This document shows positions 1-64,000 of a stretch of 64,000 bases of DNA, in pieces. Within the stretch, counting starts at the first letter, position 1; every line of letters starts with the position of its first letter. The notes beneath the pieces were generated by a model. The model had not been told where the DNA came from and made no database searches. It was given only the letters and a program-made list of their open reading frames with translations. The position numbers were made by a program, and so were the translations under genes. The stretch is from positions 30,256,001-30,320,000 of the forward strand of contig OX597834.1 of the NCBI GenBank assembly GCA_951406725.2, in the 5' to 3' direction. The DNA is from Octopus vulgaris. Lineage: Eukaryota.

Positions 1-2103
1 TGCTTTATTTTTAAAGTAGCAGCTAAAATCTTCAATCCAAAATGGAAAATGGTCAAGTTTACGGAACATAATAATAATAATAATAATAATTTTTTACTAA
101 TATAAAGCACAAGGCTAATAATTTTCATGTGAAAGGATTAGTCTATACGAGCAACCCCAGCACTTGACTTCTACTTTATTTTGTCAATTGCAATAGGATG
201 GAAGTGAAGATGCATAGCCTACTCATGACTGCAAGATCATGGTCTCAATTCCTGGACCAGGTGGTGCCTTGAGGTTTTGGGCAAAACACTTCATTTTACA
301 TTGGTCCACGTCACTCAGCTGTAAACAAGCGACCCTGTGATGGAGCGGTGTCCCATTCTGGAAGGGGAGGTGATCTCAGTCAGCAGTATCCAGGGTTTGA
401 TGACGGTGACAGTGACGATGATGATGATGATGATGAAAGGGTGAAAGGCACAGTTGATTTCAGCAAGGTTTGATCTCAGAAACCTCACGAGCTTGAAGAA
501 ATATTCCAAAGCAACTTTTGTTTTCTTTTTTAGTATTTCTTGTAGCTCTTTACATTCTGAGTTCCAATCCCACTGAAGTTATCTTTTCAGGGCCGATAAA
601 ATAAAGTACCAGTCAAGTACTGCTGGCCTTGTGCCTAAATTAGACTCTAAGAACATGACAGTAATAACTAAAAAGAATAAGACAACTGATTCATCTCTAA
701 AATTTCTCTTGGATAATTAAAATGACTTTGTAATTCCTAAAATAAAAATAATAATAATAATAAACAAAAACAGAAAATAAAGGAAATAGATTTTAGTTTT
801 AGACAAACACAAAATCAACAGCAATCCTGAGAACACACAGAAAGTGATTAATTCAACTGGAAAAAAAAAAAAAAAAACTGACAAATAAAATAATTGAAAG
901 TTATAAAGTCACAGATTAATTATGAAATTGAAATACTGAGTAGCAGTTGATTTGATCTGATGATGTGAGTGATCGTATTGATCCGATACAATAGTGTATG
1001 TTAGGCATCCAAACTATTCACAATCTTGGCTGTTGTTTTAAGAGAAGCCATCTTCTCAACCAAACATTATTTCACAAAAACGAAAAACAAAAAAAAAACA
1101 AAACAAAAAATCTTTTCTTGCAACAAATTGTTGTGTCTTGTCAGAGGTTAATCAATGGTGTTTCACAACAGTCTGTCCCCTAATAAACAATATTGTTTCT
1201 TTGTGCTGGACAGGTTGACAAATGAACTAACCATCACCCAAAAGACTTGGCTGAAAAAACTCTGGTTTCCCCATTTTCCAAAAAAATATAAAATAGTAAA
1301 AGCTATAATCACACACACACACTGCAGGCTTCTGCACAGTTTCTGTCTGCTGAACTCCAGTCACAAAGAAATTGTTGCAAAGTGAATTACTTAACCATAC
1401 AACATGTCTGTATCCATTTCCTATAAGGAGCAGAAGTACACACAATACATGTAGATGTCTAAATGCTTATATATATATATAATATAGATAGATAAACATG
1501 TGTATGTGTATATATATATATATATATATATCATCATCATCATCATCATTGTAATTTAACATCCACTTTCCATGGTGGTGTGGGTTGGACAGTTTGACAG
1601 GAGCTGACCAGGCAGAAAACCACACCAGACTCCTGTGGATTTTCTGGTTGAATACCCTTCCAAATATCACCCATTCTGGAGAGAGGACTGAGTACTTTTT
1701 ACATGGTACGAGCACAAGTGAGGTCAGTTTTGGCAGGGTTTTTACAGCTGGATGCCCTTCCAAACACCAACCACTTTATAAGGTGGACTGGGTGCTTTTT
1801 ACATGGCAGGGTCACTAGGTAACTTGCAAGACAAAGATCCTGTGAGAGGGGAAGGGGACACTAGATGAGATGATCTTGTGACAGATGATGAAAGGTTAGA
1901 GTGTGACAGAGAGACAGAAACAGGAGTCTTGCTGTAGGGGAAGTACGTGGTTACCCGGCCAAGAGATCAAGAACGAGGACAGAAACAGGTAACATAGCCA
2001 TTAAATAATGTAAGACACATATCAGGTGGAGGTCATTATAAGGTGGGCAAACAAGGTACGATGAGGTGATGTGACTATCCAGATATATAAATGTGTGTGT
2101 GTG

Positions 2104-2148
<45 letters not shown>

Positions 2149-4017
2149 CTATATATATATATATATATACGCGGAGTGGTTGGCGTTAGGAAGGGCATCC
2201 AGCTGTAGAAACACTGCCAGATCAGACTGGAACCTGGTGCAGCCCCTGGCTTCCCAGACCCTAGTCGAACCGTCCAACCTGTGCTAGTGCGGAAAACGGA
2301 CGTTAAACGATGATGATGATGATATATATATATATACCACATCACCAGTTCTGCTTACCAAAAGTGGCCCACACATACATACACACACACACATATATAT
2401 ATATGCACAGTTATATAATACACACACACATACATTCATGAGAGTGTGTAGCAGAAAACACATGCTCTGCAAAAGGTAGTTTATTTTGTCTCCATACGAG
2501 ACATCATCAACATATATTTGATATTTGTATAAATTCAGAAATGACACAACTCACTCAACCTCCACATCCAGTCATTTGCCCCTGAATGTCTGAATGTCTG
2601 TGTGCTTGTTTGCATGCTGTGAATTTCAAACCCAGAATCTGGTTCAGTGGAGAAGTCACATGTGGATCTTCCTGCCCATCTTTTGAGGTGGGGACCTACA
2701 TTATATCTGTATGTATATATATATTATATACATACAGAAGACCTGTTGAGGCAAGTGAAAATCAAAATCAAAATCGATCAACATCAATGGAAATTGCAGC
2801 TGTGATACCAGTGCCAGTGGTACGTAAGAGAACCATCCAATCGTGGCCGTTACCAGCCTCGCCTGGCCCCTGTGCCGGTGGCATGTAAAAAGCACCATCC
2901 GATCGTGGCCGTTTGCCACCACGACTGGCACGTAAAAAGCACTCACTACACTCACAGAGTGGCTGGCGTTAGGAAGGGCATCCAGCCGTAGAAACATTGC
3001 CAGATCAGACTGGGCCTGGTGCAGCCTTCTGGCTTCCCAGACCCCAGTTGAACCATCCAACCTATGCTAGCATGGAAAGCAGATGCTAAACGATTATGAT
3101 GATGATGATGATGATGATGATATACAGTAATTGCAATCTCAAAGCAATCGTTTTTATCACAACAAGCTTTTGATCCATCTATTCATCCATCCATTCTCTC
3201 AGCCCACTATTCCTGGAGGAAGGGTTGTAGGGGTAGAGCCCCCAGGCACCACCTCTGTAAGCCCTATCAGAAGCAAGTGTCATTAGCTTTAGTTTTAGAT
3301 TTTAATTGAAACACAAACACCTTAGCACATGCAATGTCAGGCAGGTTTGTATCAAGATGGTTTTGAAGGGAGGATAAAATAAGAAGTTACAGGGTTTGTT
3401 TCAACCATATATAGATGGGTGGCCCCTTAGATGACATTTAGTCTGAAAACAGCTTCAGCCAAGAATTGAAACAATACCGAGGACTTGACTTATCAAGAAC
3501 TTGCTTCCTGTTCTATGGCACCCTTTGTTTAGAATGAATCATAACAGAACGAAGGATGCTGGAAACGAAATGAGTGTCGATATGTTTTGTGCATAAGGTT
3601 TCCATTGTGGATATTTTAAGGTGGAAAATAACTTTAGAAAGGCTTTCACTTCAGAAGGTATTCATTAGTGGTGGTAATAATTAACATTTTGTTAGAAAAC
3701 AAAAGCCAAATCGTTTTAAGGAAAATAGCAGAACAAAGGTTAAAAAGTGTCTCTCATTCTCAGGTTCAGCTGCCCTTTATATATTTGTTTATTATTTTCT
3801 TTTCAGATGGAAAAAAAAAAGGAACAAAAAAAAAAAACCAAAACAAGAAGTGGGAAGGAATAAGAAAAAAACCAAAAGCAAACGAAGAAAATTTCTAAAC
3901 GGAACCTCAAGGAACAAGAAAGAATTCAATATAAACTTTCCAATTCAAAATTCATACTATTATTTCGCACACCTTTAAAAAACCCAGAGAAAGCAACTTT
4001 CATAGAAAATAAATATA

Positions 4018-4424
4018 TATTTCTTTACTACTCACAAGGGGCTAAACACAGAGAGGACAAACAAGGACAGACAAACGGATTAAGTCGATTATATCAACCC
4101 CAGTGCATAACTGGTACTTATTTAATCGACCCCGAAAGGATGAAAGGCAAAGACGACCTCGGCGGAATTTGAACTCAGAACGTAGCGGTAGACGAAATAC
4201 CTATTTCTTTACTACCCACAAGGGGCTAAACACAGAGGGGACAAACAAGGACAGACAAACGGATTAAGTCGATTATATCAACCCCAGTGCGTAACTGGTA
4301 CTTATTTAATCGACCCCGAAAGGATGAAAGGCAAAGTCGACCTCGGCGGAATTTGAACTCAGAACGTAACGGCAGACGAAATACAGCTACGCATTCCGCC
4401 CGGCGTGCTAACGATTCTGCTAGC
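4018..4424 (-). mobile_element. SINE family B (gagctggcagaa...ttctgagttcaaattccgccgagg...gccccttgtggg.agtaaagaaata), here with about 183 bp tandemly duplicated
   Basis: Other copies at about 22790-23012, 29041-29258, 29405-29638, 31251-31468, 43186-43413, and older ones at 47090-47290, 51665-51935, 61755-62350. Confidence 0.9.
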
Positions 4425-7400
4425 TAACACACATTTCTCTCTTTCTCTCTCTTTGTGTGTGTGTGTGTGTGTAGCAATAGAGGTATAACTACTACAGATA
4501 AGTTTAGAGCTCCACAGATTATCCTAATCTAGTCGGCTTCCAGTACAGTGATTAAGTAACTACTAAGTATTACTGGTTATGATATCCAGGGAAAATTTTG
4601 TTGGAGGGATTGTGGTAAACACAAATCTGCATCATTTCTTCCCCTACATATGTTTCACCATTGTGGTTGTTCGGAACCCTGCATTGGTAATTCAAAGTGT
4701 ATTTGGATGCTTCACGAGTGAACTTCAAGGGGAATACTTTATTGCATTGCATTAGACAACTAATGTGTGTGTGTGAAACTATCTATCTTTGCACACAATG
4801 AGCTTTGTTCAGTTTCTGTCAACCAAATCATCCAGGTACTATAGCAGATGACACCTGTGCCCAAGATGCTGAGCAGGGGGACTGAACTCAAAACCCTGAG
4901 GTTGCAAAGCAAGCTTCTTAACTACACACCGATACCTGGGCCTATACACACATCAGGCCGAGAGGAAAACTCTTTAGTGTTGTCCGACAGATAACCCAGC
5001 CTCTGTTGCAATGGTGCTGTGCCAAAATGTCCATAGTGCTGTCTGCAGAATCACTGGCTCCGGGAAGGATGTCCAGCCATAGAAAACAAGACCTTAATTG
5101 AGACATTGTACCACAATGCAGCCTTGTATCTTGCCCGATTCTGTCAAACAACCCAATCTCTGCCTGCATAGAAAGCAAAAGTAAAATGATGACGATGACG
5201 ATGTGGCTCAGTCATGGCTGTGTGGTTAGGACATTTGCTTCCCAACCAAATGGCTTCATGTTCAGTCCCACTGCATGGTACCTTGGGAAAGTGTCTTCTA
5301 CTACAGCCCTAGGCTGACAAAACCTTCTAAGTAGGTTTGGTTGACAGAATCTGGAATTAGATGGGTGTGTGTGTGTGGGTGGATGGATGTGTGTGTATGT
5401 GTGTTATGCTTCTGTCTCCTTGTCTTAACATCATATGATGGCTATAAACAAGCAATACAGCCAAGCAATGCTGTTTACTTCTAGTCTTCCATGAAAGACA
5501 TGTCTGGTCCTGAGCATATACTTCCTTGTCGGGAAACAGTTGAGGGTCGGTGACAGGGAGTGCATCCAGCTGTAGAAAATTTACAAGCTCCAGTCCAACC
5601 CACGCAAGCATGGGAAATTGGACATAATGATAATGATGATGTTTATGATAACGATATATATCAAATTCTCTAAAACCTCCAAAGAAAAACAAACTGTTTA
5701 TTTATCTAGGAGAGGTCACCAATAAAACCTCATTTCAAGGCTATTTAATACTTTGTGACTATTGCTTTGGCTCACTGGGCTGGCTGGTATCTGGTTACCC
5801 ACGTACACAACTTAAAGCACTGAAGAAAGAAAGAAATATAACAATACGTAAAATAGTTAAACGTGGAGATGCGTGGCTTAGGGGCGAGGGTGTTGCATTC
5901 AGGATTGTAAGATTGTGGTTTTAATTCCTGGACCAGGCAATGTGTTGCGTTTTTGAGAAAAACACCTCATTTCACATTGCTCCGGTCCACTCAGCTGGCA
6001 AAAACGAGTCATCCTGTAATGGGCTGGTGTCTCATCCAGGTGGGGGGACTATATATATATGCCACAGAATCTGGGAAACCAGCCATATAAGTGTGGACCT
6101 TGCATTATCTTTTTGAAAATAGTGTGGGTATGGCTTTATGGTTAGGCAGCTTGCTTTCCAACCACAAGATTTTGGGTTCAGTCCCTCTGTACAGCCACCT
6201 GAGCAAGTGTGTTGGGATACAGTTCTGAGATGACAAATGGCTGAGTCAATTTGGTAAACAGAAACTGTGTGAAGTGGTTGGTATTAGGAAGGACCTCAGG
6301 CCACAGGAACCATGCCAAAGCAGACTCTGGAGCATGATGCAGTTCTTGGACCCAACGAGTCCTGCCAAACCATCCAACTCATATCAGTGTGGAACGTGGA
6401 CATTAATTGATATGATGATGATGATGATGATGATAATGATGATGTGTGTCGTTGTGCTTGTTTGCGCCTCACTGACGCTTAACAAATGGTGTTGGTTTAT
6501 TTGCATCCCTGAAACACAGCGGTTTGGCAAAAGGGGGCTGGCAGAATATGTATCAGGCTTGAAAGCATAATAAAAAAAAAAAGAAAAAAGAAGAAAATAT
6601 TGGCATCGATTTGTTCTATTAAAAACTTGAGGCAGTGCTCCAGCATGGCTGTAAGTAAAAGATAAAAGAACCATACACGTTTGCAGAAATATTTACTTTA
6701 CACTGAATTATTGTTATTATTATTATTATTATTATTACTTGATATTAATGTTTAAAGAGTTGTTAATATTATTAGGGAAGTGTCAGAGAATAAACTACAC
6801 AGAAGTATTTTTAGTTAAGGCTCTTCCCTTTCTGTTCAAATCCCACAAGGTCGACCCTGTCTTTCCTCGTTTTGGAGTTTGATAAAATGAAGTTATGTGA
6901 ATTAGAAGAAAAGAGAGATTCCTTTGCTGACCAAATAAAGTAGAAATGCAAATGGTAGCTGTTATTGTACTGAAGCTGACCCCTGCTCTTCACCCTGCAA
7001 AATATGTAGGCCTTCTAAGACCAGTGTTAGGGGCGCATTTTAGGTATTCAAGTCAGTCATGTGAGATTGATAAATCAAGGATCAAAATGGGACAGAAATT
7101 TCAGACTGAGGGAATATATTGGGAACCTAAAATAATATCTTCATGAAAAATATATATAACAGACAGAGCCCTACATATATAAGGTGCAGAGGTGGCTGTG
7201 TGGTAAGAAGCTTACTTCCCAACCGCATGGTTCCACTGGTTGGCACCTTAAGCAAGTGTCTTCTACCATAAACTCTTGATTGACCAAGACTTGTGAGAGG
7301 ATTTGGTACAGGAAAACTGAAAGAAGCTTGTCATATATTATGTGTGTGTGTCCTTGTGTTTGTTCCTCCACCAGCGCTTGAGAACTGGTATTGGTTTGTT

Positions 7401-7940
7401 TACATCCCCATAACTTAATGATTCAACAAAAGAGACTGATAAAACAAGTACCAGGCTTTGTTTGACTAAACATTCAAGGCAATGCTCCAGCATGGCCACA
7501 GTGCAATGACTGAAACAAGTAAAAAATATATATATATGCACACACGTCTTCTACTGTGGCCCAGAGGATAACCAAGCCCTTGTCAGTGGATTTGGAAGAT
7601 GGAAAATGAAAGTAACCCATCATGTATGTATGTGTGTGTGTGTGTGTGCGTGCATGTGTGTGTGTGTGTGTGTATGTGTGTGTGTGTGTTTACATTTATG
7701 CTTTTCTGGTAACTGTTGAAGTTGTCCTTTCCCTTGTCTGCTAGCTTTAGACCTTTAAAGATGTGTGCGGAATAAGTTATCCGTTTGCTTGGAAAAAGCA
7801 TCTGGCTGTAAAACTAATGCCTTGATAATCTAATCGTTTAATCCACGCTAACAGTGAAAAACAGACATAAAGAATCCACATTATGTATGGAATGACCTAA
7901 TGTATGTATGTATATTATATATATATATATATATATATCT

Positions 7941-8102
7941 ATCATCATCATCATCATCATCATCATTTAGCGTCCGTTTTCCATGCTAGCATGGGTTGGA
8001 TGGTTTAACTGGGGTCCGGCTTCACAGACCCCAGTTAAACCGTCCAACCCATGCTAGCATGGAAAACGGACGCTAAATGATAATGATGATGATGATGATG
8101 AT
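7941..8102. repeat. Near-perfect inverted repeat: 76-bp arms, 10-nt loop
   Basis: Arms 7941-8016 and 8027-8102 with two mismatches; derived from the family C 3' end. Confidence 0.95.
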
Positions 8103-9921
8103 ATATATATATATAGACATGCATACTGATATCAAAAAGTGTCTGAATGAAATGAATGAAAATTAAACCAATTCCTTAAAAACCAGACAAGGTAAATAAC
8201 AACTGATAAAAAACTAAAAAAAATTTAATTAAAATCCTGCTTAATCTATTTTCTCAGTGTAAAATCTACAGGACAAGATTCTATTAACAGAATACAATTT
8301 TTCATATTTATGGACACAAACTTGTAAGTATGGTCTTTTGATTTGGCAATCTCTCTCTCTCTCTCCCTCCATGTTCTCTCTCTTTCTCACTCACACACAT
8401 CCACACGCAACCTTTGTATGAAATCTATAATGAAACAGAAGTGTTAAATAAAAGCAATTTATGAAAGTTGACTGCAAGACAGCATTCAAGCCATGGTGCC
8501 AAATATTTGGTGATTGGAGAGAATCGTGAAAGTAATTCTTCAAGGGCCAGAAAACTTTAAACAGCAAAGATAAACCATTAGGACAGAAAAATAGTCCAAC
8601 TAAATAAAAAAAACAAGTTTCGAAATTTAATACAAAAAAAAGTAACAAAAATAATTTTTAAAAAAAAGGCAGCTGAAACTGACTCGTCACGCCAAAATGG
8701 ATGCAAATGTGTGAATTGTGTGTGAAAAACTCATTCTTCAAAAACCAAACAAACATGAAGCTCACAAGAGAAGTGACAAACTTGGATATTAGAAGACGTT
8801 TATGTAGAACTCAAGACCAAAACTGATTCCATTGATATAACAATACCTAATATTGAGAAGGTTGGTTACTCGGTATTAGACAAGATTCCACAACATTTCT
8901 GTTTCTGCTATATTTTCCGGCATTATAAGACAACTTTTAGAGAGTAAAATTTACAGCCAAAACAAGTAGGTCGACATATAGAACCAAGACAACTTTGGAG
9001 GGCCAAAATTTCTATGTGAAATGCAGCAGAATTTTGAAAGATAGAGATGATGTTCAAATGTTTACACTTAAATACTATGTCGGCTTGTATGCCGGAAAAT
9101 AGGGTAAATATCTGAGGCAAGTTTTTTTTATTTAATATTTTAGAATTTTGTAGGTAAGATTGCAAATTTCTTGGAAAACTTTATTTCCAGAAATGAAACA
9201 TATTTTACAAGCATCTCTCTCATGCTACGAAAGTGTTGCCTTCCAAAATAATCTTGCCATGATATAAAATTCCATAAATCAAAATCTACTTTTCCATTGG
9301 ATGTGGAAGTTAACGAGAAATATGTTCTATGTTATGGAATTTGGCGTTACAGCAAGATTTTCCAGAACACAACACTTTTGAAACATGGGGAGCTGCAAGT
9401 AAAATACATCAACACTATGTTTCAATCAACTTCATCTCCCATTATCATCATCAGGCATTTTATTATTATCACAAGTCTATTAACTCTGTCTAATCCCCTC
9501 TCTCCATATTCTCTCTGATAGTCAAATTCTTGCACCTTGAAGGTACACCCTTACACTCCATCAACACCATCTCTTTTCTCTCCTCCCAGGTAGGGGTCAC
9601 CATGTATTTCCTCTAAAATAAAACACTTGTTTCTCTCCTCTTAACACTTGGCCCAAAGCCACCTCCCAGAATACAATAGTCCCACTCAGTTGAGGGGTTC
9701 CCTGTCTTGTGAGATATTTAGGGACCTCACTAGTGCCAATGCCACATAAAAAGTACCTAGCACAATCAGTGCTTTGGTCGGTGTTAGGAAGAAGGGAATC
9801 CAGCTGTAGAAACCATGCCAAAGTAGACACAGGAGCTTGATGCAGTTCTCTGGCCCATCGGATCTTATCAAACAGCCCAACCCTGCCAGTATGGAAGATG
9901 GACATTAAATGATAACGATGA

Positions 9922-9968
<47 letters not shown>

Positions 9969-10048
9969 ATGTAGGATAAAATTTTTTTCGAAAAAAAAAT
10001 TTTTTATCAACGGCCGGTATATTAAAAAATACCTTTAAAGGTTAAAAT

Positions 10049-10196
10049 TATAAACAACTTATAAATAAGGGCAAAGGAAAAAATTTCTAATGCCAAATAT
10101 GCTGAAAATTGGACATATTGTCCATTACCATATAATTATATGGCATATTCGGCATTAGAAATTTTTTCGTTTGCCCTTATTTATAAGTTGTTTATA
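10049..10196. repeat. Inverted repeat: 54-bp arms, 40-nt loop
   Basis: Arms 10049-10102 and 10143-10196 with two mismatches; inside a TA-flanked insert. Confidence 0.92.
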
Positions 10197-10844
10197 TATA
10201 TATGCGGGTGGCACGTAAAAAGCACCCACTACACTCATGGAGTGGTTGGCGTTAGGAAGGGCATCCAGCCGTAGAAACACTGCCAGATCAGACTGGGCCT
10301 GGTGCAGCCTTCTGGCTTCACAGACCCCAGTTGAACCGTCCAACCCATGCGAACATGGAAAGCGGATGCTAAAATGATGATGATGATGATGATGATATAT
10401 ATATATACACACACATAGATATATGTGTGTATTTATGGTGGTCCCAGACTGAATTTAAATTATAAACCTTTATTTCCAAACTAAGAGAAAGGTTACTGAT
10501 ACAAGTATACGACAATCCTTAGTTAGAAATAACAACTTCAGAGGCTGCATTCAAACTTGGAGAATAAAACATTTGATGATGATTAGAGATCAAAACCAAC
10601 TGAAACATAGTGAAGTTATCAATATTGAGGACAAAAAAATATTTTGTCTTCTAAGACGAGAAGAAATTGAAAACTTTAGAATAATCTAATATCTGTCTCC
10701 ATTATCCAAATTTATCAAACCTTCCATTGCTTGTTTGTTTTTTTTTTGTTGTTGTCTGGTTTTGGTTGTGGTTGTTATTGTCATTGTGGTTGTTGTTATT
10801 ATTATTATTATTTATTATTATTATGATTATTTCTGCTTCATTCT

Positions 10845-11360
10845 TTAACATTCATTACAGACCTTACTATGTGGAAGTTGCAACTTTAAGTTTTTAGCAT
10901 TCTTTTTGTCTACAATAGACTGCTGTACTTCCTGCCCGTCAGTATTGCTGTCGGCGGGGCATGCTTGTGGATCGCTCTCGCTGGCTTCCGAGCTGTTACA
11001 AGGAACGGTGGGACACGTCTCCTTGGGAACATTACACTGATTTTTTTGTACGCCAACTCGAAGATCGGCAGTGTTTTTGCACTGAGCGACGGCGACTGTC
11101 GGAGCTGACATTCTCGCCTGCCTTTTGGCATGTGCTTTTGTCATGGTCAGTGTTGTTGATGTAGTTGTTGTTGTTTTGGTGTTGGTGTGGTTGAAATGCA
11201 TGGGGTTCTTGTTGCTAGGTAAGGGAATGGCAGTCATTGGGCATTTAGTTTGGAATGGTGAGGGTGTTGTGTCGAGACGAGTATTCCGAGATGGACTTAG
11301 ATACCCCTTACGTCGGAGGATTGCTTTAAACAATTTCGCTTCGTTCCTGTGGATGGGTGG
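10845..11360 (-). CDS. Candidate alternative terminal PKN exon (PPIHRNEAKLFKAILRRKGYLSP...KVCNEC*), 171 aa
   Basis: Non-repetitive 516-nt stop-free frame in phase 0 after a pyrimidine-rich acceptor (tttccatttcag). It starts with an E-x-x-L-F-x-x-I alphaG-like pattern. AATAAA lies on the minus strand at 10811-10816 and 10469-10474. Confidence 0.65.
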   Translation of the reverse strand, partial: PPIHRNEAKLFKAILRRKGYLSPSRNTRLDTTPSPFQTKCPMTAIPLPSNKNPMHFNHTNTKTTTTTSTTLTMTKAHAKRQARMSAPTVAVAQCKNTADLRVGVQKNQCNVPKETCPTVPCNSSEASESDPQACPADSNTDGQEVQQSIVDKKNAKNLKLQLPHSKVCNEC

Positions 11361-14300
11361 CTGAAATGGAAATTACTGGAAATGAAAAGAAAAAATAAAC
11401 ACTAATAACGCAACAGAGTTATTAATTGGCAAATTAACTACTGAGATTTTTAATCTAATTTAGATCAGATATTATTTAATTAGCACCAATTTGAGATGGA
11501 GAAGAGCAACAGGAATTACACCAACTAATTAGGTAACATAGGTGTCCATGAAGTTACACGTATCCTCCAGCGAGCTTGTTGTTTCTTTTCTGCTCCAAAT
11601 TGCTAAGGATTATAAAAATCTTTATCAGGAAGACAGACGTAACATAGATGTATTGTTGAAAAGCCGGAAGCTGAAGCTTTTCCGTCCAAGAAAAAAAAAT
11701 CCCTTTATAAATATATTGCATTAAAAAAACACAATATTAAGACACAGACATGGCTGTGCGGTAAGAAGCTTGCTTCCAAGCCTCATGGTTCTACGTTCAA
11801 TCCCACTGCATGGCATCTTAGGCATGTGTCTTCTGCTATAACCTCAGGCTGACCAAAGCCTTGGGAGTGGATTTGGTAGCTGGAAAATGAAAGAAGCTCA
11901 TTGTGTGTGTGTATGTGTGTGCACATGCGGATGTCTGTTCCCCACACTGCTTGACAACTGGTCCCGGTAACATAGTGATTTGGCGAAAGAATAAGCACCT
12001 AGCTAAAAATAAATAAGCGTTGGGATCGATGTGCGTGACTAAAAAAATTCGGGACAGTGCACCAGCATGACCACAGTCCAATGACAGAAATTAGTAAAAG
12101 AGAAAAGATATACTTCAGAACTAATTGTCTTAAAAACACAGAAAAGGGATTTCTCCCAAATGATAAACTGCAACTTGTAGTTTTTTTACAATACAAAAAC
12201 ATTATGTTATACAGACAAAGGTACTCCAGAGATGGTTCTACTGCGTAATTAAAATTTTATCTAACGAATTATAATGTCTAATATTAGAGTTATAAGTGTC
12301 TAAGATAAATCAACAAATATGCCGTGGTTCTACTTTGTTATGTACTAAACGGCTGTTAGGTGGAACGGTTAATCTATGAATAATGAAATACAGCATTTCC
12401 AAGATGAAAGCCAAGCAAGAGCTGTGAGGTTTTGTGCATTAGCAATTTGAAACCTGCTAATCTCTTTTTGGTGATGCACAATTTGAATATATCTCAATAT
12501 GAAACATGCTCAGAGAGAGAGAGAGCGAGAGAGAGAGAGAATGACAGACAGACAGATCAGGAAACTAGATATTGTTTCCTATGGCTGGGCTAAGCTGAAA
12601 TGAGCTGAGCCATGCAAGAACAGGAAGATAATTCTAGATAGTTTGAAGAGCAGAATAAATACCATGAGATAGAAAAATAGAAGAGAATTCTGATAGAAGA
12701 ATTTTCTGGGAAGAATTTTCCATTGAAGAGAGAAAAGAAAGAAAACATTTGTTGTCATCTTCTCTTCCCAATGGAATGTTTCCCTCATAAACATTGAACA
12801 AAATAAGATTCCATGGGCTAAATTTGTGAACTATATATTGCTGGTAAAGACAATAAGCAGTTTCCTTTAATTTTACTGTTTTATAACAGAAAAAAAAAAA
12901 AACCCCAAAAATTCTTGGAGCACCAAAGAGTTTTTATACATTTTACTAATTCCCCCTTAAGTGTTTTATCCAAAGAAAAAGAAATTCCAAGTGGAAAAAG
13001 GAAGAGGGGCCAGATTGATATGCACTAAACAGTTTAAAAAATAAAAAGGGCAACATGTATAAGAAAGGGGATCTCAAGCAAGAGAGAGTTGTTGGAAGAG
13101 AGGATTGGGAACAGTATTTGATGCAGGGTTCAAAAGGGACAAATGAAACACTGTTGAAAGGGAGCAGTGTCAAAATAAATTTGGATACTTTATAGCTTTA
13201 CTGAACTAAACAAAACCCCTTCACATTCCAAGCTAAACCTTTATGTCACCATATTTTTGATGTGATATACTGTCTTTGTTTTAATTCATTTTGAAAATAC
13301 TGAAGATGACAGTAAAATAACTCAGCCATTAGAAAAGTTGATGTTTGGAAGTTTCCATGGTAGGTTGTAGTTCAGATCACTTCAAAAAACAGGGGGTTTC
13401 TGTCATAGAACCAAGGGCAGTCTTTGGCAAAAGAGTCAAATACCTTAAGGTTTAATTTTACCTTTTGATCCATCAGAAATTATTAAGACAAGGAATATCA
13501 GTGATGCGCAGGGGAGGGAGGGGGTACAGGTGCAATCAGTAATCTGCGTGGCCTAGATGGAGCTTAACCCAGTGTGCACGGTATATAAGCGATTGAAATA
13601 CCCCCTCTCCTATGTGAATGGGATGTTGGGTCTGTTGCAGGGTTAACCACGTCCCACTTAATACTGGGACCCACTCACAGCTGAGTGGACAGCAAATTAA
13701 TAATGCCAATGTTTACACGGATGGATTGTTCCACCAACTTATAAAGCAATCGACTATGAAAGTGGTGAGTTAACAAGGGAGTCTGAATGCAGCTACCTGA
13801 TCTGCAAGAAACAACAGCCAAATATCTCTCAGACTATACCATACTGTGTAAAACGAAGGACGCTAGGGATTTTTGTAGTGTGGGGTACACCTGGGTCTCA
13901 GGTCTGTCATGAGCCCTAGCACTTGTAAAGCCAGAGCTTGTTTATGATTGAGACCACAAAGACTTCCTCTAGAACACCGGTCCATTGTAGGGTTAACTTT
14001 CCAGCTATTGTTCCACCCCATTCACAGCTGAGGGGGGGGGGGCGCACACGAAATATGAAGAGTTTTGCTCAAGAACACAACACACCACCCACTTCAGGAT
14101 TTGAAAGCACAATCTTACAATCGTTAGTGCAACACCTTAGCCACTGGGCCATACACTTTCACTGATCAATGAAAAGAAAAAAAAAAAACCTGGATGTGAC
14201 TGACCTCCTAAAGATAAACTGATTAGCAAATTAATTTCACTAAAAGTTCCCATCTCTGTTTCACAATTTGCCTCTTCAATTACAATCAGTCAACCATGTG

Positions 14301-14807
14301 ACCCAGTTTCAAAAAAACATTTTTTTTGTTTTCATTTGGTTTCATATAGAATGCTATGTGGCAGAAAACCCTCCCATTGGTGTGGTGCTTGTAGAGTTAG
14401 GCAGATGGTAACAGTGCCTTCATGTAGTTAGCATTTTACCATTTTTTAAAAAGACATTTTTTGTTTTTTACAGTTACAAATCATGGTTGAAACTGATGCA
14501 TATTATGTGTTTGCAGTGGAAATGTTTGTCAATCTATAAAATGTGGGATCTTTTTTGGCCGCGCCCTGAACTTTGGAACCATGCTGATGTAATATAATAC
14601 GGTTGGTTTCTGGTTACCCCAGTGACACAATAAAAACCAATGCGAAATTCATGTAAACATTAGAAGTAATCAGACTTTATAACGACAAGGATATGGACTT
14701 TCTTCATTTGTTTTTAAGAATGTGTTTCCTGAATGATCTTTTATTATCTACTTGTTTCAGTCATTGGACTATGGCCATGCTGGGGCATCAACTTCAAGGG
14801 TTTAGTC

Positions 14808-15029
14808 CAGTGGTTCTCAACCAGGCCCTTAGGGTTCCAGATAAGATTTTGTTGTTAAAATTTAATATTTTAACAATTTTTTAAAATACAATTCCTACAA
14901 ATATTTAATTCCCAAAACATAATATGATACTTTTGAACATTGAATGGCTAAGAGAGTCTGAGTAAAAAAGGAATCAAAGGGGCCCACAGGTGAAAAAAAG
15001 AAAAAAAAAAGGGGGGTTGGGGAACATTG
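14808..15029. mobile_element. hAT-like MITE inserted in a SINE
   Basis: cagtggttctcaacc ... ggttggggaacattg ends, imperfect 8-bp TSD gtttagtc/gtttagat; related inverted copy at about 27345-27606 and similar terminus at 60416. Confidence 0.65.
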
Positions 15030-16771
15030 GTTTAGATGAAAAAATTAGTCCCAACATTTATTTTATTAAAGTCTAGTACTTATTCTATCAGCCTCTTTTG
15101 CTGAACAGCTAAGTTATAGGGATGTAAACAAGCTAACACCAGTTATCAAGTGGTGGATGGAACATACACACACATACACATGACAGGCTTTCATACAGTT
15201 TCCATCTACCAAATCCACTCTGAAGGCATTGGTTGGCCTTTTTGAAAACAATCTGCCCGAAACTGCTCTTAGTTCTATGATAAAAGTTCCTTGTTTTAAA
15301 AACCAAAGCCTTCTGAGAATTTCATATTAGTTTATGTTCTAAACACCAGTTTGATAATAACAAAGTTATTTCACTAAATTCTTGGGTAACAAAGGTAGCA
15401 TATTTCAACAGAAATATAGTAACAAAAAGGATTTTTGGGCCCTAAAAAGATGAAAAGCAAATCTGATCTTGGTGGGATTTGCATTCAGAGTGTAAAAAAC
15501 CAAAACAAATACCACCAGGTATTTTAGTCTTACATTCTGTCTGGCACCTGTGCGGGTGGCACGTAAAAAGCACCCACTACACTCACGGAGTGGTTGGCGT
15601 TAGGAAGGGCATCCAGCCGTAGAAACACTGCCAGATCTGACTGGGCCTGATGCAGCCTTTCGGCTTCACAGACCCCAGTTGAACCGTCCAACCCATGCTA
15701 GCATGGAAAACGGACGCTAAATGATGATGATGATTCTGACAATTCTCTGAAGTCACTACTTAGATAGCTAAATCGACATACATTTTTTCAAATAAATTTC
15801 AGTTCTTTCAATATAGAAAAAAATTCTTTTATCTAAATTAAGAATCTATGTTTGTTAATGGCTGTCCTGAACAGTAAACTCTTATTTGTACTTTACAAAT
15901 TATCATCATCATTTAACGTCCGTTTTCCATGCTAGCATGGGTTGGACGGTTCGACCGGGGTCTGGTAAGCCATGGAGGCTGCACCAGGCTCTAGTCTGAT
16001 TTGGCAGTGTTTCTACAGCTGGATGCCCTTCCTAACGCCAACCACTCCGTGAGTGTAGTGGGTGTTTTTTACGTGCCACCGGCACAGGAGCCATAAGAAT
16101 TTTACAGAAGATAATCATCATTATTATTATTATTGTGGACTGGCACAATACCTCGCAGAGTTTGTTCCCCTCTTTATATTCTGAGTTCAAATCCCACGAA
16201 GGTCAAGTTTGACCTTTCATCCTTTCTGGGGGGGGGGGGGTCAATAAAATAAAGTATCGGTCAAGTACTGGAGTCAATGTAACCAACTTAGACCCCACTT
16301 CCCCTTACAATTGCTGGCCTTGTACCTACATGGTTATTATTCTAACTGTTGCTGCTGTTCCTAGTCTCAACCAGAGACCTCAACTAACAGCAAGTTGACT
16401 ATTTCACAGAGAGGATTATTTAGCATTAATAATAATAGACTGCAGGGGAAAGAATAAGACCAAATACTGAGAATTAAGATTTTGTTTGTTATTATGATTA
16501 TTATTATTATTACTATTAGTGGTAAGTGAAGTAGGAGGTAAGATACATTCCAAATGGAGCAGGTCTAAGACCAAGTATTTGGTCTGTGCTATTCAAACAA
16601 TCTTGAGAAAAGCATGAACACCACACGTATTCATTTACTTCTTTAATAAATTCAAGGCATCCATCAGTCTATATAAGAAATCAAATGTTCATTTGCCTGT
16701 CTTATAAATGTGATGCTGTTTCAAGCTTGTTTCATATCAATGTGGTTCTAACTGAAGCTAAATTGTTTTAG

Positions 16772-17202
16772 GGATCTTTTCTGTTTGAACGGCAGTGTTT
16801 TTAAAATAATTTCCACGTAACTAAACACTTTTAAACTTCGTATACTGATAGAATGTGTTTATAAAACATCTTTTTTCTCTTGGCTTTATTGAGAAAATTC
16901 TATAGTTTGTAAGATATTTGTTGTTTTTTTTTTCCTTCAATTTCTGCAATTTCAACCAATCAATGACGTCTATTGGAGGTGAAAACATTCTGTGCCGTAT
17001 GAATATGTCCCTCGTTTAAGAAACAGATTGGGTTTATTTACATTTGTGAAGAAAAAAAGATACTCTTTCCCCCCACCCCTACCCCTAACTCTAACCCTAA
17101 AACAGATTGAAATGCAATAGATCGATACTAGGGTCATAATTATGGGTGACAATTTCATATGACACTGCTAGAAAAAAACTGCCGTTCAAACCGAAAAGAT
17201 CC
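16772..17202. mobile_element. MITE with GG termini and 8-bp TSD
   Basis: TIRs ggatcttttctgtttgaacggcagt / actgccgttcaaaccgaaaagatcc; perfect TSD tgttttag (16764-16771, 17203-17210); internal telomere-like accctaa units. Confidence 0.9.
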
Positions 17203-17770
17203 TGTTTTAGTAGTTTTACTACAGAAGAAGAAGAAGAAAAAATAAGGAGCCAAACGATGTCTTTGTTACTTAGTGACTAAAACTACATTATGAAACTACA
17301 TGCAAGCCAAAAAAAAAAAATAAAATAAATAAATAATGATCATGATAATAATTAATTATAATAAAAATGATAATTAAAAATGTTCTATGAAATGTTATAA
17401 ACTAATATGTATATAAAATTTAACATGTTTTTCTTCTTCATTGTATATCTATAAATGAATTTGACCAGCTTTTCCATTTTGGATAAATAAAAAAAATACA
17501 TATGAAATCCCGAAGTTTTGACAATGTGGAATGTGAATAAAAAATACTTAAACCTGGAAAATAAAAGCTTAAAAACAAATCTTTTTGTTTTCTTTAAAAA
17601 TAAACATAGAGCAAACATTAATATGATGACATTCAAGTTTGTAGCACGCACATAAAAAATGTTCTGATGTTCTCAGCAAAGATTATTTTTTAAAAAAATG
17701 ATAATAAGCCAAGGGAGGTAACTTCTGCATAGACTAATTTCTTTGTAAAATATCACCAACACGTATATAT

Positions 17771-18180
17771 ACTCTTTTACTTGTTTCAGTCATTTGACTG
17801 CGGCCATGCTGGGGCATCGCCTTTAGTCGAACAAATCGACCCCAGGACTTATTCTTTGGAAGCCTAGTACTTATTCTATCGGTTCTCTTTTGCCGAACCG
17901 CTAAGTAACGGGGACGTAAACACACCAGCATCGGTTGTCAAGCGATGTAGGTGGGGACAAACACAGACACACAAACACATGCATATATATATATATATAC
18001 ATACATACACACACACATATATACGACGAGCTTCTTTCAGTTTCCGTCTACCAAATCCACTTACAAGGCTTTGGTTGGCCCGAGGCTATAGTAGAAGACA
18101 CTTGCCCAGGGTGCCACGCAGTGGGACTGAACAAGGAACTATGTGGTTCATAAGCAAGCTACTTACAACACAGCCACACC
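17771..18180 (-). mobile_element. SINE family A (head gtggctgtgtggtaag..., central CA/TA run, tail gactgaaacaagtaaaagag), representative copy
   Basis: Many similar copies, e.g. about 6125-6665, 7185-7525, 11746-12105, 22063-22520, 24013-24357, 27905-28255, 39553-39828, 54400-54750, 62697-63020, 63082-63466. Confidence 0.9.
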
Positions 18181-18959
18181 TAATCCTATATACATATAAT
18201 ATATATATATATCTTTCATAGCATAAAGACGCATTTCTAAGAAAGAAAAGTCAAGACCAAAACCTCAACCTGAGTCACCAGTCTTCTCCCCCAGCTTGGC
18301 TAACTGGATACAGTAATGTCTTCTGCTATAGTTAGGGTGCTTTGGCAATGTTTTGTAATGTAGTACCAGATTGCTTAAACCATTTAGCAGCACTTATATT
18401 TGTACCTGTTCTATGTTCAAACTGACCAAATCCGGCCTCTCACAGGCACCTATCCTACAACGTCCATTCTAAATCAGAATCACAAAGCTAGCAGACAAAC
18501 ACACGACTAATTCAAAACAATGTGAATAAATAACGGATTACATTTGACAGAATAATCCTTCAACGCGAAACAGTTCATATATTATATATATATATATAGA
18601 GTTAATCCAAACATGAAAACACAACAATGTGAGGACGTGGAACAAGTATAGTGTTATTGGACGCTCAGGAAAGGAAGGAAAGAAGGAGGATTTAAAGTTT
18701 CAAGTGGAGCTCTTTGTCAGAAACATAGAAAAAGGAAAGATCCAAGGAAGTGAAGACAGAGGAAAAAAAAATCGCCAACGGTATACACGCGGTCACATTA
18801 CATATATACATATATTGCTAAGGTATAGTGATATCAATAATCTAGTGTTGGAGCTCTATATACACCTGCTTCAGAAAAATGCGTTGGTTGAGTACAAAGC
18901 AGTAATAAGAAACTCAGATAAATGCCAAGGGAACAAGGAATTATGGAATCAACTTCATT

Positions 18960-19040
18960 AGCTTACAGCTGTTTCTGCTATAAGAAGCAATGCACTCATA
19001 GTTGAGTACTTGTGTATCACAATACAGCTTCATTGGAGGA
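18960..19040 (-). ncRNA. Degenerate hammerhead motif (core CCAATGA)
   Basis: CCAATGA-a-gctgta...tatagc-a-GAAAC-agct-GTA-agct; core mutated, probably inactive. Confidence 0.45.
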
Positions 19041-19070
19041 CAGGCTTATTGTCTAGAGGTAAGAAGACAG

Positions 19071-19113
19071 TCATGGACACATGTTTCTGCTTCAATAGGC
19101 ATCATCAGTATGA
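19071..19113 (-). ncRNA. Minimal type I hammerhead ribozyme motif, catalytic core intact
   Basis: tcata-CTGATGA-tgc(ctattgaa)gca-GAAAC-atgt-GTC-catga; stem II 3 bp, short stem III with palindromic loop, stem I 4 bp with a mismatch next to the core. Confidence 0.65.
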
Positions 19114-19759
19114 TAACTATCCTAACATACCTGTAGTAGACAAGAGACATAGACTTATATAAAAAGAGTAGAATACATTTATGGCGGCCCAGGGGTAAGT
19201 TGATGGTCTAAGAGAAATAACTCAGAATGGCCAGTGGCATGTTTTTGGAATAAGTATAATAATGTCATCTTTTCATTATATTTTTTTTTGCCTCTAAGAA
19301 TTACCACAGAAAATAGTAATGTGGGAACCAAGATGAAACAAAACTATATACTGTATTGGATGGCACACAACATGCACTTTCCCATAAATTTCTCCCCCCC
19401 CCCCGCCAAGAAAACAAACAAACCCACTAATGGGCCTTCCATAAGCTAATTTTGTCCCTGACATTCACTATTATAGGCTAATTTTAATCCAGACGATCTC
19501 TTCTACCAGGCCTGACACTGTAAAATGTCAGTAATACATGGTAACATTTTGTGCTCTTGCTAAGGTACTTTTACCAGATTTTCTAATGTAAAACTACATT
19601 ACTCTAAATATTATACGGCTTAATGTACTAAACATATTTTACTTGAATAATTGCTGCTGAAATCAGAGTACATCTCTAATATACCTGTGTATCTTTTATG
19701 CTACCAAATATGGTACATAGTTTCATAACAATATGTGTTGATGTCATTTACTCAATTTA

Positions 19760-20125
<366 letters not shown>

Positions 20126-20510
20126 TTATAATCATCATCATTTAATATCCACCTTCCATTCCCATGCTTGCATAGATCCGATGAATTTTCCTGACGCTTG
20201 TTTTCTACAGCCAGAAACCCTCACCAGTGTTCAAGCAAGGTAATGTTTTCCCATGACCAGATAGGTTTTCTTTTTAAAAACCAGAAATAAAACAACCCCA
20301 CTTGTACGATAGTGATGCTCATTAATAAGCATCACATAGTGATGGTGCTTTGTAAAAGACGTCCAATACACTCTGTAAAGTGGTTGGCATTAGAAAGGGC
20401 ATCCAGCTGTGGATACCAAGCCAAAACACTACGGAACCTGGCACAGTCCCTGGCCTTGCCAGTTCCTGTCAAGCCGTCCAACCCATGCCAGCATGGAAAA
20501 TAGATGTTAA

Positions 20511-20915
20511 ATAATAATAATAATAATAATGAAATTATTGTATACAGTGCTCAGGTGCACCGCAACTTGTCAAAAAGTGCGTATAAAGCATATGCAGTAA
20601 TGTACAAATGTCTGGAAAGCGAACAGTGTATGAGTCAGATACATGCTTGCATGTGTATGGAAGGGAGAAAATCAGGTGTAGTGTTGGCGAATCTCAGGAA
20701 GCATGGAAGTTTTGAAGGATGCAGTGCTCCGACAACTAACATCTGATGCCGGCAGTTTGTTCCATGCTTCAGCAACTCTTAGCGTGAAAAAATGTTTCTG
20801 AAAGTCATGGGAGCTGTGCTGTTTTCTGACTTTGTAAACATGTCCATGGGTGTTAGACAGGTGGAGTTTGAAAAGGTGCTCAGTTATTGTTTGTAAGATG
20901 GTTAATAATTTTATA
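20511..20915 (-). mobile_element. 5'-truncated CR1-type LINE 3' end
   Basis: THGH.YK...KHFFTLRVAEAWNKLPAS.V....TASFK C-terminal motif and (ATT)n tail. Confidence 0.85.
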
Positions 20916-21130
20916 ATAATTAAATGATGATGATGCCATGATAAGTGTCCACATGCACGCACACACTCACACATCATCATCATCATCACATCTAACATCC
21001 ATGTTAGGTCTTGGAACAGTACTTATATTATACATGTGTCAAAGAAAAAAATATTTCAAATTCATTTTTAAAAAAGAAGGAAAACAAAGAACAAGAAAAC
21101 AAGACAGGTAAAGTGACGTTTCTGAATTTA

Positions 21131-21283
<153 letters not shown>

Positions 21284-21463
21284 CTAAAGAAGTAAGAGAA
21301 TAACTACGTTTAAGTAGGCATCAACTGACGAATATAGCAAAGACAACATATAAGTATTTATATAAGTATAAGTATTTATTTATTGTGAATGGCAATTAAT
21401 AAAAACAAAAACCAAAAGACAACACAGGAGGGCCAAGGTTTAATAAATATTGTAGTAGTTTAA

Positions 21464-21683
21464 CCCTTTCGTTACTGTATTTATTTTGAGATGCTCTGTG
21501 TTTCTTTCAATTATTTTAAATATAACAAAGAATTTAGTAAAATAACTTAGTTACTATTAAGCTAGTGTTTGGAACATAAATATTGACTAAGGGTTGGTGG
21601 AATATTTGAATTCAAAACTTAGGAAAACAAGACATTTTACCACAGAGCCAGAGCCGGTTTCGGCCGGGTTAGTAACAAAAGGG
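21464..21683. mobile_element. piggyBac-type MITE (TTAA TSD, CCC...GGG ends)
   Basis: ttaa|ccctttcgttact ... agtaacaaaaggg|ttaa; older relatives near 13250-13440, 15240-15430, 30040-30224, 31691-31880 and 34390-34922. Confidence 0.85.
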
Positions 21684-22315
21684 TTAATGCTTAGAAAGAA
21701 AAGGAAGAGTTTATACACACACACATTAATCTAAGCATATTGTATTATAAATCCATTACTGTCAATCTTATGGACTGGTTTTGCAACAGATATCAGGTAA
21801 CTGTGGTTGTGCAATACACATGCTCTTCAGAGATGGCAGGTGTGGAAAAAATATAGCAACTCTTTTGCTATTCTTTGTTCCTTCCATACCTGCTTCTAAA
21901 TCCTGAGCCTAATGTTCTGTGGAAAACCAACTTGGTAAGATCAGCTGAAGTTTTTTTTTTTTTTTTTTACAGAATTGTATACTTTGATTAATATATCCAT
22001 TCTATAGGAGTACCTGTTGTTCTTGAGATTCTTAGATGACTCTATACAAACACACACACACATACTCTTTACTCTTTTACTTGTTTCAGTCATTTGACTG
22101 CGGCCATGCTGGAGCACTGCTTTTGGTTGAGCAAATTGACCCCGGAACTTATTCTTTGTAAGCCCAGTACTTATTCTATCGGTCTCTTTTGCCGAACTGC
22201 TAAGTTACGGGGATGTAAACACACCAGCATCAGTTGTCAAGTAATGCTAGGGGGACAAACACTGACACACAAACAAACACACACACATATCGTTTAACGT
22301 CCGCTTTCCATGCTA

Positions 22316-22356
<41 letters not shown>

Positions 22357-22521
22357 TATATACGACAGGCTTCTTTCAGTTTCTGTCTACCAAATCCACT
22401 CACAAGGCATTGGTCGGCCCGGGGCTATAGCAGAAGACACTTGCCCAAGATGCCATGCAGTGGGACTGAACCCAGAACCATGTGGTTGGTAAGCAAGCTA
22501 CTTACCACACATCCACTCCTA

Positions 22522-22890
<369 letters not shown>

Positions 22891-23690
22891 TTATCGACCC
22901 CGAAAGGATGAAAGGCAAAGTCAACCTCGGCGGAATTTGAACTCAAAATGTAACGGCAGACGAAATACTGCTATGCATTTCACCTGGCATGCTAACGTTT
23001 CTGCCAGCTCGCTGAAAAGGAAGAATGACAGAAACTAAAGGAAGAACACAACAGACACTGTGTCAATAAAGAAATTTCTATAGGGGATGGTTTAATACCC
23101 ATCCAATTCATGTTCCCTAATGTCTAGGAAAAAGAAATGACACATCAGACAACACAGACCCAAAATGAGATGTTTTAGCACAATCCATTTTAATGCTGCC
23201 TTTCTGATTTGATGCTGACTTATTTGACATCAGATGTTTTAGTGTCTCTCTCTCTCTCCACACCTGATGATCACCTGCGCAGGTTGTTCAGCAAGAAGCT
23301 GCAGAACTGTCTTTCTCAGACTTGAGATACTACCAAAAAGAGAGAAAGGGTATCTCTGTCTGTCTGTCTGTCTCTGTGTGTGTGTGCATATTAAATAGGA
23401 TGTCAATATAAGGGTAGACACAAACACACACACACACACACACGACAGGTTTCTTTCAAAAGCCATCGACTAAATCCACACAAACGACTGCAACAGAAGA
23501 CACCTGCCCAGGGTGCCATGCAGTGGCACTGAACCCAAGACCACATGGCTTTTTAACCACACAGCTTACTTTAGTTTTCCCTTGTGTTTCTCCATCTTAT
23601 TCCAACCCATTAAAAGAGAACCTATATTCAAAACCCTAATACAAAAAGTTACTACAACCAATCTGAATTTACAGCAAGACATATACTTAC

Positions 23691-23763
23691 TTTACCAAAG
23701 TGGCCTCGTCCAAGTACACTTATCGGCCTAAACTGTGACATTTTAACTTCTTGATGGTTGTAA
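23691..23763 (-). CDS. PKN: PKN exon, kinase subdomain I (DYNHQEVKMSQFRPISVLGRGHFGK)
   Basis: 73 nt, acceptor ctcttcttcag, donor gtaagt, phase 2 to 0; Gly-rich loop LGRGHFGK. Confidence 0.96.
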
Positions 23764-24956
23764 CTGAAGAAGAGAAAAACAGAAATAAAAGAAACAAGGA
23801 AATCTTTTATGAAGTCAATAAAGGAAATGAAAATACTGTTGTAAGAAGAGATATTCATTTCAATAGGGTCCCCGTTTGACATGTTAGGAGACAAGGGGAC
23901 CAGAGCAGAGCGAGTTTCTTCTTTGCAAAGGAGCTGTATAACTACTCACATGTGTAATAAAAAATTTTTCTAATTTCTTTTATTTTTTTTTACGGTAAAA
24001 CAGTTACCATTTATCTTTTACTTGTTTCAGTCACTGGACTGTGGCCATGCTGGGGCACTGCCTTGAGGAGTTTCTAGTCAAACAAATTGACTCCAGCACT
24101 TGTTAGTTTTCAAGTGTGGTACTTATTCTATTGATCTCTTTTGCCAAACCACAAAGTCACAGGGATGTAAACACACCAACACTGGTTGTCAAGTTGTAGT
24201 GGGGGACAAAAACACACACGCACCAAATACACTCACAAGGCTTTGGTTGGCCAAAGGTTATAATAGAAGACAAATGCCCAAAGTGGCACGCAGTGGGACT
24301 GAACCAAAAACCATGTGCTTGGGAAGCAAGCTTCTTATCACACAGCCACGCCCATGCCTGTTGTTTTATATTAAAAACAAAACAAAAAAAAAACTTTTCA
24401 CATGAAGTTCATTTGTTTTGTTCAACATCTTTTCCCATGTTAGCATGGCCGCCACTGCCACCACCACCATCATTGTCGTCGTCATCATCATAATCATTTA
24501 ATCCCTTTTTCCATGCTGGCATGGGCTGGACCGTTTTGACAAGAACACACAACCCCAAGGGCTGCACCGGATTTTATCCCTGCTTTGGCAAGGTTTCTAA
24601 TGCTGGATGCTCTTCCTAACACCAACCACTAAAGTGTGTACTGGGTGCTTTTTATGTGACACGAGCACCAGTAAAATCCCCAAGTACCCACAAGATAAGA
24701 CCCCACAACTGAGCTGGGGTATAGAACGGAAGGATAAGAAATTATGCTGGAGAGACAAGGAGTAGGTGTGTTACTGAAGAGGTGAATACATGGCACAGAA
24801 GGAGAGAGAGAGATGAGGTCCAGATACAATACGAACATGAGAGAGAACAGGATAGGAGAGCAGAAAAAGTGTATGCGTAGGTAAATGTATGAGTGAAAAT
24901 AGCGTGAGAGATGATTAGAGACAGGAAAGGAGTTGGATGAAGAGAAAAATACATAC

Positions 24957-25120
24957 TCTGGTGATGTCGGTGAAGAAACTGGTGTTTTTTCCTTTACTGG
25001 GCTATCTAAGAAGGGTGGAGTTTTTCTGTTAAGGGTCGGGACTTCTGTATCTTCCAAATCAATGACTGAGTTGTCAGAGATTAAATCATCAGGAAGGAAG
25101 TTAAATGAAGATAACACAGC
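24957..25120 (-). CDS. PKN: PKN linker exon (AVLSSFNFLPDDLISD...SSPTSP)
   Basis: 164 nt, acceptor ttcctacag, donor gtatgt, phase 0 to 2; A.SSF.FL motif seen in PKN linkers. Confidence 0.88.
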
Positions 25121-25434
25121 CTGTAGGAAAGAAAACAAAACAATCAGTACATTTCCTTAATCGATGCAATGCACGATTAATACAATTTAACATGCACACA
25201 CACACACACACACACACATGTATATATGTGTGAGTGAGTGTATACACACACACACACACACACACACACATATGTTAAACTGAAGAATAACTCAGTACAT
25301 TTTATTTCTAGAGTACACATTTATCATACTTTTAAAAGAAGATGGGTGATAATGACTTTGAAGTTTTGGCCTGCTCAACAGTCCGACAAAGGTCAACAGG
25401 CCAAACCTTCAAAGTCAGTGTGACTTGCATTCTT

Positions 25435-25728
25435 GTAAAGGGGTAAAGACCCCCTTCGGTCATGAATGACCATGGGATTGCACCTAGAAAGTTACCCTCC
25501 TAGACACAAGTCCGGGCAAGGTTGTTTATGGAAGACCAGCAGTCGCCCATGCATACCAGCCTCCCCTCTCCACGCCACCAGTGTTATCCAAGGGAAAGAC
25601 AAAGGTCGATATAGCTTGGAACCAGTGACGTCGCAACTCATTTCTACAGCTGAGTGAACTGAAGCAACGTGAAATAAAGTGCCTTGCTCAAGAACACAAC
25701 ACGCAGCCTGGTCCGGGATTCCAGCTCA
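25435..25728 (-). mobile_element. SINE family D fragment with central ttcttgagcaaggcact...cactcagctg domain
   Basis: The same central domain recurs at about 200-370, 5865-6100, 13980-14160, 35345-35620, 42530-42670, 51230-51405. Confidence 0.7.
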
Positions 25729-26561
25729 AAACTAAATTAATATGATACACATATAATACATATATAAACATATATGTACACACACACACATCAATCATTA
25801 TCATTTAACATCTGTTTGCTATGCCGACATGGATTGGACAGTTTGACAAGATCCGGCAGACTGTGTCTGCTCTGGCATTGTTTCTATGGGTGGATTCCCT
25901 TTCTATTGCCAACCATTTCAGTGTATACAGAGTGCTCTATCATGGAGCCAGTACTAGTGGGGTTGACACGTATGCATGTGTGTGGACAGAGAAAGCACCT
26001 CAAGGACACACCCAGAGCCTCACTGAAGAGCTTTGAGATCAATCCTGACACCTGAGAAACATAAAACTGCCCTGTTTGGGGCGAAGCTGCACCAACAGAA
26101 GAGAATTGCAGAGGCACAAAAGAAAACATCATCATCATCATCGTTTAACGTCCGCTTTCCATGCTAGTATGGGTTAGACGATTTTGACTGAGGGCTGGCG
26201 AACCAGATGGCTGCACCAGGCACCAATCTTGATTTGGCAGAGTTTCTACAGCTGGATGCCCTTCCTAATGTCAACCACTCCGAGAGTGTAGTGGGTGCTT
26301 TTTATGTGCCACCGGCATGGGGGCCAGTCAGGCGGTACTGGCAACGACCTCGCTTGAATCCTTTTACACATACCACCAGCACAAGTCCCGAGCCGACTCC
26401 TTGCCTTCACTCCCAACAGACCACCAATGCCTGACCTGCAGCAAACCCCTTTTGAGCACACATCAGACTGACTGGCCACAGATGGACACACTGTGACCTG
26501 TCCTCCCATAGGATATCCTTGGTGAGAGACAAACTGCTAATAAGAACCTTTTGGCTACAAT

Positions 26562-26870
26562 TTGTTGTTGCTTGTTCCTTCTCGAGCCATGCCTGGCTCA
26601 TAAGGGCCAGTTTCCCGGTTTCTTGGCATATGGGTTCCCCACCTGGATGGGACACCGTCCATTGCAGGTGAGCTGCAAGATGCAGGAGGAAAGAGTGAGA
26701 GAAAGTTGTGGCGAAAGAGTCAGCAGAAGTTTCGCCATTACCTTCTGCCAGAGCCGCGTGGAGCTTAGGTGTTTCGCTCATAAACACAACACATCGCCCG
26801 GTCTGAGATTCGAACCCGCAATCCCTCAACCGCGAGTCTGCTGCTCTAACCACTAGGCCATGTGCCTCCA
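26562..26870 (-). mobile_element. Full-length tRNA-derived SINE with (CAA)n tail
   Basis: A box tggcctagtgg, B box ggttcgaatc; 14-bp TSD cttttggctacaat (26548-26561, 26871-26884). Confidence 0.9.
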
Positions 26871-27011
26871 CTTTTGGCTACAATCCAAGCGTAGTGTGCA
26901 CGTGTGAGTATGCTCACACACACATTAGAAATCATAAATGCAGACTGTTTCTTCAAGACAAACCAGAGTTTCATTTCTTCAAATTATAAAACAAAACCCA
27001 AAAATCCTTAC

Positions 27012-27166
27012 CTCAATCTCTTTTATTGGTGAAACTGGTTTCTGTGGGGTGGTGACAACTTCCGTGGGAGCAGGTGTTGTCTCTGGTTCTTTTTCTTGTG
27101 ATGATGGCAATGGTGAAAACTCCAACTGATGAATTGGAGGACCACGATCTTGAGCAAGAATGCCTC
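27012..27166 (-). CDS. PKN: PKN linker exon (GGILAQDRGPPIHQLEFSPLP...SPIKEIE)
   Basis: 155 nt, acceptor ttttgcag, donor gtaagg, phase 1 to 0; Pro/Thr-rich, frame-compatible with neighbours. Confidence 0.88.
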
Positions 27167-28789
27167 CTGCAAAACGAATACCATTTTGGAATTTTGACAA
27201 AGTTGTTTTAAAATAAATCTTTATTTCTTTTTAAGAGACTTGAACACAAACGAAGCCATAAATAAATAATACCTTTTGCTTCATTCAGTCACTGGACTGT
27301 GGCCATGATGGGCATCATCTTGAAGGGTTTGCTTCGACTATTACTTATGAACCCCTTTGATTCCTATTCTACTCGGGTGGACCCTCATATCCATTTGATG
27401 TTTAAAAAGTCCTTTTATACCCTTATAATTAAATATTAGGAACTGCAGAAAAAACTGTCAAAATATTTTGTGTATTGTAGGAATTTAACCAACTTATTGC
27501 AAATAAATGTTAACAAACAAAATCTTATGTGGAGCTGAAGGGTCATGTGGACCTGAAGATCTATGTGGACCTGAAGGGTCAATGTGGACTCTGGTTGAGA
27601 ACCACTTTAATCAAATTGATCTTATACTTATTTGTTTTCAAAAAGTATATCACTTATTGAATAAATGTAGCCCTAGGTTGGCAAATAAATGGAATTGCCT
27701 GAAGAAATCCAACCCCATGACTGCAGGGCGGGTTTGCACATGGTGGAGTTCATGGGACCAGTACAACCATGTTGCTACTGATACAAGGTTCCAGAATCCT
27801 ACAGGTGGGATTCAGATATATTGTCATCCCTGTCACAACTTTGCTCAACCGAATAACAATCTAATTAGAAAGGGACGGATTAAAAACATTAAAATGTTAC
27901 ATACAAGTGCGGCTGTGTAGTAAGAAGCTTGCTTACCAACCACATGGTTTCCGGTTCAATCCCATGGCATGGCACTTTGGGCAAGTGTCTTCTACTATAA
28001 CTCTGGGCCGACCTGTACCTTGCAAGCGAGTTAATTTGGTAGGTAGAAACTGAAAGAACCCCATCGTATAGGTATGTGTGTGTGTGTGTGTGTGTGTTAT
28101 GTGTGGCTTTGACCCCACTACTGCTTGACCACTGGTGCCGGCGTGTTTACATTCCTGTAACAATTGGCCAAAAGAGTCCAATCCATTCAACTAAAATTTC
28201 TTTAAGCCGGTGCCCCAGCATGGCCGCAGACAAATGACTGGAACGAACGATAAAAGATGATGGGTACTAAATCCGACCGCAGAACTGTTTCATGGAAATA
28301 ATGCCAGGTCAGTTGCTTCAAAAATGAAGTAGCAACCAAGTATCGAATAAAGCTAAAGTATGAGAGGAGATAATGAACAAAAGTTGTGTCAGACGTCATA
28401 ACAAGGTACATAACTCTGCTAGTAACACTTCATTTCAAGCAACAAGGCAATGGAACATTTCATATAAAAACAGCCCACCTCACTCATTGCTAATATGGAA
28501 AAAATGGGAGTAAAATATAATCTTCTCCGTACTTCTCTTCTATCCTTCCTGACACATAAGCCACAATCTAAAATTAACAAACACATCATTGTCCAAGGTA
28601 TTTCTTTCCAATATTTTGGGTTTTTCTTTTATATCATTCACTTATAAACCAACAATAACACTTTTTGTTGTTAGATTCCAAACCCTGACTCTGGGGATGG
28701 TACTATGGTACCCTACATTAACTCTGGGTACCATCATCTTTCTGAGTTTTCAAGGCATCAAAATTTGCTACGGTTATGAAAGGACTTAC

Positions 28790-28924
28790 CTGGTTTAGCA
28801 GTAGGTGGGCTGTACACACCACCTTCACCACAGTTTGGAGGTAAAGATGGGAAAGCACGTTTCATAAGTCGACCCCAAGTTGCAACATTGATGTTCATTT
28901 GACCAGGTCGTAAGAAAGTTTTTC
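28790..28924 (-). CDS. PKN: PKN exon (GKTFLRPGQMNINVATWGRLMKRAFPSLPPNCGEGGVYSPPTAKP)
   Basis: 135 nt, acceptor ttgtag, donor gtaagt, phase 1 to 1; QMNIN.ATWGRL motif. Confidence 0.95.
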
Positions 28925-30508
28925 CTACAATTCAAGAGAGAAAGCATGACACAAATGAAAAAAAAAAAACCCATGTAATATACAAAGATCGTTATGTTAT
29001 AATTTAACTCTTTTGTTATGTTTTTTTTTAATGTATTATATATTTCTTTACTACCCACAAGGGGCTAAACATAGAGGGGACAAACAAGGAATTAAGTCGA
29101 TTACATTGACCCCAGTGCGAAACTGGTACTTTATTTATCAACCCCGAAAAGGAAGAAAGGCAAAGTCGACCTCGGCGGAATTTGAACTCAGAACGTAATG
29201 ACAGACGAAGTACCACTAGGCGTTTCGCCCGGTGCGTTAATGTTTCTGCCAGCTTGCCGTCCACTTAATGTATTATATTACCACCTACCACCTCCACTGT
29301 TTGTTGTTCTTTCACACCTTCATGAATCTACTGACCAACCCACTTTTGGAATCAGTTTACTGCTCCAATTTACTCTTCATCCATATTCTTGTAACTTGAG
29401 GGTAAATACCTATTTCTTTACTACCCACAAGGGGCTAAACATAGAGGGGACAAACAAGGACAGACAAACGGATTAAGTCGATTATATCGACCCCAGTGCA
29501 TAACTGGTACTTATTTAATTGACCCCGAAAGGATGAAAGGCAAAGTGGACCTCATCGGAATTTGAACTCAGAACGTAGCGGCAGACGAAATACCGCTAAG
29601 CATTTCGCCTGGATTGCTAACGATTTTGCCAGCTCGCCTTGAGGGTATATGCCATACTTCATCTCCACCATCATTTCTCCCATTCCTGCTGGGAGTAGTC
29701 ATGTATCTCTTCTACAGTAAGACACCTGTTCCTGTCCATCTTTCACATTTTGGCCTCTCTACATCAAACCCAATACCACCTCCCTCAATACTGCACCCCC
29801 ACTGTCAAAGGGACTTGTCTTGTGAGTTACATGGTGACCACACTAGTGCTTGTGCCACAAAAAAGCACCCAATACACTGTATGAACTGGTAAGCTTTAGA
29901 ATGGTTATCCAGTCATAGAAACCCTGCCAAAGCAGGCATAAGGGACCAATGCACCCTTCAGGCTAGCTGGATCCTGTTGAACTGCCCACTTCATATGAAC
30001 ACAGAAAACAGACAATAAATGATAATTTCTAATGAAATATGAGACCCTTGTTTCAATTAATTTTGAAAATAAAAGAATTTAGTAAAATAACTTTGTCATT
30101 ATGTTATGAACAGAAATAAATATGGGATTTTGGTGAAAGGTTTTAATTCAGATGCTTTTAAAACAAGAAGTCTGTATCATAGAACAAAGGCCGGCCTCAG
30201 GAAACTTAGTATCAAAAGGGTTAAGATCATTCAATGTTGCTTAAATGTGCAAATATTTACCATATTTTTTTTAAAGAATCCCTTTTAATAAATTGATAAT
30301 TTTATAAAATCTGAGCAGTTTTGTGTTCCACAAAGGGAAGAAAATCCTGGAGCTTCTTCTCCAAACTTAGACCAAAACAACAAAAAAAAAGCCATTAGAA
30401 GACTTGACCACATTCAACTGATTCCTGTTCACAGAAGCTGCTACTTAGCTTCCTGAGACTAACAAAGTTTTACTTTATTAAATACAGCAATATTTCAAAA
30501 ATTGTTAC

Positions 30509-30584
30509 CTTTATGTTTAGGGAAAATACGACGCTGTCTTTGCAATTTTGGCCTTCTGGGAATAGTTGGATTCAAAAATGTTAT
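30509..30584 (-). CDS. PKN: PKN exon (ITFLNPTIPRRPKLQRQRRIFPKHK), PKL/pseudosubstrate-like region
   Basis: 76 nt, acceptor tttccag, donor gtaaca, phase 0 to 1; RRPKLQRQ motif. Confidence 0.95.
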
Positions 30585-30831
30585 CTGGAAATATAAATAT
30601 AAATATGCATATTCAAAAGTTCTAAATATATACATTTGAGGTATTTCATACATATATACATACAATATATATACATGTATACATATGTACATGTATTAGT
30701 TTGTTCATTCACCTATCATCCATTTATTTAAACTGTCATGAGTTATAAACATATGCAGGGAGGAAATCCCCTGATTTGCTCCCTATACTCAACACACAAT
30801 GATATGAAAATGTAAGGGTGTATCTTTTTCC

Positions 30832-30913
30832 GCCTCCGATGAGATTCGACTTCAAAATGTTTTTAATTACACTAATTAGTTTCTAGAGTCTTGAACGGAA
30901 ACAGCTGTCAGAG
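30832..30913 (+). ncRNA. Degenerate hammerhead motif (core CCGATGA)
   Basis: CCGATGA...long stem II region...GAAAC-agct-GTC-agag in an element that ends in a TA run. Confidence 0.4.
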
Positions 30914-31960
30914 ATGATGTCCAATTTTGTAATTAATAAATAATTATTAATTTAATCATCTCTATTTTCTGAAATAAATAAATATATATATCCATCTACT
31001 TATACACACATAGAAGGATATCGTCATCAAACTTCTTAAACAAATGGTGATTGATGTCTGGGCATACACACACACACGCATATGTATGTCATCGTCATCA
31101 TATTAATGCTCACTTTTCCAGGCTTGCCTGGGTCAGAATTTTACTGACATAGATTTTCCAGAAACAGATACCTTTTCTTTCACTAGTCCTTCCCTATTTC
31201 TAAGCAAGGTAATATCTCCCCCATAGCCTGGCATATTCTTGTCGATTATTTATTTCTTTATTGCCCACAAGGGGCTAATCACAGAGGGGACAAACAAAGG
31301 GATTAAGTTGATTATATCGACCTCAGTGCGTAACTGGTACTATATTTATCGAACCCGAAAGGATGAAAAGCAAAGTCAACCTCGGCGGAATTTGAACTCA
31401 GAACGTAACGGCAGACGAAATATGGCTACGCATTTCGCCCGGCATGCTAACGACTCTGCCAGCTCGCCATAGATTATTAGTTATTTGTAGAATATTGAGT
31501 TATTTCCCTTCACTGATTTTTGGCTGCTACTGCTAATGATGGTGAGCTAATTATCACAAAGTTTCACTTAATTAACACCAACATAATATACATCAATATA
31601 TTTATATACATACATAGAGAGAGAGGGAGAGAGAGAAAACTTAAGTTAACATGAAATTTTGATGGTAGGTATTAATTTAGATCACTTTAACCCTTTTGTT
31701 ACCATATATCTGACAAAATACATTGCCTTAGTTTCAATGAATTTTGAAAAGAATGAAGAATTTGGCAAAATAACTTTGTCATTTATTAAGCTGGTGTGTG
31801 AAAATTAAATGTCAAAGAATTTTGAATGAAATCATTTTAAAACAGCGGTAGTTTCAGGTAGATTGGTATCAAAAAGGTTAATATGACTTAATAAAATCGA
31901 ATAAATTATATTTTAGTTGGTAAGGAAGAAATAGAAAAACAAAAACAAAAATGTTTTTAC

Positions 31961-32104
31961 TTCAGCAAATAAAATTCCTTGCGGTTCTAAATGTATTGCC
32001 ATGCCATGTCTTTGATTATCAATGAAATCTTCAAGTCTTAAAAATTTTATAGCACACATTTGACGCCAGTCTCGCCAGTGAATGGCAATTTCCAGTTCTC
32101 GAGA
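31961..32104 (-). CDS. PKN: PKN exon, C2 domain ([48 protein letters not shown])
   Basis: 144 nt, acceptor ttatag, donor gtaaaa, phase 0 to 0; close match to the PKN2 motif. Confidence 0.96.
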
Positions 32105-32759
32105 CTATAATAAATATATAAAAAAAAAAACATACGATAAAAATAAAAAATAATCAAATTACAATAATAATAATAATAATTAATTCTTTTTATTGGCCAC
32201 AAGGGCTGACAAACATGATTGGAAAACATAAAGGGACAAAAACAGGACGAAAAGGTTACAAAAGGTTTTGACCGTTTTTCGAAAGAAAAAAGTCCGTGTA
32301 AACAAGCTTTACAACAACGAAAAAATTCAACAATTTATGAAGCTCCCAATAGAGGAGACGTTTCGAAAAAAGGAAAGGTCTCACATGGAAAAGCCCATAA
32401 AAGTCACAGGAGCCTGGTCAAAAGGGGGGGGGTAGAGAGCCCCTTTCTCCTTTTATTATAATAATAATAATAATAATGATTTCAATTTTTGGAACAATTA
32501 AGGGAAGGGATAAGTCATTCAGACCAACCCTAAGACTTGACTGGTACTTCATTGTTTTTTTTTTATCTCGAAAAGATGAAAGACAAAGTTGATCTCAGCA
32601 GAATTTAAATTGACAACATAGAGCCAGAAGGAATGCTGCTAACCATTTTGTCCAACACACCAGAGATTCAGCCAGCTCACTGCCTTCATAATAAGAGCAA
32701 TGGTTTTAAATATTGGTACAAGGCCAAGAATTTTAGGGGAGGAATAAGTCAATTACACA

Positions 32760-32972
32760 AGAAGGACTGCTGAAAAGTTCCTGGCTTTAAGGGGATTGCG
32801 AAAGGCCTGGTTGGAGGCCCAACCTTCCGAGTTCTTTTACAGGGCTTAGAAAAACTGAAGGACCGCTGCAATAAATGTGTGAATCTAAGAGGGGAATATG
32901 TTATTCAAAACCATAATTAACTGATCCTCCTGTATGTTCTTTTACCCAAAGCCAGGAACTTTTCAGTCCCAT
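32760..32972 (+). mobile_element. Mariner-derived MITE nested in a SINE
   Basis: 19-bp perfect inverted repeat ctgaaaagttcctggcttt (32770-32788) / aaagccaggaacttttcag (32948-32966); internal remnant resembles a mariner C-terminus (KC..L.GEYV). Confidence 0.8.
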
Positions 32973-34107
32973 CCCCCCCCTCCCAAATAAAAGTACTTGA
33001 TTGATACTTATTTTATTGGCCCTAAAAGGATGAAATGCAAAGTTAACCATAATGGAATTTGAACCCAGAACGTAAAGGGCTCGAAGAAATTCTGCAAAGT
33101 GTTTTGTCCAACCTGTTTGAACTCGATGTAATTAACCCAACCCTGCACATCAAAATTGCTGGCCTGATGCTTTGATAGGAAGAAAATTATTTTCTTTTGC
33201 TATAAGCCACTTTCATAATGACCTTATACTCAACACTTCACAGCTCAAAACTCAGACGTCTCCCTAATTCCTGCAGTGGTTTTTTTTGGGGTTTGTTTCC
33301 ATTTAATTTTTTTTAATACATTTATTCCTCAGATTTCATTGCCATACATACAGGTGTACCTGTGTGGTTAAGAAGCTCACTTCATAAACACAAGGAGTTG
33401 GGTTTCAGTCCCACTGTGGAACCATGACACCAACCAATGTCATGTGTATGGAATTGATGGATTGAAACTGTATGGAAGGTAGCCAAATTTTCTTTTGTGT
33501 GTGTGAGAGAGAGAGAGGAGAGAGGAAAAGCAGAATGTCAACATTTTAAGATTTCCCTGGTCACTGTCTAAGCAAAACAGTGACAGGATATTTAAACTTG
33601 TTGACATTATGACCAAGCACTCAGCACTTTTGGAAAACAGTGAAATGATTAAAAAAGACAAAAAAACCCTAGTTCCCCAAAATGTAAAGCTTGGCAACAA
33701 GATGGGCATCTTGTATTAAAAAGTTGACTGAAATAAGCCCCAAAATATTGCCTTGGACCCTATCTGCAAAGTTGAGCGTCCCACAAGCGTAAATATACTT
33801 TTTTTCTTGAATAAAGCAATCCTGAAATTGGTGGTGGTGGTGGTGGTGGTGGGTCTTTTATGCCATCAAATATGGTAAATCAGTGCAATAGTTTTTACTG
33901 ATAATAGTTTCAAATTTTGGCACAAGGCCAGCAGTTTTAGGGGGTGAGTAAATTAATTACATCAACCCCAGCAACATTTGAACTCGGAATGTTAAGTCAG
34001 ACAAAGTACCGCTAAGCATTTTGCCTGGCCTGCTAACAATTCTGCCAGCTCACCACCTTTGATAGTTTTTACTAATAATGAAGACAAGTTTCAGAGTAGA
34101 ACTTTAC

Positions 34108-34217
34108 CCTATCTAAGTTGATACTTGTTCTATAATCCCAACACTGTTGGCTACAGGGTTTCCAGGGGGTCTGTCCAACATGCTGGTTATCTAGTTTCAT
34201 CACAGCCATAACATCAT
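34108..34217 (-). CDS. PKN: PKN exon, C2 domain (NDVMAVMKLDNQHVGQTPWKPCSQQCWDYRTSINLDR)
   Basis: 110 nt, acceptor atttcag, donor gtaaag, phase 1 to 0; not in the ORF track, found by reading the minus strand; KLDN..VGQT.WKP...Q.WD motif. Confidence 0.95.
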
Positions 34218-34980
34218 CTGAAATATCAAAAGAGAGAAAAAGAAAGAAAAATCACCATAAGTTACAAGTTTAAAAACTCAACGTTGAAATGGTCAAGGGG
34301 AAAATATTTCATAATTTAAAAACAAAAAAGATTCAGGGAGAACAAAAGAAAAATATAAATTTGGTTCAGGCTTTCATTATCATTTTTAACCCTTTTGTTA
34401 CCATTAATCTTTTATTACCTGACACAAAGCCCATTTCCCCCCTCAATGCCCTAATTTCCCCCACAAACTCTGTTGAAGGGCCTTGTCTTGCAAGTTACCC
34501 AGTGACCTAACTGGTGCTGGTGCCACATAAAAAGCATCCAGTATACTTTGTACAGGGGTTTATGTCAAGAAGGGTATCTAGCTGTAGAAAATACTAAAGC
34601 AGAGACATAGGAACTTGGTCAAGTCTCTTGGCTCACCAGCTCTTGTTGAACCATCCAGCCCATGCCAGTATGGGGAACAGATGTTAAAGGATGATAGTGA
34701 TGATGATGTTGATGATTTCTTCCCAAAATACACTGCCTTTGTTGCAATTAATTTTGAACATAATGAAGAATTCATTAAGGTAACTTTGGCAATATTAAGC
34801 TGGTTTTCTGAAACAAATCAACACAGAGTTTTGCTGGAAGGTCTTAATTTAGATTGCTTTGAAAAAGGGAATTTGCATCACGGAACTAGGGGTAGTCTCA
34901 GGTGAATTTGTATCAAAAGAGTTAAAGAATATATTTTCAATATTCTCTTCAACTAAAAAGTAAACAAATAAATTTAAAAA

Positions 34981-35030
<50 letters not shown>

Positions 35031-36102
35031 CACAAAGAAAAGAAGGAAAAAAATGTCTTAAATATGCTAATTGTTTTTAGACAAGAAGCATTGAGTGTTT
35101 CACTCTGGAACATTGTCTAAATGTCTGCAGTGATCTGTGAACTTACAGTCCAATGACTGAGCTCATTATCTCACGCACTGAGTTTCTTACATAAATCATA
35201 GATAGTTTATCAATGATCAAATACCCTCGTACCACCAAGAACTCCCCATCCAAGTTCCAACATTAGATCAATCATATGAATCCATGTGTTCTTTTTTAAA
35301 AAATGGCAATTTTAGAATTTTCCTTTGTTTCATTTCAATGTGAAGGTACAAGACCTAATGGTTAGGGTATTGTAATCATGATTGCAAGATTATGGGTTCG
35401 ATTCCCAGGCTAGCCAGCACACTGTGTTCTTGAGCAAAACACTTCATTCCACACTGCTCCAGTCCACTTATCTGGCAAAAATGAGTTACCCCACGAAGGA
35501 CTGGCCTCCCATTCAGTGAGGAAAAATAGTGATCTTGGTTGCTTGTATACCATGCGAACTGGTCAACCAGCCCTGTGAGTCCCGGGGCTTGAGACAGTAA
35601 TTGTAAGGGGACTTATTACTATTTTCATTTCAATGGTGTGTGTTAAGATCAGGCACCTACAGTAAAAGCTCCTTTCCTTTTCAAGATTTCACTGACCATC
35701 CATCCACTGAAAAACAAAATAAACTATATTCTATCCCCTGAATCCTTCCTATTTGCTATTTTAATCCTTACTATGCAGGAATCGAATATATTCAGTTCCA
35801 TGCATGTGCACTTGAGACACAGGAACCAAGTTAACTTGTCTTTGGATATGCAGTATTTTCCTTCTCAACTGTAGCCTGACTCAATCAAAGGAGAATCTTA
35901 GTCTTGCAAGCTGCATGGCAACCTCACTAGTGCTGGTGCCATATAAAATAAAGCAACCAGTCAACTTTGTAAAGTGAGTAACATTAGGGAAAACAGTTAG
36001 CCATAGAAACCATGCCATGGTCAACTTTAGAGCACAATGTGGCTACTGGACTCATAGGATCCTGTCAAACTGTCCAACCCACACTAGCAAAGAAAATGGA
36101 CA

Positions 36103-36472
36103 TTAACCCTTTAGTATTTAAACCAACCAGAACTGGTCAAAATATTATGAGTTTTATGTTGAAACTGGCTTGATCCAACCTCTCATGCCTACCCTACAAT
36201 GTCGTTCTAAAATTATGCAATCACATCATCGAAATCTTGGACATTAACCCTTTAGCATTTAAACCAACCAGAACTGGTCAAAATATTATGAGTTTTATGT
36301 TGAAACTGGCTTGATCCAACCTCTCATGCCTACCCTACAATGTTGTTCTAAAAATATGCAATCACATCATCGAAATCTTGAAGCTCTGAGATTAATTAAG
36401 CAGGATTAATTCCAACTAATCTAAATAAATAATCATCACCTTTGACAGTGAGATCCAAAGGCTAAAGGGTTA
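36103..36472. mobile_element. Second piggyBac-type MITE family copy with internal 141-bp tandem duplication
   Basis: ttaaccctttag(c/t)atttaaacc ... gctaaagggtta; relatives at about 57413-57629, 37700-37861 and 18375-18575. Confidence 0.75.
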
Positions 36473-36898
36473 TATGAAGATAAATTATTCAGAAATAAGT
36501 TTTTGCTTAATAAATCCCGAGAGGATATAAAAGTGCAATCAACAGATATGGGGAAGATACAGATTGAAACACCCAACAACAGTATCTAAAGAACCAGTGA
36601 GAAAATTAACATAAAAGATTTTAACATGCCAGCAAATATTTAACAATTTTTTTTAAATAAAGAAAGAAAAAAATTTCAACAGGAAATTCAAATTAAATAT
36701 GTAAATATTATGGTATTTCCAAACTTTTAAATTAAAAAATAAATAGAATGAAATAAAATAAAATAGCAAATAAAAATAAATAAATATAATTATGTATTAA
36801 TTAATGTCTTATTGGTTAAAATGGGCAAAACAGAATACCGAAAATATACATGATAAATATAACAAAATAGACAATATATGTATACCTATGTATGTGTA

Positions 36899-36943
<45 letters not shown>

Positions 36944-37037
36944 ATAAAAAGGGTGAAATTAATTAATTTGGAATAATCATTAATTTCACCAAGTAGAGTT
37001 CGGCATGTCAAAGCCCCATTCAAGGAAGGTTTAAGTA

Positions 37038-37256
37038 ATACTAAGTAATTAAGGGTTTAGCAACGATTTGCCTCACCACACACCGAATTTAGAAATAGCA
37101 GTCAAAGAGTTTTGGCTATTCTTTCTACTTTTAAGTAGAAAGAATAGCCAAAACTCTTTGACTGCTATTTCTAAATTCGGTAAACTCTTTGACTGCTATT
37201 TCTAAATTCGGTGTGTGGTGAGGCAAATCGTTGCTAAACCCTTAATTACTTAGTAT
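37038..37256. repeat. Perfect 93-bp palindromic fold-back with 2-nt spacer and a 31-bp direct duplication in the right arm
   Basis: Left arm 37038-37130, right arm 37133-37256; duplicated unit 37151-37181 = 37182-37212. Confidence 0.95.
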
Positions 37257-38395
37257 ATATATACATACATACATACATACACATAATGAATATATGTAGA
37301 TATTGGTATCATCTTTATTATAATTATTTCAATAACATGGATTAGATTGATCATTTAACATACCAGAATCAACATAAGCAATAATTACATAATTTCATGC
37401 AATATTCATATGAGTGTCGGCTGAGGTAATTACCTGGATTTTCCCCGCTTCACATATACAATATGCACACACACACATAAATACACATATGCATGCACAC
37501 ACATATACATATATACACACACACATTTCATTAAATACATGGTTAGGCTTATTTTATCCTTTTTATTTCCAATTTTTTAATATATTCTTTTTCTTTTTTT
37601 TTTACAGTTAGTTTCAAACAATACTATACAAAAAAAAAAAAAAACTAAGAAAATATGTAAAATCTAGAATAAAAAGGATAAAACTTGAATGCAGTTATGT
37701 ATTTAATATTCTACTTGTTTTATGGTCAAACTGACCAGATCTGGCCTCTTAAACAATGTCACTGAAATCTCAAAGCTAGGAGATAATGCAGGATTAATTC
37801 AAAACAATGTGAAGAAATAAACATTATATCTGACAGAACAATCTGAATATGAAAGGGTTAATGAAACATCTATACAAGAAAAGCTGGTCCCCAACACATC
37901 ATATTTCTGTCACGGGGTCAAAAGACATTTAAGGTATACAAATATCTTTCTGTGTCATTATTTTTCCTGTTGTCAAATTTGTTTCTTTCATTAGATAGAA
38001 TTTTTTTTTGTTACTCATTCTTCTCTAACTTGTCTTTACCATCCATTTAACAGACCTCATCTTGTCACTGCACTTGTCTCATTTTTTTCCCCCTACTCGT
38101 GTTTCTCTATCATGCCTGCTCATTTCTACCCTAGCAGCTTATGTCACTCACACCACCCAACTGCACAGTTTTGTCACAAGGTGTTAAAATTGTAATGATA
38201 TTTGGTTGACAACTGATGAAGGGTGTCGAGCTTGTCTGCATTTGTTGTGCATGCGTTTTTTCTTCCTATTTTACTATATTCTTTTAATGATGGGAGCTGT
38301 AAGATCATGTCCATGCTGGAGCAGTCTCACATTTTTATTTTATGTGCACACACACATTTACACACATATATACAGATATGCACTAACAATATAGT

Positions 38396-38437
<42 letters not shown>

Positions 38438-38989
38438 AAATTAATAATAAATGTTTGCCACTTAGAATACAACAGCCTTAATTAAGGATACAACAACAAG
38501 AGCAACAACAACAACAAGAAATGAGCTTACATAAATTAAAAGATAAATTCTTCAAAAGAAGAGAAAAGTATATTACAACAATTAGTAAGTTAATAATTAG
38601 TAAAAAAAACAAAACCAATAAAAAGTATAGAAAATGTAGCAGTACAAGCATAAATGAATGAATAAAAAAATATATAGAGAAAATAAAAATACAGAACTTT
38701 TAGATTTCAGAATTTAATGTCTAAAGCCATCATCAAAAATAAAGGAGAACAAAAAAGGTCTAACTGAACACATTGGCTCCTAATAGATAACGATGATTAA
38801 TTTCATCAAATTCTTATCAAATGGCAAACTTCAAAAGTGGGAATATTTAGCTGAGATAGGTTGCAAACACGTGTATGTGTAGTTCTAAATATAGGGTTTC
38901 ATGTGTTTATGGGAACAGCAATATCAAATTCTCTCTCTAATATACATACATATATAGACGCACACATTATGTATATCGTTTTGTGCATG

Positions 38990-39031
<42 letters not shown>

Positions 39032-39880
39032 TATATATATACACATATATATATATACACATATATATATATACACATATATATATATACATATATATAT
39101 ATACACATATATATATATATAGGTAGTGGGTAGTGATTTTCTTCATTACTTCAGGGAGTGACAACCCTGCCAGACACGAGTCACAGGCTCAGCTGGCTCC
39201 GGCTGACAGTACCCAGTATGGGCCCCTATCCAGGGTTACAGAAAGGAGACAACCTTCAAAGAAATCCGGAGTGGAGCCCCATAGGTGGTTCAGTGTTCGA
39301 CTCGACACTCTTCCGGCAGCTCCTGCCACTAAGCTGGTGCCAAACGTAATGCTCTGCACTCCTTTGGACTACGTCAGCAAGGTTGAGAGAGGAATCCTGA
39401 CGATTGGGCTACCCAGGATTTTCTTACATCTAGCCCAGGCCTGCGCAAAACTGGAGAGGACATGAAATGTAAAAACCCGACTGGATTAGTTTATGCACAA
39501 CTCCATTGTCTCCCGAGACAAAAGGATGCCGACAATATACATACATACATAGATGCAGACGTGGCTGTGTGGTAAGTAGCTTACTTAGCAAACCACATGG
39601 TTCCGGGTTCAGTCTCACTGCGTGGCACCATGGGGAAGTGTCTTCTACTATAGCCTCAGGCTGACCAAAGCCTTGTGAGTGGGTTTGCTGGACGGAAACT
39701 GGAAGAAGCCCGTCATATATGTGTGTGTGTGTGTATATGTTTGTCCCCCCAATTACTTGACAACCGATGTTGGTTTGTTTACATGACCGTAACTTAGCAG
39801 TTCGGCAAAAGAGCCCAATAGAATAAGTATATACACATACATGTATGTATATGTGGGTGTGTATGCATGCATGTGTGTTT

Positions 39881-39925
<45 letters not shown>

Positions 39926-40082
39926 GTTACTTTGCTTAGGCATAATGATACTTATACCATGGTGTTAAAACTCATTATATATATATATATATGCTTCAGA
40001 ATAAAGAGTTAGTCAAGTATAGAGCATAATATGAAATTAAATAAATGACAAGGGAACAGGAAATTATGCAGGGATTATCATA

Positions 40083-40163
40083 TGTTTACAGCTGTTTCTG
40101 CTATACGATGTAGTACACATCGAGCTGAGTGCAAGTGCATCACCTTATAGCTTCCTCAGAGCT
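40083..40163 (-). ncRNA. Hammerhead ribozyme motif with extended stem II, stem I damaged
   Basis: agct-CTGAGGA-a-gctata...tatagc-a-GAAAC-agct-GTA; homologous to the copy at 18960-19040. Confidence 0.55.
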
Positions 40164-41392
40164 TCAAAAATGTATCTATGCATTTCACACAATGAACTTA
40201 GAAAACAATCCTTATAGAACAAACGATGATTTTTCTGCACTGAGATATTTGAAAGATTTATGCGTAAGTTTTGCTTGTGCATCTAATTTTTTGTTCCATC
40301 AATATAACAAAAGACATGCAGATGGGATAATGTGTTTTCGTTCGCTTTTACACAAACTGTTGAATTTAATACAAACTCCACATAAGTCTAAAGTTTTAAA
40401 TTCTATTGGACAGTGAGGTGAAAATATTAATAAAATACATTATATGATAATATTTCAATGCTATATCATTGAAATTTTGTGCAATTTAACGAGAAACATA
40501 GGTATTTTTACAGACACTTATATTTCTTCTTATACACATGCTTGCTCACATGCACACACACACACACATATATATATATACACACACACATCCACCAGTC
40601 ATTCCCATAGATTTTAATGGCTGTCACATGATTTGCTTTGCTGGGAAATAACTAAATATACATGGACATGTTATACACAAAACATTATAATTGAATGAGA
40701 ATTTTTCAGATTTAACTATTTATTTCTTATCTACTTTGCTTTGCTTTTTGTTTTCATAGCTAACTTACAACACTGCTATCTTGATATCAACACAAGGTCA
40801 CACACTTTTTACATGAAGGTACAGCCGATTATCATACCGACAGCCAGTACTAGACTGGCATTGCTTCAGCTCCCTTGCAAACACGATAAAGTTTACTTTG
40901 ATAAGATCAAGAGATCAATAGAAACAGAAATATATTTTAAATACCTGATTAAACCTTTATTTACAGGTTAAGAAAGAAGTTCAACAAGAAGAGAGGGGGG
41001 TCAATTTTTACCTCATTAGATTAAGACAGATAGATAGACAGACAGAGAGAGACAGCTTGAATGAACTGCTCCCATCTATCACGCTATTCTTTCATCACCA
41101 TCTGAAGATAAATTGTGTAGAAAACTGATGAAATTGTCAGTTCGTGTAAGAACCAGTCATACGTACAACAAAGCTTTCACGAAACGTCACGAAAATGAAA
41201 CAACATTTAGCTGAACGGAAGAAATAAACTAAAAGAAAAGTCGTTAAAGAAGCATTCACAGCTTTTTCACGAAGGACATATTATATAACGATTTACTTTG
41301 AAAAAGTCCATTAATATATCAGCAACAAATAAGAAGAAGAAGAAGAAGAAGAAGAAAAATATACAATACACGGTAAGGAAGAATGGTCATAC

Positions 41393-41437
41393 CTTCATGG
41401 TGTTGATTTTGACATCCCTGATAAGCTAACTTAAAAG
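41393..41437 (-). CDS. Candidate 45-nt symmetric phase-1 exon (FKLAYQGCQNQHHE), alternative C2 strand 1
   Basis: Acceptor tctgtatcactgctttcag, donor aag|gtatga; open in phase 1; FKLAYQGCQ parallels the canonical LEVRLVGCQ. Confidence 0.68.
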
Positions 41438-41784
41438 CTGAAAGCAGTGATACAGATAAGAATCTATTTAAGTATTTTATGTATATATCTGTGCGTGTAT
41501 ATAAATATATACATCAACTCCAGTAACAAAACACGAAGATATATATTATATTATATATTACTGAGGGGGGCTTCAAACTGTAAAATTGTTTGTTTGTTTG
41601 TATGTTTGGTGTCTGTATTAAGAAGATACAAGAGAGTATCACTCAATACATTCAAACAGCGCCAACAAGAAGAAAAAGAAAAGAAAACAACAAAGAAACG
41701 AAAAGAACCAAAATAACGACATTATTCTCTCCTCAATATGCTGTTAATTCTATTGGAAAGCTATATATACATATATATATACAC

Positions 41785-41821
<37 letters not shown>

Positions 41822-42745
41822 AATAAATAAATAAATAAATATATGTATATTACATATATACATGCACACAATAACATCATTTAATAAAGGATTTATAGGT
41901 GAGCTACTATACTTTTCATGTTCAGCAGTACAGTAATTGGACAGGTTTGAAATATTTTGAACCTAAACAATTGCAGAGTAGCACACGGCAAGTTATACAA
42001 GCCCATCCAAAATCTGTACCATCCAACCATGAAACTTACAGTAGATCACAGTTAAATCCCACGTTTATTAAATGAAACTTATCTTTCGCTGGATGAGGTA
42101 CTTCCTTTGTTGAACTGACCAACAATGGAACAGTCTGCTATACATATATATATTTGGCAAAAGCTGATGATTCACTCTGTTGCTTAGTCAAGAGTCCTCT
42201 TCTATATGAGATCGTCCAAGATTATTCGAAATCCATCACCTGACTGAAAGATCACACATAGTAATGGAGTAAATCATCAGTTTTTTTTCTTCTTCTTTTG
42301 TACTCTTACATGGGTTGAGTACTCTTTCTTTTGTACCTCCAGACGTGTGTGTATATGTATATGAACCATCATTCACGAGTACAACTTAGTAGCATATACC
42401 ATGCTTTCTTTAATTGCTTTAGGTGCCTGTGAAGTCACAAGCAGACACAGACTACCTCCTGGCCCCCTCATCCTTGATCCAGGATGAAACAGCCGGAGGA
42501 GAGGAGAGCTGCACCAGTATATGACTGGCACTCATTTACAGCTGAGTAGACTGGAGTAATGTGAAATGAAGTGTCTTGCTTAAGGGCACAATATGTTTCC
42601 CAGTCAAAGAATTGAACTCATGGCCTTATGATCATGAGGTCAACACCGTAACCACTGGATCATGTACTTTTACATATACACACACACATAAATATGCATG
42701 TATGTATATTGCTAAGGTACAAACAAGTATATATATATATATATG

Positions 42746-42845
<100 letters not shown>

Positions 42846-43635
42846 TGCACACCTGCCTGCGCACACACACATACCCCCCCCGCAGAGAGTGTTTCTTCCC
42901 TCAGATTCATCATTATCAACTTGAATCTCATCAATATCAGCCTCAAAGTTATCATCATTGCCTACAATTTCTTTACGTTCAGTGTGCATTACAATGCTGT
43001 CTGTCTCAGTTTCCTCATCATCATCAAACATGTCATCACTGTATGTTGGAAATTTTTTCTTTTTTAATTAATAATTAATTAACATCATTGATTAATTATC
43101 ACAGAATAGCAAAACAATGTAAACATGAAAAAAAGGAGGCAGTTCCCTGCTATCCTTTCATTTGTTAAAAAAAAAAAAAAAAAAAGGCAAGCTGGCAGAA
43201 ACGTTAGCACACCGGGCGAAAATGCTTAGAGGTATTTCGCCTGCCGCTATGTTCTGAGTTCAAATTCCGCCGAGGCCGACTTTGCCTTTCATCCTTTCTA
43301 GCTCGATTAAATAAGTACCAGTTACGCACTGGGGTCGATATAATCGACTTAATCCGTGTGTCTGTCCTTGTTTGTTCCCTCTGTGTTTAGCCCCTTGTGG
43401 GCAGTAAAGAAATATATAATAAGTCTCAGAGCCAATCATTGATATGGTTGGGGTTTACCTACAAAAAGCCAGTGTTTAGTCATGGCCAATCCTATGTTAC
43501 CTTAAGCAAAACAACAAACAGGAGAAATAGTATAGTAGAAGACATTTGCCCTAGATGCCACACAGTGGAACTGATACTGGAGCCGTGTGGTTGGAAAGTT
43601 AACTTCTTACCACACCTGCACATATATAGTATAGG

Positions 43636-44060
43636 CACATAAGAAAACCATCCGAACATGGCTGTATAACGCATCGACTGGCCTCCGTGCTGTGGGCACG
43701 TAACAAACACCATCCGATTGTGGCCGTGCCAGCCTCGCCTGGCCTCCGTGCTGGTGGCACGTAAAAAACACCATCCGAGCATGGCCGTTCGCCAGCCTCG
43801 TCTGGCACCTGTGTCGGTGGCACATAAAAAAAACACCATCCGAGCGTGGCCGTTCGCCAGCCTCGTCTGGCACCTGTGTCGGTGGCACATAAAAAGCACC
43901 CACCACACTCACGGAGTGGTTGGTGTTAGGAAGGGCATCCAGCCATAGAAACACTGCCAGATCTGACTGGCCTGGTGCAGCCTTCGGGCTTCCCAGACCC
44001 TAGTTGAACCGTCCAACCCATGCTAGCATGGAAAGCAGAAGTTAAACAATGATGATGATG
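43636..44060 (+). mobile_element. Retroposon family C with (GAT)n tail and internal 55-60-bp tandem units, representative copy
   Basis: ggagtggttggcgttaggaagggcatccagc...catgctagcatggaaagc...(gat)n; copies at about 2171-2323, 2737-3122, 10204-10397, 15541-15733, 15902-16092, 26128-26356, 59081-59305. Confidence 0.9.
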
Positions 44061-44387
44061 TAGTTTTACATCTGAACTAGCAAATGTACGAAGCTTTATT
44101 GTAATTTAGGGTACAACAAGTTTTTCTATAAAACATTGTCATGCCTTACAAAACTATCTAATGTTTACATTCTTTTACAATTCTGCAAGGACTAACCACC
44201 GATGTCATTGGCTGTTAATTAATAAAAAAAGAAAAATCTGCTCCATTCTACAGTGACAACATTTAAATTAGTTAACAATGCCAGAATTGAGATGGACAAC
44301 AGTGTAATCAAAACAGAAGAAAATTAAACTGAGAGCTATAATGACAAATTTGAAGGAGAAACCCCTGTATATAGGTATGTGTGTATA

Positions 44388-45543
44388 TTGGGTTGTCAGA
44401 TATATTCGTAGGTTTCTTTTCAATGTTATTTAAATTAATACGAAAAATACTTTAATTGCAATATTTTTTATTGTTTTTTTTTATACTTTGTTTTTGTAGC
44501 TCTATTTTTCCTCTCCAACTTTAGGTTTTGAAATTTGAATAAATTTTACTTCTTTTTCAGAAATGTGATGACAGAATGCCAAATAGTAAAAAAAAAAAAA
44601 GAAAAAAGAAAAAAAAGGAAACAAGCATTTTTGATCCCAAAGCTGTCAAAGACACCGAAAACATCTGTGTTGTGTGCGGAGAAGCAATTACTGAAAGAAC
44701 TACAGAGAAATGGTTTCCAAGTTTCAAAGAAGGAAAATTTGACTTCACAGACTTGGCATCTTGCCAGCTCATTCAGTGCAATGCAGATCGATTAAATAAG
44801 TTGATCGGCAGGGATCTATGTCAGTTCACTAGGAACTTGGTCCAGCAGATGGGATCCCCCCACCACCACAAGACCACTGCCCGTCACTTTCAGTCGATGG
44901 GTAAGGTTCAAAAACTCAATGCAGAGGCATCACACACTCTGAACAAAAGAGACAAATTCCAGTGTTCTTTGATCTCCACCAATTTGCTCGTGCAATATCA
45001 GGCTACTCATGGACACAAGCAATAGCCGAATCCTGATAAGCAAGTACCGGCTGGCGCCAAGCCAGAGCTGCATTCATGCAAGACAATGATCTGCATTTGG
45101 TGGGACTGCAAAGGGCTGATACACAATAAAATGCTTGAAAACAACTGCACAATCAATGCACCTGCTCAACAAGGCCATCCAGCTGAAGCAAGCCAAAATG
45201 GCAACATTGCATATTTCTCCAATGCAACAAGGCTGCCTCCCACCACCCACATCACTAACTAGACCAAAAATACTATTTGAGGAATTGCCTTCAAATTATT
45301 AACTTTTTGATCACTTTCTGACCGTCTGTAAGGTGATTTGTTGAACAACGATGAAAACTGAGAATGTGGCTCAATGAATCTGAGTCAAAGAATTGGTAAG
45401 TTCGTAGAATGTTGACAAGAAGTCAAGAAGTCTTGAACAACGAAGGACAATATATCATTGGATTGATTTATTAACATCATTGAATGGAAAATAAAGATTA
45501 AAATAAATAGGTGGGTGGACCCTGAATTTATCTGACAACTCAA
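44388..45543 (+). mobile_element. Degenerate mariner (Tc1/mariner) transposon, about 1.16 kb, transposase pseudogene
   Basis: TIRs ttgggttgtcagatatattc / gaatttatctgacaactcaa, TA on the left. Remnants include ICVVCGEAITERTTEKWF..FKEGKFD (HTH), SMGKVQKL and KPELH..K.MICIWWD, with frameshifts and stops. Confidence 0.9.
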
Positions 45544-45846
45544 CATGTGTGTATGTGCATATATATATATATAATATATAATATATATGTATGTATGTAT
45601 AAGCACTGAAGTTAAATCTTCATATTGACAGTAACACTTAGCAGCAGAAGATACCAAAGACTGAAAGAAAGAAAGAATGAATGAAAGAAAAGATAATAAG
45701 GGCTTCTTTTTTGTATTTTTCCACTGAAAACACCATGACCATACAAAAACGAAAATCAATGAATCGAAGATTTTTCAAATAAACAGAAGAACAACACCAA
45801 AACAAAACAAAAAAAAAAGAAACTCAACAGAAGACGATTTACTTAC

Positions 45847-45850
45847 GAAG
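45847..45850 (-). CDS. Candidate 4-nt microexon CTTC
   Basis: Minus strand reads ttctttttgtctttcttcccacctctgatag|CTTC|gtaagt; no AG on the minus strand for about 217 nt upstream (45853-46069). Confidence 0.5.
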
Positions 45851-46142
45851 CTATCAGAGGTGGGAAGAAAGACAAAAAGAAAAATAACCAAAAAAAGGTC
45901 ATACCAATAATGGATATTAATAAATATGGAATGCAGAGAGGTAAGGGAGAGGAAAAAAAAGAAATCAAACAAATTGAGATTTGAAAAATTGAAACAAACA
46001 GTCAAGAACACATGTAAGATGGTTTTTTTTTTTGAAATCGTTAATTTTTAAATATATATTTTTTTTTGGCTCTCGGGGTGTGTAGAAACAGCAACAGTTT
46101 GGTCGCTGACGCAACCAGTTAAAAAGTTGCTTTTTCACATAC

Positions 46143-46175
46143 CATTGTCAACACAACACTCTGTGGGTGCACCAC
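46143..46175 (-). CDS. Candidate 33-nt exon; phase-1 frame GGAPTECCVDN, or ends exactly in acaATG in phase 0
   Basis: Strong acceptor ccctgctttcaatttcag and donor atg|gtatgt. Confidence 0.6.
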
Positions 46176-46496
46176 CTGAAATTGAAAGCAGGGTGCAGTG
46201 AGTTATCAAGGAGAAGATCAAACTTGCTTTTTTTTTTTTTTTTTTTTTTTTTGGTATTTTGCGAATAAATATCCCGACCGCGACAGTCAGTCAGTCAAAG
46301 AGAGACATACAGACAGACAGACAAACAAACACTATTTCAAACACATTTAAAACAGCGTGTGAAACAACATCAATAAGAAGAAAAAGAAGAAAAAAAAACT
46401 TTAATAATGGCAAGAAGACAATTAGCTCTGTTAAACAATTTGTCAAGTATATTTTAATTAATTTTTTTCATTCACACAAGAGATACTATTAGTTGA

Positions 46497-46544
<48 letters not shown>

Positions 46545-47044
46545 TAATATTAAAAATTAAAATAATAATAACAGTAATCATAATGATAATAATGATGATG
46601 ATGAAGGATGATAGTAATAAACAATAATGATGATGAGGTAACGATATAGATGCAATCTAATATATGCACAAAAACCACTAATTTTTAGAGACAGGGGATA
46701 TTAATTAGTAAAATGAATCAACCCCAGTAATCAACTAATAATTTCATTTTTAATGAGACAGACAACTGAAAATCAAGCAAAATATGTCAAGGTCCTTTTG
46801 TCCATCACTTTACTAATTCTGACCTAAATAACAACACTAACTAATAGTAACAATAATAACGATACTCCTTTCTACCATAGGCACAAGGCATGAAATGTGT
46901 GGGGAGGGAGAGAGTCCAATATTCAATGCCCCAGTGCATAACTAGTACTTACTGCATTGAGCCCAAAAAGATGGACCTTGGCAGAATTTCAATTCAGGAC
47001 ATAAAGGTGCATGAAATACTGCTAAGCATTTTGCCCAGCATGAA

Positions 47045-47080
<36 letters not shown>

Positions 47081-48989
47081 CCTTTTGATTAGAGGCACAA
47101 GGCTTGCAACTTTGGGAGAGTGGGGTCAGGTGATGACATCAACCCCAGTGCACAACTGGGATTTATTTCACCGACCCTAAAAGGATGAAAGGCAAAGTTG
47201 ACCCCAGTGGAATTTGAACTCAGAATGTAAAGACAAGAAATATCACATAGAATTACGTCTAGCAGAGTAATGGTTCTGCCAGCCCGCTACACTTATAATA
47301 ATAATAATAATAATGTGTCAGGAAGACACTCAGCAAGAAATGGAAACAAAATTGAAAGAAGATAATGATAATAATACTAATGACAATGATGATGTTGATG
47401 ATAATTTTACTGACATAATTATTATCTAATTAAAAATTTTGAAAACAATCATTTATTTTTCTCTTAGACTTTCACTTCCCAAATAAACAAAGTTGAATTA
47501 ACTCAGACAGTCTAGATGGATTTATGGAAATATATAACAGGCATGGGACAGGCTGCAAAGGGGGAGAGGTTTGCTTTGTAAGAATTTGGTTTCAGGTTCC
47601 AAATCCTTGTGAGTGGATTTGGTAGATGGAAACTGGAAAGGCTTGTCGTGTGTGTGAGCGCGTGCGTATGTGTCTCCTTGTCTTCACAAAGTGTAGTAGC
47701 TGTAATCGAGTGTTACTATCATACAAGCAGTGCCATTCATTTTGCGTATTCTGAGAGAGCATGTCCAGTCATGGGGAAATATTACCTCACTTGGGAAACA
47801 GATGAGTGTTAGTGACAGGAAGGGCATCCGGCTGTAGAAAATCTGCCTCGATAAAACTCCCTCAAACACATGCAAGCATGGAAAAATGGATGTAAAGCTA
47901 ATGATGATGACAGTGGGTAAAGTGGCAGTGTGATTAAGAAATTTGCTTTGGAGCTATGAGGTTCAGAGTTCATTTCCACTGTAATGGACACCACCAACTG
48001 GTGCCTTCTACCATAGTTGGAGGTTGATCTTTGTTAGTGAAATTTAGCACACAGAAACTGGAAGAAGCCTATTGTGCACGTGTGTGTGTGTGTGTGTGTG
48101 TGTGCATGTGTATACCCATTTCTTCTGAAACATGGTACACTGCTTGTAAACAAAGTCACCATCATACAAGTTTTGTCTGTTGTTTGTTTGCAAATCCTCC
48201 AGAGAAGCATGTTTGGCCATTTGAGCTTTTATGCTGTTTGACGGTCAAGCAGGAAACATTACCTCACTCGAAAACAGGTGAGGAGAGGGCAACAGGAAGA
48301 GCAGCTAACTGCAGAATATTCTGCCTCAACAAGTCTTGTCTGAGCCATGCAAGCATGGAAAAATAGACATTAGAATAACAATGATGAGGATGATGATGAT
48401 GACAATGATGATGAAGATGATATATATATTATAAAAATACATAAACTTGTAGCTTCATGCATAATTATGGGAACAATTAATAGCTCGTTATTACATTTCT
48501 AATAATGGGATACCATCGCTTTAAGTTTCAGTTTAGTATGAAAGCAGTAATCAAGTTATTACCAAATTTAGTAAAATAACTTTTTAATCATTTATTTATT
48601 TTTATTTTTTTTTCCATTATTAAACTCATGTCTGGAATATAGCTTAACAGTTCTCACATGGAATCAAAAACGGATGGTTTTTAATAAATAAATAAATAAA
48701 TAAATAAATAAATGAATAAATAAATAAATATGAACATTTCAAAACAGGCAGTCATGTACGTTAGAATCAAGAGGGTGGCTTTAGGCAAATGAGGCTGGTT
48801 TGTCGAAAGGAGTTTAAAAGACGTGATCATACAGGGGTGCTTGCCTCTGTGTGTGTGTGTGTGCGTACGTGTGTGTGTGGGTGTGTACACCTTCTCCTTC
48901 CACCTACCCCTTTTACAGCAGTGCACAATTTTGCTATTCCTATTCTTACAACAGGGGCTGCTTGGTAGTCGTCTACGTGCTGGATTTAC

Positions 48990-49070
48990 CTTTTATATCC
49001 TCTCCTAACAACTGTTTAAACAATAGGCTGATCTGTTCGGCTCCATCAATTTCAATCGATGCAGTGGAAC
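48990..49070 (-). CDS. Candidate 81-nt symmetric phase-1 exon (STASIEIDGAEQISLLFKQLLGEDIK)
   Basis: Acceptor aattttag with upstream ctaat, donor aag|gtaaat; open only in the phase-1 frame. Confidence 0.45.
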
Positions 49071-49285
49071 CTAAAATTTTATTGACAATATTTGAGAGCA
49101 ATAACAACAGCAACAACAAAATTAGGCTCTTTATATATTTTTTTTCCATTCTTTTTTTTTTTTTAATCATTGTGTAAGGGAATGTTAAGAGAAGCACATA
49201 TTTATAGACATACACACAAATACATACATACTTATATATATATACCCACACAAATATACACACGCATGTATGTGTATATATATAT

Positions 49286-49316
<31 letters not shown>

Positions 49317-49405
49317 CGTATATATACATACGTATATACTAACACATATATGTACTGGAATAATAGGTTATCTTTCAGTTATATATAGGAAGTAAATCAG
49401 TGTAG

Positions 49406-49451
<46 letters not shown>

Positions 49452-49480
49452 ACAGTAGTGTAGTGCAAATAATGGTAGAT

Positions 49481-49527
<47 letters not shown>

Positions 49528-49751
49528 CACAGAAAGACAAAAGACGTAGAGGCAGAGATAGAGAAAACTGCCGAATCGAAAGTCACAAACAGAGAGAGAG
49601 ACAGACAGACAGACAGAGAAAAGAAGAAGACATCTACACAAAAGAGATAAACATTCACAAAGAGAAAGAGAGAAAAGACAGATTTTTTTTATTTATTTCT
49701 CTTAGGTTACAGAAAAGTTAGCTGCATCTCTGCCCCAAGACAATTAACAAG

Positions 49752-49817
<66 letters not shown>

Positions 49818-49997
49818 TGGGGGGTGGGGGTGGGGGAGGCAGAGGGTGGTCTACAAGTAAACAAAAGACAAAATAAAAGATCCCCCACCCCCTACACAGG
49901 TACAATAAATAGAATTAATAGTGGTATCTCTCATTTGACAGTAATAAAAGTGTACAGGGTACAGCTGTACTGACTGCATAGATGTGTGTGTGTGCGT

Positions 49998-50052
<55 letters not shown>

Positions 50053-50772
50053 AAAGAGAGACAGACAGACAGAGAATGCGCAAGACTGTGGATGTGTGTG
50101 TGTAGGAGATGCACTGAAGCATGAAACACCTGGTGTAGGATAGAGAGAGAGAGATAACTGCAGGAAAGAGGGAGAGAGAGAAAAAGGTAGCAATGAAGAA
50201 GCAATAAATGTTGGTATATTTATATTAAAGCTTCTGACTTCGTGGTGTTATGTTGTTTACGTTATTTAGTCTCCGACATTAAGAGGAGAACATTCACACA
50301 GATTCACTCACTGACAACAATGATCCATACAAGCCGAGGAGAGTCTCTCGGTACAAGTTCACACCACAACCTACCAGAAACATAATAATCTAAACACATA
50401 GACATTTACATATACACACACAAATTTACACAAAATTACATACACCCATACACACACCGTACTCCTGTTTGAAGAAGGCCTTGAGACTTATACCACAAAC
50501 ACATACAAAATTGTGACAGTAAAGACAGGAGGTGGAGTGTTCTAGGAGGGAGAAGGGGGTAAGCAGTCATAAACCTAAACCATTGCTGGCAAACTAGATT
50601 TTGGATGTACAGGGGGAGGGGTTGCATATGGATGGATGTGCAAGTGAGAGAGAGAGAGAAAAGAAAAGTACAGAAAGCTAAGATTAAAAGAATAAAGGAC
50701 AAAGCCCTTTTCCGAGAAATTTAAACTCCTCAGGCTTGGTTTCCTGGATTTCTTGCATATATATATATATAT

Positions 50773-51200
50773 ATGCCTGCAATGTTATATGGTAGTGAAA
50801 CATGGGCTACCACAAAGAGAGAAGAGCAAAGACTGGTAGCGGCTCAAAGAGTCATGGAAAGGTCAATGCTTGGTATCTTGTTGAGAGAGCACATCGGTAG
50901 CGAGATCATCAGAAAGAAGTCTGGCGTGAGAGATGTCATCGCAGAGTATGCATGCAGCAAGTATAGATGGGCTGGACATGTCGCTCGACTCACCGATAAT
51001 CGGTGGACGCACGCAGTTGTCGAGTGTGAGCGGTAAAGACCACCCGGAAGACCTCCACGATGGTGGAGTTACGATTTCAGGAGGAAGATTGGGATCATGT
51101 GGATGAGAAAAGCACGATCCAGAGAGGAGTGGACAGCGTGCTGTGACCAGCGGTGTCAAATGGACGCCTGACAGACTGGTCGGTCAAGGTTGAAGGTTGA
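50773..51200 (+). mobile_element. 5'-truncated RTE-clade LINE 3' end
   Basis: PAMLYGSETW...RWAGHVARLTDNRW...KRPPGRPP.RW motifs, short repeated tail (aggttga), inserted in (TA)n. Confidence 0.88.
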
Positions 51201-52705
51201 TATATATATATATATATATATACTCCCTGCTGGATGGGACACTGGTCCGTCACAGGTACCATTCATTTTTGCCAGCTGAGTGAACGAAAGCAACATGAAG
51301 TGAAGAGGTTTGATCAAGAACACAATGTGTCACCCGGTTCAGGAATTGAAATCACAATCTTACGATTGCGAGTCCAACACCCTAACCACTAAGCCATGCA
51401 CCTCCATGGAAAGCAAAGATTGAAACTGAGGGAAGTAAGAAAACATAGGAAGATCGATAAAGACATAAAGAAGGGAATGAAGGAAGCTAAAACAAAAGAC
51501 AGGACCAGCCATCGAAGACAGACTTTCCAACAACAACAACAAGCAGAATACTTTACTAAAGAATATAAACCTAGAATAAACATCATCAAAGACAAAAGGA
51601 AAAAACAGAACGGGGAATAATAATAATTGTTTCTACTCTAGGTAGAAGGCCTGAAAGTTTGTGGGGAGAGGAAAGTCAATTGCATCGACCTGAGTACTTG
51701 ACCATTACTTTATGTTACTGACCCTGAAAGAATAAAAGTTGAAGTTGGCTTTGGCAAGATTTGAACTTAGAATGTAAAAACAAGCAGGATATTGTTAGGT
51801 ATTTTGCTGAAGGTGACTTATGCCTTTCATCTTTTCAGGGTCGATAAAGTAAGTACCAGTTGAGCTCTGGGGTCGATGTAATTGACTAGCCCACTCCTTG
51901 AAAATTTTAGGCCTTATGCCTATAGTAGAAAGGATTATTATTATAGTTGCTAATAATACAATGAAACAAAATTTACTACTACTACTACTATCACCATTCC
52001 AACTGTCTCTCTTCATTCCATGGTCTCTATTGTTCCCCAAGATAAGTTTTCTCAAATCACAGACCTATGCTTTGCTACCTCCACCGTTGTATCATTAGAA
52101 TGGAAAGTGAAAGTGTAGTTTAGGGGAAAAATTCGAAACATTGATTTATGTCAGGTAATTTCAGAAATAAAGCTATAGCATACACACACAACATCAACCA
52201 GATATAGATACAAAAGAATCCTCAACTACTAACAATGAAGTTTCTACATGGTCACTTGACTAGTGGTTAGAAATAGTAGCCAAATCTTTAAATTGCATCC
52301 TACCATCTTGAAAAGGGAGTGACATATTCAATAATGCTGTCTGTGGTTTGTCCCACCACCACCACCAAACAGAAAACCAATAAAGGGCCTGAAATGGTCT
52401 TAGTCATAAATGGAATACTTTTACAAAGTCAAAGCAAACCTTGAACTAAACAACAAGAACATCAACATAGATTAGAAGATACACACAAATACACTTCTCA
52501 GGGTGACACAGAATGAGAAAGAAGTCATGCATGAATGGACACCATACAACATGATGATACAGTCATGCATGACAGAGAACATACAGCACTTACAACCCAA
52601 AACACTATTGTTGTTTACTCAGAAAATATATCAAGTGGCCCTGTACAGTAGTAATCCTCTCAACCATATGGTCCTGGGTTCAGTCCCACTGTATGGAACG
52701 TTGGG

Positions 52706-53095
52706 TGGAGGCGCAATGGCCCAGTGGTTATGGCAGCGGACTCGCGGTCATAGGATCGCGGAATCGATTCCCAGACCGGGCATTGTGGGTGTTTATTGAG
52801 CGAAAACACCTAAAAGCTCCACGAGGCTCCGGCAGGGGATGGTGGTGATCCCTGCTGTACTCTTTCACCACAACTTTCTCTCACTCTTACTTCCTGTTTC
52901 TGTTGTACCTGTAATTCAAAGGGCCGGCCTTGTCACTCTCTGTGTCACACTGAATATCCCCGATAACTACGTTAAGGGTACACATGTCTGTGGAGTGCTC
53001 AGCCACTTACACGTTAATTTCACGAGCAGGCTGTTCCGTTGATTCGGATCAACCAGAACCCTCGTCGTCGTAACCGACGGAGTGCTTCTAGTCCC
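52706..53095 (+). mobile_element. tRNA-derived SINE with the same head as 26562-26870 but a different body and tail, nested in another SINE
   Basis: Head tggcccagtggttatggcagcggactcgcgg; 13-bp TSD atggaacgttggg (52693-52705, 53096-53108); 3' hairpin cgtcg-taac-cgacg. Confidence 0.85.
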
Positions 53096-53690
53096 ATGGA
53101 ACGTTGGGCGAGTGTCTTCTTCTGTAACTCCAGGCTGCCCAAAGACTTGTGAATGGATTTGGTAGACAGAAACTCTCAGTAGCCCATTACATAAAGCTGT
53201 CCCACTCCCATCCTGACACAAGTTTTGTAGTCCTGCAAACTGCACGACAATCTCACTAGCACCAGTGGTACAAAAAAATTTTTTAAATGTACCCACTATA
53301 TCCTATAATGTGGTTGGTGTTGGGAAGGGCACCCAGCTGTAAAAACCATGCCAGAGCAGACTCTAGAGAAAATCATCCAATTCATGCGACGATGGAACAT
53401 GGACATTATTAATTGATGACGAAGTGTGTCTGTATCTATTTGCTTTGACATCCTTCAATAGTTGTAAATGAGTGCCATTGGATTAGGAAGCCAGTGAGAT
53501 CATAACAGGTTTCTTCTCAGTCAGAACTGACCCAGGTCTAAACAACAACAACAAGATTGTGTATGAGGAAAACCCAAACTAGGAAGGGAAACTCTAGGTG
53601 GTCATTCAAGCAAGCAGCTAGAAACAACAACCAATATTACTCCTCAGATTACATCTTGCTATCATTAAGACAAAATAAGGAAAAGGAAAC

Positions 53691-53835
<145 letters not shown>

Positions 53836-56699
53836 GTTGATGCTTCAATATATAAACAGACCCAAAGGTTCACTCTGGAACATTTTTAAATCATAGGCTG
53901 GTTCAACCAGGATTCGATTACTCATCTTCATCAAATGATCTCAAGAAGGCAATCAAGCCAAAGCTTCAAAGTCAGTCGACTTTTCCCTTGTATGCTTGAA
54001 ATACGCATGAAATACACACACACACACTTATACATACACACCTGTACACATACATACGCATTACACACACATGCATATACTCCTCTACTTATCTCCTTTG
54101 GATAATTGAGGTCTAGTTCTGTATACATATACACATACATACAGTCACACACACACATACACACTCTCAGTCACATACAATTGTCTCTGCTCTCCAGAAC
54201 CCACCAGCTTACAACCCATCTTTCTTTCTTTCTCTCATACAAATATTTTCCACTCTGATTCATGCTAACTCTCACTGTCATTAACCTACTAATTATAGTC
54301 GTTATTTTTGTCACCCCATATCAAAAAGAGAAAAGCCTGGAAGGCACGCCACGACAGACAGCCTTGAACAATATAGTAAACCGTACGATCTTATATCAAA
54401 AGAGCTGCTTTTGCAGCCACGTGGTCTTGGGTTCAGTCCCACTCTGCAGAACCTTGGGGGGGAAGGTCTGCTTATAGAGAACCAGGCTGACCAATGCCTT
54501 GTGAGTGAATTTCATAGGTGGAAACTGAAAGAAGCTTATTGTGTATATATACATATGTGTGTGTATTTGTTCCAGCCTTTGCTTGACAATCGATGATGGT
54601 TTGTTTACATCCCTTAGCAGTTCAGCAAAACAGACTGACTGAATGAGTACCAGGTTTGTAAGAAGTACTGGGGTCAGTCAGTTGAACTGGAACCATCAAG
54701 GTGGTGCTCCAGCATGGCTGCAATTCAATAACTGAAAGAAGTAAAAGATAAATGGTGTGTGTGTGTGTATGTACATGTATGTATGTAAGTGTGTGTGTGT
54801 GCATATATAAGCATGTAGTGCTCACTTTATCTTACAGCACATCAACATAGAGTTCAGTTTTTACATTTTATCATTAATATATTTCCAACACTGATTCAGG
54901 TCAAAAGAGGCAATCGCTGACCCTAACACATTCTAGTGACCATTCTAACTTACCACAACGATTGATAATTGCTACAGTTAGTCACTCATCACTCTAAACA
55001 GATAACAAATAATGACCAGCCATAAATAAATAATAACAACTGTAATTATGTCAGCCAAAAATACCAACATCAAAAGCCCTTACATGATATGATCTCCCTC
55101 TCAGCCTTTTATCACCAACTTCTAAACCTCTCCATTTTCACTTTGTAAAACCTAATTTTCTAAGATTCAAATTCATTAAATAGTTCTAAGAACTTTAACT
55201 GCCCTTCAGTATTAGTTACACACATGTACCCGTTCACTTTAATATATTCTCCACCTCCCACTGCAAATGGCTGGACAACCAGCAAGTAGCAGAATGGGAT
55301 TGATCCATAGCATTCATTTAAATATTTCATCTTCATGCTGATGTGCCATAGACCAAAATCTCCATGTCAGTCCCGTGTGTGACATGTGATACCCAGGACA
55401 TATTTCCCTGGCATCCATGTACCATCATATAAGGGGCCGTCTTAAGACATGAGCACACTGGGCTGTTGTCTGGAGGCCTCACGGATTTAGGGCCCCAATT
55501 CTGATCTATGTATCCTGCAATCAATAAACACCACATCGCTCAGTGCATTGATTTCCTTGGGGGGGGGGGGGTATGATGCTGCTAAGATGTCTCTCATCGT
55601 ATATGAGACATGCTTCCCAATTATTTTTTTCTCAACCACCAGATTAAATTTGGGACTTAAAAAGGGAAAGCTTCATTTTACTTAGAACGTATGAAGCAAG
55701 GCCTAACTAAAAGACTGAAAACAATCACGGATGTTTGGGACAAGCTTATGGAAAATGCTTTGGTCAGTCAGGAAGTTAAGAAAACAAAGCAAAACAAAAG
55801 TGGAGTCTTAAATTTCTCTTCGCACTTCCTCTACATCCGCCTGGTTACCATATTTGAAGGCATCTGAGATATAATTTTCCTCCAAAAGAATGTCTCAAAA
55901 ACGTCCCCTTTGGGTTCAATATACAAACATGCTTTAAGGCACTAAAGACTTTTTTTATCCCTGAGTATATGTTCCTGAAATTGGGGCAGATCAAATATGC
56001 CCATGTGTCCTTTGTGCCATCAAATGCGATATACACCATTCCCCCAGCAGCAGCAGCAGTGGTGGTGGTGGTGGTAGAAGTGGGTGGCTTTGTGCTTACT
56101 CTATGCACGTGTGGTCTCGTCCATCAACAGACGTTCAAACACATGCATCCTCCCATACAGTTTATCTTTACTATTAAAGCAACACTTTTTTTTTTCAGCT
56201 GTTGTTATTTTTTGTTGCCATATTAACACTTCTCTAACATCCTGCCACTCATCCCGAACCATGACTTTGGAGGCCTTTTTTTTTTTACTTGTTTTGGGAT
56301 GGGGAGGGATGCTTCTTCCAGAGCAAACACAGCCTATAATTAAAGTTAATTATACCAAGCTAGCTAGCTAGCACAAGCAGCATTAATTAAATCTAATTAC
56401 AGACAGATAACTATTCTTTTAATATATATATATATAACCCCTAAAATTAGCCTCCTTCACCAGTCTTGCTAGGCACTGAATATTTTACTGACATCCTCTA
56501 TTTATCTGTCATATCAGATGTTGTCCAACTCCTATGGAAGTGCCTGAACAGACTCCGATGAACTTGTGGAACGGCGAGAGCTTCATTGCCTGCAGCCACA
56601 GCCTTTATAAAGTCATGTAATGCAGATCATGTTCAGTTATCGAATGCTCAGAATGTATCATGGTTGGTTTGCTGGGGACTGGAGACCACTGAACAAGCA

Positions 56700-56900
56700 G
56701 AAACCTCATCCCTGTGTGAACGTACCGGCCGCCTCGGACACTCGGCGAAGAGCACCCTCGGTGGAACCATGCAGGCCGAAATGACCGAGAGGTGGACGCG
56801 CTACTACGGCAACGCGAACGGTGACGCCCGACGACGCGCAATAGTTTAGCAGTTCTAGGCAGCTTATCATTTAAGCTGATTAAGATATGACTTTAGAATG
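56700..56900 (-). promoter_or_regulatory. CpG-dense non-repeat patch, candidate internal promoter/first exon
   Basis: About 20 CpG counted by eye in 56721-56840, in an otherwise AT-rich, CpG-poor intron; no resemblance to the repeat families in the window. Confidence 0.45.
56726..56870 (-). CDS. Candidate alternative first coding exon (MISCLELLNYCASSGVTVRVAVVARPPLGHFGLHGSTEGALRRVSEAA), phase 1
   Basis: ATG directly after an in-frame TAA, 145 nt open to donor ccg|gtacgt, lying in a CpG-dense patch; could instead be a 5' UTR exon. Confidence 0.45.
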
Positions 56901-58061
56901 TGATGTCCACATGTCTTGATTTTCCAAGACCATACCAGTTTACAAACAATAGGCCCCAACAGAATGCTTCAGGATGGTAATTTGCCATGCTACTTTTTTT
57001 TATTTTATTTTATTTTATTTTAATTTCAATAACTATTTCCCAGTTTGTTTTGATGTAAATTTCAATACCTATAATGAACATCCAGACAATAAGGGTTCCA
57101 AATTTGGCACAGAGCCAACAGTTTTGGATGAGGAGGAGGAGGAGGAGGATTACATCAATCCCAGTATTTGACTGGTACTTATTTCAACGACCCCCCCCAC
57201 CAAAGAAACGCGTGCACACACATAAACAAAAACAAACAAACATACAATCTGTATATGTGTCTATTATTGGCACAATGACTCCCCATACCCAGATACAACA
57301 AAATCTGTTCCAACACACAAGTTCACATCAAGAATCTTGCAAACTAAATATAAAAACGAAATATTTTATGTAAATGTCCGTTTTTATACAAGTTCTCCAG
57401 TACATCTTTCATTTAACCCTTCAGCATTTGAACTGGCCTTCTCTAGCTCAAACATTCTCCCTGCTTTATATTAAAATCAGTCAGATCCAGCCTCTCACTT
57501 CAATGTCATTCCAAAAATTAAAACAACTCAAAATCTTGAAATTACGAGATAATGCATGATTAATTCAAAACAAAGTGAATAAATAGGCATTACATTTGAC
57601 AGAGGAATATCTGAATGCTAAACGGTTAAAATTTGCTTATTGAAATTTTTCATCATACCAGTGGTCAGACACCGGTTTCACACTTATAGAGATTGTGATT
57701 ATAGCCATCTAGTGTTAATTTTTTTCCAGTACATGATTTCACAAGGTACATGATCAATAATTCATATTGCCATACATAAAAGAACATACAATATAAATAT
57801 ATATATTTGTGTGTGTATGTATCTGTGTTAACCAAGATCTTTTCCTGTCCTAGTTGCATATTGCAAAAGAAAAAAAAAAAAGAAAGAATAGAAAAAGAGA
57901 TCATTCCTAACTGAAATTTAAGGTCATACTGAAACGAGACATTGGCTGTAAAGTGTGGACAGTTGGTTGAATGGTCAAGGTGATGGGTTTAAGGACCAAG
58001 TGCAGACTGGGGTTGTGCTGATGCATGGCTGAAGTGCTGGGTTACAAGATGAGGTCATCGG

Positions 58062-58345
58062 CTAAGATCATTAAGGTCAGGTCTTCAAGGTGCTGTGTTT
58101 ATGGACTGTAGACCATCACAGATTTAAAACTGTTTCGCTAAATAAATATATAACCTAATAATAATAATAATATTAGTAACAATAATAATTATTATTGCAA
58201 AATTGAAGAGACATACAAAACACGAAGAGACTAAGATCATTATGGTCAGATCAACAAGATATGTTTATGAACTGCACATCACAGATTTAAAACTGTTTTG
58301 CTAAATAAATATATAACCCAATAATAATAATAATAATAATAATAA
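58062..58345. repeat. Local diverged direct duplication, period about 170 bp
   Basis: ctaagatcatta.ggtcag...catcacagatttaaaactgttt.gctaaataaatatataacc.aataataat occurs twice. Confidence 0.8.
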
Positions 58346-58807
58346 TGATAGATTATTAAAGAGGTGAATAGACATTCAAAACATTAGGGGACTGAGACTT
58401 AGGAAATATCAGAGCAGTGGGAAGGAAAGCTCATAGGAGGAAGAAGAGACAAAAATAGAGAAGGTAAAAAAAATATGTCAGTAAAAGTTAGTTATCAATG
58501 TGCAAACACTTAATTATAATTACTTGCTAAAATGCAAAGTCTTAATAATTAGTTATTAAAATGCAAATATATTCTCTCACGCTCTCTCAGTCTCTTACAT
58601 AATCAATGACTTCATCTATGATTTTATTAGTTTGTTAAATTATCATTGCAAGAAGCACGATAGGGTTTAGTGGTAATTTCCTGCTGTTAATTAAAGCTAT
58701 GGTTTTTATAGTACAGTGTTATTATGTTATATAATATGTATATATATTTAATAGGCTAAAGGATCTCATGCTAAGTGAAGGACATCTCCCAGGACGTGAA
58801 TACTCAC

Positions 58808-58974
58808 TTGACAAATTTTCATCTTTTATACTATACGTTTTACTATTGCTTTTGCCTGTCTTGCCACCACGTAAGAGACTACGACTCTCACCTGGGCTGG
58901 AAAACATAAGCTGTAAAGAATCTCTTCTCGTACGTCCAGGAATATCTTCCAGAAGGTCCTGACATCCAACCAGT
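58808..58974 (-). CDS. PKN: PKN exon, C2 strand 1 end and long loop (LVGCQDLLEDIPGR...KDENLS)
   Basis: 167 nt, acceptor ttactttgtag, donor gtgagt, phase 2 to 1. Confidence 0.95.
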
Positions 58975-59641
58975 CTACAAAGTAAAAAAAAAAAAAAAAA
59001 AATAACCCAAATAAATAAATAACAGAATTCATTTGCAGGCAACCAGAAGAAGAAAGAAATGTGCCCACCATCCCTACTTCTCATCATCATCGTTTAACGT
59101 CCGTTTTCCATGCTAGCATGGGTTGGACGGTTCAACTGGCATCTGGGAAGCCAGAAGGCTACACCAGGCCCAGTCTAATCTGGCGATGTTTCTACGGCTG
59201 GATGCCCTTCCTAACGCCAACCATTCCGTGAGTGTAGTGGGTGCTTTTTACGTGCCAGACGGGGCTGGCGAACGGCCTCGGTCAGATGGTGCTTTTTACG
59301 TGCCAATAATAATTCTTTCTTTTATAGGCACAAGGTCTGAAATTTTGAGCAAGGGACTGGTCAATTACATCAACCCCAGTGCTCAACTACTGCTCATTTC
59401 ATTGACCCCAAAGAGATGAAAGGCAAATTGACCTTGTCAGAATTTGAACTCAAAATGTAAAGATAGGTGAAATATCAGACTTTGAGGGAAAAAAGAAAAA
59501 ACAAAAAAACAAAAAAAATTATTGGGGTTAGTTTGTTCAACTAAAAAAAAAAAAGAAAACTAATGCGATGCCCCAGCATGGCCACAGTCCAATGACTGAA
59601 ACAAGTAAAGACAAAGGATAATAATCAAATAAAAGACTGAC

Positions 59642-59862
59642 CTGACTTCCAGGGTCCCAGTCAATGCTGCTGCTTTGGAGAAATTACTGTTAAACTGTAT
59701 GACTCGTTTGTCCTTGTTTCCTGATTGGGGGCTGCACGCTTGAAGCTCGGCTTTTAACAGTTGGGCACGCGCTGAATTTGGTTCCATCTCCTCAAGGCGC
59801 CGATTCAGGGATATTTCCAGCAGCTCCAGCTTTTGGTTGGATTCTGCTAAGCTGTGCTGAGC
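59642..59862 (-). CDS. PKN: PKN exon, HR1c C-terminal part and start of C2 (AQHSLAESNQKLELLEISL...KAAALTGTLEVR)
   Basis: 221 nt, acceptor aaacag, donor gtcagt, phase 0 to 2; AALTGTLEVR PKN motif. Confidence 0.95.
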
Positions 59863-59929
59863 CTGTTTTGCAATGAAATTGTATACGATGACCATATGAT
59901 AATGATGATTGTATGATTGTAATGATAAT

Positions 59930-60335
59930 AATAATATAATAATGAAATTATTGTATACAGTGCTCAGATGCACCACAACTTGTCAGAAAGTGCATATAAG
60001 GCATATGCAGTAATGTACAAATGTCTGGAAGGCGAACAATGTATGAGTCAGATACATGCTTGTGTGTGTATGGAGGGGAGGAAATCAGGTGAAGTGTTGG
60101 CGAATCTCAGAAAGCATGGAAGTTTTGAAGGATGCAGTGCTCCGACAACTAACAACTGATGCCGGCAGTTTGTTCCATGCTTCAGCAACTCTCAGAGTGA
60201 AAAAATGTTTCCTAAAGTCATGGGAGCTGTGCTGTTTTCTGACTTTGTAAATATGTCCTCGGGTGTTAGACGGGTGGAGTTTGAAAAGGTGCTCAGAGTT
60301 ATTGTTGGTAAGATGGTTGATAATTTTATGGGTGT
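59930..60335 (-). mobile_element. Second copy of the same CR1-type LINE 3' end
   Basis: Near-identical to 20511-20915 along its length. Confidence 0.85.
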
Positions 60336-60355
60336 GTGTGTGTGGGGAATATCTG

Positions 60356-60393
<38 letters not shown>

Positions 60394-61153
60394 AATGTGG
60401 TCTAGTGGATAGGGCAGTGGTTCCCAACCTTTTCACTACCAAGGACCCCTTTTTATTTAAATGAGTTTTCCCACAGGCCCCTTTTAATATGCTTATATCC
60501 TTATAGAGACCATCGTGGTTTAGCCCTAAGCCAACAATAATTGAGCACACCAATGATCGAATGCATTCCAGCTCATCCAATGTCCTCCATATTATTTTTA
60601 TTTCTTTTTTGGAGATGGTTGGGTGTGACTTGAGGGAAATTTGACTGTTATTTCTAGTGACACCCTCATTACCCAGTGATTTATTCACACAGATCCAGTT
60701 AGTAAACAACATTCATTTATATATTTAAAAAGTTTTCCAGGCATGATGAGGGGAATTTAGCTACTATTTCTAGCAAGTCAAATGTACATACACAGACAAC
60801 TTTGTTGGCTCAAGATTTCTTGACATGAATCTAATGAGTAAACAAAATTCATTCATTTTTTTAAAAAGATTAGTCAGGTGTATTTTTGAAGGAAATTTGA
60901 CTGCTATTTCTAGCAGATCGAGTTTCTATTCCAGTCAAGGGCAAACTGGAACCCACAGGACTTTTTAAATATCTTCAATCAAGAAGTTCTTCAGTAATAC
61001 AGCTCATCTGATGATGGGCCACACTTCATACTGACTGCTGCTCAGAAAAGGTTACACATACCAAGTCTATTCAGTATAGAAGCACCCTCGTTATTTCAAA
61101 ATTTCTTCACATGCAGCCATTCAATAAGTGGACAAGAAAAAAGCCATTCTTAC

Positions 61154-61305
61154 CTCTTGTAGAGCTTTTTTGTCTGGAGTTTTGGAATTTTGCAGCAGTT
61201 TGATGACATTCTTGGCACCCTCCATCACAGCAGATTCTATCTTGTTGTGGTGTCGCAACTCTTCAATTCTGAGTTCTAATGGAGAATGCACTTCTGTTTG
61301 CTGAC
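61154..61305 (-). CDS. PKN: PKN exon, HR1c N-terminal part ([50 protein letters not shown])
   Basis: 152 nt, acceptor ttcttctag, donor gtaaga, phase 1 to 0; SPLELR.EELRHH..IE.AV.EGAKNV HR1c motif. Confidence 0.95.
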
Positions 61306-63780
61306 CTAGAAGAATGAAATTCAAAGGTTTTGAAATTAGTTTTTTCCCCCATTTTTTGTCTTTGGATATGAATAGACATTTGACTGTGTATAAGCATTTT
61401 TACGGACCCAACCCCCACACACACACATGATGATAATGAATGAGGATCTATATATCATTTATTATTTCACTTAGTCATCGTGATACTAGTAACCTGCAGC
61501 TAAAACTCAATACACAAATGTGTATTGAGTGCCAGTCAAGTACAGAGTAGCAATAACAAATTAAAATAACACACACACACACACACATTGAATAAAATAT
61601 GGACAGGCAGTTTCAATGCATAAAAACATTTATACAAAAGAAAGACCAAAAACATTGTATTTTCTGCCATACAAGTTGAATTTTTCAGAGCAAAATTTAC
61701 ATAAAAAAAGGGTAAGTTGACATTACACACCAAAATGATTTTGAAGGACCATAAATTACATCGACCCCAGTGTTTCACTGGTAATTAATTTATCAACCCC
61801 GAAAGGATGAAAGGCAAAATCAACCTTGGTGGAATTTGAACTAGGAAGGTAGTGATGGGCGAAATACCATTGAATATTTCATCTAGCATGCCAATGATTC
61901 TGCCTTATTGAGTAAATAACAAGCCATTCAGTTATAGGGACCAGGTCTGAAATTGTTTAGGCGTGTGTGGGAAGGGGTAGTCACTGACCCCAGTACTTAA
62001 CTGATACTTGTTTTATCAGTTCTGAAGGGGATGAAAGGCAAAAATCAACCTTGGCAGGATTTGAACTCACAGCATAAGGAGGCAGAAGAAATGCTCAACC
62101 TTCCAACAACTCAGCCATCTTGCCACCACTTTTTGCTTCAAATTCTGACACAAGGCCAGCAACTTTAGGAGGATGGTTCTCCTCAATTAAACTAACCCCC
62201 AGCACTTGACTGATGCTTCATGTTTTACAACTCCGAAACAGACGAAAGGCAAAGTTGACCCCGATGGGATTTGAACTCAAAACATAAAGGACCAGAAGAT
62301 ATGCCACTAAGCACTTTTCTCTAGCATTTTAATCATTCTGCCAGCTTGCTGATAATAACAATTTCTTTTATTTGTTGCAGGGACATCAGATGAAGAGGGC
62401 ATTACAAGAATGCTTTAAGTGTGTTGCTAATCCTCAACTACTGTTTCCAAGCAAGCTAATATTTCTCCATGGCAGACTGGAAACAAACAAGATCACTTCT
62501 ATGATGGTTTCCAACCATCACATGATGTCTAGACAAGGGCACACACAGACACACACAACAGGCTTTTTTCGGTTTGTGTCTACCAAATCCATTCACAAGG
62601 TTTTGGTCAGCCCTTGGCTATTAAAGTAGAAGACACTTGCCCTAAGGGCTGCACAGTGGGACTGAACCCAAGACAACATGCTTCTTGACCATGCTGCAAT
62701 GCTTGTGTGGTAAGAAGCTTGCTTCCCAACCACATGGTTCTGGGTGCAGTCCCACTGCGTAGCACCTTCTACTATAGCCTCAAGTCGACCAAAGCCTTGT
62801 GAGTGGATTTGGTAGATGGAGACTGAAAGAAGCCTGTCATATATAAACATATGTATATGTGTCTGTGTTTGTCATCCTACCATCACTTGACAACTGATGT
62901 TGGTGTGTTTGCGTCTCCCGTAACTTAGCAGTTCAGCAAAGGACACTGATTGGGGTCAATTTGTTTGATTAAAGGCAGTGCTCCAACATGGCCACAGTCA
63001 GATGACTGGAACAGGCAAAAGAATATATATAGTTATAATAAATATTTAATACACACACACACACACACATTCTTTATTCTTTTATTCTTTTACTTGTTTC
63101 AGTCATTTGACTGCGGCCATGCTGGAGCACCGCCTTTAGTCGAGCAAATCGACCCCAGGACTTATTCTTTGTAAGCCCAGTACTTATTCTATCGGTCTCT
63201 TTTGCTGAACCACTAGGTGATGGGGACGTAAACACACCAGCATCGGTTGTCAAGCAATGCTAGGGGGACAAACACAGACATACACACACACATACATATG
63301 ATATACATACGACAGGCTTCTTTCAGTTTCCGTCTACCAAATCCACTCACAAGGTATTGGTCGGCCCGAGGCTATAGCAGTAGACACTTGCCCAAGATGC
63401 CACGCAGTGGGACTGAACCCGGAACTGTGTGGTTGGTTAGCAAGCTACTTACCACACAGCCACTCCTAAATAAATGTATGTATTTCTAAACATTTAATTT
63501 TCTGTAAAATATTAAACAAACACACAAACGGAAAAAGAGAAAGAAAACTCAAACAATAGATGCACGATGTTTAAACAAAAATAACTGGTTATAAAGCCTG
63601 ACGTAAAATATGTTTTGCTAATAAAATGTTAACTTAACGAAGTAGAAATTGATAGAAGATGACAGAGAGAAAAAGGAAAAGAAAAAGAAGGAAAGGAAGA
63701 TAAGATGGATGTTAAACAGGTTCTGCAAGAAAACATTTCATAGCGCATTATTTTGTGGTTTAAGCTTCATCATATGCACC

Positions 63781-63837
63781 TGTGTGTGTGTGTGTGTGTG
63801 TATACATATATATATACACATATACATATACATATAT

Positions 63838-63902
<65 letters not shown>

Positions 63903-63923
63903 CATATATATATATACATATAC

Positions 63924-63977
<54 letters not shown>

Positions 63978-64000
63978 ATATATATATATACATATACATA
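63781..64000. repeat. Compound (TG)n/(TA)n/(TACA)n microsatellite
   Basis: Direct observation; similar arrays at 38997-39121 and 42728-42845. Confidence 0.98.

Follow-up and report, generated by a model that had tools for sequence, protein, structure and literature searches.

A probable minor, unannotated internal exon in the kinase-coding part of the PKN gene of Octopus vulgaris

The window considered here is a stretch of 64,000 nucleotides from the genome of Octopus vulgaris (G000:C21:30256001-30320000). It carries on its minus strand a PKN gene, identified by a 60-residue exon at 22546-22725 with 100% identity to O. vulgaris proteins named serine/threonine-protein kinase N2, and the mapped coding part of isoform P0134 consists of 18 stretches reaching from position 61306 to some 3.2 kb beyond the left edge of the window. 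The protein is built as a member of the PKN/PRK group: HR1 repeats and an AGC kinase domain (PF02185, PF00069 and PF00433 on P0004/P0005) are followed by a last exon (...VSNFDEEF...FQDFSF, on L009) that encodes a C-terminal extension with an NFD motif and a hydrophobic motif with an acidic mimic, as these motifs are defined for PKN in sections of a review (PMC7925014). A Pfam Pkinase_C match lies at G000:C21:30252858-30252983. HR1 repeats, kinase, NFD and hydrophobic motif are common to human PKN2 (4crs), to which the octopus kinase aligns without gaps. The parts of the gene around the stretch of interest are as follows:

19835..20054, minus strand: upstream constitutive kinase exon, from the catalytic loop to alphaF, ending MLVGE with a phase 0 donor; contigs of the runs X10 and X15, described below, end exactly at 19835.
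10863..11360, minus strand: candidate unannotated internal exon, 498 nt (166 codons), phase 0-0, reading PPIHRNEAKLF...LQLPHSK; based on contigs, simulated overhangs, open frame and GC content.
1..10862, minus strand: the part inside the window of the intron after the candidate exon; the whole intron is 11,323 nt and ends outside the window at the SPFPGDDEEEVF exon.
G000:C21:30255539-30255432 (L009:9539-9432), minus strand, outside the window: canonical 108-nt exon SPFPGDDEEEVF...AIMRR, the likely downstream partner.
G000:C21:30254785-30252843, minus strand, outside the window: three further canonical exons with the NFD and hydrophobic motif FQDFSF.

The stretch first drew attention as a unique open reading frame of 171-175 codons, and so it is: the frame runs on the minus strand from stop to stop at 11372-10848 (175 codons, 171 when counted from 11360) and DNA and protein searches of the genome find no further copy of it, apart from a short ACA-rich stretch. 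It sits in a 20,295-nt intron, 8,474 nt past the MLVGE exon, which does end in phase 0 at 19835 as first described, and 11,323 nt ahead of the SPFPG exon. The preliminary description found no canonical exon after MLVGE and proposed that the frame was an alternative terminal exon, removing the end of the C-lobe and the AGC tail. There is indeed no SPFPGDDEEEVF exon within the window. Its absence, however, is an effect of the window edge: four canonical exons (SPFPGDDEEEVF to FQDFSF) lie to the left, the first beginning only 462 bases outside. The claim of a tail-less kinase arose from this edge.

Evidence for splicing comes from assembled contigs. Among 24 runs listed, 13 were guessed to be RNA; 11 of those contained 0.39-0.64 of the words, and four of the 11 (X7, X10, X15 and X20; four studies, two organism labels) were aligned. 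All counts below refer to these four, out of a list that also includes DNA-type or unlabelled runs of organisms A-D. They are taken as RNA because their contigs break at exon borders. Splice partners were deduced from overhang lengths, junction letters not being displayed, and splice models were simulated as 31-mer unitigs (the word length being taken from the tool description). The alignments of all four runs continue up to 10863 and stop there, short of the stop codon of the ORF. X10 has a 556-nt contig covering 11360-10863, with 30 loose letters before and 28 after, and a main PKN contig that ends at 19835; it is the one run of the four in which both exon ends lie within one contig. In X15, a contig of 525 nt begins at 11362 and has 28 loose letters after the exon and three gap letters, and the main contig again ends at 19835. 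The contig of X7 (629 nt, 11463-10863) also has 28 loose letters after the exon, and here the main contig overhangs 19835 by 28, as when both enter the same next exon. X20 gave two fragments, with 10 loose letters after 10863, and an unbroken main contig.

A cassette exon present together with the canonical form simulates as 556/30/28/0, identical to X10. When a second path into the acceptor is added, either from the intron or from a neighboring acceptor at 11375, the result is 528/2/28/0, which after subtraction of the three gap letters is the 525 of X15; the 11375 acceptor could be this second path. An upstream-extended form joined to the SPFPG exon simulates 28 and 28, like X7 (with the 5' end taken from the data). 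Since the simulated overhangs match X10, X15 and X7, the exon can be delimited as 11360-10863, 498 nt, phase 0-0, with the donor AAG/GT, and these three runs, from three studies and under two organism labels, have the same borders. Acceptor 11375 alone gives lengths that do not fit X10, and joins to any of the three later canonical exons simulate 557/29, a misfit with 556/30/28. The reading of this stretch as a spliced PKN exon with an acceptor at 11360 is supported by the contig geometry of X10. The further suggestion that it might be an internal exon through a donor at 10868 was right as to the internal position, but the donor is 10863/10862; use of 10868 would shift the frame and simulates 553. 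(A contig piece at 2412-2681 has no splice borders.)

The contig geometry, then, points to splicing from 19835 to 11360 and from 10863 to the SPFPG exon, and cassette splicing of 11360-10863 is probable. A skipped form exists: all 24 named octopod isoforms skip the exon, and the main contigs of X7 and X20 continue past 19835. The ORF is probably a real, unannotated and minor internal exon of PKN, which would be included in a minority of transcripts, inside the intron following the alphaF exon. Its parts are:

11361..11400, minus strand: acceptor region; two AGs, separated by 15 nt, precede 11360 and 11375.
11316..11360, minus strand: 5' part of the exon, similar to the beginning of the canonical alphaF-alphaG exon (25 of 45 bases); predicted helix at residues 6-17, block pLDDT 84.
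10863..11315, minus strand: about 150 codons rich in Thr, Pro, Lys, Ala and Asn, predicted to be disordered by composition and pLDDT (mostly <55), apart from a weak hairpin of two strands at residues 93-110.
10857..10865, minus strand: donor AAG/GTCTGT at 10863/10862, where the alignments of all four runs end.
10845..10862, minus strand: final five codons of the genomic ORF with its stop; in the four aligned runs this is intron sequence, outside the exon.

The exon has the properties of a symmetric cassette, with AG/GT borders, a length that is a multiple of three and no stops in the upstream frame. At 11360 the border is CAG/CCA, which keeps the frame open and is the one supported by RNA in X10. 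The AG at 11375 has a stronger pyrimidine tract, and its first codon is TAA; splicing there would truncate the kinase right after MLVGE. Both acceptors lie in a near-duplicated CATTT(C)CAG motif (11361-11385). A poison exon was considered and rejected: from 11360 the frame stays open, and a premature stop would need the 11375 acceptor or the 10868 donor, neither of which fits the lengths in X10. A consensus GTAAGG occurs inside the exon at 11306-11314, 49 nt past the acceptor and near the end of the likeness to the alphaG exon; the contigs of the four aligned runs give no sign of its use. GC content is 48% in the exon and only 36% and 28% in the two flanking stretches of 500 nt.

Where did the exon come from? 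The preliminary description had noted an alphaG-like 5' end in which acidic residues are replaced by basic ones. When the two exons are anchored at their acceptors, the 25/45 match of the first 45 nt to the canonical alphaG exon (with one codon gap) is reached by 0/3000 dinucleotide shuffles and 1/5000 codon shuffles and, of 14204 AG-anchored positions in 264 kb, by four others, although the test length of 45-48 nt was chosen after the alignment had been viewed. Among the 17 exon starts of the gene, that of the alphaG exon is the best match. The peptide score of 12 is above those of all 127 other acceptor-like open peptides and is reached by 14/5000 shuffles. Unanchored BLASTP finds no likeness between the two exons, and the likeness ends after codon 15, with none beyond. 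Net charge is +5 over 19 residues in the new exon and -8 over 20 in the alphaG exon, and both exons are phase 0-0. The likeness is weak, but when anchored it exceeds that of shuffled sequences while the charge is reversed, and an old partial duplication is therefore likely: as read from sequence comparison, the 5' 45 nt probably arose by tandem duplication of the alphaG exon, and the exon would later have been extended to a new donor. In the introns flanking the two exons, the only shared DNA is microsatellites. A second anchored match, at 8760, contains a stop and lacks peptide likeness. Origin from a transposon was rejected on the single-copy status of the exon; the nearest dispersed repeat is at 11615-11737, 250 nt upstream, and has 13 further matches (71-88% identity). 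A source in some other kinase of the octopus was likewise rejected, the first 40 residues matching only themselves in the genome.

What would inclusion do to the kinase? The insertion comes after residue 919 of a 1049-residue isoform, giving 1215 residues, and the predicted product retains the catalytic motifs, the NFD motif and the hydrophobic motif. In the model of the PKN kinase, the site is a loop between helix 217-236 and helix 247-255 (local pLDDT about 49), which correspond to alphaF and alphaG in general kinase nomenclature; given the low local confidence, the position is to be read together with the gap-free alignment to human PKN2 (4crs). Thus, 166 residues would be added to the alphaF-alphaG loop, while alphaG to alphaI and the AGC tail would be retained. 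Modeled alone by single-sequence AlphaFold2, the insert forms one helix (6-17) and is otherwise a mostly disordered chain. The proposal is that the insert isoform still folds and keeps its hydrophobic motif for docking of PDK1, and that the first helix of the insert, a basic look-alike of the acidic alphaG, would compete for the alphaG seat or sit beside it. The result would be a PKN with lowered activity or altered substrate docking and a disordered tether, not a tail-less dead kinase. This whole reading, a minor in-frame cassette isoform whose basic alphaG look-alike and tether change activity or docking while the tail stays intact, is on balance likely, though not comfortably so. Large inserts in the catalytic domain are found in Greatwall/MASTL, Cdc7 and the receptor tyrosine kinases, at other loops; there too, as proposed here, a long and poorly structured loop is accommodated in a working kinase fold. 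Those inserts are constitutive, however, while that of octopus PKN is optional and starts with an alphaG look-alike.

Is the insert of any use to the animal? A selected regulatory role is close to evenly balanced, and perhaps slightly doubtful. The most serious alternative is that the splicing is as described but the exon is young, cryptic and tolerated, without a selected role, its product rare or unstable. Depth is low in three of the four runs: exon over main contig is 7.2/241 in X10, 12.6/185 in X7 and 2/42.8 for the X20 fragments (such ratios are hints only), and unspliced intron pieces in X7 and X10 have depths of 2-9, so that the exon is near the intron background. The donor is non-consensus and a stop-giving acceptor competes with the one at 11360; the exon is missing from all fetched annotations, and protein searches found no homologues. 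On the other hand, depth in X15 is 17.2 as against 16.8 in the main contig, and the borders are identical in three studies. The frame is kept under the second organism label (B), where the contig is a net three letters shorter and has three private substitutions, two silent and one Ala-to-Pro, too few for dN/dS. Only 1/2000 dinucleotide shuffles are open (mean of 6.0 stops), and the other two frames carry 6 and 10 stops, a statistic that is partly ascertained, the ORF having been picked for its length. Codon use is like that of the gene's own exons, to a degree reached by 7/1000 shuffles (730 training codons). A cryptic exon is unlikely, though far from negligible. The opposite extreme, a switchable docking surface in which a charge-reversed alphaG duplicate on a tether is spliced under regulation, is dominant in some tissue (for which the depth in X15 may be cited) and is perhaps A-to-I edited at 11131, is a shade less likely still. 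At 11131 the transcript strand of the assembly has A, but all four runs, under both organism labels, read G, which changes CAT to CGT (His77Arg in the insert); the difference may stem from A-to-I recoding, or the assembled animal may carry a private allele.

The exon could also, or mainly, open the coding part of a short transcript driven by a promoter within the intron, encoding a protein of 213-255 residues with a novel N-terminus, alphaG to alphaI and the PIF-bearing tail. Such a product could bind PDK1 without kinase activity, since the hydrophobic motif of PKN binds the PIF pocket of PDK1 (sections of PMC7925014). The X7 contig enters from the intron at 11463, 103 nt before the acceptor, and is spliced at 10863 without a 5' junction; in X15 another path enters the acceptor and the exon is as deep as the upstream contig; and there are four in-frame ATGs. 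Against this, X10 has 5' splice geometry, a partly spliced pre-mRNA or the 11375 acceptor accounts for X7 and X15, contigs cannot reveal a transcript start, and an ATG at 11244, upstream of the first in-frame one, is out of frame. All told, an intronic promoter is improbable. The absent 5' junction of X7 would be accounted for if the assembler prunes short weak branches, as it may.

Mutually exclusive use of the new exon and the canonical alphaG exon, with the former joined to LLRRNPDK, would yield a dead kinase without most of alphaH (which the SPFPGDDEEEVF exon also encodes) that keeps its tail. The 5' likeness and the shared 0-0 phase would suit such a swap, and with a retained-intron path its simulated lengths are the 556/30/28 of X10. 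Without this extra path, however, the overhang is 29, not 28; the extra path is required in three of three runs, with a second one in X7, and the two exons differ greatly in length (498 and 108 nt). The swap is distinctly improbable. As for the alternative terminal exon ending at the stop at 10845-10847, which would remove the end of the C-lobe and the AGC tail, the genomic stop does lie five codons past the donor, and an unspliced transcript would read into it; but the simulated 3' overhang is 463, dropping to 0 if the cassette form is also present, while 28 loose letters were observed at 10863 in three runs and 10 in the fourth, and this reading was rejected, read-through to the stop requiring 0 or several hundred loose letters. 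The poly(A) signals said to follow the frame carry no weight, the nearest AATAAA (10816) lying inside an AAT microsatellite and such hexamers occurring about twice per kb on the minus strand. Contigs drop rare variants, which leaves room for a rare terminal form, but the idea is very improbable.

Taking the exon, then, as a minor in-frame cassette, one may ask what it resembles. In JNK, the F-helix together with the loop after it is encoded by duplicated exons whose versions differ in basic residues and have been associated with substrate selection (10.1101/119891; PMC9741552), and MAPK8 and MAPK14 appear among the tandem-duplicated mutually exclusive exon events in a section of PMC8373072. 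As in octopus PKN, the duplicated exon of MAPK8 (JNK1) and MAPK14 lies in the kinase C-lobe near alphaF. Those pairs, however, are equal-sized, clearly homologous, ancient and exclusive, whereas only about 45 of 498 nt of the octopus exon resemble its neighbor, homologues were not found outside the two organism labels aligned, and the two exons are likely included together, as the 28-letter overhang favors. The two octopus exons are neither of similar length (498 vs 108 nt) nor the same structural element, no equivalent of alphaH being predicted in the insert. By analogy, the octopus exon is probably most like the JNK exons in its working, but differs from them in length and probably in exclusivity. 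PRKCB (PKC beta I/II) is an AGC kinase diversified by a duplicated terminal exon in its C-terminal part (section of PMC8373072), but its exons swap the C-terminal arm, while the octopus exon is internal and leaves the tail unchanged.

If functional, the exon would represent an unannotated means of tuning a Rho-effector kinase through an optional insert in the alphaF-alphaG loop, whose length is invariant among the PKN proteins fetched, and a snapshot of an exon duplicate becoming a cassette exon rather than one of a mutually exclusive pair. If not, a long octopus intron contains one more cryptic exon, and the gene model is to be corrected. None of the 24 isoforms named for O. vulgaris, O. sinensis, O. 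bimaculoides and Argonauta contains the insert (the largest cluster, of 17 members, being represented by 15), and its 8-mers occur in 0/142 fetched proteins. No homologues were found among 733 longer and 77 near-length protein candidates, and neither HMMER against 1.84 billion representatives nor the ESM Atlas gave a match; Pfam gave no significant match (two at E 0.58 and 0.94), and PDB sequences one chance match (E 3.6). These collections are without this species' own exon, so the blanks say little about conservation. The review PMC7925014 contains no word beginning "splic", and among literature titles from a collection with few subscription journals there was no report of a cephalopod PKN isoform, nor anything further on an acidic patch of alphaG.

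Among 78 fetched proteins with the alphaF motif, 76 pass directly from GE into SPFPG, and the two exceptions look like intron read-through. P0003 (an Ascaris model) and P0115 (an unnamed fragment) have V after MLVGE, as in read-through of an intron, and this continuation suggests, from sequence, that the intron position after MLVGE is old. Elsewhere in the gene, 58806-58985 and 48991-49068 are further optional exons or extensions, in a C2-like region, that vary among annotated isoforms of O. sinensis and O. vulgaris. On a different contig, G000:C28:6658734-9956176 holds ten Pkinase_C matches, eight of them equal at 33.8 bits, in open frames of 183-252 residues, as if an AGC-type kinase had recently expanded there in tandem.

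Follow-up and report, generated by a model that had tools for sequence, protein, structure and literature searches.

A candidate 4-nt frame-shifting microexon among the cassette exons of the octopus PKN2 C2 loop

Results

The host gene and its cassette exons

The window, a stretch of 64,000 nucleotides of the Octopus vulgaris genome (contig OX597834.1, positions 30,256,001 to 30,320,000), carries part of the PKN2 gene on its minus strand (Table 1). It was found that a C2 exon of the window is 98-100% identical to octopus PKN2 proteins. A Pfam scan detected three copies of PF02185 (HR1) together with PF00069 (kinase) and PF00433 (PKC C-terminal domain) in all four proteins scanned, and the closest PDB match of the host protein is a PKN2 kinase chain (4crs). 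HR1 and the C2-like domain are regulatory inputs of PKN, according to the accessible part of a study of these kinases (PMC6408329). Mapping on 264 kb of the octopus genome G000 placed the HR1 exons from about 129,400 (in window coordinates, beyond the window itself) down to 59,642.

Table 1. Features of the PKN2 C2-loop region, in window coordinates and in the order of transcription
Feature	Positions	Strand	Basis or remark
Exon, end of HR1c and start of native C2 strand 1	59862-59642	minus	protein mapping
Exon, end of native C2 strand 1 and loop	58974-58808	minus	alternative donor after 58892
81-nt phase-1 cassette exon	49070-48990	minus	8/23 annotated octopus proteins
33-nt phase-1 cassette exon (GAPTECCVDN)	46175-46143	minus	10/23 annotated octopus PKN2 proteins
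AG-free U-rich zone (46069-45853) and acceptor AG (45852-45851)	46069..45851	minus	sequence
Candidate 4-nt microexon CTTC	45850-45847	minus	sequence
Donor gtaagt (full consensus)	45846-45841	minus	score 2.5, own-gene matrix
45-nt phase-1 cassette exon, peptide like C2 strand 1	41437-41393	minus	13/23 annotated proteins; contigs of 4/4 runs
Next constitutive exon, C2 strand 2 onward	34217-34108	minus	mapping and contigs

In the annotation, the exons of 81, 33, and 45 nt are in-frame cassettes inside full-length PKN2. In all 13 annotated proteins that have the 33-nt or the 45-nt exon, the HR1 region and the strand-1 exon lie upstream, and in the 10 proteins with the 33-nt exon the Cys-Cys pair is found at residues 263-456. 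Thus, the long Cys-Cys N-terminus of a preliminary description of this DNA corresponds to the entire HR1 region of an ordinary full-length kinase. An S-acylated N-terminus was ruled out, since the pair is internal. The same description had a protein start right at C2 strand 1. The peptide concerned, FKLAYQGCQ, turned out to be a look-alike within the loop between strand 1 and strand 2, and the native strand 1 (TLEVRLVGCQ) lies 13 kb upstream, split over two exons.

Chiton PKN proteins (P0028, P0154, and P0155) have alternative inserts of 5 and 7 residues at the same exon junction, and P0029 apparently has a similar short insert there. Thus, the C2-loop intron looks like a recurrent microexon site.

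The CTTC site

As printed on the minus strand, the context of the candidate is ctctgatag/CTTC/gtaagt. The AG-free zone before CTTC is 217 nt long, the preceding AG being at 46071-46070, and the corresponding zones of the 20 constitutive acceptors of the gene are 18-190 nt long. Pyrimidines occupy 16 of the 20 bases from -23 to -4 of the acceptor. The preliminary description had reported tag/CTTC/gtaagt after a long pyrimidine tract and about 217 nt with no AG, as well as a 33-nt exon ending in acaATG 292 nt before CTTC; both observations are borne out by the sequence, on the minus strand. Upstream of CTTC there is no CUAAY branch point (CTAAY in the DNA), only weaker YTRAY matches at -7, -70, -118, -155, and -194, and the last 40 nt before the acceptor contain no TGC (UGC). 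Both neighbours do have a UGC near the acceptor, at -15 and -22 for the 33-nt exon and at -9 for the 45-nt exon.

On a matrix made from the 19 donors of this gene (leave-one-out range -4.5 to 11.9), the CTTC donor scores only 2.5 because the exonic TTC precedes gtaagt. The CTTC acceptor scores 1.9 on the own-gene matrix, and the real acceptors of the 33-nt and 45-nt exons score 3.1 and 2.1. Both CTTC values are near the bottom among the real sites of the gene. The CTTC stretch is single-copy in the octopus genome under a search that skips repeats, and an exact scan of metagenome contigs gave no match.

Tandem TGAC repeats and several CpGs were found at 46255-46330 of the minus strand, 115-123 nt above the 33-nt exon. 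This stretch adjoins a 25-nt A run and is a possible branch-point or regulatory element.

Comparison with chance

I counted the sites of the form AG+N(1-15)+GTRAG on both strands of the 264 kb. Among the 502 sites found, the one at CTTC has the longest AG-free zone, and the runner-up has 136 nt. The 264 kb contain 52 AG-free zones of at least 200 nt, and the base rate of a GTRAG-type donor is 1.7%; under this loose null, about 0.9 zones with such a donor are expected versus one observed. A stricter filter (a YAG outside repeats, a pyrimidine content of 75% or more, and a zone of at least 150 nt), which was chosen after the site had been seen, passes six sites in the 264 kb. One of them is a real acceptor, and one is the CTTC site, the single one inside the window. 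For each of the six, the chance of a GTRAGT within 27 nt is 0.8%. These counts are suggestive, not decisive, in placing the splice-like layout at CTTC moderately beyond chance, and it seems somewhat more probable than not that CTTC works as a splice unit.

Acceptor-like sites were also seen elsewhere in the PKN2 introns, at window position 36585 (minus strand; AG-free zone of 136 nt) and at G000:C21:30331419 (minus strand; 232 nt), with no strong donor close by.

Predicted effect of CTTC on the reading frame

Splicing onward from the two upstream donors gave 32 computed paths. All 16 full-length paths with CTTC stop within two codons, and all 16 paths without CTTC stay open. The TAA reached upon inclusion is at 41433-41431, inside the 45-nt exon; ten or more exons separate it from the last junction, and it is more than 55 nt above that junction. 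Therefore, CTTC in a full-length mRNA would be a poison exon.

The translations given in the preliminary description hold. With CTTC the exon-final ATG starts an open frame (MLPFKL...), and the long one terminates in NASF and a stop; without CTTC the ATG gives MLLS and a stop. The arithmetic of the proposed frame switch is thus correct. The switch does not exchange a short N-terminus for a long, S-acylated one, because the long frame is that of full-length PKN2, where CTTC gives a premature stop. The exon-final ATG, which has an A at -3, is in frame with the kinase only if CTTC is included, and this counts only for a transcript beginning inside this intron. Re-initiation is unlikely after a long ORF. 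It was accordingly considered unlikely at this ATG in the full-length mRNA, where 11 nt separate the ATG from the stop below it and the long ORF comes before.

RNA and protein evidence

The RNA material consisted of assembled contigs that carry no tissue labels, from 24 runs presumed to be RNA or of unspecified type. Four of these runs, from four studies, were compared with the 45-nt exon. Contigs drop minor forms, so these are data on presence, not on absence. In contigs of all four runs the 45-nt exon is joined to the constitutive exon starting at 34217. The joining of the alternative donor at 58892 to the 45-nt exon appears as a loose end in runs X3, X8, and X17, and X14 has a contig that shares this 27-letter shape. 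In one of the four runs, X3, a contig joins the 33-nt exon directly to the 45-nt exon, with CTTC skipped. These junctions show that the cassettes are real and occur in full-length-type transcripts.

Among the contig rows listed for the four runs, which lose minor forms, none has CTTC before the 45-nt exon. A rough depth balance, which assumes 31-letter words, gave 104 upstream versus 103 in run X3, with no unexplained upstream source. In run X17, about 40% of the depth of the 45-nt exon comes from upstream paths absent from the contigs, and CTTC inclusion could thus be hidden there. Runs X3 and X17 carry congener alleles.

The predicted new start, LPFKLAY, occurs in none of the 349 stored proteins, and no contig or protein with CTTC inclusion was found among the contig rows listed for the four runs and these 349 proteins. 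A protein search covering at least 15 of the 17 members of the main octopus cluster returned eight candidates of 575-1833 residues, none of them new, and no protein below 575 residues sharing the search words. Counts of CpG, Inr, and TATA upstream gave no clear promoter. The O. bimaculoides model P0136 (598 residues) begins with MAVMK despite an in-frame Met in the upstream exon; it may come from a short, a frame-shifted, or merely a partial transcript. On octopus PKN splicing, a search by title and abstract, largely of papers outside subscription, found no publication, and the searched portion of a preprint that covers octopus splicing (bioRxiv 10.64898/2026.09.05.749416) has no mention of PKN.

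A peptide resembling C2 strand 1

The peptide of the 45-nt exon resembles the native strand 1. The likeness was first noticed by eye and then scored against six strand-1 variants. FKLAYQGCQ ranks second of the 956 nine-mers in P0124, behind strand 1 itself, and 23 of 20,000 shuffles reach its score. An insert of 15 residues, TLRLVYYGCQAPKQE, occupies the corresponding position in the Logan protein P0138, and the counterpart LRLVYYGCQ in it ranks second of 991 nine-mers (83 of 20,000 shuffles reach the score). The P0138 cluster has long identical stretches in common with the Sepia pharaonis record P0010, and P0138 is therefore called cuttlefish-like here. Both inserts are hydrophobic at -6, -4, and -2 before GCQ, like the native strand 1. 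Alignment A2 was left out, as it scattered the insert.

A strand-1-like insert was seen only in octopus and in the one cuttlefish-like protein. None was found in the other mollusc clusters read, and by eye and motif count no second strand-1 motif was found in the 58 of 135 new representatives with a readable strand 2. The AlphaFold model of the full-length protein uses the native strand 1 and gives the insert low confidence, an outcome that the alignment favours. When the C2 domain was predicted as starting with the 45-nt peptide, a strand was placed at residues 2-5, with a pLDDT of about 30 there and 50 overall, and this low-confidence model has no fold match at E <=0.001. The mimic may swap strands in full-length PKN, or it may serve a short isoform. 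It deserves attention whatever CTTC proves to be.

Discussion

The reading that I prefer, with a rough probability of 0.4, is that CTTC is a real, rarely seen, frame-shifting poison microexon in the cassette-rich C2-loop intron of PKN2. Under some form of regulation, CTTC would be spliced into the full-length PKN2 message, and translation would then stop within two codons. The stopped mRNA would likely undergo nonsense-mediated decay or else yield a short HR1-only protein. In favour of this reading, the AG-free zone is the longest of 502, and no other long zone of the window passes the strict acceptor filter. The site is single-copy, its intron contains three annotated cassettes and corresponds to the place of the chiton inserts, the contig junctions are of the full-length type, and the stop is far above the last junction. 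The lack of CTTC in the listed contigs and in the proteins, the loose null of 0.9, the absence of a UGC, and the weak site scores speak against it, the real acceptors of the 33-nt and 45-nt exons being equally weak. It also leaves the in-frame ATG with its A at -3 and the strand-1 mimic as coincidence. If CTTC is a poison microexon, it would be an unannotated off-switch for a Rho-effector kinase in a lineage with little-described microexons.

CTTC may instead be unspliced, a chance AG-N4-GTAAGT that ends a U-rich intronic stretch, and this is a serious possibility to which I give less than even odds. The U-rich stretch may then be a splicing element of the 33-nt exon. The loose null, in which nearly one such site is expected, the weak scores, and the lack of a UGC are as this explanation would have them, and so is the direct joining of the 33-nt exon to the 45-nt exon in the X3 contig and in 10 of the 23 annotated proteins. 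It has to account for a perfect gtaagt in an intron that is already cassette-rich, and for the single strict acceptor of the window having a GTRAGT within 27 nt, at a chance below 1% under thresholds set post hoc. Aligners commonly miss 4-nt exons. The absence of CTTC from the annotation is therefore weak evidence. It is very unlikely that gtaagt serves as an alternative donor of the 33-nt exon, making a 329-nt exon, or of an exon from another upstream AG. The donor does have the full consensus, and reading on from the 33-nt exon gives ...DNGM and a stop; the extension meets an in-frame TGA at once and would thus also be a poison form. This explanation leaves unaccounted for an AG-free zone and pyrimidine tract that end exactly 4 nt before the donor.

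The in-frame ATG would find a use if a transcript from an internal promoter contained CTTC between the 33-nt and 45-nt exons. The product would be a C2-plus-kinase PKN of about 615 residues that lacks HR1, with the 45-nt peptide replacing strand 1. The ATG, with an A at -3, opens a frame only when CTTC is included; CTTC gives a start two codons before the spare strand 1 that an HR1-less isoform would need, and the mimic ranks second among the nine-mers of both P0124 and P0138. The fly pkn gene, in the part of the report available, has four predicted starts, three of which encode the Rho-binding part and one of which does not (PMC4059237). The start of P0136 at MAVMK hints at short or frame-shifted transcripts, but this may be a plain 5'-partial model. 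None of the 349 proteins has the new start, none of those found is shorter than 575 residues, and no clear promoter signal was seen; the contig junctions place the 45-nt exon in full-length-type transcripts, and HR1 lies upstream in 13 of 13 annotated cassette-bearing proteins. The full-length fold, from an alignment biased that way, uses the native strand 1 with the insert at low confidence. I thus regard this start switch as unlikely. The same holds for what it would amount to, namely a Rho-independent, nPKC-like octopus PKN made through a 4-nt microexon, with its first beta-strand from a coleoid-specific duplicate exon, which I consider improbable. Were it true, a single splicing step would take away the Rho-binding module and bring in a spare beta-strand. 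Since the same splice would start the C2-kinase and silence the full-length form, one event would switch the architecture of the kinase.

How does the preferred poison microexon compare with known systems? The neural microexon of Bak1 is reportedly a small non-triplet exon whose inclusion leads to a downstream stop far above the last junction. Many non-triplet poison cassette exons coupled to nonsense-mediated decay are on record in the accessible text of one survey (PMC13247117). CTTC is like those described there in being a small non-triplet exon whose inclusion brings a stop far above the last junction. It is unlike them, as far as that text goes, in its size of 4 nt, in its host, a Rho-effector kinase, and in putting an upstream ATG in frame (PMC13247117). 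In contrast to those cassettes, both the inclusion and the decay of the octopus form are predicted from the DNA.

Microexons of this size are spliced in human genes. In the available sections of one study, MPC1 and TNNI1 have constitutive 4-nt microexons that preserve the frame upon inclusion, and the five human coding microexons of 4 to 7 nt tested are constitutive and not poison (PMC9929638), which counts against the poison reading. CTTC shares the size of the MPC1 and TNNI1 microexons, whereas skipping is the default in octopus. The same sections describe SEPT7 microexons that give alternative start codons at the second exon (PMC9929638). Like these, CTTC would affect a start codon, since its inclusion brings an ATG into the frame of the main product; the octopus site is mid-gene. 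A UGC near the 3' splice site marks eMIC targets, according to the accessible portion of another study (PMC8797185). Compared with the eMIC/SRRM4 neural microexons of that portion, CTTC has a similarly long AG-exclusion zone, a weak 3' site, and a tract with 16 pyrimidines in 20 bases, and differs in having no UGC near the acceptor, in having only weaker YTRAY matches and no CUAAY, and in not preserving the frame (PMC8797185).

The octopus host resembles the PKN2/PRK2 family in having three HR1 repeats, a C2-like domain, and an AGC kinase. Unlike the family, it has an alternative donor in the C2 loop, as well as the additional cassettes of 81, 33, and 45 nt. Use of this donor, at 58892, drops 28 basic loop residues. 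It is joined to the 45-nt exon in contigs of the four runs, so that the strand-1 mimic takes the place of the basic loop segment.
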